Shown here in pieces: positions 1 to 64,000 of a stretch of DNA of 64,000 bases. The DNA lies in assembly GCA_027622665.1 (NCBI GenBank), contig JAQBYT010000015.1:18178-82177 (forward strand). Reading direction: 5' to 3'. The DNA is from Verrucomicrobiota bacterium (GTDB taxonomy: Bacteria; Verrucomicrobiota; Verrucomicrobiia; Opitutales; Seribacteraceae). Under the pieces are notes generated by a model. That model was not told the origin of the DNA, did not search any database, and was given only the letters and a program-made list of their open reading frames with translations. Numbering within the stretch: the first letter of the stretch is position 1; every line of letters begins with the position of its first letter. Made by a program: the position numbers and the translations under genes.

Positions 1-3000
1 TCGGCAAAAGAAGCGGCGTGGACGGCGAGCCGCATAGCTGAACTTGAGTCGGCGAACGCGACGACCTCGCGACGATACGCGAGCGGCCATTCACGCTCCT
101 TGTAGGCTCCCGTCTCAGGTTCCTTGTAGCGGATGCGGAAAACTCCGAGATCACCCTTGCCCCGTGGATTCACCTTTACCACGTATAAGGCGTTACCTGC
201 CTCGGCGGCGGCAATTTCTGCGGCATCGATCGAATTGTCACGAAAGTACTCCTTCTTGAGTTGATGCTTCTCGAAGCCGACTTGACGATAAAGCTCCACT
301 CGCTCCGGATTGAATTCGATTTGCACCTTCAGGTCGGCAGCGGCAGGTCGAAGCGCCCCGGCAAGCTTGCGACTGAACATCTCGTCCACTGAGGACAGAT
401 CGTTAAGAAAGGCATAGCGTCCATCACCGTTACGAGAGAGCGTCTCCAACATATGGTCTTCGTAGCCATCCCAGCCAATGCCGAAACAGTCGAGGGCGAT
501 GCCGCGACGGCGTTGGTCTTCGACCTTCCCCTTGAGGGAAAGTGGAGCAAGCTCACCAAGGTTAGCCGCTCCATCGGTAAGGAGAATAACTCGGTTGCCG
601 CCCTTGGGCAGATATCGCTTGCGGGCGGTGGCGTAAGCGAGGTCGAGAGCTTCCTCGATATTCGTACCTCCCTCGGGAACAAGTTCACCCAGCTTTCGTA
701 CTGCATCGGCGAGCTTGTCGCCAGGCAGATTATCGATGCGAAGGCGGGCTCGACGGGCGAAACTGACGAGGCTTACACGATCACGATTCGTCAACTGCTT
801 GGACAGACCAAGGAGGGATTTGTGAATGAGGGCTACCCTGTCGGCGCGTTCCATGGATCCCGAGTTATCGAGAAGAAGCACGAGATTAAGAGGTTTCGCC
901 TGCTTGCGACCGGTAGCGGCGGCCTTGACGGAAAACCTCAGGACTTCGCGATCGTGGGCAAAGGGATGCCTAGCGCGTTCCCAACGGAAGGCGAGACGTT
1001 GACCCTCGGCGGGAAGCGGATCGCGGTAGTCGAAAGCATTCACGAACTCTTCGCTGCGGATAGTCGCCTTGGCGGGCCATTGTCCTTTCTTTAATGCGGC
1101 TTCTGCCAGACGCAAGGAAACATCGCTGACGTTCAGTGAGAAGGTGGAATAAGGCTGATCGACGGAGCGGAACTCGGGTTTCGGTTCGGTGGCAACGGCG
1201 GGCGGGACGGCGCTTATGTCTACAGGTTTTGGAGAATCCCGCTCGCTGTTTTTTGGTTGGCTCTCTTCATCGGATTCACCTTCTCGGGATGCTCCTTCCT
1301 TGAACTCAATTTTCTCCTCAGCCGTTTTCGCATCATCGTATTTGGCCGTTGAATCATTCAGTCGTTTGACCTTGTCGCCACTCTTCTTCTCGGTCGAATA
1401 TTCAATTGAATCCAGTGCCTCGTTTTCTGCGATGGATAAGCCATCTTTGGCAAACGAGTTTAACTTTTGGCCTGTTTGATCGAGACCGGATGGCCGACGA
1501 CCGGCACTAATCTCTTTTCCTTTTCCACTCTTCTCACTTTCTTTTTGAGATTCCAACAAGCGCAAGGATTCGTTTAGAGCGACTTGGCCTTGATCCACTA
1601 TGGGCGAAGCAGGTTTGGCGGGAGTTGACGGCAATTCGAACGCTGCCGAAGCACCGGAAAAGGGAAAAGGCTGGGAAGGGGTGAACTCAGGCGTTGGTTT
1701 CGACGAGATGATTGGCGCCGGAGCCGTTGCCAGTGGCGTCTTAGATTTGGAGATGGAGGATACTGATCCATCAACAGTCAAAGCCAGACCGGAGCCATTC
1801 GATATACGCGCCGCAACACCAAATACGGGCAAGTCGCTAGGCTCATTCAAGTCCACGACACCCCCTGAATTCAGGTTTTTGCGCAACAAATCACGGCCAC
1901 TCCGTGAATTCTCTTCACCATCGCGCTTGCGTTGGTCAGAGAGTAACCTCTCTTTGTCTTCGTCAGCCAGTTTGTGGGAATTCAAACCATTTCGATCCTT
2001 GCCCTTGCCGCCAAGGCCAAAGTCGGCGAAGGCTAGCAAGTTCTTCTTGGCTCCTTTTTCGCCTGCGACAGCTCCGGGGGCAGCGCCAAGCTCATCGTGA
2101 ACGGATGGAAAGTAGCGAGAGTGATCCTTGCCGGCAATAATTCGTCCACCGCCTCCGCCGACACCACCAGATCGTCTCGGTCTAGCGGTTGCGAGACTTC
2201 CCTCCTTGCTCGGAGAGAGTTTGCCGTCTCGCTTCCCCGGAGAAACAAGATCCGAAGCATGGCCACGGCGAATTGCCGAATAATCCTCCTCTCGTTTGTA
2301 TTCATCGACAGTAGCATGACCTGTAGGCCCTGAAGACGGCACAGGTGCCTTCTTCGTAAAATCCAAGATAGCGGTACGCGTTAAGCTCTCCCTTTCCTCA
2401 CGAAGATCATCGTCGTCTGCAGAAACGGCCAACCTTTCTCCAGTTGGGTTTGTCCGGAAGTGAGCTTGATTAAGTGGTTTGGCAGCCGATTCGTAAGAGA
2501 AGCCTCCGACGAATCCGGGATCGGCGGACACGACCGAGGGCTCGGAAGCGGCTCTCTTGCCGCTGGTCTCGGTCTTGAATTTGGTAACGGTGTTGGGATC
2601 GGCGGATCGTTGAGGCACTAGTAATCCGGCTCCTGCAGCGGACACTCCCCCGGAGGCAGAAGCAGTCTGCTTGTCAATGACGTCGGCTTCCAAAAACGAA
2701 TAAATTGTACCTACGGGTAGATTGCTTGTTGAGCCAAGATTGGGTTCCTTGTCGCCCAGTTCAAGATCCGAGGTGGGCGACGGCGTCTTCCCCTTTTCAT
2801 TGCCAAAGGCAACTTGTGAAGGATGTAAGCCTCCACCCACCAGATCCAAGTCTTTTAGGCCATGTTCTTTGGCTTGAAGATTCGACATCGGATTCTTGGC
2901 AGGGGGTAATTCTTCTATAGTGGCAACACCCGCAACGGTGACAGTATCGGATATGGTGGTAGTGTTGAACCCTTCCGAAAGCTCTCCGTTAAGCTCATCG

Positions 3001-3716
3001 ATTTTCGTGACTAGGCGTCTATCCAAGATTGCATTGGAATCTCTGGACACTTTCAGGTCGAGAGCTTGACTCACCTCGGCATCAAACTTACCCGAGGGAA
3101 TCTGATTGATATCGTTGGGCGCATCTTCCTCATCTTGCCCCACAAGTTCCTGCATGCTCTCGCCTCGATAGATAAAGGCAGATGCACTAGTGGACGTAGG
3201 GACGGAATTTCTATCCGAGGTCGACTCGAAGGCATCCTGAGTGGCCAAAGCCATATTCTCTTCGTGCTTCGTCTGTTCATTTAAGGAGCTAACGATCACT
3301 CCCATAGCTCCAACCGTAACGACGGCAGCCGCGGCCATGGGAAGGAAGCGACTAAGTTTACCGCGAGGACTCTCTACAGGTTCGGTGACGCATTCGAAGT
3401 GGATTGTTTTTTCCGATTCTTCCGTTTCGTGATCCGTGCCATCATCGGTCCACAGTTTTTCCAGCACCTGACGCCTCTGAGGGGCTAGTCGGAAGGTATC
3501 CGAATCAAGATCGGCCTTGGCTCTGGCGGACTCAGCGACAAGGTCTAGGGTTTGTTCGAGTCGATCGCGGTAAGCCCGCAGGTCGGCGTCGTGAGCGAGG
3601 AGATCCTCGATGGATTTCGCCTCCTCGGCATTGAGTTCATCCAAAAGCAAGGCCAGTACGCGTTCTTCGCACACCTCTTGATCACTTCTGGTATTCTGAT
3701 TTTCTTCGTTGTTCAT
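1..3716 (-). CDS. Anti-sigma-like membrane protein with long low-complexity region and C-terminal vWF_A/VWA (YfbK-like) domain; 3' end runs off the window (>1238 aa)
   Basis: Not in the ORF track because no stop codon falls in the window. Manual translation from ATG 3716 (ATGA overlap with the sigma stop) gives MNNEENQ...RVLALLLDELNAEEAKSIEDLLAHD, then a TM helix FLPMAAAAVVTVGAMGVIV. The same frame near 1200-850 reads PYSTFSLNVSDVS...IRSEEFVNAFDY...LNLVLLLDNSGSM (MIDAS DxSxS at 855-869). Confidence 0.85.
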   Translation of the reverse strand, partial: MNNEENQNTRSDQEVCEERVLALLLDELNAEEAKSIEDLLAHDADLRAYRDRLEQTLDLVAESARAKADLDSDTFRLAPQRRQVLEKLWTDDGTDHETEESEKTIHFECVTEPVESPRGKLSRFLPMAAAAVVTVGAMGVIVSSLNEQTKHEENMALATQDAFESTSDRNSVPTSTSASAFIYRGESMQELVGQDEEDAPNDINQIPSGKFDAEVSQALDLKVSRDSNAILDRRLVTKIDELNGELSEGFNTTTISDTVTVAGVATIEELPPAKNPMSNLQAKEHGLKDLDLVGGGLHPSQVAFGNEKGKTPSPTSDLELGDKEPNLGSTSNLPVGTIYSFLEADVIDKQTASASGGVSAAGAGLLVPQRSADPNTVTKFKTETSGKRAASEPSVVSADPGFVGGFSYESAAKPLNQAHFRTNPTGERLAVSADDDDLREERESLTRTAILDFTKKAPVPSSGPTGHATVDEYKREEDYSAIRRGHASDLVSPGKRDGKLSPSKEGSLATARPRRSGGVGGGGGRIIAGKDHSRYFPSVHDELGAAPGAVAGEKGAKKNLLAFADFGLGGKGKDRNGLNSHKLADEDKERLLSDQRKRDGEENSRSGRDLLRKNLNSGGVVDLNEPSDLPVFGVAARISNGSGLALTVDGSVSSISKSKTPLATAPAPIISSKPTPEFTPSQPFPFSGASAAFELPSTPAKPASPIVDQGQVALNESLRLLESQKESEKSGKGKEISAGRRPSGLDQTGQKLNSFAKDGLSIAENEALDSIEYSTEKKSGDKVKRLNDSTAKYDDAKTAEEKIEFKEGASREGESDEESQPKNSERDSPKPVDISAVPPAVATEPKPEFRSVDQPYSTFSLNVSDVSLRLAEAALKKGQWPAKATIRSEEFVNAFDYRDPLPAEGQRLAFRWERARHPFAHDREVLRFSVKAAATGRKQAKPLNLVLLLDNSGSMERADRVALIHKSLLGLSKQLTNRDRVSLVSFARRARLRIDNLPGDKLADAVRKLGELVPEGGTNIEEALDLAYATARKRYLPKGGNRVILLTDGAANLGELAPLSLKGKVEDQRRRGIALDCFGIGWDGYEDHMLETLSRNGDGRYAFLNDLSSVDEMFSRKLAGALRPAAADLKVQIEFNPERVELYRQVGFEKHQLKKEYFRDNSIDAAEIAAAEAGNALYVVKVNPRGKGDLGVFRIRYKEPETGAYKEREWPLAYRREVVAFADSSSAMRLAVHAASFA

Positions 3717-4291
3717 ACTAGTGCTCCTTCTCGTTCCATTTCCCCTGCCAAAAGTTTGATTGCGTGATGCAATTTGTAGCCAACGTTACCGATGGACATG
3801 CCTGTGGTGGTAGCCATCTCCTTATAAGAAAGCCCTTCCACAAATTTCATTTCGAGCAAAATTCGCATGTCTTCGGCGAGGCGATCCAAGCAAAGCATTG
3901 CCAAACCTACCGACTCCAAGCGCTCGGCACGATCGTCGGGCAAGGGTTGCTCGTCAATTTGTTCCATCGAAGGCGAATCGTCTTCGCCGACTATCGGGCT
4001 AAAGGGAACAACCTTTCCGTGTTTGCGTTTGTAACTAAAGGCCAAGTTTCGCGAGGTACGATAGAGCCAAGCGCTAGGTTGCCGAACTTCGTCGAAATGC
4101 TGATGCAGGCGCAGAAAGCTTTCCTGCACAATGTCTTGGGCTTCGTCTCGGTCGTTCATCAGATGGTATACGTAGGCAAGCAACGGTCCTTCCATAGACG
4201 CAAAGATCTCCTCAAGCGTGAGGGAACTCTCGTCCGCCTCGCCCTTTTCTTTGGTCATGTCTTCTGACATTTTGAGGGAGAAAACTTCCAT
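3713..4291 (-). CDS. ECF (sigma-70 group 4) RNA polymerase sigma factor
   Basis: Region 2 (DEAQDIVQESFLRL...AWLYRTSRN) and region 4 (LSYKEMATTTGMSIGNVGYKLHHA); 192 aa. Confidence 0.92.
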   Translation of the reverse strand: MEVFSLKMSEDMTKEKGEADESSLTLEEIFASMEGPLLAYVYHLMNDRDEAQDIVQESFLRLHQHFDEVRQPSAWLYRTSRNLAFSYKRKHGKVVPFSPIVGEDDSPSMEQIDEQPLPDDRAERLESVGLAMLCLDRLAEDMRILLEMKFVEGLSYKEMATTTGMSIGNVGYKLHHAIKLLAGEMEREGALV

Positions 4292-4457
4292 TTGCGTCTA
4301 TTGAAGATATCGTCGTTCACATTCTAAGACGCACCAAGTCACGACTTCTTGGAAAAAAAGTACTTATTATCAAAACACAGCAAGGTCGACGGGAAAAAAG
4401 AATGTCCAAAGGGATTTCAACTTGCGAACAGTTCAAGCTTCCAAAGAATGCGTAGTG

Positions 4458-5690
4458 ATGAATAAGATTATCTTTTTATTACCGCTCTTATCAGGGCTAA
4501 CAATTACTCATGCAGGGGACTGGCCGGGTTGGCGCGGGACAGATCGCACGGATGTTTCCAAAGAAACGGGACTCTTGCAGGAATGGCCTGAAAGCGGCCC
4601 AAAGCTAACATGGCTAAGCAAGGAGGGAGGTTTGGGTTACTCCAGTTTCTCCGTAGTCGGAAACCAGCTTTTCACGATGGGTGCCTTCGACCAGAAGGAG
4701 AAGCTTCTAGCCTTGAACGCCCTAACCGGGAAAAAGCTCTGGGAGGTTGAGGTAGGGGCTTTGCTGACAAACAATTGGGGAGACGGTCCGCGGATGAGTC
4801 CTGCGGTGGCGGATGGTTTAGTCTACGCCTTGGGTGGTCGAGGCAAACTCGTGTGCGTAGAGGTCGAGACCGGTAAGATACGTTGGTCGAAGGAGCTGGT
4901 GGAGGATCTTGGTGGTAAAGTGCCGGGTTGGGGCTATACGGAATCGGTATTGGTGGACCAAGGAAGAGTCATCTGTACCCCGGGAGGGAAAAAAGGGGCC
5001 CTAGCCGCTCTTGACGCCAAAACCGGAAATGTGCTTTGGCAATCCAAGGATTTCACCGACGGAGCTCAGTATTCGTCACCCATCGCCATCGAGCATGGAG
5101 GCAATCGACAGTACGTCCAGTTGGTCATGAAAAATCTGGTGGGAATCAAGGCAGACGACGGAGACCTGTTATGGAAATCAGCTTGGCCGGGCCGAACCGC
5201 CGTTATTCCGACCCCGATCCACGATGAAGGATTTGTATATATCTCTTCCGGATACGGCGTAGGTTGCAAGCTAGTGAAGCTCGGAGCAAACAGCGCCGAG
5301 GACGTGTACGACAACAAGATCATGAAAAACCACCATGGTGGCGTCATCAAACTTGGAGATCACCTCTACGGCTATTCCGATGGATACGGTTGGGTATGCC
5401 AAGACTTCAAGACGGGGGAATTGGTTTGGAATGAAAAAAAAGCGCTGGGTAAAGGAGCCATCGCTTACGCGGACAACCGTTTTATCTGCCAGTCTGAACG
5501 TGACGGAAACGTGGTGCTGATCGAGGCCTCTTCGACAGGATGGAAAGAAATGGGGCGATTCGTCCTTACTCCGCAAACCTTGCTCCGCAAGAAAAGCGGC
5601 AAGATCTGGACTCACCCCGTCATCTCCCACGGCAAGCTTTACCTGCGCGACCAAGAGTTGATTTTCTGTTTCGACGTTAAATCGGGTTAA
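4458..5690 (+). CDS. Secreted PQQ-like beta-propeller protein (BamB-like family expanded in PVC bacteria)
   Basis: Signal peptide, then DWPGWRG; repeated xALxAxTGKxLW blades; C-terminal WTHPVISHGKLYLRD. Start ATG 4458 preferred over the track's TTG 4422. Confidence 0.88.
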   Translation: MNKIIFLLPLLSGLTITHAGDWPGWRGTDRTDVSKETGLLQEWPESGPKLTWLSKEGGLGYSSFSVVGNQLFTMGAFDQKEKLLALNALTGKKLWEVEVGALLTNNWGDGPRMSPAVADGLVYALGGRGKLVCVEVETGKIRWSKELVEDLGGKVPGWGYTESVLVDQGRVICTPGGKKGALAALDAKTGNVLWQSKDFTDGAQYSSPIAIEHGGNRQYVQLVMKNLVGIKADDGDLLWKSAWPGRTAVIPTPIHDEGFVYISSGYGVGCKLVKLGANSAEDVYDNKIMKNHHGGVIKLGDHLYGYSDGYGWVCQDFKTGELVWNEKKALGKGAIAYADNRFICQSERDGNVVLIEASSTGWKEMGRFVLTPQTLLRKKSGKIWTHPVISHGKLYLRDQELIFCFDVKSG

Positions 5691-5717
5691 TTTGCCGAAT
5701 CCACAAGCGGAGCCACC

Positions 5718-6095
5718 ATGACCGACTCCGTTTATCGCCGCATTCTTCGCCTTGCCGAGAGAGAAGTAAAGCAGGCTCAGGAATCGCTCTCAGGGGATTT
5801 GGCGGAAAAAGCCAAGATCTTACCCGTGATCTTCGAGCCTTGCCCCGGCAAAGAACTGGTGTTGGATGGAGTGGAACCCGACCTGCTCGGTCTGTTCAGT
5901 GGCTCATCCTTTCCCGAAGGTCTCGCAGATGATTCAGCTCCACCCACGGTTCACGTCTTCCTTGAGAACCTTTGGGAGTTTTGCGATGAAGACGAGGGCA
6001 CTTTCATCGAAGAGGTTCGAATCACCTACCTTCATGAACTCGGTCACTATCTGGGCTTGGAAGAAAACGACTTGGAAAGGCGAGGGCTTGCCTAG
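5718..6095 (+). CDS. Minimal zincin metallopeptidase (Zincin_1 family)
   Basis: DLLGLF...EEVRITYLHELGHYLG (HEXXH); 125 aa. Confidence 0.85.
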   Translation: MTDSVYRRILRLAEREVKQAQESLSGDLAEKAKILPVIFEPCPGKELVLDGVEPDLLGLFSGSSFPEGLADDSAPPTVHVFLENLWEFCDEDEGTFIEEVRITYLHELGHYLGLEENDLERRGLA

Positions 6096-6105
6096 CCCGG
6101 AACAC

Positions 6106-6142
6106 AAGAAGGCGTCCCGGAATTAACCGAGACGCCTTCTTT
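6106..6142. terminator. Bidirectional intrinsic terminator between convergent zincin gene and groEL
   Basis: AAGAAGGCGTC (6106-6116) and GACGCCTTCTT (6131-6141) form a perfect 11-bp inverted repeat, extendable inward. Confidence 0.75.
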
Positions 6143-6168
6143 AAACTAATAGTCAGTTAGGCTGAGCC

Positions 6169-8141
<1,973 letters not shown>

Positions 8142-8257
8142 TTTTTGTTGGTATTAGGTTTAACTTAGTTGTGAGGATGAATACTTTGACTTCGCAGAAA
8201 GACTTAAGTCAGTTGTTTCGTCTCAGTATTTAAAAGATGTGCGTTGAAAGAATGGTA

Positions 8258-10225
8258 TCAGCTTTTGCCCTTGTCTTCGTCTACAACTTCGAAGTCGGCT
8301 TCTACAATATCTTCTTCCTTAGATCCCCTGGAAGAATCGGATCCGGATTTATTGCCCGTATCAGTGCTTGTACCTGCAGCAGCAGGATCAGACGCCCCTG
8401 CAGCAGTACCAGCGTTTTCATAGACTTGCTTGCCTATGACTTCAAGCGACTTGAGCAAGGAATCCTTGGCTTGTTTTAAAATGTCGGCACTTGCTCCTTG
8501 CTCTTCCAATACCTTTTTCGCTGAAGCGATGGCTTCCTCGACGGTCAACTTCATGTCGGCAGGAACCTTGTCCCCTAGGTCGGTTAGCTGTTTTTCGCCT
8601 TGGTAAACCATGGAGTCCAGTTCATTTCGAGCAACTACTTGATCTTTTTTGGTTTTATCGGCATCGGCAAACTTCTCTGCTTCCTTGCGCAAACGTTCAA
8701 TTTCGGTTTCATCAAGACTCGAAGAGCCCGAAATGGTAATTTTCTGATCTTTACCCGAACCCAAGTCTTTTGCGGTCACATTTAAAATCCCGTTGGCATC
8801 AATATCGAAAGTGACCTCGATTTGAGGCACTCCTCGGGGTGCCGAAGGAAGACCGTCCAATTTGAAAGTACCAAGAATCTTGTTGTCTTGGGACATGGGG
8901 CGTTCGCCTTGCAGCACCACGATATCGACGGCCGGTTGATTATCCGCAGCCGTAGAAAAGGTCTGAGTTTTCCTGGTCGGAATAGTCGTATTCCTCTCAA
9001 TCATGGCAGTGGCGACTGATCCAGCGGTCTCAATCCCCAAGGTAAGGGGAGAAACGTCTAGCAGAAGAACATCGTTCACATCACCTTGCAGCACCGCACC
9101 TTGAATACCAGCACCAATGGCTACCACTTCGTCAGGATTAACACCTTGATGGGGTTCCTTGCCGACAAGCTCATGAGCCAACTTGATTATCTTCGGGCTA
9201 CGAGTCATGCCGCCAACGAGAACCAAGTTGCCCACTTCTCCAGCAGAAACACCTGCGTCTTTTAGGCAAGAGTCGAAAGGGCCTTTCGTGCGCTCATACA
9301 AGTCTTCGCAGATTTGTTCCAACTTAGCACGTGTGAAATGCACATTGAGGTGCTTGGGTCCGGAGGCATCGGCCGTGATAAACGGTAAATTGATGTCGGT
9401 GGCTTGGGTGGACGACAGAGCTATCTTAGCTTTCTCGGCTTCTTCCTTCAACCGCTGCATGGCCATCGGATCCGAACTGAGATCGACACCTTGATCACTT
9501 TTAAATTCGTTCACCAACCAATCGATAATGAGTTGATCCCAGTTGTCTCCGCCAAGGCGGGTATCGCCGTTGGTAGCCTTTACCTCAAAAACACCCTCGG
9601 CAATTTCGAGAACTGAAATATCAAAGGTTCCCCCGCCCAAATCGTAAACAGCTATCGTTTCTTCACCTTTCTTCTCCAAGCCATAAGCCAACGAAGCAGC
9701 GGTCGGTTCATTAATGATACGCATGACCTCAAGACCGGCGATTGAACCGGCGTCCTTGGTTGCCCGACGTTGATCATCATTAAAGTAGGCCGGAACCGTG
9801 ATCACCGCTTGCGTAACGGGTTCACCTAGATAGGCTTCTGCATCAGCCTTGAGTTTGGCCAAGATCATGGACGCAATCTGTTCGGGCATGAAGATTTCGG
9901 TTTTACCCTCCACTACACACTCAAAAGCCGCAGCACCATTCTTTCCCTTGACAACCTTACAGGGTTGATTCGCGACCTCGTCCTTCACTTCATCGAACTT
10001 TCGACCGATCAAACGTTTGGCCGAAAAAATGGTATTGGCGGGATTAGTCACCGCCTGCCTTTTAGCAGCTTGCCCAACTAATCGCTCTCCGTCCTTTCCG
10101 AAGGCGACGATGGACGGAGTCGTCCGGGCACCTTCAGCATTAGGAATTACTTTGGGCTCGCCAGCTTCCATGACGGCCATGCAGGAATTGCTGGTACCTA
10201 GATCTATGCCGATAATTTTGCTCAC
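8258..10225 (-). CDS. dnaK: Molecular chaperone DnaK (GTG start)
   Basis: [35 protein letters not shown]; 655 aa. Confidence 0.99.
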
Positions 10226-10236
10226 AGTATTTTAAA

Positions 10237-10252
10237 TGCAGGATATGCGCCC
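10237..10252 (-). promoter_or_regulatory. Putative sigma54 (-24/-12) promoter of dnaK-groES-groEL
   Basis: Minus strand GGGCGCATATCCTGCA has the GG-N10-GC spacing of TGGCACG-N4-TTGCW. Predicted +1 falls next to the dnaK GTG. Confidence 0.5.
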
Positions 10253-10339
10253 ATAATTCGATGAATATTCAAAATGTTGATATACAGCAGGTTGTGCGAC
10301 ATTACAGGATCGGTGCCCTGGGTCGAAACAACTTAAAAC

Positions 10340-10379
10340 GTGACCGTGAGTCACAACCACGTCACAGTAACTGTGACTC
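10340..10379. promoter_or_regulatory. Cluster of GTGAC/GTCAC palindromic sites (candidate activator-binding sites)
   Basis: GTGAC-N5-GTCAC (10340-10354); perfect GTCACAGT-A-ACTGTGAC (10361-10377); GAGTCACA/TGTGACTC (10348-10355 and 10372-10379). Confidence 0.55.
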
Positions 10380-10395
10380 TTTCGACAATAGGCCA

Positions 10396-10797
10396 TCATG
10401 TCTTATTGTCTTGAAACTGTTCGCTGTCAGGATCGGGGAAGTCATCGCTCTTTTCTTCAAATACCTCGGGTAAACAATCAAGGATTTCTAGGACTCGGTT
10501 GCCTCGCTCGATTCCTTCATCCCGAACAAATCGTAACTTCGGGCTGTATTTAAGTACGACGTGCCGTCCAACTTCATTCCTGATTTCTCCTACTTTCTTT
10601 CGAAAGAAAACAGCGGCCTCTTTAAAATGAGTCTCTTCGCCAAGAACAGAATACGCGACCGTTCCATTTCGAAGGTCAGGCGAAACATCGACGGAGGTAA
10701 TCGTCCATCGCACACTCTCGCTACGATAGCGGATGTGAAGGTAGTTGCTGATCTCGCGTTTGACGAGTTCGTTGACTCTTTGGGTTCGTTGCCCCAT
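10396..10797 (-). CDS. rbfA: Ribosome-binding factor A
   Basis: RTQRVNELVKREIS, VDVSPDLR, KYSPKLRFVRD; follows infB. Confidence 0.95.
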   Translation of the reverse strand: MGQRTQRVNELVKREISNYLHIRYRSESVRWTITSVDVSPDLRNGTVAYSVLGEETHFKEAAVFFRKKVGEIRNEVGRHVVLKYSPKLRFVRDEGIERGNRVLEILDCLPEVFEEKSDDFPDPDSEQFQDNKT

Positions 10798-10842
10798 GCC
10801 TTTACAAGTTTACCTTTGTGGGACGAGTGGTAAAATAGGTGG

Positions 10843-13200
10843 CTAAAGAGTCGGTCGAATTTTCTCGATCTCGAAGGTTTCGATGGCATCGCCATCTTCA
10901 TACTTGATGGTACCCTCCAGTCGAATACCGCATTCAAACCCAGCTTTCACTTCTGTCGCATCGTCTTTGAAACGCTTGAGAGTATCAATCTTACCCTCTG
11001 CCATGACTTTACCTCCTCGCAGCAGACGAGCTGAAGCGTTTCTAGTAATACTTCCTTCCATAACCATCGAGCCAGCCACATCTCGACCTTTGCTGATCCT
11101 AAAGACTTCACGAATTTCGGCCCGGCCAGTCTTTTTCTCGACCAACTCGGGTTCCAACAAGTCCGCCATGTTTTCCTTCACCAGATCGATCAACTCATAA
11201 ATAATGTTATTTTGGAAAACATTTACCTCGTGATGCTTGGCTTCGCCGACGACGCCATTCTCCATCTTTGCATTAAATCCGATAACATCTGCCCCCGACA
11301 TCCTCGCCATGCCAATGTCGTTCTTGGTGATTTGCCCCACTTCAGACTGTACGACCTCGAGGGAAATCTTATCGCTTTTAATTTCCTCCAAAGAAGATTT
11401 CAAGGCTTCCACAGAACCGCGAACATCTGCCCGCAAGATAACCCGATAGGCATTCGCCTTTGTCTTGGCGATAGCAGCAAATAGAGCATCTATTCCTGAA
11501 AGGGGTTCTTCCTCATCGCCAGCAGCGGCAACGGGGACGCTAACCAACTTGGATTTGGCATCTCGTATAGCGTCATCGGCAAGGTTTCGAGCTTCTCGGT
11601 CATTCTTAACCTTGCGAAAGATATCTCCGGATTGGGGAGCATCCGACCAACCTAAAATATTGACGGGGGTTGACGGTGGAGCCGTTTTTACCTGTTCGCC
11701 TCGGTCGTCCAGCATCGCTTTGACCTTACAGTAAACGGAGCCACAGACAATAATGTCGCCAGTCTTGAGAGTTCCCTTCTGAACAATCACCGTGGCAGTT
11801 GCTCCACGACCGATCTCTTGACGAGCTTCCACTACTACACCCTCGGCAATTGCATTCGGATTGGCCTTCAATTCCATGACTTCCGACTGGAGAAGAATCA
11901 TGTCGAGCAAATCCTCAATGTTTTCGCCTTTGAGGGCAGAAATCGGCACGGTAACAGTTTCTCCTCCCCAATCCTCAGGAGGGATGCCGCGCTCCTGCAT
12001 GTGGGTCTTCACTTTGTCTATGTCTGCCCCCTTGGCGTCAGTCTTGTTAATAGCAACGACGATAGAGCCTTGAGCTCGCTGGGCAAACTTGAGGGCTTCG
12101 TCGGTTTGAGGCATAAAGCCATCGTCAGCTGCCACAACCAGTACGGAAATATCGGTGAGATTTGCTCCTCTTTCGCGAATCTTTGAAAAAGCTGCGTGCC
12201 CCGGAGTATCTAAAAAAGTAATTTTCTGGCCCTTGCGTTCGATTTGGTAGGCTCCGACATGCTGGGTAATGCCACCGGCTTCTCCGGAAACGACATTTGC
12301 CTTTCGAATAGTATCAAGCAAAGTGGTTTTACCATGATCGACGTGACCTAGAATACATACAATTGGAGAGCGAGGTTCGAGTAAGGATTCATCGTCCTCA
12401 GCGATTTTCAGAGCCTCCTGTTCTCTATGCTTAGTGGTTTCGGCCTTTTCTCCACGATGACGAATATCCAACTCAAAGCCCTTTCCTAGGGCAATTTTCT
12501 GGGCAATATCCTCCTCGATACTTTGGTTCATGGAAGCAAAAATGCCCATTTCCATGAGTTCGGAAATTAACTGAAAGGGCTTGAGCCCAATTAAAACTGC
12601 AAATTCACGCACCACGATCGGTGGCTTGATCACAATGGTTTTGGAGTTGGAAGAAGCTGGTGAAGTCGTGGCGTCGACCAGCGTATCCGCAGAAGTCGAG
12701 GATTTCGCAGCTTTTCCAGTCGAAGGAGGCGGCGGAGCCATAATCGCCGAAGGTTTCGGAGGAGTTGGAGCAACCGGAGTCGGGGGTGGTGGAGCTAAGG
12801 CAACAGTGCCGGAATTCAAAGCAGTTTCCCTAATACTAGGCGATGCGGAAGGTGAGCTCGCTTCTTTGGCACGATCTTCCGCATCTTGCTTTTCCAATCT
12901 TTCCCGATCGATATCTTGCTTGCTCTTGACTATTGGCGCGGCGCCGAGAGGTTCGTCGGAAGAGGATTCCTCCTCGTCGGACTTTTCAGGTTTGTCATCG
13001 GTTTCAGACTCGGTGACATCCGATTCCTCAACCACCTCCGATTTCGCAGGCTTGAGTTCCTCGATAAGCGACTCAGCAGTAATGTTGTCTATGGAACTCG
13101 AGGCACTCTTGATTTCGTAGCCTCGTGCTACAAGCAAAACGACAAGTTCTTTGCTCGTTATACCGACTTCTTTTGCAATAGCATGTATGCGGAAACTCAT
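10843..13200 (-). CDS. infB: Translation initiation factor IF-2
   Basis: [28 protein letters not shown]-terminal [11 protein letters not shown]. Confidence 0.99.
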
Positions 13201-13264
13201 TTAGCGGCTGCGAGAAATATTCTTTTGGGTCGTAAAAAAAATCCAGTTTTGGTGAAAGTTCCAG

Positions 13265-14581
13265 TTAGGCGGTCTCTTCGCCTTCCGGGGTTTCCTCTGA
13301 GTCGGCAGCAGTTTCTTCGGACACCTCGGCATCGATGGACAATTCATCATCGGAAGACGCAACTTTTTCTAAAATTCCATCGGCTTCTTCCGAGGTGAAG
13401 CCAAGCCCCATCAAGTCTTCCGAGGTTACTCCCTCGAAGGCTTCGGGACTAACGAGACCAACGGCAACTAAACGATCCGCCAACTCGAATTCTACGCCGA
13501 CCGCAGTGAGGGCCTGAGCCGCCTGAGCCTTGCGCTCATCAAAGCCAACTTCCTTGACCTCGACCTTTCCGATATCGAGTTTCCAACCCAAAAGGCGCGA
13601 AGTAAGCCGAGCGTTAATGCCCTTTCGCCCAATGGCGATAGAAAGATCCTCTTCTTCCACCTCGAAGTACATGCGACGTTTATCCCGATCCAGCTTTATG
13701 TTCTTGGGCACAGCAGGCTTGAGGGCTTCGGCAAGCAACTCGATGGGGTCTTCGAACCAACGTACGATGTCGACTTTTTCACCGTTCAGTTCGCGAACAA
13801 TGCTTTTCACTCGCGCTCCGCGAGCACCCACGCAGGCTCCAACGGGATCCACCTTCGGGTCGGTGCTCTTTACGCAAACCTTGGTTCGGTATCCCGGCTC
13901 ACGAGCCATCGCGGCAAGTACAACCGTACCATCGGCAATTTCATTCACTTCCATATCGAAAATTTTCCGCACAAAGGTCATGCTCGAACGGCTGAGAATC
14001 AACTCAGGACCACGCCCTTGGGCTTCAAGTTTCAGGAGCAAGCAACGGACGCGCTCGCCCGCAACCCAGTCTTCGCCGGGCACTCGTTCGCGCCAAGGCA
14101 GTACAGCTTCGGCTTTACCTACTTCGACAATCAAATCACCTCTCTCGCGGCGGCGTACGATTCCTGATACTAAGTTACCTACCTGGTCCTTGAATTCGTC
14201 GTAAATGTGTTCCTTCTCAAATTGACGTAAGCGTTGCTTGATTGCCTGCTCCGCCGTCTTCGCAGCAATGCGCCCAAGATATGAAGGATCGATTTCACGC
14301 TCCACGGATTCACCGACTTTGGGTTCTTCGGCGTAAAGTCGGGCCTTGTCGATGTGAATTTCAGTAGCGGTATCGGAAACCGACTCGACAACTAAAAGCT
14401 TCGTCCAAGCTTTCATTGCACCCGTTTTCGGGTTGATTTCCAATCGAAGGTCGCCCGCACCGTTTACGCCGCGTTCAGCAGCAGCCTTTACGGCGCTTTC
14501 GATTGTGGCGATCATGTCTTCGCGACTGATCCCCTTTTCCTTCTCCATGTATTCAAGGACGGCGAGTATTTCGCTGCTCAT
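13265..14581 (-). CDS. nusA: Transcription termination/antitermination factor NusA
   Basis: S1 and KH domains: [29 protein letters not shown]. Confidence 0.99.
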
Positions 14582-14618
14582 GGTCGAAAGTTGGTTTTTA
14601 TTTTAAGAAGTTATTATG

Positions 14619-14645
14619 AAAAAAAAAGAGCGGCTGTGCCCGCTC
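14619..14645 (-). promoter_or_regulatory. Leader terminator hairpin upstream of nusA (rimP-leader-like attenuator)
   Basis: Minus strand GAGCGG-GCACAG-CCGCTC followed by U9, about 38 nt before the nusA ATG. A TTGACA -35 lies upstream at 14705-14710. Confidence 0.65.
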
Positions 14646-14778
14646 CTCCCTTTTAAGATGAGAATGTATTGAAGGTGTCAGACTAAATCTTGAATCACCG
14701 TTTTTGTCAATGCTATCCTCCAAGTACGAGCCACTTAGGTTTTATCCTTTGCGTAAATACGCCGAACTGGTATTTTGA

Positions 14779-15900
<1,122 letters not shown>

Positions 15901-15933
15901 GTTATTCATTATACCCACTCGACCCGCAAAAAC

Positions 15934-18615
15934 ATGACGTCGGAAGAAATCCGCCAGTCCTTTTTCGACTTCTTCGCCGGAAAGGCCCACAAAGTCTTGC
16001 CTTCAGCGTCTCTCATGCCGGAGTCTCCGAACCTCCTCTTCACCAATGCGGGCATGAATCAGTTCGTGCCTTACTTCCTCGGCGACCGGAAGGCACCCTA
16101 CCCGCGTGCTGCCGACACACAAAAATGCATTCGGGCGGGCGGAAAGCACAACGACCTCGAGGACGTCGGTCTGGATACCTACCACCACACCTACTTCGAG
16201 ATGCTCGGCAACTGGTCCTTCGGCGATTACTTCAAGGCCGAAGCGATAGAATGGGCCTGGGAACTCCTGACCGAAGTCTGGCAATTCCCAAAGGAACGCC
16301 TTTACGCCACCGTTTACAAACCGGGAGAAGGCGAACCCGCGGATTTCGATCAAGAAGCCCACGACCTGTGGACCGCCATCTTCGAAAAGGAAGGTATCGA
16401 CCCAACACTCCATGTTATCAACGGGGGCAAGAAAGACAATTTCTGGATGATGGGTGAGACGGGGCCCTGCGGACCTTGCAGCGAACTCCATATCGACCTA
16501 ACGCCGGAGGGAGACACCGCTGGCCAACTTGTCAACGGCGACTCCAATCTCTGCATAGAAATCTGGAATTTGGTCTTCATTCAGTTCAATGCGGACAAGG
16601 AAGGTGGCTTCTCTCCTCTCGCCGCCAAGCACGTCGACACGGGCATGGGCTTCGAGCGCGTCGTCGCCGCAATACAAAGTACGAACGGATTCAGCGATTT
16701 CTCAAAAACCGTATCCAATTACGACACCGACGTCTTTCGCCCGCTTTTTGATGAACTAGAAAAACTCTCGGGCAAAACCTATTCCTCCTCTCTTCCCGAA
16801 GGTCCGGAACGCTCCGAGCAAGAAAAAGTGGACGTGGCCTTTCGCGTAATCGGCGATCATCTTCGGGCCCTGTCTTTTTCCATTGCCGACGGAATTATGC
16901 CGGGCAATTCCGATCGAAACTACGTTCTCCGGCGCATCCTCCGTCGGGCCATTCGTTACGGCCGCAACCTCGGTTTCTCCGAACCCTTCTTCCATAAACT
17001 GGTCGGCGTACTGGTGGAACAAATGGGCGATGTGTTTCCTGAACTGAGAAACCGTCGCGAGCTGATCGAGAAGACTCTTCGATCGGAGGAGGAATCCTTC
17101 AACAAGACCCTTGATCGCGGCATAGAACTCTTTCGCCGTGAAAGTGATCAGCTCGGCGATAAAAAGGACATTTCGGGCGAATTCGCCTTCCGTCTGTACG
17201 ACACCTACGGCTTTCCTCTTGATCTCACGCAGCTCATGGCTCGTGAAAGAAGCCTCTCGGTGGATGAACAGGGATTCAACCTAGAGATGGAAAAACAACG
17301 TACTCGCGCCCGCGAGGCTCACAAGACTGTCGAAATCAAGGTAAAGGTAGACGGCGACGATGCCCAATCCACGAAGTTCCTAGGCTACGAACCCGAAAAC
17401 CTCACGGGGTTTTCCGCAAACTGCCAAGGCTTGGTTCGGGACGGCGACAACGCTTACTTAATCTTCGACCAAACCCCGTTTTATGCAGAAATGGGCGGAC
17501 AAGTGGGAGATTCCGGAACCGTCGAAATCGGTGGCGAAACCTTGCCCGTCGGCAGGGTGAGCAAGGATGCAGCAGGGCGATTTCTGCATCCAGTGAAGGG
17601 TGACTTTCCCGCAGACCCAAGCGGCCAATCTGCAGTCCTTAACGTCGACCTAAACAGACGTCTCGCCATCCAACGCCACCACACCGCCACCCATGTTTTG
17701 CACTGGGCTCTGCGCCAGATTCTGGGTGATCACGTCCGGCAGGCGGGTTCGCTCGTAGAGCCCAATCGCCTGCGTTTCGACTTTTCCCATTTCGAAGGAG
17801 TCACCTCGGCCCAAATCGACGAAATCGAGAGACTCGCGAACGAACACCTTCTCACCAACGACTCCGTCGAAGCCGTTGAAATTCCCTACGCGGAAAAGTC
17901 CGACGACGTCATGGCCTTCTTCGGCGACAAGTACGGGGACGTCGTTCGGGTGGTCGACCTTGGCGGATGGAGCAAGGAATTGTGTGGCGGCACGCACGTT
18001 CAGTCCGCAGGAGAAATCGGGTTTATCAAGATAACAAGTGAATCGGCGATCGCCGCGGGCACTCGTCGGATCGAGGCGGTTGCCGGTTCCGATGCGTACG
18101 CCCTCGCCAACGAACGCTTTCGCCAGGTCGCTTCCATTACCCAAAACCTCGCCTGCAAACCGGAAGAGATTTCCGAACGCATCGTCGCCCTTCAGGCAAA
18201 GAACAAGGACCTCGAAAAAAAGCTGCGCTCGCATGAACAGAAGGGACAAGCCAACCTTGCCGACAAGCTGATCGCCAAAGCTGTCGAAAGCGACGGCATT
18301 CGCTTCGTCAAGGGCATCGTCCGTGACGTCGCGGCCAACGATCTCCGCGGCCTTGCCGTCCAGGTGAACAAGGGTACCGCTCCCTCCGTTACGCTTCTCG
18401 TTTCTATCGCGGGCGAGAAAGCCACCATGATCTGCATCTCCTCCGACGAAGCCGTCGCCAAGGGGCACAAGGCGGGTGACTTCCTTCGCGAGCTCGCCAC
18501 CCTTTTCGGAGGAAAAGGCGGGGGTAAGCCCGACTTCGCCATGGGCGGTTCTCCCTCTGGGGCCGACCCTGAACAAACCCTCGCCGACTTCGCTTTTCCG
18601 TCTCAAGATTCGTGA
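15934..18615 (+). CDS. alaS: Alanine--tRNA ligase
   Basis: LLFTNAGMNQF, HHTYFEMLGNWSFGDYFK, DTGMGFER, editing motifs HTATH and CGGTH, DHHA1 GKGGG. Confidence 0.99.
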   Translation: MTSEEIRQSFFDFFAGKAHKVLPSASLMPESPNLLFTNAGMNQFVPYFLGDRKAPYPRAADTQKCIRAGGKHNDLEDVGLDTYHHTYFEMLGNWSFGDYFKAEAIEWAWELLTEVWQFPKERLYATVYKPGEGEPADFDQEAHDLWTAIFEKEGIDPTLHVINGGKKDNFWMMGETGPCGPCSELHIDLTPEGDTAGQLVNGDSNLCIEIWNLVFIQFNADKEGGFSPLAAKHVDTGMGFERVVAAIQSTNGFSDFSKTVSNYDTDVFRPLFDELEKLSGKTYSSSLPEGPERSEQEKVDVAFRVIGDHLRALSFSIADGIMPGNSDRNYVLRRILRRAIRYGRNLGFSEPFFHKLVGVLVEQMGDVFPELRNRRELIEKTLRSEEESFNKTLDRGIELFRRESDQLGDKKDISGEFAFRLYDTYGFPLDLTQLMARERSLSVDEQGFNLEMEKQRTRAREAHKTVEIKVKVDGDDAQSTKFLGYEPENLTGFSANCQGLVRDGDNAYLIFDQTPFYAEMGGQVGDSGTVEIGGETLPVGRVSKDAAGRFLHPVKGDFPADPSGQSAVLNVDLNRRLAIQRHHTATHVLHWALRQILGDHVRQAGSLVEPNRLRFDFSHFEGVTSAQIDEIERLANEHLLTNDSVEAVEIPYAEKSDDVMAFFGDKYGDVVRVVDLGGWSKELCGGTHVQSAGEIGFIKITSESAIAAGTRRIEAVAGSDAYALANERFRQVASITQNLACKPEEISERIVALQAKNKDLEKKLRSHEQKGQANLADKLIAKAVESDGIRFVKGIVRDVAANDLRGLAVQVNKGTAPSVTLLVSIAGEKATMICISSDEAVAKGHKAGDFLRELATLFGGKGGGKPDFAMGGSPSGADPEQTLADFAFPSQDS

Positions 18616-21101
18616 ACCTCAGGCTAGTCCTGCCCCCCACCCTCGCAGCCTGCGCGGAACGGGACGCCATCCCCACCAAGCTCGAGCTCGACCCGGGATC
18701 GGGCAAACCCATCACCCCCGAAAAAGCCGGACCTGCCGGTCTCGCGGGACTTCCCGATGCCGAACGAGCCGCCGCCTTCGTCATGGCCCAATGGTGCGGC
18801 GGGGAATTGTCCTCTCTTCTCCACTTAAGCAAAAAGCATTTGGCCGAGCTTCTCAACATGCTTCGCGGCATTTCCTGCTTCTACTTCGCCCACAAGCCGC
18901 AGGAGGCAATCCCTTGGGAAGATGGCGACCTGCTCGGCGTATCCCAACACCTGCCCAAGGAAAAAACAGCCACCGGCTCGACCCAGGGAGTTCCTTCTTC
19001 CCCTTCGGGAACCTCGGAAGAACGTGAAGAGGTCGCCCCCATTCGCGAGGACGCATGGGCGGATTACGAGGGCCGTCCCATCGAGGTGGAAGGGTCGACC
19101 GAGTACCTGATGATCACCTTGCCGTCCGACGAGCATCCCGCCTACCACTCGACTCTTCGCCTCCTGCGAGAGGCAAACTTCTTGCGCGATCGACAAAACC
19201 GTCGCTGGTGGTGGCTTCGCGGACGAGAAAAGACTCTCGATTTCCTAGCCGAGCACAAGGAGACCCTCGAACTCGACTTCGACGCCACCTTCACGGAAAA
19301 CTTCCGCAAGCACACCAAAAGCATTCGCGAGGCCACCGTCCGGACAGAGGCCAAGGAGAAGGATGGCATGGCCGAGGTACAAGTCATCATTCGGGCGGGT
19401 GATGCTCCTGAAAACCTGATCGAGCAAGCCCTGGCGATGGGCAGCAACCACGTCGAGTCCGACGGCAAGGTTTATTTGCTGGGTAGAAAAATGCTCCAAA
19501 AAGCCCATGCTCTCCAGCGCCGCTTGGCGGGCACGCCCGAGGCTCCGCTCCTGCGTAAGGGTACTTATCACCTACCCACTGAGCAAACCGCCGAAAGCGA
19601 AGAAATGCTGTTGGAATTAGACCCCAAGTTCAAACCGCCCGAGGCATGGAAAACCCGGGCAACGGCTCTCCGCGACCTCGACAAGCTGGAACCACCTCCC
19701 CTTTCGAAGGAACTGGAAGACATCCTGCGACCTTATCAAAAGATCGGGGTCGGATGGATGCTGCATCTCTTTCGCCATAAACTCGGAGGAATCCTGGCCG
19801 ATGAAATGGGCTTAGGCAAAACTCTCCAGACCCTAGCTGTCCTGTCCTGCCTCAAGAAAAGAAAAGTCAGCTTCGACGATTCGGTGTCTACCTCGCTCGT
19901 GGTTTGCCCCGCATCGCTCGTGGAAAATTGGCGGCGGGAAACCGAACGCTTTTGCCCCGAGCTGAATGTCTTCGTTCACCATGGCTCCAAAAGGATGAAG
20001 AGGGTCGAGGAATTCGCGAAATGGGATCTCGTCATCACATCCTACGGAACTCTCGTCCGGGATGAAAACCTATTCGCCTCGGCTTCGCTCCTTTGCGTGA
20101 TCGGCGACGAGGCCCAAAACCTCAAGAACCGGCGTACACGCAACGCCAAGTCGCTCGCCTCCCTTTCCTCTCGCGGTCGCTTTCTTCTCACCGGAACTCC
20201 CGTTGAAAACAGCCTGTACGACCTCCTGGCCCTCACCTCCTTCCTGATGCCGGGTGCCCTTCATCCGATTCCCTCATCTTCACGCGGAGACGAGCGCACT
20301 TGGCACGAAAAACGTTTTCTCGCCCAAGCGGCCCCCTACATCCTGCGGCGAAGCAAAAAAATCGTTGCCCCCGAACTTCCCGACAAGATCGAACAAGTGG
20401 TATACGTCGACATGACTCCCGAACAGGCCAAGACCTACGCCTCCGTAAAGGCGGGCGCCGAAAAGGAAATCGTAGCCATGGAAGAAGCGGGCGTCCCCGA
20501 AGGTCAGCTCCGCATGAAGACCCTCACGCAGCTCCTGCGACTTCGCCAAACCTGTTGCGACCCCCGCTTGCTCGACGACAAACTAGAACCCGGCGCCTCC
20601 GCAAAACTCGCGGCTTTCCGGGAAATCCTGCACGGTGCGATAGACGCGGGAAACCGCATCCTGCTCTTTTCGCAGTTCACCTCTCTGTTGGCTTTGATCC
20701 GAGCGGAATTGGAAGCGGAATCGATTCCTCACTGCTACCTCGATGGCTCGTCCAGAGATCGCATGGCGCAGGTCGATCGCTTCCAAGACGACGAATCCGT
20801 TCCCATATTTCTCATATCTCTGAAAGCGGGTGGCACGGGACTCAATCTCACCGGGGCCGACTTGGTGATCCACTTCGACCCATGGTGGAACCCCGCCGCC
20901 GAGGCTCAGGCGACAGACCGGGCTCACCGCATAGGCCAAACCAAAACCGTACAAGTGTACAAGCTGATCATCGCCGACTCGGTGGAAGAAAACGTGCTCC
21001 GTCTACAGTCGAGTAAAAGAAAGCTTCTGAGCGAGGTTTTCGAAGCGGGAGAAGCGGTCAACGCATCCATCTCCATAGCCGACATGAAAGCCCTTATCTA
21101 A
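18612..21101 (+). CDS. SNF2/SWI2-family DEAD/DEAH ATPase
   Basis: LADEMGLGKT, DEAQ, LTGTPVEN, LFSQF, SLKAGGTGLNL, DPWWNPAAEAQATDRAHRIGQ; GTGA overlap with alaS. Confidence 0.93.
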   Translation: MNLRLVLPPTLAACAERDAIPTKLELDPGSGKPITPEKAGPAGLAGLPDAERAAAFVMAQWCGGELSSLLHLSKKHLAELLNMLRGISCFYFAHKPQEAIPWEDGDLLGVSQHLPKEKTATGSTQGVPSSPSGTSEEREEVAPIREDAWADYEGRPIEVEGSTEYLMITLPSDEHPAYHSTLRLLREANFLRDRQNRRWWWLRGREKTLDFLAEHKETLELDFDATFTENFRKHTKSIREATVRTEAKEKDGMAEVQVIIRAGDAPENLIEQALAMGSNHVESDGKVYLLGRKMLQKAHALQRRLAGTPEAPLLRKGTYHLPTEQTAESEEMLLELDPKFKPPEAWKTRATALRDLDKLEPPPLSKELEDILRPYQKIGVGWMLHLFRHKLGGILADEMGLGKTLQTLAVLSCLKKRKVSFDDSVSTSLVVCPASLVENWRRETERFCPELNVFVHHGSKRMKRVEEFAKWDLVITSYGTLVRDENLFASASLLCVIGDEAQNLKNRRTRNAKSLASLSSRGRFLLTGTPVENSLYDLLALTSFLMPGALHPIPSSSRGDERTWHEKRFLAQAAPYILRRSKKIVAPELPDKIEQVVYVDMTPEQAKTYASVKAGAEKEIVAMEEAGVPEGQLRMKTLTQLLRLRQTCCDPRLLDDKLEPGASAKLAAFREILHGAIDAGNRILLFSQFTSLLALIRAELEAESIPHCYLDGSSRDRMAQVDRFQDDESVPIFLISLKAGGTGLNLTGADLVIHFDPWWNPAAEAQATDRAHRIGQTKTVQVYKLIIADSVEENVLRLQSSKRKLLSEVFEAGEAVNASISIADMKALI

Positions 21102-21149
21102 AAGGTTATCGAATTGTAGCGACGAAAAAAAAACGAATACAGACTGGAT

Positions 21150-23844
21150 ATGGTCAAATACATATGCTCCGTTTTTTTAGCGGTCGGCTTTCTTTCAACG
21201 AAAGACCTGCAAGCAGAAGAAAGCGCACCTTTAACCGTTACGGCAAGCGACTTAAATAATGGTCAAATCACTTTCACGGCACATGCGACCGTTGACTCCT
21301 TGTTTAGTGTAGAAATTCAATTGACCGATCTCTCAAACCTTCGTCCCTCCAAGGAAGGAAAGCTAATCTTCAACTTGGACGGGAGCGGTGACACTGAATT
21401 AATGACCTTGGATCAAATCGAGGTGGGTGGAGGTTGGGGTTACTACTGGAGCTATTGGTGGAACTATGGATTTTCAGGAGAGAATCAGGACTCCAATTAT
21501 ACCTACAGAATTCCCTACGCGTCCAAGGATAGGTTCACGGTTGGTCAAGGTTACATGGGATCATGGAGCCATCAGGACACTTACGCCATCGATTGGTCCA
21601 TGCCGGAAGGAACCACAATATACGCCGCGAGAGGAGGGAAGGTAATAAACACAAAGGAAGACTCGAACGAGGGCGGTGCTGAAAAGTCATTCATGGACAA
21701 GGCCAATTACATAACGATCGGACATTTGGACGGGAGCAAAGCCGACTACCTGCACTTGCAGCAAAACGGGGCACTCGTACAGATTGGCGCAATAGTGAAA
21801 ATCGGAGACCCCATTGGACTTTCGGGAAATACCGGATGGTCAACGGAACCCCACCTTCACTTCCAAGTCTTTCATCAAACAGACCCCCAAACCTCGTCCA
21901 CTGTCTCGACGAACTTCTTGGGCAAAGACGGAAACGTCGTTTCTATCCAAGAAGGAGATTCCTACTACGGCAGTGGCGACGTTCAAGCTTCGACGAAGAC
22001 CTTCGCGAATGCCAATGCAGTCGCCGATTCAGTTTCGGGATGGAGTGCAAGCCCTTGGCTCGGACGCTTTTTTACTTCCGCGTCAAACTGGATTTATCAC
22101 GAACACTTGGGATGGCTTTATCCCGTGGACACGGCACAAGAGGGAGTCTGGCTGTACCACCCGAATTTGAATTGGCTCTGGACAAGCAAGAACACCTACC
22201 CGTGGCTGTACTTTTACGATAAGAAAAACTGGATCTATTTCGAACCATCAAAAGGTTTTTATGATTATTCACAGGGTGCTTGGAGCCCTCATTCAACACA
22301 TGAAGAAAGCTCAAAATCTTCCACCGCAAACGGATCGAATGCCTCTGGCCACTCGACCAACACCGATAACGGTTCGGCTGAAACTGAGAATTCATCTTCC
22401 TCATCAGATATCATTTTTGACTATCGATACGACAACGGCTACTTCAGTGCCAACCCCGATCGAAAAACCGCCTTGGAATATGCAGCCAAGTATTGGGAGT
22501 CCGTGATCACTTCATCGCATACCGTAGCCCCGGGCACTTCATTGAACATGAGGTGGCCTTATACCTCTACCGAATCAGAGACCATAAGCTGTGAGAACGG
22601 AGTGCCTGGTTTTCTCGTCTTCCTCTATGCTTATGACTTTCAGCAGGAAGTGAATACCGACGGAACCCTCTCGCACTCAACGTCCAAGGCAGTGGACTCA
22701 CGTTTTTCCACTCCCAACGTCGGGGCTCTTTATCTCAACGCAAATGCAGGACAATCAAGCTCTTGGTTTTTTGACGCCACACCGGAAACCGCCCTCCCTG
22801 AGCTAGGTCACGTCCTCGGTATATTGAGAAGCTATCAAGCCCCGTTCGTGACTACGGATTCCGAAGGCCAAGAATCTTTCGACGGGCCCGCCGTCCGCCA
22901 AGTGAACAACGGTCAAGCTCTTCCCCCGGATAAGGATTCGGCGCACGTTTATTCGAAATTCACCTCTCCCGAATACCTACCGATGCCCAATCTCGACAGA
23001 CACAGTATGCACGGGAGCAACGTAATTCAGGGGTTTTGCAGCCTTCCCACACCAATCGACGTCGCCATGCTCGACGACATCGGTTACGATGTCAACTACG
23101 CCGAAATCCGTCTACGGCGACCCCGCAGTAATCAAACAATACCAAGCTTCCAACCTCTCCAGTTTCGTGGAGGCAAACAGTTCGATCAAACCGCATGGAC
23201 TTTGGATTTTCGATACTCTTGACGATGTCGACAAAGCTCTTGTCGGCTATCCTCTCCGTTACATGCCGCCCGCCGGACAAACGGGCCTGATTGCCGATCT
23301 TCATTCGACCGATCACCTCTCCGTGCCGAAAAAAGGTTACTTGATCGTCAACCATACCTTGTCCGAGGCAATGGGTCCCGGCAGCGACGTCACCATTTAC
23401 TCTCTCCTGTTAGACCTCAGGATCAAAACCGCCAGTCCATGGCGTGCCCTCTTCAATACGAATCCCTACGCAAGCAACGACGGAGAAATGTTTATCACGG
23501 GAGATATGAAAATTGGTGCAAGCGGACTCTATTCCGAAGCCAACGCCTTGTCCTTGAACAACTGGCATCGAATAATCTTCACCTTCAACGCCAACACTAG
23601 CACAGCCAAGATTTACATGGACGGAAACCTCGCCTTGACCAACGCCTCCATCTCTCAGTCCCGGTACGGCCTTTATTCGGCCGAGAGCAACAAACCGCTG
23701 CTTCTATTGCTAGGGGACGACGATGGTGATAGCGATGCAGTCGATCTCAAGGCGGCTGCCTTGTATGGCGAGGCCCCAAGCCTTACGATTGGGTGGCGTT
23801 CAAAACCGTTCCTTCGGTCTTTGATCAAAAGGAGTCTTACCTGA
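21150..23844 (+). pseudogene. Disrupted secreted multidomain protein: M23 peptidase + Trp-rich domain + degenerate zincin + LamG-like domain
   Basis: ORF 21150-23222 has a signal peptide and M23 motifs (SHQDTYAIDW, YLHL, PHLHF). PELGH stands in place of HELGH. Coding continues in another frame from about 23105 (ORF 23089-23844, LamG-like WHRIIFTF...AKIYMDG). A further likely shift lies near 23775. Confidence 0.65.
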
Positions 23845-23923
23845 GCCGGTTTCCTTTGCCCTTGAAACACTGGGCATATTCTGAGAAAATGTGTTTTGTA
23901 TATCCCATTAACCCGTCCGACCA

Positions 23924-25705
23924 ATGAACACACAAACCATCAAAGAAGAACAACCTCTACCCGAAGGCGAGCAAGGATCCGCCATGAATGGGGCAGACGC
24001 CTTGGTGGCGTCCCTCGAGCGTGAGGGAGTGGAGGTCGTGTTCGCCTATCCGGGTGGCGCCTCGATGGAATTGCACCAGTCGCTCACTCGTTCAAAGAGC
24101 ATCCGCACTATCCTTCCCCGCCAGGAACAAGGCGGGGGATTCATGGCTCACGGTTATGCCCGTGCCACGGGCAAGGCGGGTGTCTGCATGGCCACTTCCG
24201 GCCCCGGCGCCACCAACCTTGTGACCTGTATCGCCGACGCCTACATGGACAGCATTCCACTCATTGCCATCACGGGGCAGGTATACCAGCAGTTTATCGG
24301 CAAGAGCGCCTTTCAGGAGACCGACTTCTTCGGTATGACTCTCCCCGTGGTTAAACACAGCTACCTCGTGCTGGATGCGGAAGACCTTCCGCGAGTCGTC
24401 AAGGAAGCTTTCTATCTCGCCGAAAGCGGTCGCCCCGGTCCCGTCGTCATCGATATCCCCAAGGATGTCCAGCAGGCTGTCTTCGAGCCATTTTTTCCTG
24501 CAGAGGTCGGCGACATCCCAGGATACAAGTTGGATCTTCCCAAAGCCAGCGACGACGAATTGACAGAAGTGCTGCGACTCATCACCGAAGCCAAAAAGCC
24601 CGTCCTCTACACCGGCGGTGGCATCATCTCCGCCGACGCTCACGAGGAGCTAAAGGAATTCGCAGAGGTCACCGGGCTCCCCGTCACTCACACCTTGATG
24701 GGCTTGGGAGTCTTCGATCCCGCCCACCCGCAGTCCCTCTACTGGTATGGCATGCACGGCACCGTGGCAGGCAACTGGGCCGTATGCGAGAGCGACCTCC
24801 TACTCTGCGCCGGCGCTCGCTTCGACGACCGCATCACGGGCAAGGTCGACAAATATGCCCAAGAGGCCTACGTCATCCACTTCGACGTAGACAAGTCCGA
24901 GCACAGCAAGAACGTTCACGCACACTTCCCCATCCGGACCGACATCAAGTACGCCCTCAAGCGGCTCTGCGAACTGGCAAAGGAACAAGGCTTCCAAAAG
25001 CCCGACCTTACCGAATGGTTCACCTCTCTCGACAAGTGGAAGGAAGAACAACCCTTTCATTATACGAAAGGCGAACACATCACTTCTCAAGAAGCCGTCG
25101 AGGCCCTCTACGAGGAATCAAAGGGCGAGGCGATCATCACCACAGGCGTCGGCCAACACCAGATGTGGGCCGCCCAGTACTACAAGTTCAAGGAACCCCG
25201 TACCTACATTTCCTCGCTCGGCTTGGGCACCATGGGCTTCGGCTATCCCGCCGCAATCGGCGTAAAGGTGGCTCGCCCGGATAAGGAAGTCATCGACATC
25301 GACGGCGACGGCTCCTTCCTCATGAACGTTCAGGAGCTCGCCACCGCCAAGATCGAAAAGATCAACGCCAAGTGCCTCCTCCTCAACAACCAGCACCTCG
25401 GCATGGTCGTACAATGGGAAGACCGCTTCTACGAAAGCGTCCGCGGCCACACCATACTTTGCGACCCCGAAAACATAGGTGGCCCCGACAACCTAGACGC
25501 CATCTACCCGGACTTCATCACCATGGCCGCCGGATTCGGCGTCAAGGCTCGCCGCATATCCAAGCGGGAAGACTTGCGCGACGGCATTCGCGAAATGCTA
25601 GAGGCCGACGAACCCTACCTCTTGGAAATCATCGTGCCCTACACCGAGCACGTACTCCCCATGATCCCGCAAGGAAAGTCCGCCAAGGAAATCCTTACGG
25701 ACTGA
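23924..25705 (+). CDS. ilvB: Acetolactate synthase large subunit (biosynthetic type)
   Basis: [44 protein letters not shown] motif GDGSFLMN. Confidence 0.96.
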
Positions 25706-25809
25706 GCACCCAGGAGGCGTTTCGCTCATTCGTGGCACAAAGTCGGGAAACGAAAGTTTTCGGCATCTCGCGGTTGCTCGCAAACCTTCCCTGAATCCCC
25801 AAAAGACCT

Positions 25810-26291
25810 TGTCATTGCGAGCCCGGCAGGGCGTGGCAATCCAGTTTCCTCACTTTTTGTCATTGCGAGGAAGGTCTCGAAGAGAACTGACGTGGCAATC
25901 CAGTCTGAATCGTGGCACGGGATGCCCGGACGACGCGATGGGATGCCCCATGGTTCCGCTGGATTGCCACGTCAGGACTTTGTCCATCCTCGCAATGACA
26001 GGGAGAGAAGTGGTGGGCGAGGCACCATGGTTCGTCACAGTTTAGGAATACCTTAACTCCACGCTGTCATTGCGAACCTGGCAGGGCGTGGCAATCCAGT
26101 CGAGGTCGTCTCCCCCACACGCTGTCATTGCGAGCCCGGCAGGGCATGGCAATCCAGTCGAGGTCATCTCCCCCACACGCTGTCATTGCGAGCCCGGCAG
26201 GGCGTGGCAATCCAGTCGAGGTCGTAATGCGGGATGCCCTACGCGTCCGCTGGATTGCCGCGTCAGGGCTTTGCCCTTCCTCGCAATGACA
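25810..26291. repeat. Cluster of 7 REP-like imperfect palindromes (TGTCATTGCGAG...GTGGCAATCCAG)
   Basis: Forward copies start at 25810, 25858, 26065, 26123 and 26181 (last three tandem, period exactly 58 bp, near-identical linkers). Inverted copies CTGGATTGCC...CTCGCAATGACA end at 26000 and 26291. Confidence 0.9.
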
Positions 26292-26540
26292 AGACAGGGA
26301 AACGAGAAAACCCGAACAGACCAAAGACTTCGGCTCCGAGTACATCTGCTCCACTTCCGTCGTCACCCTGCTCTACTTCGGCGGTTTCGAGAGCAACGCC
26401 ACCCCGCGACAAGAACTCGACCTAATTACTCCCTACCAAGTCGTCCGGGCAAAGGGAAGTTTCGTAAAGCCGCCCACCTTGCCCGGGAAATAATAGCCCC
26501 ACCCTACTCCCCGTGGCGGAATGAGAGATTGAGTCTTGGC

Positions 26541-27944
26541 TCAGGCTTCCACTACGGGAGCAGGCATTTCACGTTCGATCTCGTCGAGGCGGTAACCGAA
26601 GCCGGGACCGTCGATGGTGGAAAGATCCAGGCAACCATGCCTGCGCTGATAGAGACCGGGGTGAACTTTTGCCTCCGGGTTCGAGGCCTCCGGATAAAAC
26701 TGCATGGCGTTGCTTTCCACGCCCATGATGGTGCCCGCATGAGCGCCAAGCAAAACGTGTGGGATTTGAGCGAGCATGGGATTGGTGAGATCCTGCACCA
26801 TTAGGGTCATGCCGTGGGCCTTGGCCCAGCAAAGGGAAAGCAAGGCGCCCGTCTGCGTCTTGCAGGTCTTGAGGGCGACACCTGTCCAACCCAGCTCGCG
26901 ACCGAGGCGAACGTGCTCCCAATCGTGGGCGCTTTCGTCCATGAATAGCGGTTTGCGGGCGGATACGGAGTGCACGTCGATTTGGTGAGTCCGGAGGTCG
27001 TAGGGGAACGGTTGCTCCACGTAGAGGATTTTGGCGTAGGTGAGAGGCTCGTCGACGAGGAGCTGGTCGAGGATGTCGTTGACGTAGGCAGTATCCGTTA
27101 CGGTGCAGTTGAAGTCGGTCGTAAGCCAGTCGACGTCGAGCCTGTTGGCGATGGCGCCGACGGAGGCGAGTCGGTCGTAGTCCCAATCGGCGTCGTTGCC
27201 GCGAAGCTTCACCTTAAGGCACTTTAGACCGTCGTGGGCAATCCAGTCCTCGAGGTGCACGGGGTATCCGTCGTCGGGTTCGTCTCCTGCCAGATCGGCT
27301 GGGGTAAGGGGGTCGAGACCTCCCACGAGATGCCATACGGGTTGGAGGCATTTCGGTGAGGGGAGGAGGTAGTCGGCGGGAGTCTTGCCCTCAAAAGAGA
27401 CTCCGGAACCCTCCGCAGGTTCGAGAAAAGCGGAAAGGTCGCGGTTCAGGTAATCGGGACCGTAGGCTTGGTAGACGGGGAGTCCGTTGATTTTTCCGTA
27501 GGCGTCGTGAAGCGCTATGTCGAAGGCGGAAGCGCACACGAGGGCAGCTAGCCACGGCATAGGTTCTTCTCCGAGGCGAAGCCCGGTATTGTAGTCGCTG
27601 AGGATTTTCGGCAAGCGACCAAAAAGAAAATCATGACCCAGTCCCAAAGCGTGACCGTACGATGAGGTGGAAGAGAACTTTCGGCAGAGACGCGCGGTGA
27701 AATCCTTAAGAGCCTCGTGACGATTCGAATACGGAATAGAAGAAGGCCAAACCCACTGCACGCTGAGCGGGGTTTCCCCCCATCCGGTCGCTTCAATGCC
27801 TCTAGCGTTAGCGACAGTAACGCTAGCACGGGCACAGGTGACGGAAGTGAGAGTTTCCAAACCGAACTTAAGCGGGACACGCGTTTCAACCGGTATGAAA
27901 CGAAGTGAAGCGCTTTCAATTCTTATATCACGATGAGAGGGCAT
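26541..27944 (-). CDS. Mandelate racemase/muconate lactonizing enzyme (enolase superfamily) protein
   Basis: KVKLRG (KxK), metal ligands in TTDFN, VEQPF and MDES; N-terminal RVPLKFG. The track start at 27986 is an alternative. Confidence 0.8.
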   Translation of the reverse strand: MPSHRDIRIESASLRFIPVETRVPLKFGLETLTSVTCARASVTVANARGIEATGWGETPLSVQWVWPSSIPYSNRHEALKDFTARLCRKFSSTSSYGHALGLGHDFLFGRLPKILSDYNTGLRLGEEPMPWLAALVCASAFDIALHDAYGKINGLPVYQAYGPDYLNRDLSAFLEPAEGSGVSFEGKTPADYLLPSPKCLQPVWHLVGGLDPLTPADLAGDEPDDGYPVHLEDWIAHDGLKCLKVKLRGNDADWDYDRLASVGAIANRLDVDWLTTDFNCTVTDTAYVNDILDQLLVDEPLTYAKILYVEQPFPYDLRTHQIDVHSVSARKPLFMDESAHDWEHVRLGRELGWTGVALKTCKTQTGALLSLCWAKAHGMTLMVQDLTNPMLAQIPHVLLGAHAGTIMGVESNAMQFYPEASNPEAKVHPGLYQRRHGCLDLSTIDGPGFGYRLDEIEREMPAPVVEA

Positions 27945-28026
27945 ATGGTAATCAACATGTAATCCGGATGGATGGTCAAACTCCATTGCTCAAAGGTTTT
28001 GCTTTTCCTATCCGCAAATAATTGCG

Positions 28027-28761
28027 ATGATGGATGGAATTATGGACGGGGAGATAATAGGTCTTTTTGCACTTTTAGTAGGTCTGGAGTTGATTCTGGG
28101 CGTGGACAACGTGTTGGTCATCGCCATTCTCGTTTCTCGACTGCCCGAGGAAAAACGAAACCTGAGCCGGAATTTCGGCCTGAGCCTCGCCATGGTAGCC
28201 CGAATCGTGATGATAATCGGGGGTCTGCAACTAATTGAATTGACGGAACCCGCATGGCCAAACGGACCCGGATGGTTTGCCTATTCCATAAGGGACCTCG
28301 CCTTGATGGCGGGTGGACTGTTTCTGATTTGGAAGGCGGTGAAGGAAATTCACTCGACAGTGGAACTGGAAGAGGAACATGCGCCAAGTGGTGTAGGGTC
28401 AAGCTTTGGGTACGCCATCACGCAGATCGTGCTTCTCGACATCGTGTTTTCCTTGGACTCAGTGATCACTGCAGTGGGTCTGACCAACAATCTAATCGTC
28501 ATAATCACGGCCGTTGTACTTTCCTTTGGCGTAATACTTTTCTTCGCCAAGCCGATTGGTGAATTCATTCTGGCCAACGTCTCAATCAAGATATTGGCCT
28601 TGGCTTTCCTCATCGTGATCGGGATCACCATCTTTGTGGAAGGCATGGGGCAGCACGTGGACAAAAAGCTCATCTACATGCCGATGGGCTTTGCCATGGT
28701 CATCCAATTTCTACAGATACGACACAATAAAAACAAGGAAAAGTTGAGTGACGAGAGCTAA
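28027..28761 (+). CDS. TerC family membrane protein
   Basis: LELILGVDNVLVI, DIVFSLDSVITAVG, multiple TM helices. Confidence 0.93.
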   Translation: MMDGIMDGEIIGLFALLVGLELILGVDNVLVIAILVSRLPEEKRNLSRNFGLSLAMVARIVMIIGGLQLIELTEPAWPNGPGWFAYSIRDLALMAGGLFLIWKAVKEIHSTVELEEEHAPSGVGSSFGYAITQIVLLDIVFSLDSVITAVGLTNNLIVIITAVVLSFGVILFFAKPIGEFILANVSIKILALAFLIVIGITIFVEGMGQHVDKKLIYMPMGFAMVIQFLQIRHNKNKEKLSDES

Positions 28762-28811
28762 TCGAATCTTTGACGAACTGTTCCGGGAACCTCTTAGACC
28801 AACACGAAGCC

Positions 28812-29630
28812 ATGAGTAACGAACCGCCCAAAGCCTACCGCAACGAACATTTCCTAAACAGTCACGAGGCACGCGCCATACGAGTGCAGTGCGAACTGAT
28901 CGAACCGGAACGCAGGTTACTTGAAAACGAGGTGAATAACACTCTGGTTTTCTTCGGTTCAGCTCGATCCAAAGACCCCGAGGTCGCCCAAAAGGAACTG
29001 GATTACTTGCTTGAAGATCTCCCCACTGAAACAGAGCGCACGCCCGAGCAAGTAGAAAAGTTAAGAAAGGCGGAACAAGTGGTGCGCCTATCCAAGTACT
29101 ACGGGGAGGCGGTCGAACTATCCAGGATGCTCACCGAATGGTCCCTCAAGATTCGGGATGCCGACCAGCAATTCCTCGTTTGCTCGGGGGGAGGCCCCGG
29201 CATGATGGAAGCCGCCAACAAGGGAGCACACGAAGCGGGCGGGAAATCAATTGGCCTGGGAATCAGCCTGCCTTTCGAGCAAGGCGTAAATGAATTCGCG
29301 TCGCCTGAGCTATCATTCGAGTTCCACTATTTTTTCGTACGAAAGTTTTATTTTCTTTACCATGCAAAGGCTCTCATCGTGTTTCCCGGTGGTTTCGGGA
29401 CAATGGACGAACTATTTGAAACCCTCACTCTCATACAAACCCAAAAGCTCGGCAAAAAAATCCCCATCGTACTTTATGGGAAAGATTTCTGGGATGGCCT
29501 AATCAATTTCGAAAAGTACGCCGAATGGGGTGTCATTTCTCCCGGCGACCTTGAGCTTTTTCAAATTGTCGACGACGTGCAAACGGCTTACGACCTAGTG
29601 CTCGAGGGCATTAAACCTTACTACCTCTAA
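28812..29630 (+). CDS. LOG family (nucleotide monophosphate phosphoribohydrolase / Rossmann-fold) protein
   Basis: FFGSAR, GGGPGMMEAANKGA, YFFVRK, PGGFGTMDE. Confidence 0.9.
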   Translation: MSNEPPKAYRNEHFLNSHEARAIRVQCELIEPERRLLENEVNNTLVFFGSARSKDPEVAQKELDYLLEDLPTETERTPEQVEKLRKAEQVVRLSKYYGEAVELSRMLTEWSLKIRDADQQFLVCSGGGPGMMEAANKGAHEAGGKSIGLGISLPFEQGVNEFASPELSFEFHYFFVRKFYFLYHAKALIVFPGGFGTMDELFETLTLIQTQKLGKKIPIVLYGKDFWDGLINFEKYAEWGVISPGDLELFQIVDDVQTAYDLVLEGIKPYYL

Positions 29631-31948
29631 TCGGCGCGGGCCCGCACTTGAGATAAAAAAGCTTTGGCCTGTGGGTTTCCGGGCATGAGTTGGACCACAC
29701 TTTCGGCAAATGGGAGGGCATCCTTCCAGCGGTTTTCTTGGCCGTAGAGTTGAGCCAAGGCTTGAGGGAACTCGGGATTTGCAGGTTCTAACTTGTAGGC
29801 GACTTTAATTGCCGACGCGGCCTTTTCCCTTTGCTCCAATTGCCAATACGCCACGCCTAGGTTGAAATGAATTCTTGGGTTTTCCGGCATAATGGAGGCA
29901 GCCCGAGACAAGCGTTGGGCAGCTTCGTCTAGGCGATTTTGGTCCTCGGCCAAAAGGAGTCCGAGGGAGTAGTGTCCTTGCCCCCAATCCGGCTCAAGAC
30001 GGACGACTTGGCGAAGAAGCTTTTCCGCCTCTCGATTGCGCCCTCTTTGATTAAGCAGGGTTGCAAGATTCATTCGAGCCGGAACAAAGGTTTCCTCCCT
30101 CTCTATGGCAGCTTTGTAGTAGCGTTCGGCATCCCGAGGATTCCCTTGGTTTTCGGCGAGGTTACCAAGAGAAAGGTTGGCCTCGGGGCGATCGAGGTTG
30201 CTCAAGAAGCGAGCCTTCAGTTCACGGAATGCTATGTCGAACTGCTTCTTTTCCTCCGGAGTAAAAATATGAGAAGGAAGACGAGAAAGTACTCGCGCTG
30301 CCTCTGTCCGAACGGAAAGAATCGGGTCTTTCAGTATAGGGCCCAGAGTCTGCTTCAGTTCGTTGTCGGGAAGATTCTCAAGAGTGTTGACCGCGGCAAC
30401 TCGCATGATGGGATTAGGATCAGTGGTGCGCACGCGAGCCTCGGCAAAGCTGGCGGGGCTAAGAAAACTTCGTAGGGCCAGCAAGGCTCCGGATCTACTG
30501 AAGACAGGCGACTCCAGGTCACGAACAGTACCCAAAAGAAGTTTCTCCGCCTCGGGCTTGCGATTGCGGAATGCATGAAAGGCCTCGGGGTGACGCACTT
30601 CCCGAGGACGATCCGGCCCCTTGAACTCTTCCACCTTTGCCGCGGCCCAAGCTGCGTCTTTGTCATCGTGGCAGCGGTTGCAGGCGTTGGGGGTGCCGTA
30701 CTTAACACTGAGATCGGGACGGGGAATACGGATGCTGTGGTCGCGCCTCGGGTCCACCACCATGTAGGTCTTTTCCGGCATATGGCACTCCACGCATTGA
30801 GCTCCTTTGGATCCCATTGGATGGAAATGGTGGGCAGGCGAATCATAGAGCGTAGGATTGTCGGGTTTCGGCAAATGACAACGCATGCATAGCTGGTTGC
30901 CTTTGACGTAAGTTCGAGCGGTGTGCGGGTCGTGACAATCCGCGCACTTTACGCCCTTGTGGAACATCTTGCTTTGGATAAAAGATCCGAAGACATAGAC
31001 CTCATCGTCGATTTGACCGTCCACGTGATAGGTCGGAGCGCTCATGCCGGGGGCCCACGGTTGGGCGACCTCGGGAAGAAAATGATCGAGAAACCTCGAA
31101 CCGACGTGATGTCCGGGATGCACGAATCCGCGACGAGCGTGGCACTTTGCGCAGGACTCGACCTGAAGCTTGTTGGAACTGTTTACGTCGGCGAGTCCGT
31201 AGTGGGTCATGCCCTGCCAACCATTATCCGCCTTCGCCATTTCCACATGCTTGCGACCGGGGCCATGGCAAGCTTCACAGGCAACGGTCATCTCGGAATA
31301 AGAAGTGGTGAACTTTCGTGTTTTGGGATCATATCCCTTGCGCAGGTTGGTCGAATGGCAGTCGGCGCACATGTGATCCCAGTTCTGCATGGAGCGAGTC
31401 CAAAAGAGAGGATCGTTGGGCTTGATGTGTTCGTCGGTATAAATGTGATACCATTGTTTGCCCTCGACGTCCCAGCAAGTGGGCAAGACCTGCATGCGAC
31501 CATCGGGAAATTGGACGAGGTATTGCTGCAGAGGTTCCCAACCGAAAGTGTGCTTCACTTGAAAAGTTTCCATTTCACCCTTCTGGTTTTCCGTTTCCAC
31601 CATGTACTTGTCTCCTTCCCGAAAAAAACGAGAAAAGACGCCGTAACGCTCGAAAGTGGTGTTGTTGAAATCGCCACGCACAGTTTCAGGCGTAGGTAAC
31701 TCCATGGCATGGAAGTGATGAGAACCGCGCCACTTCTCGTGCTGCTCCGCATGGCATTGAACACAGGTCGAGACACCGACGTACTCGTCGAGACGAGGGT
31801 CTCCAATCGAGTCAACTGATCGGCCCGTAGAATTTGAGACCGAACCGTCGCCGCATGAGGAAAGTAACCACAGCACCCCAAGGAGCAGAGCCACGGGAAA
31901 TATCGATGAAATTAGTTTTAGTCTATATCTCACTAAATCATTAAGCAT
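29627..31948 (-). CDS. Multiheme (8 CxxCH) cytochrome c lipoprotein with HEAT/TPR repeats
   Basis: Lipobox LLSSC; CVQCH, CADCH, CEACH, CAKCH, CADCH, CMRCH, CVECH, CNRCH; DHSIRIPRP; C-terminal TPRs. Confidence 0.9.
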   Translation of the reverse strand: MLNDLVRYRLKLISSIFPVALLLGVLWLLSSCGDGSVSNSTGRSVDSIGDPRLDEYVGVSTCVQCHAEQHEKWRGSHHFHAMELPTPETVRGDFNNTTFERYGVFSRFFREGDKYMVETENQKGEMETFQVKHTFGWEPLQQYLVQFPDGRMQVLPTCWDVEGKQWYHIYTDEHIKPNDPLFWTRSMQNWDHMCADCHSTNLRKGYDPKTRKFTTSYSEMTVACEACHGPGRKHVEMAKADNGWQGMTHYGLADVNSSNKLQVESCAKCHARRGFVHPGHHVGSRFLDHFLPEVAQPWAPGMSAPTYHVDGQIDDEVYVFGSFIQSKMFHKGVKCADCHDPHTARTYVKGNQLCMRCHLPKPDNPTLYDSPAHHFHPMGSKGAQCVECHMPEKTYMVVDPRRDHSIRIPRPDLSVKYGTPNACNRCHDDKDAAWAAAKVEEFKGPDRPREVRHPEAFHAFRNRKPEAEKLLLGTVRDLESPVFSRSGALLALRSFLSPASFAEARVRTTDPNPIMRVAAVNTLENLPDNELKQTLGPILKDPILSVRTEAARVLSRLPSHIFTPEEKKQFDIAFRELKARFLSNLDRPEANLSLGNLAENQGNPRDAERYYKAAIEREETFVPARMNLATLLNQRGRNREAEKLLRQVVRLEPDWGQGHYSLGLLLAEDQNRLDEAAQRLSRAASIMPENPRIHFNLGVAYWQLEQREKAASAIKVAYKLEPANPEFPQALAQLYGQENRWKDALPFAESVVQLMPGNPQAKAFLSQVRARAD

Positions 31949-32120
31949 GAAGATTCCCGCTAGATTTGCAACACGCGCCTAATACTATTAGTATTTCAAG
32001 CAATCAAGGAATGAATTGATGCAATTGTTAATAAAAACCTTGAAAAAGCAGAACCTCGTATTCAAAAAAAGTAAATCACCTGAGCATCCCACAACCTGCG
32101 AAACTAATGAATGAGCGACC

Positions 32121-32954
32121 ATGAGCGCGATTTACATCTCTAAAAACGGACAGCAACTCGGACCATACTCAGTCGAGCAAATAAACGAAATGCTCGAGCA
32201 ACAACAGGCTCTACTTACTGATGACGCCTGGATGGAAGGCATGCAAGGATGGGAACCCATAAACTCCGAGGCTTTTGCTGATCTCGAAATCGGTCAAAGC
32301 GCAGCGAGCGATACAGCAGAGGTGTCTACTCAGCCTAGTCAAGCCCCAACGCAAGCTTCCTCCGCTCTGGTGGAAACTGCGGTTCCCACCGGCGGAGGAA
32401 GTTTTAGCATCGGAGACTCGTTGTCCGAAGGTTTTGGTTTTTTCAAGGCGAATGCCGGGGCGAGCATTTTGTTCGTATTAATTAGCGGAGTCGTAGGAGC
32501 AATTCCTTTCGTCGGAGCTCTTCTCATGCCTTTAATGTCAATCAATTTCATGGCTGGAGTTAAAAGGTATCGAAACAACGCTACCCCATTTGAAATGGGC
32601 CAACTTTTCGACTTCTCCCATGCCGTCGATAAAATCGTTGGGGCATTGGTTGTAGGAATTTTAATCATGATCGGAATGATCTTTCTAATTGTGCCCGGAA
32701 TTATTCTCGCCCTCATGTGGGCCTTCCTTTACTGCGTTTTGGCGGATCGACCGGGAACGTCTTTCACCGAAGCGATGAAGATTTCGGCGGCAGTCACAAA
32801 GGGAAATCGCTTCTCAATATTCCTATTTATGATCGTTTGCTCTTTGCTGGCCTTTGTCAGCATGATTCCTTTGGGTCTCGGACTACTCGTTACGATTCCC
32901 ATGATTCAAGCCGCCATGTACTGCGCTTACGAAAGCTGCAAAGGGAACTCGTAA
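32121..32954 (+). CDS. GYF_2 (DUF4339) domain membrane protein
   Basis: IYISKNGQQLGPYS...AWMEGMQGW, followed by a multi-TM domain (LIVPGIIL...AMKISAAVTKGN). Confidence 0.8.
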   Translation: MSAIYISKNGQQLGPYSVEQINEMLEQQQALLTDDAWMEGMQGWEPINSEAFADLEIGQSAASDTAEVSTQPSQAPTQASSALVETAVPTGGGSFSIGDSLSEGFGFFKANAGASILFVLISGVVGAIPFVGALLMPLMSINFMAGVKRYRNNATPFEMGQLFDFSHAVDKIVGALVVGILIMIGMIFLIVPGIILALMWAFLYCVLADRPGTSFTEAMKISAAVTKGNRFSIFLFMIVCSLLAFVSMIPLGLGLLVTIPMIQAAMYCAYESCKGNS

Positions 32955-32961
32955 TCGAAAA

Positions 32962-32997
32962 CTTCTCCCCTTTTGCCTAAAGGAAAGGGGAAAGAAA
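32962..32997. terminator. Possible bidirectional terminator between the GYF_2 gene and recQ
   Basis: TTCTCCCCTTTT-GCCT-AAAGGAAAGGGGAAAGAA imperfect stem between convergent stops. Confidence 0.4.
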
Positions 32998-33004
32998 TTT
33001 ACTC

Positions 33005-35563
33005 TCAGCGAGTGCCGTTAGCGTTCTCCGGTTTCTCTCTATAGGCCATCCTTTCGGCGCGAGCAGAGTAGCATTCCCCCAGCATCTGGCCTCGGGGCTT
33101 GAGGTTCCCCGACTCGAAATCGATTTCCTCGGAAGACTTTCCTTCTTCCTGCAAAAGACGACCTTCGAGCGATTCTTGATCCTCCTCGGATTCATCGGCG
33201 GACAGATGAGTCATGGGGTAACCCTCTGCCGCGAGCAACCTGCCCACCAGTATCGCTCGGTGGCAGGTAAGTGGATCTTTCTCTGCGCAGAACAAGGCGA
33301 TTCTATACTTGGCGGCTCCTTTGCGCAGTCGGTCTAGCCCATCGGCAAAGGCGGGAACCTTTTCAATTAGGTCGTAGCGAGCGACGCCGTCCAAGTAGCA
33401 TTCCGATTCCTCTCGCCGGGCCCCCAGTTCCTTTCCGAGAAAAACATAAAGTAGACCGGCGGATTCGAGAAAAGTCTTCAAGGGATCACGGGAATAAGAA
33501 GGTTCACGTTTCGAGTAAGGTTGTGACCGTAAGTCTGCCACTGCCTCAATGTCTTTTGCCTTTAGAATTTCGATAAACCGCTCGATCGCCAACCCCGCAT
33601 AACCGATCGTGTAGATCATGGGGAGTGATGAGGAGGTCTCAGGTTCAGAGGGAATGACCTCCAATTCTTCGAACTCGGCTTCGTCGACTGTTCCGGCATT
33701 TGGTTCCACCTCTAATTCCATTCGCCATCGCGCCAATATTTCGAGGACGCCCTTACCGTACTTCCGCACCTTCGCCTGGCCGATCCCTTTGACCGCCAGG
33801 AGTGCTTCCTCGTTTTGAGGAAGACTGGCTGCCATTCCGCGAAGAGTCGCATCCGAAAAGACCTGATAGGGTCTAACTCTTCCCGTTCTGGCGCGTGCCA
33901 CGCGAAACTCGCGCAACTCCTCGAACACCTGCTCGCGAAGGTGTTCGGGGGTAACTGCTTCCGGAATATCCTCAACAGTCTGCTCACCGTATCGCCTTCC
34001 GCCTTTCTTCTCCGAGACCTTTCGAGTAAGAAATAATTTAGCTTCGAATGACCCAGCAAGAAAAGCAGGTGCCTTCGCACCAAGACCGAGAACGGTGAAC
34101 TTCTTTTCCTCGTCGATGTAACGCGACTCGAGAAGTTCCTGCCCGAGGAGCTGGTCGATGACGTTTCGGATTTCGGGCTGTTTGTAATCCCTCAATGCGC
34201 CGTGACTCTCGAGCTGATCGTGCCCAAAGCGACGCACCTTGTCGGTATCGCCTCCACGAAGCACCGTGGCCACTTGCAATGTTCCGAAGCGTTCTCCAAG
34301 ATCGCTTACGCAACGAAGCACGCTCAACGCCACCTCGTGACCGTTCGCCATTTCGGGTAGTTCCGCGAGGCACACGTCGCAGGCCCCGCACGATCCCGGT
34401 TCCAAGTCCTGCCCGAAGTAACGAACCAGAAAACGATGGCGGCATTGCGACCCGGAACTAAACCGATAGGTCTCGGAAAGACGAGAAAGAGAAGGCTCCA
34501 ACTCAGGGGAACCTTCACTTAAGCTCTTCTCCACAATAAACTTCCACAAGGCGAAATCCGCTCCCGAATAAAGCAGGATGCACTCCGCGGGGTCACCGTC
34601 ACGCCCAGCCCTCCCCGATTCCTGAGCAAAGTGCTCTATGGATTTCGGCATGCGAGCGTGCAGAACATAGCGCACGTCCGTGCGATCGATGCCCATGCCG
34701 AAAGCCACCGTCGCCACCACCACCCGGCACTCGTCCGACATGAAGGCATCTTGTACGCGAGATCGATCCGAGCTCGCCATCTCGCCGTGATAGGCCAATG
34801 CGTTCACACCTTGCGCCTGTAGTTTCTCTGCCAGTGCGACCGTATCCTTGCGGCGGATGGCGTAAACGATGCCCGCATCTTTGGGATTACGCCGAACGAC
34901 GGAAAGAATTTGGTCGAATCCGTCTCCCTGACGGGGATAGAATTTGTAGGTCAGGTTCGGTCTATCCACAGACCCGATCACCAGTACCGAATCCCTCATT
35001 CGAAGACGCTCCCGTATATCCTCGATTACCCTTGGAGTGGCAGTGGCCGTACAAGCGAAAAAAGGTATTTCCGACCAACGATCGCGCAATTCCCCCAAGG
35101 CGAGGTAATCGGAGCGGAAGTCATGCCCCCACTGGCTTATACAATGAGCCTCGTCGACGATGACCATACCGATTTCCAATCCCGAGACCAATTCCTCGAA
35201 ACCTTCGCCGCGTACCCGCTCTGGCGTCACGTACAGCATGGAAAGTTCTCCGCCTCGCAAACGTCGTAAAGCCTCTCCCCGCGAAGCCGCATCCTGAGAA
35301 CTGGCCAGCATTTCTGCAGCGACACCGTTGAGCTTGAGTCCATCCACCTGATCCTTCATCAGAGAAAGGAGAGGAGATATTACCAGATTCAGCTTCCCAT
35401 TGCAGATGGACGGTGTCTGAAAACAGAGGCTTTTCCCTCCTCCTGTGGGTAAGACAAGCAACACGTCGCGACCCGACAGGGTCGTCTCTATAGCCTCCTT
35501 TTGGTTTGGGTAGAGACGGTCGAAACCCCAAGTTTTGCGAACGATGTCGAGATAGTTTTGCAT
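33005..35563 (-). CDS. recQ: RecQ-family DNA helicase (helicase-Zn-RQC-HRDC) fused to C-terminal DUF488 domain
   Basis: PTGGGKSLCFQ, DEAHCISQWGHDFR, ATVAFGMGID, QESGRAGRDG, Zn site CRH...CGACDVC, HRDC (PYQVFSDATL...VKGIGQAK). From 33619: IYTIGY...DLRSQPYS...LGKELGAR...LFCAEKDPLTCHR. Start ATG 35563 preferred over the track's TTG 35629. Confidence 0.9.
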   Translation of the reverse strand: MQNYLDIVRKTWGFDRLYPNQKEAIETTLSGRDVLLVLPTGGGKSLCFQTPSICNGKLNLVISPLLSLMKDQVDGLKLNGVAAEMLASSQDAASRGEALRRLRGGELSMLYVTPERVRGEGFEELVSGLEIGMVIVDEAHCISQWGHDFRSDYLALGELRDRWSEIPFFACTATATPRVIEDIRERLRMRDSVLVIGSVDRPNLTYKFYPRQGDGFDQILSVVRRNPKDAGIVYAIRRKDTVALAEKLQAQGVNALAYHGEMASSDRSRVQDAFMSDECRVVVATVAFGMGIDRTDVRYVLHARMPKSIEHFAQESGRAGRDGDPAECILLYSGADFALWKFIVEKSLSEGSPELEPSLSRLSETYRFSSGSQCRHRFLVRYFGQDLEPGSCGACDVCLAELPEMANGHEVALSVLRCVSDLGERFGTLQVATVLRGGDTDKVRRFGHDQLESHGALRDYKQPEIRNVIDQLLGQELLESRYIDEEKKFTVLGLGAKAPAFLAGSFEAKLFLTRKVSEKKGGRRYGEQTVEDIPEAVTPEHLREQVFEELREFRVARARTGRVRPYQVFSDATLRGMAASLPQNEEALLAVKGIGQAKVRKYGKGVLEILARWRMELEVEPNAGTVDEAEFEELEVIPSEPETSSSLPMIYTIGYAGLAIERFIEILKAKDIEAVADLRSQPYSKREPSYSRDPLKTFLESAGLLYVFLGKELGARREESECYLDGVARYDLIEKVPAFADGLDRLRKGAAKYRIALFCAEKDPLTCHRAILVGRLLAAEGYPMTHLSADESEEDQESLEGRLLQEEGKSSEEIDFESGNLKPRGQMLGECYSARAERMAYREKPENANGTR

Positions 35564-35769
35564 GGATTGTTTAAGGGGACTTTCTTCCGAAAGCTTTGTC
35601 GGCAAGTCAAGGTAAAGGACTATTGCCAAGACTTTCCTTTGAAGTCTACTTATTAGCCATGTTTAGCAGACTCATTATTGCCGTACTCTCAACAGTGTGT
35701 GGAAACCTCTTCACAACCCAAAAGGCAATCAGGTAATCCTGAACTTAGTTTAATATCTCTCGCACATCT

Positions 35770-35937
35770 ATGAGCAACATGGAAAGCAACACTCTAATCG
35801 AAAACCTTTTCGGGTCCGACCTATCTGCGTCAACTTGCGAAAAAGTCAGAACTGGTCATCCCTCTTTGACCGACGAGGGGAAACTCGGCACTCTCCAAGT
35901 AGACGCCTACGCGTCTCTCGCCCTGCCCGAAAAGTGA
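35770..35937 (+). CDS. Small hypothetical protein (55 aa) coupled to TonB-dependent receptor
   Basis: Manual translation MSNMESNTLIENLFGSDL...YASLALPEK; its TGA overlaps the receptor GTG (GTGA). Confidence 0.3.
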   Translation: MSNMESNTLIENLFGSDLSASTCEKVRTGHPSLTDEGKLGTLQVDAYASLALPEK

Positions 35938-37895
35938 TTGGCCGACTGACGCCATTCTTCCTTCCTCTTATCGTTGCCCTTGGCCAGGAGGATGTATTGG
36001 AGTCGATAGAAGTTCAGGGCATTGCGAGACCCGCGAACAGTGCGGAAATTATTGTTTTCGATCGTCAAGACATCGACGCATCTTCCAGTTTTCATCTTGA
36101 TGACTTACTCCGTTCTCATCCGAATTTCTCAACCTATCGCCGTTCCGGTTCGGGTATCGCCCACCCCACAAGCCAAGGAGTTTCCCTAAGAGGCGCAGGA
36201 ACCAGCGCGGCCTCACGTTCTTTTGTCCTCCTAGATGGAATTCCGTTGAACGATCCGTTTGGTGGCTGGGTTCGCTGGAATCGCTTCTCTCTCGCAGAAC
36301 TGGAAACTGTCCGCTTTGGGCGAAAAGGTGCCTTTGTCTCGTCGGCAGGAAACATCAAATTACAAAGTCGTCGCCCCGTCAAAAGCTCACAAGGTCAGTT
36401 CGGTTTTGCCGCCGGTGATGTCCGAGGTTTCTCCGTAGATGGCTTTTCCGCAAGCCCTGCCAACCAGAAAAATTGGGAGGCAACCGCGAGTTTTCGTATC
36501 GAGGACTTCGCGGGACACCCCGTGGTTCGAGCCACCCAGCGCGGTCCCATCGACGAGGATGCATGGAGTCGCATGCAGTCCGGACGCACCACCGTGTCCC
36601 ATCAACTTTCCTCCGGCCGCCTTATCGCTACTTTCGCCGGTTTCTCCGAGAAGCGTGGCAACGGCACACCCCTTGGTCGCAACAAAGCCGATGGTTTCGA
36701 TTGGACACTGGGACTGCAGGGCGAGGTCTCACGCACTATGCTGTTTGGCCAAGAACGTGATTTTGCCAGCGTTTTCCCCACTGTAACCGGAGTAAAGGCA
36801 GAGCGAGCCTCGGAAAGTATCGTCCTCGACCAATTCGCCGTACCCGCATCCTCTCTTGGCTTCGTTCACGAACATTCTTTTGATGCCGACGAACACGAGT
36901 TCGGCTTTTCCATTATGGCTTTGCAAAAAGAAGGTCACACCAACGAAATCAACAAGTTCACCGACACCCGCAGACATGCAGGTGGTCGCCAAACCCAAAT
37001 CGGCCTTTCACTTGCCGATGGATGGAGTCCCGCCGAAAGTTGGAACCTTTTTGCGGAACTGAAGGGTGAATGGTTTCGTAACGAAGATGGCATCCGAAGA
37101 GGTTGGAAAACTTCCAATGGCAGCTTTTCCGTTCGTGAGGATCTCGAAGTAGGTGGTTCTCTCGACCTATCCAAAGCATTATCCGAAACGATCGTCGCCC
37201 GATCTTCCGTACGCTCCCATGTCCGCCAACCCACCCTGAACGAACTGTACCGCCCCTACCGAGTGGGCGACTTCTCCGTGGCGGCCAACGAGGATCTCGA
37301 AATCGAGCGCATCACGGGAGTCGAAATCGGTCTGGATTGGCAAGTCACCGATCGTTTGTCCGCCTCGCTCGGCCTTTTTCATGATCAGCTCCACGACTCC
37401 GTGGCAAACATTTCCGAACTCAGCAACCCCAACGACGCCACCCGTCGCAACCTCGATAAAGCGACGGTCGACGGTCTCCAAATGTCAGTCGAGCACTTGC
37501 TAACAGAGGAACTCTCCTTTCGGTTGCACGGTCTGCTCATGGACACAGAGGTAAGGAGTTGCCCCGAAAACCCGGGGCTCGTCGGCAACCACTTTGCTCA
37601 AGTCCCGAAGCAACGTGCAACCGCCACGCTACTATGGTCGCCAAGTCAGTGGAATCTGCGCCTCGATGCCCGCCACGAATCGGAACGCTTCGATGACGCT
37701 CGAAATTCCCGTTTGCTCGATAATTGCCTCACTCTCGATGTATCCCTTTCGAGAAGATTTTCGAAAAATACCCGCATATTCCTTACAGTAAACAACATAA
37801 CGAATGAGGAAATACAGACCCACCGTACAGCCGAAGGTGTCGCGTACGTTGAAGCTCCGAGACATTGGTCGGCCGGTTTAGATTGGAAATTCTGA
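35934..37895 (+). CDS. TonB-dependent outer membrane receptor
   Basis: Signal peptide, TonB-box-like ESIEVQG, plug motif SLRG...VLLDGIPLNDPFGG, RQPTLNELY, VNNITN, C-terminal WKF. Confidence 0.9.
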   Translation: MIGRLTPFFLPLIVALGQEDVLESIEVQGIARPANSAEIIVFDRQDIDASSSFHLDDLLRSHPNFSTYRRSGSGIAHPTSQGVSLRGAGTSAASRSFVLLDGIPLNDPFGGWVRWNRFSLAELETVRFGRKGAFVSSAGNIKLQSRRPVKSSQGQFGFAAGDVRGFSVDGFSASPANQKNWEATASFRIEDFAGHPVVRATQRGPIDEDAWSRMQSGRTTVSHQLSSGRLIATFAGFSEKRGNGTPLGRNKADGFDWTLGLQGEVSRTMLFGQERDFASVFPTVTGVKAERASESIVLDQFAVPASSLGFVHEHSFDADEHEFGFSIMALQKEGHTNEINKFTDTRRHAGGRQTQIGLSLADGWSPAESWNLFAELKGEWFRNEDGIRRGWKTSNGSFSVREDLEVGGSLDLSKALSETIVARSSVRSHVRQPTLNELYRPYRVGDFSVAANEDLEIERITGVEIGLDWQVTDRLSASLGLFHDQLHDSVANISELSNPNDATRRNLDKATVDGLQMSVEHLLTEELSFRLHGLLMDTEVRSCPENPGLVGNHFAQVPKQRATATLLWSPSQWNLRLDARHESERFDDARNSRLLDNCLTLDVSLSRRFSKNTRIFLTVNNITNEEIQTHRTAEGVAYVEAPRHWSAGLDWKF

Positions 37896-37991
37896 ATTGT
37901 ATTAGTTAAGATGAGCAATCCGTCATCATTTGGTGGGAAACAAACTTGCAACTTTTCATGTTCTGGCGCGTTATTACTATTATATTAAAGC

Positions 37992-38020
37992 TTGACATAG
38001 AGATGTTTTAGGTGCAAAAT
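37992..38020 (+). promoter_or_regulatory. Putative sigma70 promoter of the DUF1549 operon
   Basis: TTGACA-17 nt-CAAAAT in an AT-rich intergenic region. Confidence 0.5.
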
Positions 38021-38061
38021 AATTGATATATCATAAAGAGCTTATACAACACACCTTTGAA

Positions 38062-40338
38062 ATGCATAAATCCATGAACTGCACATACTTAAGTTGTAAA
38101 TTTTTAGGATTAGCCTTACTGTCTCTCACGACTGTCAAAGCTTCGGGGCGTGATTTCTCGTCAGTGAACGGCCAGAAATTATCAGGCGAGGTGATAAAGT
38201 ACTACGGCGACTACATACTTTTCAAGCGGTCGGAGGACCATCAGCTTTTCCGTTTTAAAATGGAAGTTCTATGCGACAAGGACCAAGCATTCGTCAAAAA
38301 CAACTTTGCGCCGGATCGCGAGGACGTCCCGACTCTTCCTCGCCCACTTTCTTCACGAGACGTTACTAAGTTCGCTTTAGGAGTAGACGGTTTATTGGAC
38401 ACTCAACTTCGAAAATATCGGCAGCGACCGAACAAAACGATCGAAGACGAGGCGTTTTTGCGTCGCGCCTATTTGAAAATCGCCGGGCGAATTCCCTCCT
38501 TGGTAGAAACTCAAGCTTTCATAAAAAACGGTCGGCGGACTACAAAAAGGCAAGAACTGGTCGATCAGCTCCTCAACTCTGACGGGTATGTCAGCCATTG
38601 GTATCACTTCTGGGCCGATATTCTTCGAGCAAAAGAACGACTGCAAGGTGCAGCTGGTATGTCGGGAAAACCCTATGTTACGTTTATCAAGGACTTCGTG
38701 CGCACCAACAAACCTTACGATCAATTCGTCAGAGAATTGTTGTCCTCCAAAGGCCCCGTATGGGAAAAAGGTAATGGAGCGGTCGGTTACTACTTCAGGG
38801 ATCGCGGCATGCCTTTGGACAACATGGCGAATACCGTAAGGATTTTCCTTGGAACTAGTCTTGAATGCGCCCAATGCCATGATCATCCTTTTGATCGCTG
38901 GTCCCAGAAGCAATTTTACGAAATGGCAGCCTTTACACACGGCGTCGGTGATGCTCGCAGGAAAGAAGGAACCGAAAACTTAGCCACCTTCAACAAACTT
39001 GTTCGAGAAAGGCAAAAAGAAGATCAAAAGCTTCGTAACGTGGCTAGAGGCATAAGAGACATCGTACAGTTTGGCGTAGATGATCCCGGTCAAGGAAAAA
39101 TTCGACTCCCGAAAGACTATCAATACGATAACGCCAAGCCCAACGAGGAACTTGAAGCCCGCACAATTTTCGGCCTCGCCGTAGAACTGGATAAAAACCT
39201 CAAGGAAATCGGCTCTCGGGAAGCTTACGCCAACTGGCTCGCATCCGATGCTAATCCTCGATTCACCACGGTTATTGCCAATCGTCTGTGGAAGGAGGTC
39301 ATGGGGATTGGGTTGATCGAACCCGTCGACAATATGATGGATGATACCACGGCGTCTAATCCGGAACTCCTGCAATATCTGGACAAGCTTTTGGTTGCTC
39401 TCGATTACGACGTAAAGGAATTCCTTCGGATCTTATACAACACCAAGACCTTTAACAGAGCTACTCCCACAGAGCAGTTCAGCCTGTCTTCGGAAACTCC
39501 TTATCTCTATCCCGGTCCAATTCTGGAACGAATGACGGCTGAACAAATATGGGATTCGCTATTGGTGCTGACCTACCCGGAAATCGATAAGCGCAAAGTA
39601 AAAGACAATCCCGCCGAGTACGAGCGATTTGAACGCTACTCGGAAATGTCAGGCGAGGAACTTTTGGCGGAAGCCATGTTGATGTCCACGGGCGACAAGA
39701 ACATGATGATGATGAAGGATGATGGCAAAATGGCGGCTAAAGCGGGCCCTGCGGAAAACGTGAATTGCCCCATTAAGCCGGGACGCGCTGTCGATCCTGG
39801 GATTACTGTCGTGAGCGACGGCAAAACAATTGCCTTCTGCTGCAACGGTTGCAAAAACAAATTCATGGCCGATCAAGCCGTGCCAAAACCAACAAAAGAA
39901 CCAAAGGCCACCGCTGACAAAGGGAAAGGAATGATGGATGACGGATTAACTTATGTAAACGCGAGGGAGGCCAGAGCTTCTGAAATCGGCTCGCCCGCTC
40001 CTATCGGTCATCTCGTACGTGAATTTGGCGGTTCCGATCGTGAGCAAATCCAAAACAGTCACCGAGACGCCTCGGTTACTCAAGTGCTTTCCTTGCTGAA
40101 CGGCTATGTAGAGCAAAAAATTCTGAAAAACAAAAAGTCGGTAGTTCTTCAGAATCTGGGCAAGGCAGAGAACATGGAGGACAAGATAGACACGATTTTC
40201 TACACAATCTTGAATAGAAAACCTGACTCACGAGAGGAACGTGACTCGAAAGACTTCATAAAGAAGTTCGGGGACGATGCTTACCCGGATCTTATTTGGA
40301 CACTCGTGAACAGCCACGAATTCATCTTTGTGCAATAA
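38062..40338 (+). CDS. DUF1549/DUF1553 protein with N-terminal SHD1-like domain and inserted YHS/TRASH-like module
   Basis: FLRRAYLKIAGRIP, NKPYDQFVRELL, FLGTSLECAQCHDHPFD, IANRLWKEVMGIGLIEPVD, RMTAEQIWDS, DLIWTLVNSHEF. Start uncertain (38023/38062/38074). Confidence 0.9.
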   Translation: MHKSMNCTYLSCKFLGLALLSLTTVKASGRDFSSVNGQKLSGEVIKYYGDYILFKRSEDHQLFRFKMEVLCDKDQAFVKNNFAPDREDVPTLPRPLSSRDVTKFALGVDGLLDTQLRKYRQRPNKTIEDEAFLRRAYLKIAGRIPSLVETQAFIKNGRRTTKRQELVDQLLNSDGYVSHWYHFWADILRAKERLQGAAGMSGKPYVTFIKDFVRTNKPYDQFVRELLSSKGPVWEKGNGAVGYYFRDRGMPLDNMANTVRIFLGTSLECAQCHDHPFDRWSQKQFYEMAAFTHGVGDARRKEGTENLATFNKLVRERQKEDQKLRNVARGIRDIVQFGVDDPGQGKIRLPKDYQYDNAKPNEELEARTIFGLAVELDKNLKEIGSREAYANWLASDANPRFTTVIANRLWKEVMGIGLIEPVDNMMDDTTASNPELLQYLDKLLVALDYDVKEFLRILYNTKTFNRATPTEQFSLSSETPYLYPGPILERMTAEQIWDSLLVLTYPEIDKRKVKDNPAEYERFERYSEMSGEELLAEAMLMSTGDKNMMMMKDDGKMAAKAGPAENVNCPIKPGRAVDPGITVVSDGKTIAFCCNGCKNKFMADQAVPKPTKEPKATADKGKGMMDDGLTYVNAREARASEIGSPAPIGHLVREFGGSDREQIQNSHRDASVTQVLSLLNGYVEQKILKNKKSVVLQNLGKAENMEDKIDTIFYTILNRKPDSREERDSKDFIKKFGDDAYPDLIWTLVNSHEFIFVQ

Positions 40339-40384
40339 AAGCTTTTTATTTAAATTTCCGACAATAATTAATCAGAATTCAACC

Positions 40385-41686
40385 ATGAGAGACATCACAC
40401 GTAATTTTGACGACCTCGGTCGACGCCAATTTATCGCCCAAGCAGCGAAAGCCTGTCTGGGAGTCGGTCTACTGCCTATGCTGGGTAACCATGTTAACAC
40501 CCCGCTAAACGCTCTCACTCCAGGTGTTCGTCCCGCCACGGCACGGTATGTCATTTACCTGAACATGGCGGGCGGAATGACCCACCTCGACACCTTCGAT
40601 CCGAAACCCAACAATCCTAAGGTGCAAGGGCCAACCAAGGCCGTGCAAACAAGCGCGGACGGCGTTATACTCTCGGAAAACTTTGCGAAGACTGCGGCCC
40701 ACATGCACAACGCTGCCGTAATCAGGTCCGTTTCGACCAACCAAGGCGCCCACGAGCAGGCCGGATATCTGATGCATACAAGCTATGAAAAGCGTGGTAC
40801 TATTGTGCACCCAACCTTTGGAAGCTGGGTAGCCAAGATGTCCGGGCCAATCAACCGTACCATTCCGATGAACGTTCGAATCGGGGGAGGCAGTAATGAA
40901 TTAGGGGCTGGGTTCCTCGAATCTCAGTTCGGTCCGCTTCCCATTGGTAGTCCAAAGGCTGGTCTCGCCAACAGTAAGATGGCCGACTACCTGAATGAGG
41001 ACCGTTTTGGTCGACGTCTTGCCATGGCCGAAAAGATGAACACCAAGTTTGTCGGTCGTTTTCCTCAAAAGAAGGTACGAGCCTATTCAGATCTTTACAA
41101 GGATGCGGTCAAGCTCATGAGAAGCGAAGACCTGAAAGCGTTCGACATCGCGCAAGAGCCCAAAAACATACAGGAGTTCTATGGCGAATCGAACTTTGCT
41201 CAAGGTTGTTTGCTTGCTCGTCGATTGATCGAAAACCAAGTTCGTTACGTAGAGGTGACTCGTGGCGGTTGGGACACCCATGACGAAAATTTCGATCGTG
41301 TCGGCGAAAACTGTATGGAAGTCGACCAAGCTCTTAGTGCTTTGCTATACGACCTTGAACACAGAGGACTGCTGAAAGAAACTCTTGTAGTGCTCACCTC
41401 CGAGTTTGGTCGCACTCCCGAAATCAATCCCCGCAATGGCCGTGATCACTGGCCCAAAGCTTTCTCCGCCTTTATGGCCGGCGGCGCAATCAAAGGCGGC
41501 ACGGCTTATGGAAAAACTGATGAGAACGGCAAAGAAGTGGCCGAAAACCCAGTCAAACCGCCCGACTTGAATGCCACAATCGCCTACGCTCTGGGATTGC
41601 CGTTAAATGAAATTCAATATTCGCCATCCGGACGCCCGTTCACAGTAGCTCATAAAGGCGAACCTATCCTCGACATCCTCGCTTAG
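40385..41686 (+). CDS. DUF1501 family protein with Tat signal
   Basis: GRRQFI, GGMTHLDTFDPK, GCLLARRL, GGWDTH, SEFGRTP, GRDHWP. Confidence 0.92.
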   Translation: MRDITRNFDDLGRRQFIAQAAKACLGVGLLPMLGNHVNTPLNALTPGVRPATARYVIYLNMAGGMTHLDTFDPKPNNPKVQGPTKAVQTSADGVILSENFAKTAAHMHNAAVIRSVSTNQGAHEQAGYLMHTSYEKRGTIVHPTFGSWVAKMSGPINRTIPMNVRIGGGSNELGAGFLESQFGPLPIGSPKAGLANSKMADYLNEDRFGRRLAMAEKMNTKFVGRFPQKKVRAYSDLYKDAVKLMRSEDLKAFDIAQEPKNIQEFYGESNFAQGCLLARRLIENQVRYVEVTRGGWDTHDENFDRVGENCMEVDQALSALLYDLEHRGLLKETLVVLTSEFGRTPEINPRNGRDHWPKAFSAFMAGGAIKGGTAYGKTDENGKEVAENPVKPPDLNATIAYALGLPLNEIQYSPSGRPFTVAHKGEPILDILA

Positions 41687-41709
41687 GAAGGTCGAGAATA
41701 AGAATACCG

Positions 41710-43455
41710 ATGGCGAAGCAGATCGCCACCTTATCAATCGCAATCATATTGTTGATTGCGCCAAGTACCGCACAGGCGGTCGAGCCTTTCCGTACATTCA
41801 ATACGGTTCAAGGCCATTCGATGACTGCTAGATTCATTGGCTACAAAGGGAATCAAATATACATTGAAGGTCAGGACGGCCAACGTTTCGCACTTCCCTA
41901 CGAATCACTGCAGCCGGAAGACCAACGCTATTGCAGTGATGCGGTAAGCAAAAAACGTGTCCTGCAAGGCGTTCCTCCCGTCGCACCCGCTCAGCCCGAA
42001 GAACTTGTTCCCACTCCTCCTAGTAATCCTGAACCTAGTCCTACCCCTCCTGCCGAACCGGAATCCTCTCGGCTTAGGTCAGGATCATTTTTCAGCCACA
42101 AGATAGCTCCATTGGGAGTGGACCCCAGCAGCATGCCTGCCGGCGGCGGGATGCCCGCACCCGGTGAACCCATTGATTTTCAATCCCACATGCTACCGAT
42201 TATTCAAGATCGCTGCATCGATTGCCATGGAGCGCCATTCCTAAAGAACGGAAAAACCATCAATCCCAAAGCAGGTCTACGTCTCGACACCTACGAAATG
42301 GTGCTCAAGGGCACCCTCGACGGTCCGGTTGTCAAGCCGGGAAATGTCGGGGAAAGCGTCTTGATCGAACTAATAACTCTGGCTGAGGACGACTCCGATA
42401 TAATGCCCCCGAAAGGAGATAAACTCACACCCGAACAAATAGGCGTATTCACACGCTGGATTGAAGAAGGAAGTAAACCAAGTGCCAACGGAACCGCAAC
42501 CGCAACCGCAACCGCAACCGCAACCGCAGCAGGTGGATCCTTGCCTGCTCCAGGTCAACCCGTGGACTATGAAACGCACATTAAGCCGATATTCGCGAAA
42601 CGCTGCCTCGATTGCCACGGCGAACCCTATGTGAAAAGCGGGCGAACCATCAACCCAAAGGCCGGTCTACGTTTAGACACTTATGAGTTGATCATGAAGG
42701 GAACCCTCGACGGTCCCGTGGTGCTCTCCAAGAACATAGCGGAAAGCACTCTTTATATTCTGGTTAACCCCGAGGAAGCCGACGACACCGAAATCATGCC
42801 ACCTAAGGGCGACTCGCTCGCTGCCGAGCAAATAGACGCAATTAAACGCTGGATTCTGGAAGGAGCTCTCCCGAAAGCCGCCGCCACCGCAGTCGACCCC
42901 AACGCAGTTCAAGCACCTACAACTGCAACCGCCACAAATAGCTTTCACAAAGCCACACCACTTGACGAACTGGCTAAAGGAGCCCGCGCCGTGGGGAAAC
43001 CTCAAATCGCCGCCGCCGAAAAAACAGGGGCGTTCATTACGCCCTTGTCGCAAAAGCATTCGCTCCTTCGAGTCGAGTTTGCATCCAACGCCCCGAATGT
43101 CGACGATTCCGCTCTTCAAAGATTCAGCAATATTCGCAATAATATTTCGCATCTCGACCTCTCCCGCACGAAGGTCACGGATCGTGGAATGGGAGTTCTC
43201 CGGAGTTTCTACAACTTGACATGGCTTAGCCTGCGAATGACCTCTGTGGGAGACGACGCCCTCACTCCACTCAATAAATTACCTTCTCTTTGGTACATTA
43301 ACCTCGTTGGAACCGAAGTCACCGATAAGGGAATGCAAACCTTGGCTTCCATACCATCGCTCAAGGAAATATATCTCTGGAATTCGAAAGTTTCGGAAGA
43401 CGGCGCAGCTAAATTGCAAGCCGCCCTGCCGGACGCGAAGATAATATACAGGTAG
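41710..43455 (+). CDS. Secreted protein: SHD1-like + two planctomycete cytochrome c domains + LRR domain
   Basis: CIDCH...MPPKG and CLDCH...MPPKG with near-duplicated INPKAGLRLDTYE; C-terminal LRR (LDLSRTKVTD, INLVGTEVTD, IYLWNSKVS). Confidence 0.88.
   Translation: MAKQIATLSIAIILLIAPSTAQAVEPFRTFNTVQGHSMTARFIGYKGNQIYIEGQDGQRFALPYESLQPEDQRYCSDAVSKKRVLQGVPPVAPAQPEELVPTPPSNPEPSPTPPAEPESSRLRSGSFFSHKIAPLGVDPSSMPAGGGMPAPGEPIDFQSHMLPIIQDRCIDCHGAPFLKNGKTINPKAGLRLDTYEMVLKGTLDGPVVKPGNVGESVLIELITLAEDDSDIMPPKGDKLTPEQIGVFTRWIEEGSKPSANGTATATATATATAAGGSLPAPGQPVDYETHIKPIFAKRCLDCHGEPYVKSGRTINPKAGLRLDTYELIMKGTLDGPVVLSKNIAESTLYILVNPEEADDTEIMPPKGDSLAAEQIDAIKRWILEGALPKAAATAVDPNAVQAPTTATATNSFHKATPLDELAKGARAVGKPQIAAAEKTGAFITPLSQKHSLLRVEFASNAPNVDDSALQRFSNIRNNISHLDLSRTKVTDRGMGVLRSFYNLTWLSLRMTSVGDDALTPLNKLPSLWYINLVGTEVTDKGMQTLASIPSLKEIYLWNSKVSEDGAAKLQAALPDAKIIYR
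42493..42528 (+). repeat. In-frame hexanucleotide tandem repeat (ACCGCA)x6 encoding a (Thr-Ala)6 linker
   Basis: Six perfect ACCGCA copies between the two cytochrome domains. Confidence 0.95.
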
Positions 43456-43562
43456 TGCCGGCAGAGCACCGCTTGCGATGCGGGTTTCACCGGTAAGTAG
43501 AAATTTCATTAACAGCGGGATTATCTCTTATCCCGCCGTCAGATCACCCCATAGGCAATCGA

Positions 43563-43659
43563 GTCAAAAGTTGTTATTCCCCATGGAACTTTTGGCTGAT
43601 TAATTGGAAATTCAGTTTGCATAAATCCAATTCAACTTTATAGTATAAAAAACTATAAA
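43563..43659 (+). promoter_or_regulatory. Promoter with three inverted repeats upstream of the RHH-PAS gene
   Basis: CAAAAGTT/AACTTTTG (43565-43594); AATTGGA/TCCAATT (43602-43632) flanking TTGCAT (-35, 43617); perfect TTTATAGT-N7-ACTATAAA (43637-43659) over the -10 element. Confidence 0.5.
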
Positions 43660-43660
43660 T

Positions 43661-44230
43661 ATGCCAAGAAAAGACAACTTGACGGCACAGGTTTCGGTAC
43701 TCCTAAACGAAACCGAAAGAAAGATTCTTTCTCAGCAATCCTTCGACGAAAACAGGTCTATCTCTCAAATCGCTCGGCTCGCCATCCAGAAGCACTTAGA
43801 TGGACATGAACACCTCATCAAACCCGGCATCAATGGCTCGATCGAGGAAATCTTCACGACTCTAGGTCGGCAATTATCCAAGTCCATGGACATCCTTGGA
43901 AATCTTCGACTTATGCTGTTCGAGTCGACAATCAAAGGAGGCCATTACTTGGGAAGTTACGTTTCCGACAACGCAATCGAAATAACGGGATACAACAAAG
44001 AAGACCTGTTAGACAGTGATTTCTTCAAATCACGAATTCACCCGCAAGACCGTAAACGTTTCATTACGGAGAGCAAACTTGGTATTCAACGAGGTACTTG
44101 CGAAGTAAACTTTAGATTCAAGATGCAAAACGGCACCCACGAAATGACGCGTATCTACTTTTCCTTAAAAGATGGAAATCACATCTTCGGAACTTGGCAG
44201 ATCATTTCCGAACTCATTTCGCCAGAGTAG
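43661..44230 (+). CDS. Putative regulator: N-terminal ribbon-helix-helix (CopG-like) + C-terminal PAS_3 domain
   Basis: AQVSVLLNETERKILSQQSFDENRSISQIARLAIQKHL fits the RHH pattern. YVSDNAIEITGY...RIHPQDR...NFRFKMQNG fits PAS/PAC. Confidence 0.7.
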   Translation: MPRKDNLTAQVSVLLNETERKILSQQSFDENRSISQIARLAIQKHLDGHEHLIKPGINGSIEEIFTTLGRQLSKSMDILGNLRLMLFESTIKGGHYLGSYVSDNAIEITGYNKEDLLDSDFFKSRIHPQDRKRFITESKLGIQRGTCEVNFRFKMQNGTHEMTRIYFSLKDGNHIFGTWQIISELISPE

Positions 44231-44316
44231 CATCAGTTCTCAAGTTTAATTTCGAAAAGTCCACTCAGCGGGCTTTGCAGTTTGTAGGCATTACAGAAAC
44301 ACGCTAGGATACGGAA

Positions 44317-44463
44317 ATGTCGGATCGTGAAGAAAAAACCTATCTCGCCAAAGCGGAAAGTCGACGTCATCTTATTCTTGTGACGCTAACCAAAGACCAA
44401 GCCACCCATCAAGCCATCGACGCCGCTGGCGTTGTCTTTGACCGCGCCGTCTCGAAGCCATGA
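44317..44463 (+). CDS. Small hypothetical ORF (48 aa) overlapping the sufS start
   Basis: MSDREEKTYLAK...FDRAVSKP; ATGA overlap with sufS. Confidence 0.25.
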   Translation: MSDREEKTYLAKAESRRHLILVTLTKDQATHQAIDAAGVVFDRAVSKP

Positions 44464-45686
44464 CTACCTCTTTCGATCCTGAGACTGTCCGCCGAGACTT
44501 CCCCATCCTCGGAAAAAGTTTCCGGGGAAAACCCCTTGCCTACCTCGACAACGCGGCTACCTCCCAAAAGCCCAACGGCGTAATCGATGCCATCGCCAAC
44601 CACTATCGGAAATCCAACGCCAACGTGCATCGTGGTGTCTACGCTCTCGCGGAGGAAGCGGAAACCGCCTACGTGCATGCCCGTAAGGTCATCGCCGATC
44701 ATCTCAATGTGGAGGCCGATGAAATCATTTTCGTTCGCGGAACCACGGAAGCACTCAACCTAGTCGCCCAAAGTCACGCACGCACTCACCTTGGTGAAGG
44801 GGACGTCGTCGTGCTCACTACCATGGAGCACCACGCCAACATCGTGCCTTGGCAACTGGTGAAGAAACAAACGGGGATCGAGATCGAAGTCGTCCCCATC
44901 CTTGAGGATGGATCTCTCGACCGCGACGCCCTTAGCTCCCTGCTCGACCAGCCAAAAGTCAAGCTTCTCTCGCTCTGCCACGTTTCCAACTCGCTCGGCA
45001 CAGTCAACCCCGTATCTGCAATCGTAGCGGAAGCCAAGGAAAGTGGCGTCGTCACCGTGATCGACGGCGCCCAAAGCATTCCTCATGGGCCAATCGACCT
45101 CCGCGACATCGATTGCGACTTTTTCGCCTTTTCGGGGCACAAGGTATTCGGACCGATGGGCATCGGAGTCCTTTACGGCAAGAGAGAACTGCTCGCCGAC
45201 ATGCCGCCCTATCAAGGCGGAGGCGACATGATCGACGAAGTGACCTTCGAGGAAACCACTTTCGCTCCCCCACCCCAACGCTTCGAGGCGGGCACGCCCA
45301 ACGTCGAGGGCGCCATCGGTCTCGGTGCCGCCATCGAATACCTCGGCACCCTCGATCTGGTCGCGGCAGCGGCCCACGAAAATGCCCTGCTCGAGCATGC
45401 CACAACCGGAATGGAAGCCCTTCCCGGCCTCACCATTCATGGACATGCGCCCGGCAAGGCCGCCGTCATTTCCTTCACTGTCGACGGCATCCACCCGCAC
45501 GACATAGCCACCTTTCTGGATGCCGAGGGCATCGCCATCCGAACGGGTCACCATTGCTGCCAACCTCTCATGAAGCACCTCGGTCTCACCGCCACCGCCC
45601 GGGCATCCTTTGCCTTCTACAACACGACGGAGGAAGTGGATCGACTGGTCGAGGCCCTGCAAAAGACAATCGCTTGCTTTCAATAA
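44460..45686 (+). CDS. sufS: SufS-type cysteine desulfurase
   Basis: YLDNAATSQKP, NVHRG, EHHANIVPW, FSGHK (PLP Lys), RTGHHC. Confidence 0.93.
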   Translation: MTTSFDPETVRRDFPILGKSFRGKPLAYLDNAATSQKPNGVIDAIANHYRKSNANVHRGVYALAEEAETAYVHARKVIADHLNVEADEIIFVRGTTEALNLVAQSHARTHLGEGDVVVLTTMEHHANIVPWQLVKKQTGIEIEVVPILEDGSLDRDALSSLLDQPKVKLLSLCHVSNSLGTVNPVSAIVAEAKESGVVTVIDGAQSIPHGPIDLRDIDCDFFAFSGHKVFGPMGIGVLYGKRELLADMPPYQGGGDMIDEVTFEETTFAPPPQRFEAGTPNVEGAIGLGAAIEYLGTLDLVAAAAHENALLEHATTGMEALPGLTIHGHAPGKAAVISFTVDGIHPHDIATFLDAEGIAIRTGHHCCQPLMKHLGLTATARASFAFYNTTEEVDRLVEALQKTIACFQ

Positions 45687-45783
45687 TTCGGGTTTCAAAC
45701 CTGAAGAAACTTCCAAACCATCTTCCGAAGCTTTACTCTTTCTAGGTTTACAACCATCAACGAATCTTAACTCGATCTTAACC

Positions 45784-46359
45784 ATGTTCAAGCAACTCCT
45801 CTCCATTCTTCCATTTGTAACGATCCTTCCCCTTGCTCTCCTCGCCAAGGACGAGGAAGCCAAACCCGCCGGCCCGTTCGCTCAACAGACCATCGACCTC
45901 GGAGTGGTTGTCTCTGATCTCGAGAAATCTATCGCCTTCTACAAGGACGTGGTCGGTTTCAAGGAGGTGGAAGGCTTCAAGGTCGCGGGAGACTTCTCCA
46001 AGAAGGTCGGCCTCACCGATGGCGCCGCTCTCGATATTCACGTTCTCGTCCTCGGTGAAGATGAGACCGCAACTAAACTGAAGGTCATGCAGGTAAAGAG
46101 TGAAAAGCCCGCCCCCGTTATTAAGCAACGCCATATCCATACCACCGCAGGGTTTTCCTACGTCAGCATTTTCGTGACCGACGTCGACGCCGTTCTCGAG
46201 CGGGCCAAGAAGGCGGGCATCAAGCCCTACGCCCAAAGCCCGCAGCGACTCCCCGAGGGTCTCCCGCAGGACGTCTGCCTACTCATGCTGAAGGATCCCG
46301 ACGGCAACTTCGTGGAGATCATCGGCCCCCTCACCAAGAAGCTGCAACAGGTCAAGTGA
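45784..46359 (+). CDS. Secreted VOC (glyoxalase/bleomycin resistance) family protein
   Basis: Signal peptide MFKQLLSILP...; LGVVVSDLEKSIAFYKDVVG; KDPDGNFVEI. Confidence 0.85.
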   Translation: MFKQLLSILPFVTILPLALLAKDEEAKPAGPFAQQTIDLGVVVSDLEKSIAFYKDVVGFKEVEGFKVAGDFSKKVGLTDGAALDIHVLVLGEDETATKLKVMQVKSEKPAPVIKQRHIHTTAGFSYVSIFVTDVDAVLERAKKAGIKPYAQSPQRLPEGLPQDVCLLMLKDPDGNFVEIIGPLTKKLQQVK

Positions 46360-47159
46360 CCTTGTTTCGCAGTCCACGCCCGGCGCTTTTCTTGACCGTC
46401 CTCGCAGGCGCTGCTAACCTTGCCTGCAAGGAACCTAAACCGCGAAACGAGATTCGCGTCGACTTCGACGCCCATCCATCGGGTGCCTACGAGATGCGGG
46501 TCTTCCGCAAGGACTGGGGCAACGCCTTCCTCGGTCGGTTCCACAAACGAGCCGCCATCGAGGTCGAACCCAAGGGCAAGAGCCTCCGCGTAACTTACCC
46601 GCAAGGTTCCCTCGGTCCCAACGAGGGAGGCGGTCAATTCCGCGAACGCTTAGCCCCCCGCAAAGCCTATCGCCTCACCTACCGCGTACTCTTCGAGAAA
46701 GGCTTCGACTTTCGCAAGGGCGGCAAGCTACCCGGCCTCGGCGGAGGCAAAGCCAACACCGGCGGCGACAAACCCGTCGGCGACGGTTGGTCGGCCCGTT
46801 ACATGTGGGGCGAAAGCGGCAACCTAACGCTCTACCTCTACCACCTCGACCAAAAGACCGACTACGGCGACCGCATCGAACTAAAAGCCGAGGCAGTGCC
46901 CAGCCATTGGCTCCAGCTCGAACAAGAGGTAACAGTCAACGCTCCCGGCAAAGAGAACGGAAGCATCCGCGTCCGGATAGACGGCAAACTCGCCCTCGAT
47001 CAGCAAGGATTGAGCCTCCGCGGAAAGGTGAAAACCGACGTCGCCCTTGTCGACCAATTCCTCTTCTCTACCTTCCACGGTGGCGGAAGCAGAGACTGGG
47101 CACCAAAACGCGATTCTCACGCCCGCTTTGACGACTTCGTCATAAGCACGATTCCGTAG
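46356..47159 (+). CDS. Polysaccharide lyase-like (PL14-type) lipoprotein
   Basis: Lipobox-like NLAC; FDFRKGGKLPGL, GWSARYMW, FSTFHGG; GTGA overlap with the VOC gene. Confidence 0.75.
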   Translation: MTLFRSPRPALFLTVLAGAANLACKEPKPRNEIRVDFDAHPSGAYEMRVFRKDWGNAFLGRFHKRAAIEVEPKGKSLRVTYPQGSLGPNEGGGQFRERLAPRKAYRLTYRVLFEKGFDFRKGGKLPGLGGGKANTGGDKPVGDGWSARYMWGESGNLTLYLYHLDQKTDYGDRIELKAEAVPSHWLQLEQEVTVNAPGKENGSIRVRIDGKLALDQQGLSLRGKVKTDVALVDQFLFSTFHGGGSRDWAPKRDSHARFDDFVISTIP

Positions 47160-47446
47160 TATCCTTCGGAAACGCCTTCGGAGGTTCGATGACAGTTCTG
47201 GAAAGGGTCAAAACCCGTCTTACTCTATCTTCCGGCGTGACAAATGTATCCGCGGGCATGAATCATACCCTAATCCTTATGGAGCAATCTTCCGCACCAT
47301 TCCAGTGAAAGCTGGCACCAGAGTAGCCGTGCCCTCAGCAAATATGTGAATGTAGGGAGTCTGTCGCCCCCTACCCTTTATGATGACGACGATATCTGTC
47401 CCTCTATTGTCTTTTCGAGGCATTTGTTTTTTATTTGCCTAGTGCC

Positions 47447-48583
47447 TTAGACTTTTTCGTATCGCTCGATCCAGTTTTGTGACCATTGTTCGAAGTCTCC
47501 CGTAATAATGTGTAGGCGAGCTTGCTCTAGGAGAGAGACGAAGAAGCGAAGGTTGTGAAGCGTGAGCAGGACTCCTCCTAGGCTTTCCCCTACCGTCACT
47601 AGATGTCGCAAGTAGGCTCTTGAGAATTCTCGTGAGGCGAAGCAATCAGTTTCATCGTCCAAGGGGGAATCGTCTTCGCGAAAGCGTTCATTGCGAAGGT
47701 TCAGGCGACCATCGGCGGTGAATGCCGTTGCGTGGCGGGCCGCTCGTGTCGGCATGACGCAATCGAACATGTCCGCCCCGAGGGCAACCATCTTCAGTAA
47801 CTGCGGAGGCGTGCCGACCCCCATGACGTAGCGGGGCTTGTCTCTTGGAAGCAAAGGTGCGCACCACGCCACTTGTTCGAGCATTTCCTCCTCGGTTTCT
47901 CCGACGCTGACCCCGCCGATGGCGTATCCCGGAAAGTTGAGGTTAAGGAGTTCTTCGGTGGAACGACGGCGGAGTGTCTCGAATCGCCCTCCTTGGACTA
48001 TGCCGAAGAGATTTCGCCTCTCAGCCGGTCCTGCGGTTTCTTGCCAAGCATCGGAGCAATTCTTTGCCCAGAGACTCGTGCGCCTTACGGCTTCCTCGAC
48101 TTCTGCTTTACTCGCTTGGGCGGGAGGACACTCATCGAGACACATGGCTACGTCGGAGGCTAACGCATCTTGCATTTCAATGGATTCGCGTGGACCGAGA
48201 AAAAGCTTCGTTCCGTCGAGGTGCGACTTAAAGGCGACTCCCTCATCGGTTAATCTGCGAAGATTAGGGAGACTGAATACCTGAAAACCACCGCTGTCAG
48301 TAAGGATGGGACCATTCCAATTCATGAATTTCGATAGTCCCCCCCGTGCTCTCATGATTTCAGAACCCGGTCTGAGACGGAGATGATAAGTGTTTCCGAG
48401 AACGATGCGTGCCTTGACCACCTCGCTGATGTCACGAGGCATGACTCCTTTGACCGTTCCTTGCGTTCCCACAGGCATGAATGCTGGTGTTGGGACTTCT
48501 CCGCGGGGTAGTACCAGCAAACCCGCTCGGGCATCCGATTTGCCGTCTTTTTTCTCAATGGAAAAAGAGGTTGCGTGTGTCAT
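47447..48583 (-). CDS. tgt: tRNA-guanine transglycosylase
   Basis: TPAFMPVGT, GNTYHL, TDSGGFQ, DEC, GIVQGG, GGVSVGE, MFDCVMPTR, HNL. Confidence 0.97.
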   Translation of the reverse strand: MTHATSFSIEKKDGKSDARAGLLVLPRGEVPTPAFMPVGTQGTVKGVMPRDISEVVKARIVLGNTYHLRLRPGSEIMRARGGLSKFMNWNGPILTDSGGFQVFSLPNLRRLTDEGVAFKSHLDGTKLFLGPRESIEMQDALASDVAMCLDECPPAQASKAEVEEAVRRTSLWAKNCSDAWQETAGPAERRNLFGIVQGGRFETLRRRSTEELLNLNFPGYAIGGVSVGETEEEMLEQVAWCAPLLPRDKPRYVMGVGTPPQLLKMVALGADMFDCVMPTRAARHATAFTADGRLNLRNERFREDDSPLDDETDCFASREFSRAYLRHLVTVGESLGGVLLTLHNLRFFVSLLEQARLHIITGDFEQWSQNWIERYEKV

Positions 48584-48684
48584 TTTGATTAAGGCAAATC
48601 TTGTGTCGAGTAAGTTTTTCCTTCACTCGATCATACAGTTGCTTGTATTTGATAGACAATTAATCTTTATTGCGAATACGAAAG

Positions 48685-50010
48685 ATGACTCCGTTGCCAA
48701 AAATGAAACATGTTGCTGTTTGCCTCTTTGCATTAGTGTTGTGCTGCAGTTTTATTGCGTCTGCACAAGCTCAGGCAAGGGGCGTTGGAACAAAAACTAC
48801 TTTTCCCGTAAGCGATGCAGTCGTTAACAGCATCGCCAACGGTGTTATCGTAGTGGCGGCGCAACGTCTTAGTTTTAACCTTAATGATGCTGCAGCCCTT
48901 AAATTGCTTCAGGTCGGCGGGCGTTTGTCGGAGGATAACGATAAAGCCGTTTTTCTTAAAGGTCTTATGGATGCGGAGCAACCCATCCCTTCAGGAGTTC
49001 TCGGAGGAAGGGTAGACGAAGCTGCTCTAGCCAAGTATTTGCTCGACCTGGCGGGTTCGCAAACCCCCTCCTTCTTTCGGCTGCTTGCCTACAATCTCGC
49101 GGGACTACTCCAACCGGGAAACCGAACCGTGATGATTGAATTGCACAAGGCCAGGCAAATTGGAATCTCTTCAGATCTAGATAGTGTGCTCAAGCAATTG
49201 CACTTACCCTACCCGGTCCATTTGGTGAAGGCTCTAGTCCCTCCCGCCCTTCCGCTTACATCGGCCAAGCGCTTGGCCGAAGGCGCGGTAAAGTTGGCGG
49301 AAAGAGAGTTTAATGTGAATCGCCAAAGCCCCAAGGGTTTCGATATGCTCCAGTTCGCCAAAGCCATTCACCCAGCTAATGAAAATGCCCTCATGCTGGA
49401 AGCACTATTAACCAGTGGCCAACCGATCTCAGGTATCTTCACCGAGGTTACCGAGCAAGCCTTTTTCGGCTACTTGAACCAAGCAATCGAAACCGCGGAA
49501 AATGATGAGAACTTAACTTTGTTGCTGCACAGCGTGATTCTTTTTTACCAGCCGACTGCCTTTCAATCAGTGGTGGCAATACAACATGCCAAGAAAAAGA
49601 ATTTATCAACTGAATTTCGTACCATTCTTGGTCGATTCAATGCCGCTCGCACTTTTGCTTCCACAAAAAAAACAACAAGTCGGCCCGCAAATCCCGCAAA
49701 TTCGAAATCTCCCTCGCTTGATGATCGACACAGGCAGAGTAATTTAACACGTATGCTTGTTGACCGTAAATGGACTCTTGTGAATCGCTCCACCGATGAG
49801 CAATGGTTTTTTGAGTTTCGTATTGTTGGCCCAGTTTCGTATGCTCAAGGTCGCTGCACGGGCAAGCGAGGCACACGCACGCATAATTGGCGCCAGTGGG
49901 CGATTCGAGGCGGAGTCCTCATTATCGACAACTACGCTAAGTACGTCTACGAAGAATCCTCTAGGCAATGGAAGCAAGCCGACGGGAAGGATACTAGCTA
50001 TATTCGCTAG
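48685..50010 (+). CDS. Secreted hypothetical protein with two tandem ~120-aa helical repeats
   Basis: Signal peptide ending AQA; internal duplication visible in the translation. Confidence 0.7.
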   Translation: MTPLPKMKHVAVCLFALVLCCSFIASAQAQARGVGTKTTFPVSDAVVNSIANGVIVVAAQRLSFNLNDAAALKLLQVGGRLSEDNDKAVFLKGLMDAEQPIPSGVLGGRVDEAALAKYLLDLAGSQTPSFFRLLAYNLAGLLQPGNRTVMIELHKARQIGISSDLDSVLKQLHLPYPVHLVKALVPPALPLTSAKRLAEGAVKLAEREFNVNRQSPKGFDMLQFAKAIHPANENALMLEALLTSGQPISGIFTEVTEQAFFGYLNQAIETAENDENLTLLLHSVILFYQPTAFQSVVAIQHAKKKNLSTEFRTILGRFNAARTFASTKKTTSRPANPANSKSPSLDDRHRQSNLTRMLVDRKWTLVNRSTDEQWFFEFRIVGPVSYAQGRCTGKRGTRTHNWRQWAIRGGVLIIDNYAKYVYEESSRQWKQADGKDTSYIR

Positions 50011-50065
50011 CTGTTGACAAGCATCGTCAACCTTTGGATTTGAGTACCCGTATCAGGGATTTCCG

Positions 50066-50920
50066 GTGAGTGGATTCGACGTTATCGGCGACATCCATGG
50101 ACATGCCGATCATCTGTTGCGCCTTCTGACCAAGCTTGGTTATGAGCGAGGGAGTCCAAGCGACTCATTTGCTCATCCTGATGGCCGAATAGTCGCCTTT
50201 GTCGGCGACCTAATAAACAGGGGGCCAGCATCCTCTGAAGTAATCGACATTGTTCGAGGAATGACGGATGCGGGAACGGCTTTTGCCGTTCTAGGGAATC
50301 ATGAATTCAATCTTCTTGCCGCAGCCTTTGTGGGGGATAAAAAGGTTCTGAAGAAATACCGAGAGCACTTGGATTGGTTTCGATCCCTCCCCTTTTCCCT
50401 GGAGGTTGGAGGTATAAGAGTGGTTCACGCCGTATGGCATCCGACTTCGTTAGCGGTGATCGCGGGGCGAACCTGCAGCGACGAAGACTTTTTGCGGAGA
50501 GCGATTACCAAGGGAACGCCCGAAGGTCAGGCCGTTCAGACCGTATTGAAAGGAATCAAGGTTTCCATTCCCGATGACCAAGTGTATTTGGATCGTTTTG
50601 GCATTCCCCGATCACGAGGTCGCATCCGCTGGTGGCTCGATCCCCGGGGATTATCTTATGCGGACTTGCTCTTTCCGGCCGATGCGGGAGCTTCCGCTTA
50701 TTCTGGACCTTCGTCCGCAGATTTGCCTGATGCAGAACCTTATCCAAGTGATGATCCTCCCGTTTTCATTGGTCACTACTGTTTGCCCGTTAGCGAGCCA
50801 AAGGTACACGGCAACGTCGCTTGCGTGGACGGATGCGTGACCTGCGATGGAGTATTGTGGGCCTATCGGTACAATGGCGAACGGACCCTCGACCCGGTAC
50901 GTCTTGTCCAATCGGATTGA
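50066..50920 (+). CDS. Calcineurin-like metallophosphoesterase (ApaH/PrpE-like)
   Basis: GDIHG, GDLINRG, GNHE, VHA, FIGHY. Confidence 0.88.
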   Translation: MSGFDVIGDIHGHADHLLRLLTKLGYERGSPSDSFAHPDGRIVAFVGDLINRGPASSEVIDIVRGMTDAGTAFAVLGNHEFNLLAAAFVGDKKVLKKYREHLDWFRSLPFSLEVGGIRVVHAVWHPTSLAVIAGRTCSDEDFLRRAITKGTPEGQAVQTVLKGIKVSIPDDQVYLDRFGIPRSRGRIRWWLDPRGLSYADLLFPADAGASAYSGPSSADLPDAEPYPSDDPPVFIGHYCLPVSEPKVHGNVACVDGCVTCDGVLWAYRYNGERTLDPVRLVQSD

Positions 50921-50942
50921 TGTTGGAAATCTTCGAGTTTAC

Positions 50943-51194
50943 TTAGTTCCGTAAAGCGAGACTGCAGCTTGGAGAACTGTTTAAGACTTCCCATGCGCTC
51001 TTCCAGCGGTTCCATCTGGAAATGTGCACGTCATGGAGATCCAATCGGTTCTTGTTGCAGGCGTAACAGAACATATCTGAAGCTTCATTACGATCGTGAG
51101 CGAGGAAGTACTTGTCTGCCGACCCGAGGTCATCGCCCAGATGAAAATGAAACTTGTACTCGAAGAGTTCGGTTTCCTTGTTTTTCATTTTCAT
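50943..51194 (-). CDS. Small hypothetical protein (83 aa)
   Basis: MKMKNKETELFEYKFHFHLGDD...SRWNRWKSAWE; preceded by a near-consensus promoter. The track's 51410 start overlaps the divergent gene. Confidence 0.6.
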   Translation of the reverse strand: MKMKNKETELFEYKFHFHLGDDLGSADKYFLAHDRNEASDMFCYACNKNRLDLHDVHISRWNRWKSAWEVLNSSPSCSLALRN

Positions 51195-51210
51195 GGTATT
51201 ACGCTTAAAT

Positions 51211-51239
51211 ATTATATGCTTGAAAGGCATGAAATGCAA
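51211..51239 (-). promoter_or_regulatory. Sigma70 promoter of the small 83-aa gene
   Basis: Minus strand TTGCAT-17 nt-TATAAT. Confidence 0.65.
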
Positions 51240-51288
51240 ACGCCTCGACTTTCTAAATGGGGCAAACTGATTGGAAAGTTTGTTGCCT

Positions 51289-51304
51289 TGGCGTAGGGGT
51301 TGCC
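51289..51304 (+). promoter_or_regulatory. Putative sigma54 promoter of the 51366-54828 operon
   Basis: TGGC-GTAGGGG-TTGC, exact -24/-12 spacing, about 60 nt upstream of the ATG. Confidence 0.45.
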
Positions 51305-51365
51305 CTAGCGAAAGTAACTCTGCTCCATTAATCATGATGATTTTACAGCTAATTCTAGACTGACC

Positions 51366-52478
51366 ATGAAACAATCTGACTCTTCCCTTAATCGCCGCTC
51401 TTTTCTCCAAAACGCCGCTATCGCCACGGGCTTAATCTCCGCTTCGGTCCCCGTTCGCCTTTTGGGCAAACCAAGTCCGGCTCCTTCGACTAAAGTGAAG
51501 CTTGGTTTCGACAACTTTTCCATTCGAGCCTTGGGATGGAAGGCTCCTCGACTTCTGGAATACGGAAACAAGCAGAAGGTGGACACCATTTTGTTTTCCG
51601 ACTTGGACGTGTTCGAAAGTCACGATACCGGTTACCTGAAGGAGATCAAGCAACAGGCGGACAAGTTCGGGATCGCCATTCACGCCGGCACCGGGGGCAT
51701 ATGTCCCACCTCTCCAAAATTCATCGATAAGTACGGTTCTGCGGAAGATCACCTCAAGCATCTTCTGAAAGTGGCCAAAGCCTTAGGTTCGCCCGTGGCT
51801 CGTTGTTACCTCGGCAGCATGGAAGACCGTAAGGGGCCCGGAGGTATTCAAAAGCATATCGAAAGCACGATTCAGGTTTGCAAAAACGTTCGCAAGCATG
51901 CCCTCGATGCCGGAGTCAAGATCGCCATAGAGAACCATGCGGGCGACATGCATAGTCGTGAGCTTGCCGACCTGATCGAGCGGGCAGGTCCTGAATACGT
52001 CGGTGCCACGCTAGATTCGGGTAACGCCACCTGGACCATGGAAGACCCTCTCGACACCCTCGAAAATCTCGCCCCGTATGCGGTTTCCAGTGGCATCCGC
52101 GATTCGATGATATGGGAAATCGATAATGGCGCATCGGTGCAATGGACCGCCATGGGCGAAGGTTGCGTGGACATGAAGGCTTTTGCCAAAAGATGGGCGG
52201 AGCTTTGCCCTCAAGTTCCCGTTCAGCTAGAAATCATATCCGGATTCTCCAAGCCGTTCCCCTACTTGGAAAAGGATTTCTGGAAACCCTACGAATCTAT
52301 CGGTGCGGATGGTTTCGCTGGATTCGTCGGGTTAGCGAAAGCGGGAACTCCCATGGAGTCCTTCAAGGTTCCGAAGGGTGCCGATCGAAAGAAGGCTCAA
52401 CAAGATTATCAAATCGCGGAGCTGGAACGTAGCATAAAGTATTCAAAGGAAACTCTTGGTTTAGGCGCGAGAAGTTGA
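51366..52478 (+). CDS. Tat-exported sugar phosphate isomerase/epimerase (xylose isomerase-like TIM barrel)
   Basis: NRRSFLQ Tat motif; IAIENHAGD, LDSGN, MGEGCVD, QLEII. Confidence 0.85.
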   Translation: MKQSDSSLNRRSFLQNAAIATGLISASVPVRLLGKPSPAPSTKVKLGFDNFSIRALGWKAPRLLEYGNKQKVDTILFSDLDVFESHDTGYLKEIKQQADKFGIAIHAGTGGICPTSPKFIDKYGSAEDHLKHLLKVAKALGSPVARCYLGSMEDRKGPGGIQKHIESTIQVCKNVRKHALDAGVKIAIENHAGDMHSRELADLIERAGPEYVGATLDSGNATWTMEDPLDTLENLAPYAVSSGIRDSMIWEIDNGASVQWTAMGEGCVDMKAFAKRWAELCPQVPVQLEIISGFSKPFPYLEKDFWKPYESIGADGFAGFVGLAKAGTPMESFKVPKGADRKKAQQDYQIAELERSIKYSKETLGLGARS

Positions 52479-52509
52479 CCCGCTTTAGTTTCGAAGAAAA
52501 ACAAATCAA

Positions 52510-53544
52510 ATGAAGAAGTACATTTTCTTTTTCGCAGTCAACTGCCTTGCCTTTCTATCGTCTGCAGGACTTGCCGTTGGCGATTCCGTGCCGAAAGCTC
52601 TTTCGGTTCGAATCGATAAGGTGATCAAGAAAGCGCATGCCCGTCCGCTTCGTAGCGACGTGAACACCCCTTGGGTCGTGATGCATGCGGTGGTGGCCTT
52701 TGAGCACGACTTGGAGGTTTTCGACGTTGAGTCTGACCGGAAGCTAAATGCCATCGACTATCTTACCCACCACGCCAAGTTCGAAGGCAAACTGATTTAT
52801 CAAGACGTCAAAGGTGTGCCTACCTTGAAGACCCGGGGCAAAGGGGATAAGTCCTTCCTCATTCAGGATCACGTGGATCAGTTCTTGTTTGCCTATGCCG
52901 ATGCGGGTGTGAAGTTGGATCGTGAAATCGTTTCACGCACGGGAAGGAAATTCACGGTGCAGGACAAGTTGGACTTCGCCAAGAAGGGCTTTCGCGAGGA
53001 TCAGGAACTTGGCTGGACCCTGGTCGCTGTCTCGACCTATGTTCCTTTTGACGAGGAATGGAAGACCGATACGGGTAAGAAATATCGAGTCGAGGATGTC
53101 ATGCGTTTGGCCATTCAACGTGATCCGCGACGTGAAACGGAGGGTGGTCCGCACCATTTGTACGGGGTCGCCTACGCTCTTCGGAAATATCTAGACCAAG
53201 GCGGCAAGCTCGTCGGAGTATGGAAAGATGCGAAGAAATATTTGGATAAATACGTCGCTATCACGAAGGACTACCAACAGAAAGACGGAGCCTTTTCCGC
53301 CGCCGTGTTTTTTCGCTCTGCAAGACCGCGTACTCCTCGTCAGCTAATCAGCTCCACCGGGCACGCTCTCGAATGGATGAGCGTTGCACTCTCGCCCGAT
53401 GAGTTGACGCAGGACTGGGTGCTCAAGGCGATTAACCGGATGGTGACTGATTTGGAAAAGTTTCCCACTGAGGTGTTCAGCGATGGTGGGTTGTACCATG
53501 CCGCACATGCTCTTCGCAGGTTCCGCGAAGCCACCGGCGGATAA
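52510..53544 (+). CDS. Secreted helical hypothetical protein
   Basis: Signal peptide; His-containing motifs PWVVMH, QDHVDQF, GGPHHLYG, TGHALEW, YHAAHAL. Confidence 0.75.
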   Translation: MKKYIFFFAVNCLAFLSSAGLAVGDSVPKALSVRIDKVIKKAHARPLRSDVNTPWVVMHAVVAFEHDLEVFDVESDRKLNAIDYLTHHAKFEGKLIYQDVKGVPTLKTRGKGDKSFLIQDHVDQFLFAYADAGVKLDREIVSRTGRKFTVQDKLDFAKKGFREDQELGWTLVAVSTYVPFDEEWKTDTGKKYRVEDVMRLAIQRDPRRETEGGPHHLYGVAYALRKYLDQGGKLVGVWKDAKKYLDKYVAITKDYQQKDGAFSAAVFFRSARPRTPRQLISSTGHALEWMSVALSPDELTQDWVLKAINRMVTDLEKFPTEVFSDGGLYHAAHALRRFREATGG

Positions 53545-53571
53545 ATCGAACCTATCTAAACCAGCCCACTT

Positions 53572-54828
53572 ATGGAGAATAAGCATAAACGCATTTTTCC
53601 GATTCTGGTTGCCCTCTCTCTCTGGAGCGTAACCGCTGCCAGAGAACTTCCCGTTGCCAAACCGGAAGAGGTCGGGATGTCCTCGGCTAAGTTGGGAAAG
53701 GTCGACGATGTCTTGAAGGGCTTTATTGCGGAGAAGAAGCTTGCCGGATGCATTGTGGCAATCGCTCGAAAGGGAAAGATCGTCCACTTCGGAACCTACG
53801 GCAAGATGGACGTGGAACGCGACAAGCCCATGACCCCGGGTTCGATCTTCCGCATCTATTCGATGAGCAAGGCGATCACCACTGCCGCCGCGCTTCTCCT
53901 GTTTGATGAGGGCAAGTACGACTTGGACGACCCTGTGTCGAAATACATTCCCGAATTCGAGGAACTTTCGGTTTGGAGAGAAGGTCAGGCGGAACCCGCC
54001 AAGCGACAAATGACCGTTCGCGACTTGATGCGTCACACCTCGGGGTTGTCCTATGGGTTTGTGGGAAACAGCGCGGTGGAAAAACGTTACAAGAAGGACA
54101 AGCCGATTGATCGGGCGGGCGATCTTCCCACCATGATAACAAAGTTGAGTGGCATTCCCCTCGCCTTCGAGCCGGGAACCAAGTGGCAATACAGCGTATC
54201 CATTGATGTTCTCGGTCGCCTCATCGAAATCTGGTCGGGAAAAAAGTTCGAGGACTTTCTTGCCGAACGCATTTGCAAACCCCTCGACATGAAGGATACC
54301 GCGTTTGACGTCCCTAAGGGGAAGGTCGATAGATTTACTGCCAATTACGCTCCAAACGGATCGGGCGAACTTCGCCTTATCGATGATCCCGCCCAGAGTC
54401 GTTACCTGACTCCCGCCGGACTCGCTTCCGGAGGCGGTGGTCTAGTTTCCACTACGCGCGACTACCTGCGGTTTCTGCAGATGGTGCTTAATGGCGGGGA
54501 ACTCCATGGAACGCGCATTCTTAAGAAGAAGACAGTTCGCCTGATGACTCGAAACCAACTTCCCAAGAAGATTATGCCCATTCGAATAGGACCAATCCCG
54601 AGAGTGGGTGTGGGTTTTGGCCTTGGCTTTTCGACTCGCGTTTCAATGGGACCATGGGATCCGGGCGGAAGGGTCGGCGAGTTCGGTTGGGGCGGTGCCG
54701 CCAGCACGCACTATTGGGTTTCGCCAAAGGACGAACTCGTCGTGGTGACCATGGAGCAGATCATGCCGTACAGCTTTATGACCGAGTGGGCCGTCAAGAA
54801 GCTCATCTACGATGCAATCGAGAAATAG
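53572..54828 (+). CDS. Serine hydrolase, beta-lactamase (class C-like) family
   Basis: FRIYSMSK (SxxK), LMRHTSG, FEPGTKWQYS, WGGAASTHYW. Confidence 0.9.
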   Translation: MENKHKRIFPILVALSLWSVTAARELPVAKPEEVGMSSAKLGKVDDVLKGFIAEKKLAGCIVAIARKGKIVHFGTYGKMDVERDKPMTPGSIFRIYSMSKAITTAAALLLFDEGKYDLDDPVSKYIPEFEELSVWREGQAEPAKRQMTVRDLMRHTSGLSYGFVGNSAVEKRYKKDKPIDRAGDLPTMITKLSGIPLAFEPGTKWQYSVSIDVLGRLIEIWSGKKFEDFLAERICKPLDMKDTAFDVPKGKVDRFTANYAPNGSGELRLIDDPAQSRYLTPAGLASGGGGLVSTTRDYLRFLQMVLNGGELHGTRILKKKTVRLMTRNQLPKKIMPIRIGPIPRVGVGFGLGFSTRVSMGPWDPGGRVGEFGWGGAASTHYWVSPKDELVVVTMEQIMPYSFMTEWAVKKLIYDAIEK

Positions 54829-54835
54829 AACAAAC

Positions 54836-55474
54836 CTAAGCGTCGTCGAGCGACTCACCTTCCGGAAGGTGGCTCACGTCGCCCCAGTGGAGCAGACTCC
54901 AACCTCCATCTTTCTTTTCGATCACGTTCACCGAGCAATTTAGCAACGCATATCTGCGAGGGGAATCCAATGAAAGTCCGATGACATGTCGGAATATAGC
55001 TCCGAGTACGCCTCCATGGGTGACGACGAGTATGCTTTTTCCCGAGTGCCGAATCGAAAACTCTTCGATCGCGTTCACGCATCGTTCATTGAATTGTCGA
55101 AAGCTCTCCCCTTCTGGAATTAGATAGTCGGGCCCATTGTTACGAAAGGATTCGTACACGTCGGGGCACTGGTCAAGCATCTCGGCCGTGGTAAACCCTT
55201 GCATGATGCCGAGGCCGCGCTCGCGTAGTCTTTCGTCGATTTCGAAGTCCATTGCCGATGGATCGGCAATCAATTTGGAGGTGTGGACGGCCCGACCCAA
55301 GTCACTCGTGTAGCAAGCATCGAAAGTTGCGTCTCTAAATCGTTCTCCCAAGGCTCTAGCTTGAGTTTGTCCATGAATTGTGAGTGGGGCGTCGGCATGA
55401 CCCTGCCATCGTCCCGAAACGTTCCATTCCGTTTCGCCATGACGAACAAGAGTAATTCGTGTGACTTGACTCAT
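54836..55474 (-). CDS. Histidine phosphatase (phosphoglycerate mutase-like) family protein
   Basis: LVRHGETEWN, SDLGRA, LRERGLG, PEGES, VTHGG. Confidence 0.92.
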   Translation of the reverse strand: MSQVTRITLVRHGETEWNVSGRWQGHADAPLTIHGQTQARALGERFRDATFDACYTSDLGRAVHTSKLIADPSAMDFEIDERLRERGLGIMQGFTTAEMLDQCPDVYESFRNNGPDYLIPEGESFRQFNERCVNAIEEFSIRHSGKSILVVTHGGVLGAIFRHVIGLSLDSPRRYALLNCSVNVIEKKDGGWSLLHWGDVSHLPEGESLDDA

Positions 55475-55579
55475 AAGGACTAAGAAGTCTTAAAGATGCT
55501 TTCGCGTATCGTCACTTCCAAAAACACTATCCTTAAAAGAGTCTTTGATTCTTGGTATGACTTTCGGTAACCTGCCTGA

Positions 55580-56917
55580 ATGATTCCCCAGGACATCATT
55601 GCTCTGAAACGTGACGGCGAGCCCATTCCCGCGGCAGACCTTCGAGCATTCGTTCTCGATTACGCACGTGGAGATGTCCCCGACTACCAGATGGCAGCCT
55701 TCGCCATGGCGACTTGCGTCAATGGCATGAGTTTCGAGGAAATCTCCGCTTTGACGCAAGCCATGATGGACTCCGGCGAAACACTCGATTTCGGCGATCT
55801 CTCTCGTATTGCGGTCGACAAGCATTCCACCGGAGGAATAGGCGACAAGGTCTCGCTCGTACTGGCTCCCTTGGCGGCCGCCTGTGGGGTTGTGGTTCCG
55901 ATGATTTCTGGACGAGGACTTGGTTTGACGGGTGGAACCTTGGACAAATTGGAAAGTATTCCCGGCTATCGGACTGACCTTTCCAGTGCCGAGTTCCGAC
56001 AAGTCGTGAATGACTGTGGTTGCGCGATTACCGGACAGACGGATCGTTTGGCTCCTGCCGACAAAAAGCTTTATGCCCTTCGAGACGTCACCGGCACCGT
56101 GCCTTCCATTCCCCTTATTACGGCCAGTATTTTATGCAAAAAGCTGGCTGCAGGCGTTCAATGTCTCGTTCTCGACGTGAAGTGCGGATCGGGTTCCTTT
56201 ATGAAAACTGAGGCCGAGGCTCGCGAACTGGCCGAGACCATGGTTGAGGTGGGCACCCGTTCAGGTTGCCGAGTGGAAGCACTCGTGACCGAGATGAACC
56301 GACCCTTGGGCCGTACGGTAGGGAATGCGCTCGAGGTCGCCGAAGTCGTACGAACCCTTCGAGGCGAGGGTCCCTCCGACCTCGTCGAGATCACCTTTGC
56401 TCTCGGAGCGCGGATGCTTGCCATGGCCGATGTCGGAACTGATGATGAAGAGCGGCGGGCCCTTCTCGCAAATGCCCTCTACTCCGGCCGAGCCTTCGAT
56501 GTCTTTCTCAAGATGGTCGAATTACAGGGAGGAGATCCCACTTTCGTCGAATCCCCGGAGAAACTTCCTTCCGCTGCAACCGTTGAAAGCCTTTCCTCCC
56601 CAACCTCCGGTTACGTAACTGGCGTGGATGCCGCCAAAGTGGGTCGAGCCGCCTTCATCCTCGGGGCAGGTCGTACGCGAAGGGAAGACAACGTAGATTT
56701 CGCCGTAGGCGTGAGCGACCTCAAGCAGGTCGGTGAACCCGTCGCGAAAGGCGACTCTCTGGCCAGCATCCACGCGAATGCGACTGAGCACCTAGAGGAA
56801 GCCCGTGTCTTGCTTGGTTCCTCCTTTCTGATCGATAGCTCTCGTTCTGAGCCTGCAGCTTTGATTAAGGAGAAAATAACGAATTTGAATCTTTCCTTCG
56901 ACAGCTTTTCTGCCTGA
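55580..56917 (+). CDS. Thymidine/pyrimidine-nucleoside phosphorylase
   Basis: DYQMAA, DKHSTGGIGDK, SGRGLGLTGGTLDKLESIPG, LYALRDVT, GNALEV. Confidence 0.93.
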   Translation: MIPQDIIALKRDGEPIPAADLRAFVLDYARGDVPDYQMAAFAMATCVNGMSFEEISALTQAMMDSGETLDFGDLSRIAVDKHSTGGIGDKVSLVLAPLAAACGVVVPMISGRGLGLTGGTLDKLESIPGYRTDLSSAEFRQVVNDCGCAITGQTDRLAPADKKLYALRDVTGTVPSIPLITASILCKKLAAGVQCLVLDVKCGSGSFMKTEAEARELAETMVEVGTRSGCRVEALVTEMNRPLGRTVGNALEVAEVVRTLRGEGPSDLVEITFALGARMLAMADVGTDDEERRALLANALYSGRAFDVFLKMVELQGGDPTFVESPEKLPSAATVESLSSPTSGYVTGVDAAKVGRAAFILGAGRTRREDNVDFAVGVSDLKQVGEPVAKGDSLASIHANATEHLEEARVLLGSSFLIDSSRSEPAALIKEKITNLNLSFDSFSA

Positions 56918-56971
56918 ATCTTTATAAGCGAAGCAATTCTTGCCTGCGGTCGCGAAAGCTTTATTTCTTCA

Positions 56972-58075
56972 ATGAAACAACCCGCCAAAATAATGAAAAA
57001 CGTCATCGTCACTTCCGTGCTTTGCCTGTCCTTCTCTCCTCTGCTAGAAAGCGTTTTCGCAAATAAAGTTCCCACTCCGGAGCGCCTCCGGATCAACAAA
57101 GTCCCGCCTCCCGGACGCGGCCCAATACGGGTTCGACCTGTCCCCGGTGGTCATGCGCCGGCCAAGGTTCCCGCCCCTTGGTCCAGCCATCAGCATGTGT
57201 TCGTGGGCACTCTCGATAAAGTGGTCGCGGGGCCGGTTGGCCGGTCGTTTCCCCCAATGTTCACGCACAAGTTGAGCTTCACGGTAAAGGAATCCATTCG
57301 TGGTGATCTCAAACCCGGCGGCAAGGTGGAGATTTCCCATGTCGCTCGTCAACGCGTGGCCCCCGTCTTTCCGGATGGCGAGACCTGCGTCGTCGGAGCG
57401 GAGAAGAGTCGCGGTGGTTTTCAAGCCAAGGTCGTACAGAAGCTTGATCCGGCTGAAATCGCCTCTGTTCGCCTTGCCTGCGCCCTGCCCTTGGGATGGA
57501 GCGGCGAAAAAGGTGAAGTTCGCTCCCCGTGGATTAGCCTCAAGGCCAAGTGGCCCTCCAACCTAAAGGAAGGGGCCAAGCATTTCTGTGCTGTCACGGG
57601 AAGACCTGCACTTGGTTTCGGCATAGGTGCTACTTTCGCGGTTGAGAAGGTTCCGCCTGAAGTAGAAGTAAAGTGGACGAACCCGGATGGTGACGGAGAG
57701 TATCGTTTGACGGTTGCAAATGCCGGTGAGAAGCCGGTTGTCATTCCTGCTCTAAGAAAGCTTGGCGGAAAAGTTCTATGGAATGAAAGCGTTGTGATTC
57801 TCTGCCAAGGCAAGACCTACACCTCGCCCGGGGCAAAAGGCCTGTCAGTGGTCACCTCGCCCGTGACTTTGAAACCCGGTCGAAAGTTGTCCGGCATAAT
57901 CAACCCTCTGGCTCTGGAGGGACCCGAATGGCCCAAGGGGGGCTACCGCATTTCCTTCCAGATTTGTCTAGGCGAAAGAAGCAGCACCCAGTCCTTCTAC
58001 TATATGTCCCGCCACCACGACGGCATTCGAGCCAAACTTAAGAAGGGAGAGCCGATTCGTTCCCAAGGAGACTAA
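56972..58075 (+). CDS. Secreted hypothetical protein
   Basis: 367-aa ORF with signal peptide and Pro-rich N-terminus; no family recognised. Confidence 0.7.
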   Translation: MKQPAKIMKNVIVTSVLCLSFSPLLESVFANKVPTPERLRINKVPPPGRGPIRVRPVPGGHAPAKVPAPWSSHQHVFVGTLDKVVAGPVGRSFPPMFTHKLSFTVKESIRGDLKPGGKVEISHVARQRVAPVFPDGETCVVGAEKSRGGFQAKVVQKLDPAEIASVRLACALPLGWSGEKGEVRSPWISLKAKWPSNLKEGAKHFCAVTGRPALGFGIGATFAVEKVPPEVEVKWTNPDGDGEYRLTVANAGEKPVVIPALRKLGGKVLWNESVVILCQGKTYTSPGAKGLSVVTSPVTLKPGRKLSGIINPLALEGPEWPKGGYRISFQICLGERSSTQSFYYMSRHHDGIRAKLKKGEPIRSQGD

Positions 58076-58144
58076 ATTAATTCCCTCAACAGGGTTACGT
58101 TTTCATCCAATATCTTTCTTTCTGCACGCATCTAGCCCATTCCC

Positions 58145-60658
58145 ATGAAATCCTTTTTCTTTCCTTTCTGTTCTTTGCTTCTCCTTGTCAATGTCTCGTG
58201 GAGTAAGCCCGAGGCACTTGAAATTTCCTTGGATAAGGTCAAACTGTTGCCGGGAGGCAAGGAGGCGGACGGCATCGTCGGTGACTTCTTAATTCGAAAC
58301 GACAGAATCGAGGCTGTGATAGCTCATGCAACCCCACTGCGAAAGGCCAACATGGGAACTTTTTGGGGTGCTGAAAACGTAACTCCCGGATGCCTATACG
58401 ATCTTACGCTTCGAGGTGCAGCCAATGACCAGATCACTGTTTTTTCCCCTTCTCGCCAGCAGGGAAAGGTTTCCTATGTTCGGATTTCGAAAGACGGTTC
58501 CGATGGCGAAGCAATCGTTGAGGTTGTCGTCACCTCGACAGTCTCAGGAGCATTGTTCAAGAGGCACGAATACATTCTGAAAGACGGTTGGCAAGGTGTC
58601 CTGATTCGATCTACGATTCGAAATGAGGGGGATAAACTGGTCGATGGTCCGGTCACGGACAAGTGGACCAACTTCCGATCCCGAGGGAAAATCGGCTCCA
58701 TTGAATGGGCCGACAGCATTGATCCCGCAGACAAGGCAGGATATGCCTATGCTTGGCTACCCGGAAAAGACGGGGCAATTCCTCCTGGCACTGCACGCTT
58801 GAAGCCGGGAGATGAAATTAGAATTGAACGATTTCTTGCAGTTGGTCGATCGCCGGCTGAGGCTGTGGGCTTAGTTGCGAATCAGCTTGAGCTAAAGACT
58901 GGCGAACTCTCGGTTCAATTAAAAGAGAACGATGGCGGACCTGTTTCGACAGGGCGTCTGGAGATTTCGACCGGAGGTCAAGTCATTCCTGCCTATCCGG
59001 ACGACGATGGTCGTATTCGCCTCCTTCTTCCTCAGGGCAAAGCTTCTGTGATCTTCGTCGACCATGGCCGAATGTCTATGGAGCGAGACTTCACCGTAGG
59101 CGCGAAGAATGTCGAGTTGACTTTAGAGCTTGAGCCTCGTTCAGGCATCACCTTCGAAGTTCGTAAGCAGAATGGTTCCTTTTCTCCGTGCAAGGCTCAG
59201 TTTATAGGAATCGATGGAACTCCTTCCCCAAACCTAGGACCTACGGATCGAGCCCATGGTTGCAGGGACCAGTACCATTCGGAATCGGGAAAATTTTACG
59301 TAGCCTTGGCACCCGGGAAGTATCGAGTAGTGCTTACTCGGGGTATCGAGCATGATCATTTCGAGAAAGAGGTCATCTTACTGCCCGGCAAAACCGTTAA
59401 AGTTGAGACGACCTTGCGGCGAACAGTTTCGTCTCCCGGTTGGGTGAGCACAGACTTCCATAACCACTCCACACCCAGTGGGGACAATGTCTGTGGCACC
59501 GATGATCGAGTGATCAACTTGGCTGCCGAGCACATCGAATTCGCACCAACCACTGAGCACAACCGAATTTACGATTGGTCTCCGCACATACAAAAGCTTG
59601 GGCTTTCCAAGGAAATATCCACCATTTCAGGTGTCGAATTGACGGGCTCGGGAGCACATATAAATGCCTTCCCTCTAATACCGGAACCTTACAGGCAGGA
59701 TGGTGGTTCACCCGTTTGGGTAGACGACCCTAGGATAAACGCGATCAACTTGCGAGAGTTGCATGGGCATCGCCCGGATCGTTGGATTCACATTAATCAC
59801 CCCGACATGGTCGAAAACTTTATCGATCGAGACAAGGACGGCAGACCGGACGGAGGTTTTGCGGGTATTGTGTCACTTATTGATGCCATAGAGACAGAGA
59901 ACTTCAGGCAAGCCACTATCCTCAATGGGGCTCCTTTTCGCATTACGCGCAGGGCGGCTCGGGAGCAGGTCACCATTAATCGCGAATTCGTCTGGTTGCA
60001 ACTCCTCAACAAGGGAATGAAGATGTGGGGTATCGCCGTGAGTGACGCCCACCATGTGCATGGCAATGGCGTGGGCGGATGGAGAACCTATGTTCGCTCT
60101 TCTACTGATGATCCCGAAAAAATCGATTGGAAGGAAATAAGTCGTCGAGCAAAGGCCGGTCAAATGATCCTTACCACTGGTCCCTACTTGGAAGTCGAGA
60201 CGGCAGACGGCGTCTTTCCCGGCGGGCACGCTCGGGCAAACGGTGAGATTGATCTAAAGGTTCGTGTTCAATGCGCATCGTGGATAGACATTGACCGCGT
60301 TCAAGTCCTTGTAAACGGTCGAGCCGAACCTACCTTGAACTTCACCCGAAAGTCTCACCCCAAGTGGTTCTCCGATGGGGTGCTGAAGTTCGACAAGTCG
60401 CTGAGGGTTTCACTTGATGAGGATGCCCATCTGGTTGTCGTTGCTTATGGAGAAAACTTTGACCTCAAGAAGGGTTACGGTTCAAGTGCCCAAGCTTCTA
60501 TGAATCCTTGTGCCTACAACAACCCTATATTTGTCGACGTCGACGGAAACGGCTTTACTCCAAACGGAGATACCCTCGGGTTTCCCCTCCCCACTGGCCG
60601 ACTTACGGTGACTCAGGCAAAAGCCCTTTTGGGCAAGGCGGGCAAGAAGCTCGATTAA
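58145..60658 (+). CDS. Secreted PHP-fold (CehA/McbA-like) metallohydrolase
   Basis: DFHNHS, TEHN, GVELT, HINAFP, INHP, VSDAH. Confidence 0.85.
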   Translation: MKSFFFPFCSLLLLVNVSWSKPEALEISLDKVKLLPGGKEADGIVGDFLIRNDRIEAVIAHATPLRKANMGTFWGAENVTPGCLYDLTLRGAANDQITVFSPSRQQGKVSYVRISKDGSDGEAIVEVVVTSTVSGALFKRHEYILKDGWQGVLIRSTIRNEGDKLVDGPVTDKWTNFRSRGKIGSIEWADSIDPADKAGYAYAWLPGKDGAIPPGTARLKPGDEIRIERFLAVGRSPAEAVGLVANQLELKTGELSVQLKENDGGPVSTGRLEISTGGQVIPAYPDDDGRIRLLLPQGKASVIFVDHGRMSMERDFTVGAKNVELTLELEPRSGITFEVRKQNGSFSPCKAQFIGIDGTPSPNLGPTDRAHGCRDQYHSESGKFYVALAPGKYRVVLTRGIEHDHFEKEVILLPGKTVKVETTLRRTVSSPGWVSTDFHNHSTPSGDNVCGTDDRVINLAAEHIEFAPTTEHNRIYDWSPHIQKLGLSKEISTISGVELTGSGAHINAFPLIPEPYRQDGGSPVWVDDPRINAINLRELHGHRPDRWIHINHPDMVENFIDRDKDGRPDGGFAGIVSLIDAIETENFRQATILNGAPFRITRRAAREQVTINREFVWLQLLNKGMKMWGIAVSDAHHVHGNGVGGWRTYVRSSTDDPEKIDWKEISRRAKAGQMILTTGPYLEVETADGVFPGGHARANGEIDLKVRVQCASWIDIDRVQVLVNGRAEPTLNFTRKSHPKWFSDGVLKFDKSLRVSLDEDAHLVVVAYGENFDLKKGYGSSAQASMNPCAYNNPIFVDVDGNGFTPNGDTLGFPLPTGRLTVTQAKALLGKAGKKLD

Positions 60659-60662
60659 ACCC

Positions 60663-62846
60663 TTATCGAACTCCAAACTTAGAACGCAACTTGTGGATTG
60701 TGTTGTGTACCTTGTCCACGAGTTCGTCGCCATTGTCATTCTCTAGGTCGTAGGCGATTTCCATCTGCATAACGGGTTGGATACCTTCGATTTCGATGAA
60801 AACGCTTTTTCCATTCGGTTGGAGTTTGGCTGAAAGGACCTTTAGTTTGTCACGACCGGTTTTCTCGGGATTCGATACCTTGTAGTCGGGTGATCCGTAA
60901 CGGCTTGTCCAGCGGTAGTTCCAGTGATGGACTGCGTAGGACTCGGGGTCATTTGCCAATTCTTCATCGAGCTTTACGCCGAAGCGGAGCAGCACTCCAT
61001 TGTTGTGGGCATTGAGTGCAAGCGGACGGGGCCAGTCGCCGCCGACGTAACGAACGCGCTGTAAGCAACCGTCCCTAGCTCCGGAAGTTTGCCAACCCTT
61101 GAGGCCGGTAACGTAAAGTTGCCCATCTCGGTCGCTGAAGCGTCCCCGCATAGCTCCGGAGGCAAAGCGAAAAGGGAATTTCGAGACGGCTCCCTGTGGG
61201 GTTCCGTTAACCTTGTCCTGCATGACCAGAAACATTTGGCATTTGCCGTAAGACAAGTGCAGCAACTCCCCCTTTGGTAGTCCCCATTTGTCGCTGGTCA
61301 CCCAAACCTGGGAACCGCAGGAATTGTCTTCTTTGTGTGGAATCCAGCAGAGCGGGCCATCATAACTCTCGGGCTTTTCTTCTCGATGATGAGAAGGGAT
61401 GAATCCGTAGAATCCTCCCGGTTCGACTATGTCCACTCGAGATGCGGGGACCCAAGTGCCTTGCTGGTCGGCAGCTGTAACCACGCCACCCGGTCCCACG
61501 AAAAATCCGTTGGGATTACGAAAACCAGTCGCGAAACGTTCCAGTTTGCCGCCATCCTTGGTTACTTTAAGGACGGAACCGCCGTGACGAGTCCCACTGG
61601 CACATGTGATATAATAAAAGTTGCCTGCAGGATCCGTTTCCAAGCAGGTCGAGTACTCGTGCGAACCAAGACTGATCTCGGCGTCGTTGTTGAAGTTTTC
61701 GTAGAAATCGATTTCGGAGTCTCCGTTTAGATCGTGAAGCCGGGTTATTTGGTCGCGACCTAGGACGTATATCTTGTCGTCCACGATGCGAAGACCCAGC
61801 GGATGATAGAGCCCTGTTGCTATTCGCTGCCAAGTAAGTTCATCCAGCTTGTCGTCGATGCCACGTACAAGCCATACGTCGCCCTCCATCGTGGATACGG
61901 CGAGGTCACCGTTGGCGAAAAAATCGTGCCCACCGAAATGGAGAATGGCTCTCCACGGATTGTCGAAGGGAGGTTGAATGGTGTCCAAGGCGTAGGGCTC
62001 ACCTTTTTTCGCAATGCCTAGTTCTCCCATTGTTTCAAGGTTTTCAGCCCACTTTCTAGGGCCGCCTTTCATCCATTTCCCCAAGTCGGGAGAAATGAAC
62101 TTCTTTTTGGCGTAGAGGGCAAAGCTTTCCAGTTCCTTTTCAGGTCCTTCCCAGAGTAGAATCGTGAATTTGGAGGTGCCTGCCTTTACCTTTGCAATAA
62201 TACGATGCGAGTTCACTCCAATGGAGTTGTCTTCTCCTAACACCGTTGCGGCGATTACCGTGGCGTCTCCTTTCCTCTTGGAGCGAGGGACAATCGCAAT
62301 CTTCACTCCTTTCACTTCACGAACTTGACCCACTCCTCCACCCTGTGGTGATTGGGCAAGCAGTATGGACTCGGTATTCTTTAATCCACGAATTTCGAAA
62401 CTACGTGAAAAGACCACCGAATCTCCTGTTTTTTCAGCCCGGGGAGATTCCAAGACTTCTCCAGTTCCCACGGTGTAGTTCAAGACGATACGTTCCCCAT
62501 GATGGTAAAGCCCCCTGTACTTTGCCCATTCCCTTGGAAGAGGTCCGTACTTCGTAGGTCTTTCCTTCCACTCTCCTCCTTGAGTCCACCCGGGGCCTTT
62601 GGTGATGAAGCTTACCTTGCCGCGAATTTCGTCGTGATCGAGCAAGGCGTCGCGGCCACCTTTGACGTAAACGAATCCATCGGTCCATCCGGCAAACATG
62701 CTGAGGTTGTCTGCATCGAACCCGATGCTCGAGTTGCTTTCGTCACCTAACCATATTGCGGTAGCCTTGGGTATCCCTGCAAAAGAGCCATTTGGATCGC
62801 TCCTTGATTGAAATAGGCTGGAACCAAAGGTTGGGCCCATTGCCGT
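60663..62846 (-). CDS. PVC-type DUF6797 + beta-propeller protein, apparently 5'-truncated
   Basis: YRGLYHHGERIVLNY, PFDNPW, ATGLYHPLG, TRLHDLNGD, ATGFRNPNG, DQQGTWVP. No signal peptide; the in-frame upstream sequence meets a TAG where the LOG fragment begins. Confidence 0.75.
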   Translation of the reverse strand, partial: TAMGPTFGSSLFQSRSDPNGSFAGIPKATAIWLGDESNSSIGFDADNLSMFAGWTDGFVYVKGGRDALLDHDEIRGKVSFITKGPGWTQGGEWKERPTKYGPLPREWAKYRGLYHHGERIVLNYTVGTGEVLESPRAEKTGDSVVFSRSFEIRGLKNTESILLAQSPQGGGVGQVREVKGVKIAIVPRSKRKGDATVIAATVLGEDNSIGVNSHRIIAKVKAGTSKFTILLWEGPEKELESFALYAKKKFISPDLGKWMKGGPRKWAENLETMGELGIAKKGEPYALDTIQPPFDNPWRAILHFGGHDFFANGDLAVSTMEGDVWLVRGIDDKLDELTWQRIATGLYHPLGLRIVDDKIYVLGRDQITRLHDLNGDSEIDFYENFNNDAEISLGSHEYSTCLETDPAGNFYYITCASGTRHGGSVLKVTKDGGKLERFATGFRNPNGFFVGPGGVVTAADQQGTWVPASRVDIVEPGGFYGFIPSHHREEKPESYDGPLCWIPHKEDNSCGSQVWVTSDKWGLPKGELLHLSYGKCQMFLVMQDKVNGTPQGAVSKFPFRFASGAMRGRFSDRDGQLYVTGLKGWQTSGARDGCLQRVRYVGGDWPRPLALNAHNNGVLLRFGVKLDEELANDPESYAVHHWNYRWTSRYGSPDYKVSNPEKTGRDKLKVLSAKLQPNGKSVFIEIEGIQPVMQMEIAYDLENDNGDELVDKVHNTIHKLRSKFGVR

Positions 62847-63258
62847 CTATCGCGCTCGTAGAGTCGTCAACAAAAGTCATTAAATCTGACGCTGGACCGT
62901 AGAGCATCAGATCTTTTTCAGCACGCAGCAACTGCTGCCGAATACCATCGTAATAGCCTTGGTAATTAATGATAATAAGCGGCACTTGATGCGAACCAAT
63001 TTGACGCTCAACCGCAATTTCCCACAATTCTTCCCAAGTGCCTGGTCCACCTGGCAATGCAATAAAACCATTAATGTCTTTTGCTAATAAACGTTTTCGC
63101 TCACGCATGGTATCAACCACTATCATTTCATGCAAATGGCTATGATGCAAATTGTCGTCAACAAATTTTTGTAAAATAACTCCCTCAATCCTTCCGCCAG
63201 CTTTAAGACAAGCATCATTAAGCGCACCCATGCAGCCCGTGCGCCCTGCGCCAAAAAT
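62847..63258 (-). pseudogene. LOG family protein fragment truncated at both ends
   Basis: IFGAGRTGCMG...MRERK...LPGGPGTWEE. The N-terminal beta-strand/GS motif is absent, and the C-terminus runs into the neighbouring gene in a different frame. Confidence 0.7.
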
Positions 63259-63307
63259 CGAGTCTGAGATTAAAAAAACACGAGCTAAAAATGTAGAAGA
63301 GAACTAG

Positions 63308-63328
63308 AGTGAGTTTATACAACTCACT
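63308..63328 (-). terminator. Hairpin after the glycosyltransferase stop
   Basis: AGTGAGTT-N5-AACTCACT perfect 8-bp stem followed by pyrimidine-rich sequence on the minus strand. Confidence 0.5.
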
Positions 63329-64000
63329 TAAAGACCATTTATAATACCAATAAAAGCTCTATAGTTATCATTTGAATTAACATTATTGGCCCAGTTTTTC
63401 CTCGCGTTCTCCCGTATAAGAGCGTCACCATATTTGTGTTTATAGAATTTCTTAAAATCTATGGCCAAACTCTCTGGAGTTAAGTGCAAATTTAATAATT
63501 TACCATTCTCATCATTAACAAGTTCACTTACGCCCCCACAGTCAGTCGCATATACTGGAACTCCAAAGGATAAAGCTTCCATAATTGAGACAGGAAGCCC
63601 TTCGGAAAGACTAACATTACAAAATAAATCAACTGGATTCATCTTGTAATAGTCCATAACTTCTGAGTTTGTAACTCGCCCCTTAAAATTGAACAAAATA
63701 TTATTTGAAAAACCTGAAGAGATTTTCAATAAACTCGCTCTCGAACTATTATCCCCATCACCAAAATGTGTCCACTGAATATGAATTGAATCAATCAACA
63801 AAAGAGATTTAGCAAGAAGATCAACTCTCTTTACACTTAGAAGATTGGAGCACGTTACAATCCGAAATATACCATCCCTTGAAGGTTTTGAATCACCTCT
63901 CTCTGGAACGCCCAGTTTCGAAATACTATATTTATTATAATATTGAGGAAATAATTTTAAGAAATAATTTTTTCCATGTTCAGTTATGAATATGGCCTGT
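63328..64000 (-). CDS. Glycosyltransferase family 4 (GT-B), 5' part outside the window
   Basis: Open frame to the window end (RIVTCSNLLSVKRVD...); SLSEGLPVSIMEALSFGVPVYATDCGG (EX7E); strongly AT-rich. Confidence 0.88.
   Translation of the reverse strand, partial: QAIFITEHGKNYFLKLFPQYYNKYSISKLGVPERGDSKPSRDGIFRIVTCSNLLSVKRVDLLAKSLLLIDSIHIQWTHFGDGDNSSRASLLKISSGFSNNILFNFKGRVTNSEVMDYYKMNPVDLFCNVSLSEGLPVSIMEALSFGVPVYATDCGGVSELVNDENGKLLNLHLTPESLAIDFKKFYKHKYGDALIRENARKNWANNVNSNDNYRAFIGIINGL

Follow-up and report, generated by a model that had tools for sequence, protein, structure and literature searches.

In the window analysed here, a stretch of 64,000 nucleotides from a Verrucomicrobiota bacterium, a complete RecQ helicase is joined within one polypeptide to a DUF488 domain of the PDC-M45B type, and this RecQ-DUF488 fusion is real. 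In the best reading of its role, to which a probability of about 45% is assigned, RecQ would replace the DuOB protein as the supplier of single-stranded DNA, and the attached domain would remove blocking phosphates from DNA ends. The gene and its parts are arranged as follows (coordinates in the window, residues in parentheses):

33005..35563, minus strand: recQ-DUF488 fusion gene, 852 aa in a single open frame with an ATG start and a TAA stop
34595..35509, minus strand: RecQ helicase core (DEAD 19-182, Helicase_C 219-323), detected with Pfam and TIGR00614
34022..34561, minus strand: RecQ Zn-binding region (335-399) and RQC winged helix (403-514), detected with Pfam
33734..33934, minus strand: HRDC domain (544-610), detected with Pfam
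33620..33727, minus strand: acidic, variable linker (613-648), from the translation, with a mean dN/dS of 0.23
33008..33619, minus strand: DUF488 domain of the PDC-M45B type (649-852) with a predicted phosphatase-like alpha/beta fold, from PF04343, PDC-M45B, a model of pLDDT 96 and fold matches
33257..33289, minus strand: predicted catalytic loop C759-A-E761-K-D-P-L-T-C767-H768-R769, from invariant residues and secondary structure
33116..33127, minus strand: E-I-D-F (813-816), a degenerate clamp-motif-like remnant without Gln, with EI[DN]F in 14/14 fused sequences

All five RecQ domains were detected above their Pfam cut-offs, with RecQ_Zn_bind, RQC and HRDC in order, which places the protein among the RecQ family helicases. 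The RecQ subfamily model TIGR00614 (NCBIfam) was matched with 429.5 bits (cut-off 219.8), and the RecQ equivalog model TIGR01389 was missed with 595.3 bits (cut-off 640.2). The helicase motifs GGGKS, DEAH, QWGHDFR and QESGRAGRDG are visible in the translated core. As claimed in the preliminary description, RecQ runs into DUF488 without a stop, in one 852-aa frame with all domains recovered by Pfam, and both the acidic linker and the MIYTIGY sequence at 33619 are present. The assignment of the C-terminus was borne out by a domain scan (PF04343 at 660-775, E 3.9e-21, 76.3 bits versus a cut-off of 22.2), and the DUF488 signatures TIG, D677xR679, ELG and C759-x-E761-x5-C767-H768-R769 are all in place. 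The helicase, Zn, RQC and HRDC regions are common to bacterial RecQ (TIGR00614) and the window protein, which adds 240 aa; the statement that bacterial RecQ ends at HRDC did not hold, as many RecQ matches carry an HTH_40 domain beyond it. The Met start of the fusion gene is also used by the database cluster representative P0003, and the linker is strongly divergent in P0004 and P0005. The fusion is the sole RecQ and the sole DUF488 found in genome G000 (93.5% complete), and the protein is filed in databases as a plain RecQ with PF04343 precomputed. An assignment to the DpdF helicase of the Dpd system was rejected (NF041063, 204 bits versus the required 550); PADLOC DpdF matches span the RecQ part alone, and match other RecQs equally.

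The junction region (33560-33720), for which the mapping of reads had been proposed, is spanned gap-free and with no frameshift by contigs of two DNA runs, each from a separate study (X10 record 4; X11 record 9), of which X11 record 9 is near-identical to the window and possibly the source of its DNA. In RNA data, position 33619 is bridged by contigs from two libraries (X15 records 15 and 16; X16 record 25), which suggests transcription through the junction, with DNA contamination as another possible source of these contigs. Since no Shine-Dalgarno-like run lies upstream of Met649 and position 649 is Val in G011, Met649 is not a conserved internal start. An artefact of assembly or gene calling, or a pair of genes with an internal restart at Met649, is exceedingly improbable: Met649 does coincide with the start of stand-alone relatives, but in-frame relatives and in-frame contigs of other studies rule out an artefact or split gene at the DNA level, and a restart is contradicted by the Val in G011 and the missing ribosome-binding-like run.

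The fusion is shared by relatives in two genera and is thus not confined to one assembly, a concern that had been raised at the outset. DUF488 was found in 6/76 genomes of the family, and the same six hold a RecQ of the window type (80-97% identity). HRDC and DUF488 are joined in frame in G000, G003, G005 and G011, all with complete frames of 870-888 aa, as well as in G006 and on one of two G004 contigs; the G006 and G004 sequences lie on short contigs, and the second G004 fragment is cut inside the DUF488 domain. Apart from these two G004 fragments, each fusion genome contains one DUF488. Among the metagenome loci, 7/14 are close relatives; five of them reach the junction, all fused (5/5), and one matches G005. 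The same cytochrome-TPR gene adjoins the fusion in both genera, indicating one chromosomal site. In G007 (same genus, 97% complete), this site is empty, with about 0.3 kb between its flanking genes, and RecQ was not found in the genome; the fusion gene is therefore dispensable. Of 401 genomes sampled from the order, 16 gave an M45B match, and this match lay in a long frame only in the three fusion genomes. The locus L061 (uncultured Opitutae bacterium) carries the same fusion, which suggests that it belongs to marine Opitutae; this locus was not counted as a further case. Sequencing runs holding fusion DNA were marine, estuarine or aquatic where labelled.

The nearest plain RecQs are 43-50% identical to the fused RecQ and mostly come from Planctomycetota where named, and DUF488 was found in 0/117 of the nearest non-fused RecQ clusters. 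In other genera of the family, the plain RecQ shows only 35-38% identity to the fused one, and a grouping of the two as orthologues was rejected (p-AU 2e-5). The fused RecQ thus represents a separate lineage, which was perhaps acquired. Phage records yielded 8 weak matches (25-29%), and plasmid records 110 matches (best 41%). With respect to SOS control, no upstream match with at most 2 mismatches to a putative Verrucomicrobia LexA box was found in the window (best 3), and the best matches in five relatives had 2-4 mismatches.

The C-terminal domain matches PDC-M45B (PDLC04657) with an E value of 1.7e-61 over positions 6-198 of the 204-position profile; in the DUF488 domain tree, it groups with M45B. 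PDC-M45 is a phage-defence candidate in PADLOC, composed of A (DuOB, PF22557), B (a long DUF488) and C (a short DUF488). The suggestion of a new system is not supported, the DUF488 subtype being gene B of this catalogued candidate. Nor is this subtype usually stand-alone, as had been stated for DUF488 in general: in a census of genome loci (the best 80 of 587 confirmed, or 79 without L061), it lies beside a second DUF488 (M45C) in 71/79 and beside DuOB in 67/79 other loci. The window shares gene B with PDC-M45 over nearly the whole profile, but here B forms part of a RecQ protein encoded in a housekeeping region, neither A nor C was recovered, and the clamp-like motif is degenerate. DuOB (PF22557) was found in 0/4 of the fusion genomes G000, G003, G005 and G011 (84-96% complete), as was M45C (PF22751), with both being detected in the control genome G025; a local-profile search of G000 recovered neither DuOB nor a second DUF488. 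No report of an anti-phage test of PDC-M45 was found in the literature, and a search for PDC-M45, DuOB or RapZ-C gave no relevant paper; M45 and DUF488 are absent from the main text of Payne et al. 2024. M45B is also found C-terminal to HsdS (P0006, P0007, P0156 and others) and fused to an Eco57I-type RM methylase (P0179), a SNF2 helicase (L151) and an unknown protein (L152). A glycosylase fusion (L153) combines AlkA/HhH-GPD with a different DUF488 subtype from another branch of the domain tree.

RecQ is linked to this module in other contexts as well. In 4/79 loci (among the best 80 of 587), RecQ is fused to DuOB beside M45B and M45C, with the order DuOB-RecQ in L094, L114 and L132 and RecQ-HTH_40-DuOB in L109, and proteins with an N-terminal DUF488 followed by RecQ and HTH_40 are represented by P0008 (Anaerolineae per its source), P0009 and P0181. 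These operons and proteins contain a complete RecQ and the same DUF488 subtype, as does the window, whereas the window fusion differs from all of them in having the domain at the C-terminus, without DuOB or M45C. The linked RecQs elsewhere are 34-39% identical to the window RecQ and belong to two other clades; a search of three linked genomes at E 1e-40 returned no RecQ besides the linked one. In AU tests based on a quick LG+G4 tree (24/51 rows, after removal of L057, a long row, and of 26 plain RecQs; groups named after the 51-row quick tree was seen), a single clade for all linked RecQs was rejected (p-AU 2e-5), as was, for the RecQ half, a common origin of the window and the reverse-order fusions (p-AU 7e-41). 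For the DUF488 half, a single clade of both direct fusions was not rejected (p-AU 0.56), and the DUF488 halves of the two fusion types may share an origin. Because the linked RecQs fall into separate clades, the module has been joined by RecQ from at least three lineages, in four domain orders. The remaining 75/79 M45B loci (among the best 80 of 587) are without RecQ within the fetched flanks, which counts against the best reading, as does the readiness with which M45B fuses to other genes.

The DUF488 domain is under purifying selection, with a dN/dS of about 0.14. Averaged over non-independent pairs of close relatives, the ratio was lowest in the helicase core (0.036), followed by RQC and HRDC (about 0.06), the DUF488 core (0.14, 28 pairs) and the linker (0.23). 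The DUF488 value, at 2-4 times the helicase value, counts against the best reading. Among 11 close sequences, variable sites were found at 2/35 family-conserved versus 65/163 other positions (p 5e-5). The conserved, catalytic-looking Cys, His and Arg residues of the preliminary description are invariant across the family and retained in the window: G654, D677, R679, C759, C767, H768 and R769 are all kept, and the two Cys, the His and the Arg of the loop are invariant in 108/108 aligned family sequences. Four changes (P682H, R716C, E761H and R769S) are present in G011 and P0005, and P0004, a sister of this degenerate P0005/G011 type, is intact at the motif residues. The loss of key residues in G011/P0005 and of the gene in G007 are further observations that weigh against the best reading.

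It is conceivable that the fusion arose opportunistically by read-through, when an M45 operon arrived downstream of recQ, and that loss of the stop and deletion of the other genes left a domain that acts independently of unwinding or is slowly decaying. The frequent position of M45B at the C-terminus of unrelated upstream genes is consistent with such a history, as are the lack of DUF488 in the nearest non-fused RecQ clusters, the degenerate motif of G011 and P0005 and the gene loss in G007. We consider it rather unlikely, however, given that purifying selection is focused on the motif residues, with P0004 intact, that RecQ was recruited repeatedly, in separate lineages and four domain orders, and that most identified fusion partners act on DNA. 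The Rosetta-stone argument made previously has real weight, as the fusion is conserved, the residues are invariant and the RecQ link recurs independently. As the domain also fuses to unrelated upstream genes and its key residues are lost in two sisters, the coupling of unwinding to end processing is still inferred.

In an AlphaFold2 model of the domain (pLDDT 96), C759 ends a strand, and H768-R769 start the next helix. In a search for fold homologues, as suggested in the preliminary description, PTP/DSP phosphatases were matched, with the laforin phosphatase domain at Z 8.3 (rmsd 3.4, 131 aligned) and KAP at Z 8.2, but tetrapyrrole methylase domains tie with them at Z 8.0-8.4, and Z scores of about 8 are close to the background of the search. 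Foldseek gave no match at E 0.001, its best rows being mostly PTP/DSP enzymes; a sequence search for solved relatives of DUF488 returned nothing under E 0.5, and the ESM Atlas contained no usable match outside DUF488 families. From the model, the DUF488 domain would be a cysteine phosphatase-like enzyme; a fold alone implies no function, a caveat for the best reading. Burroughs and Aravind (2023) are said to have grouped phosphatase and tetrapyrrole methylase folds in a rhodanese-phosphatase superfamily and, reportedly, to have predicted DNA-end processing for part of the RapZ-C/DUF488/DUF4326 clade. The predicted fold of the window domain resembles this superfamily in matching both PTP/DSP and tetrapyrrole methylase domains, and differs from it in the loop, where the spacing from C759 to R769 corresponds to C-x9-R with a second Cys and a His; classical PTPs carry a C-x5-R signature. 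Cysteine phosphotransfer in the rhodanese-phosphatase superfamily is described in PMC9503650, and the E. coli DUF488-like yeaO is listed as without literature in bioRxiv 10.1101/2024.05.24.595836.

The cysteines might instead perform other lesion chemistry, such as the trapping or cleavage of abasic sites once the DNA has been unwound to single strands, or they might bind a metal or make up a redox centre. Two invariant Cys together with His and Glu would be suited to this purpose, and both the Glu-to-His change in G011 and P0005 and the fusion of a different DUF488 subtype to an AlkA/HhH-GPD glycosylase (L153) point in the same direction. Chemistry of this kind is distinctly unlikely, however, considering that the invariant Arg and the strand-loop-helix position suit phosphate binding, and that the glycosylase fusion sits in a separate branch of the domain tree.

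Many M45B tails contain a clamp-like motif. Q-x-x-[LM]-F was found in 61/268 distinct tails (shuffle mean 2.4, max 8; kin non-independent) and [SDE]-[LM]-F in 154/268 (shuffle mean 9.9; kin non-independent), with Q-phi-x-[LM]-F in 42/268 tails and the exact QL[SD]LF in 18 tails and 0 cores. QL[SD]LF is given as the clamp-binding consensus, with the Gln required for binding, in bioRxiv 10.64898/2026.05.27.728225. The loop that reads Q-x-x-L-F or D-L-F in relatives is S-E-E-I-D-F in the window protein; it lacks the Gln and does not conform to the DnaN-client motif (Q-phi-x-L-F or Q-phi-x-L-x-L), a further point against the best reading. The LF of the long forms may simply be packed against the domain, as this region is confidently folded in the model.

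The catalogued status of the domain as PDC-M45B also raises the possibility of a minimal anti-phage system, in which RecQ would unwind invading DNA and the domain would modify or destroy its ends. The patchy distribution and the fusion of relatives to restriction-modification subunits agree with this proposal, yet several observations make it very unlikely: the window neighbourhood is of the housekeeping type (with groEL, dnaK, infB, nusA, leuB and alaS among the neighbours), no defence genes were found among the 28 larger window proteins scanned, the same site is occupied in two genera by what is the sole RecQ of the genome, and M45A and M45C were not found in the fusion genomes.

RecQ unwinds DNA in the 3' to 5' direction and, together with RecJ, yields 3' single-stranded tails. 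Repair synthesis can be primed from such tails only if they end in a 3'-OH, and exonuclease III is poor on protruding 3' ends. Both RecJ and Xth are present in 5/5 genomes, which eliminates a loss of xth or recJ as the cause of the fusion; the presence of Xth, a known 3'-phosphatase, is in turn a point against the best reading. According to the best reading, RecQ would unwind DNA, and the attached DUF488 domain would clear a blocking phosphate from the unwound ends, with Cys759 presumably attacking the phosphate at the terminus while Arg769 holds it. As substrate, we consider most likely a 3'-phosphate or a similar block on the single-stranded 3' tail made by RecQ and RecJ. The enzyme would normally be brought to DNA by DuOB and the clamp peptide, and in the fusion by the helicase, with RecQ taking over delivery from DuOB and partly from the clamp-binding tail. 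Delivery by the helicase would account for the absence of DuOB, M45C and the clamp Gln, and the protein would serve accessory genome maintenance without being essential. This reading is favoured by the in-frame fusion in relatives, selection on the motif residues, the fold matches, the recurrent RecQ link, the clamp-like tails of the family, the housekeeping neighbourhood and the presence of RecJ. A more far-reaching proposal, which we regard as doubtful, is that the fusion, as a RecQ with an end-healing enzyme of its own, constitutes the minimal working core of the widespread DuOB-DUF488-DUF488 module, and that DUF488-B is a new DNA 3'-phosphatase for single-stranded tails. In most bacteria, DuOB and a sliding-clamp peptide would deliver this enzyme; with the helicase doing so here, neither these two nor the second DUF488 would be needed any longer, and the clamp Gln could be lost.

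The component parts of the protein are already known and catalogued in Pfam and PADLOC. What had not been described is a RecQ-M45B fusion that is direct and free of partner genes, along with its counterpart of reverse order and the natural pair of intact and degenerate copies; a literature search found no paper containing both DUF488 and RecQ. The DUF488 family is very large, with 6348 cluster representatives matching the domain at E 0.001, and no tested activity was found for it in the literature searched. That one polypeptide retains RecQ and M45B alone points to gene B as the key part on unwound DNA and provides a one-gene test system with natural controls, namely intact P0004 versus degenerate P0005 and the reverse-order fusions. 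If the proposed healing of DNA ends were true, the domain would represent a new enzyme class in bacterial recombinational repair, and a catalogued defence candidate would shift towards genome maintenance.

The immediate surroundings of the recQ-DUF488 fusion gene comprised the following features:

Window 29627-31948, minus strand: multiheme cytochrome c, HEAT and TPR protein, with a 4-base overlap with a SLOG/LOG-family gene
Window 32121-32954, plus strand: gene with GYF_2 and membrane domains, convergent with recQ
Window ~35600-35615, minus strand: CCTTGACT element, upstream of the recQ start

Each of the six compared sequences, the divergent one included, retained the CCTTGACT element upstream of the gene; the element may represent a promoter -35 region. 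The GYF_2/membrane-domain gene was absent together with recQ at the corresponding site of the congeneric genome G007, and its place was occupied by a sulfatase-like gene (named by eye) in G011, a relative that also carries the fusion. At the window end (63001-64000), the G+C content fell to 0.36, compared with ~0.52 before, a drop that possibly marks the edge of an island.

The long DUF488 domain (M45B) of the PADLOC candidate PDC-M45 was also found joined to other proteins. In genome G706, it formed the C-terminus of an SNF2-type helicase (L151:4253-7711, minus strand), followed by the short second DUF488 (M45C) and DuOB. This adds a second helicase family to the fusion partners of the M45 module. 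Moreover, eight database proteins (P0006, P0007, P0044, P0045, P0156, P0160, P0161 and P0163) carried M45B as a C-terminal fusion to a type I restriction specificity subunit, and in P0179 it was joined behind an Eco57I-type methylase. In the control genome G025, whose M45 operon was otherwise complete, DuOB was split over two overlapping frames (L169:3057-3922, minus strand), reflecting a frameshift or assembly error.

Among other DUF488 subtypes, a fusion to AlkA_N and HhH-GPD glycosylase domains (L153:629-2524, plus strand; G612) provides a link to base-excision repair. Genome G036, from the same order as the window, encoded a DUF488 fusion protein resembling PDC-M19A (E 2e-101) at L008:1039-1923 (plus strand).

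Among the 76 compared genomes of the window's family, a RecQ-level match was absent from many, some of them >90% complete (G007, G010, G015), and a different, plain RecQ was present in ~20. The RecQ content of this family is patchy.
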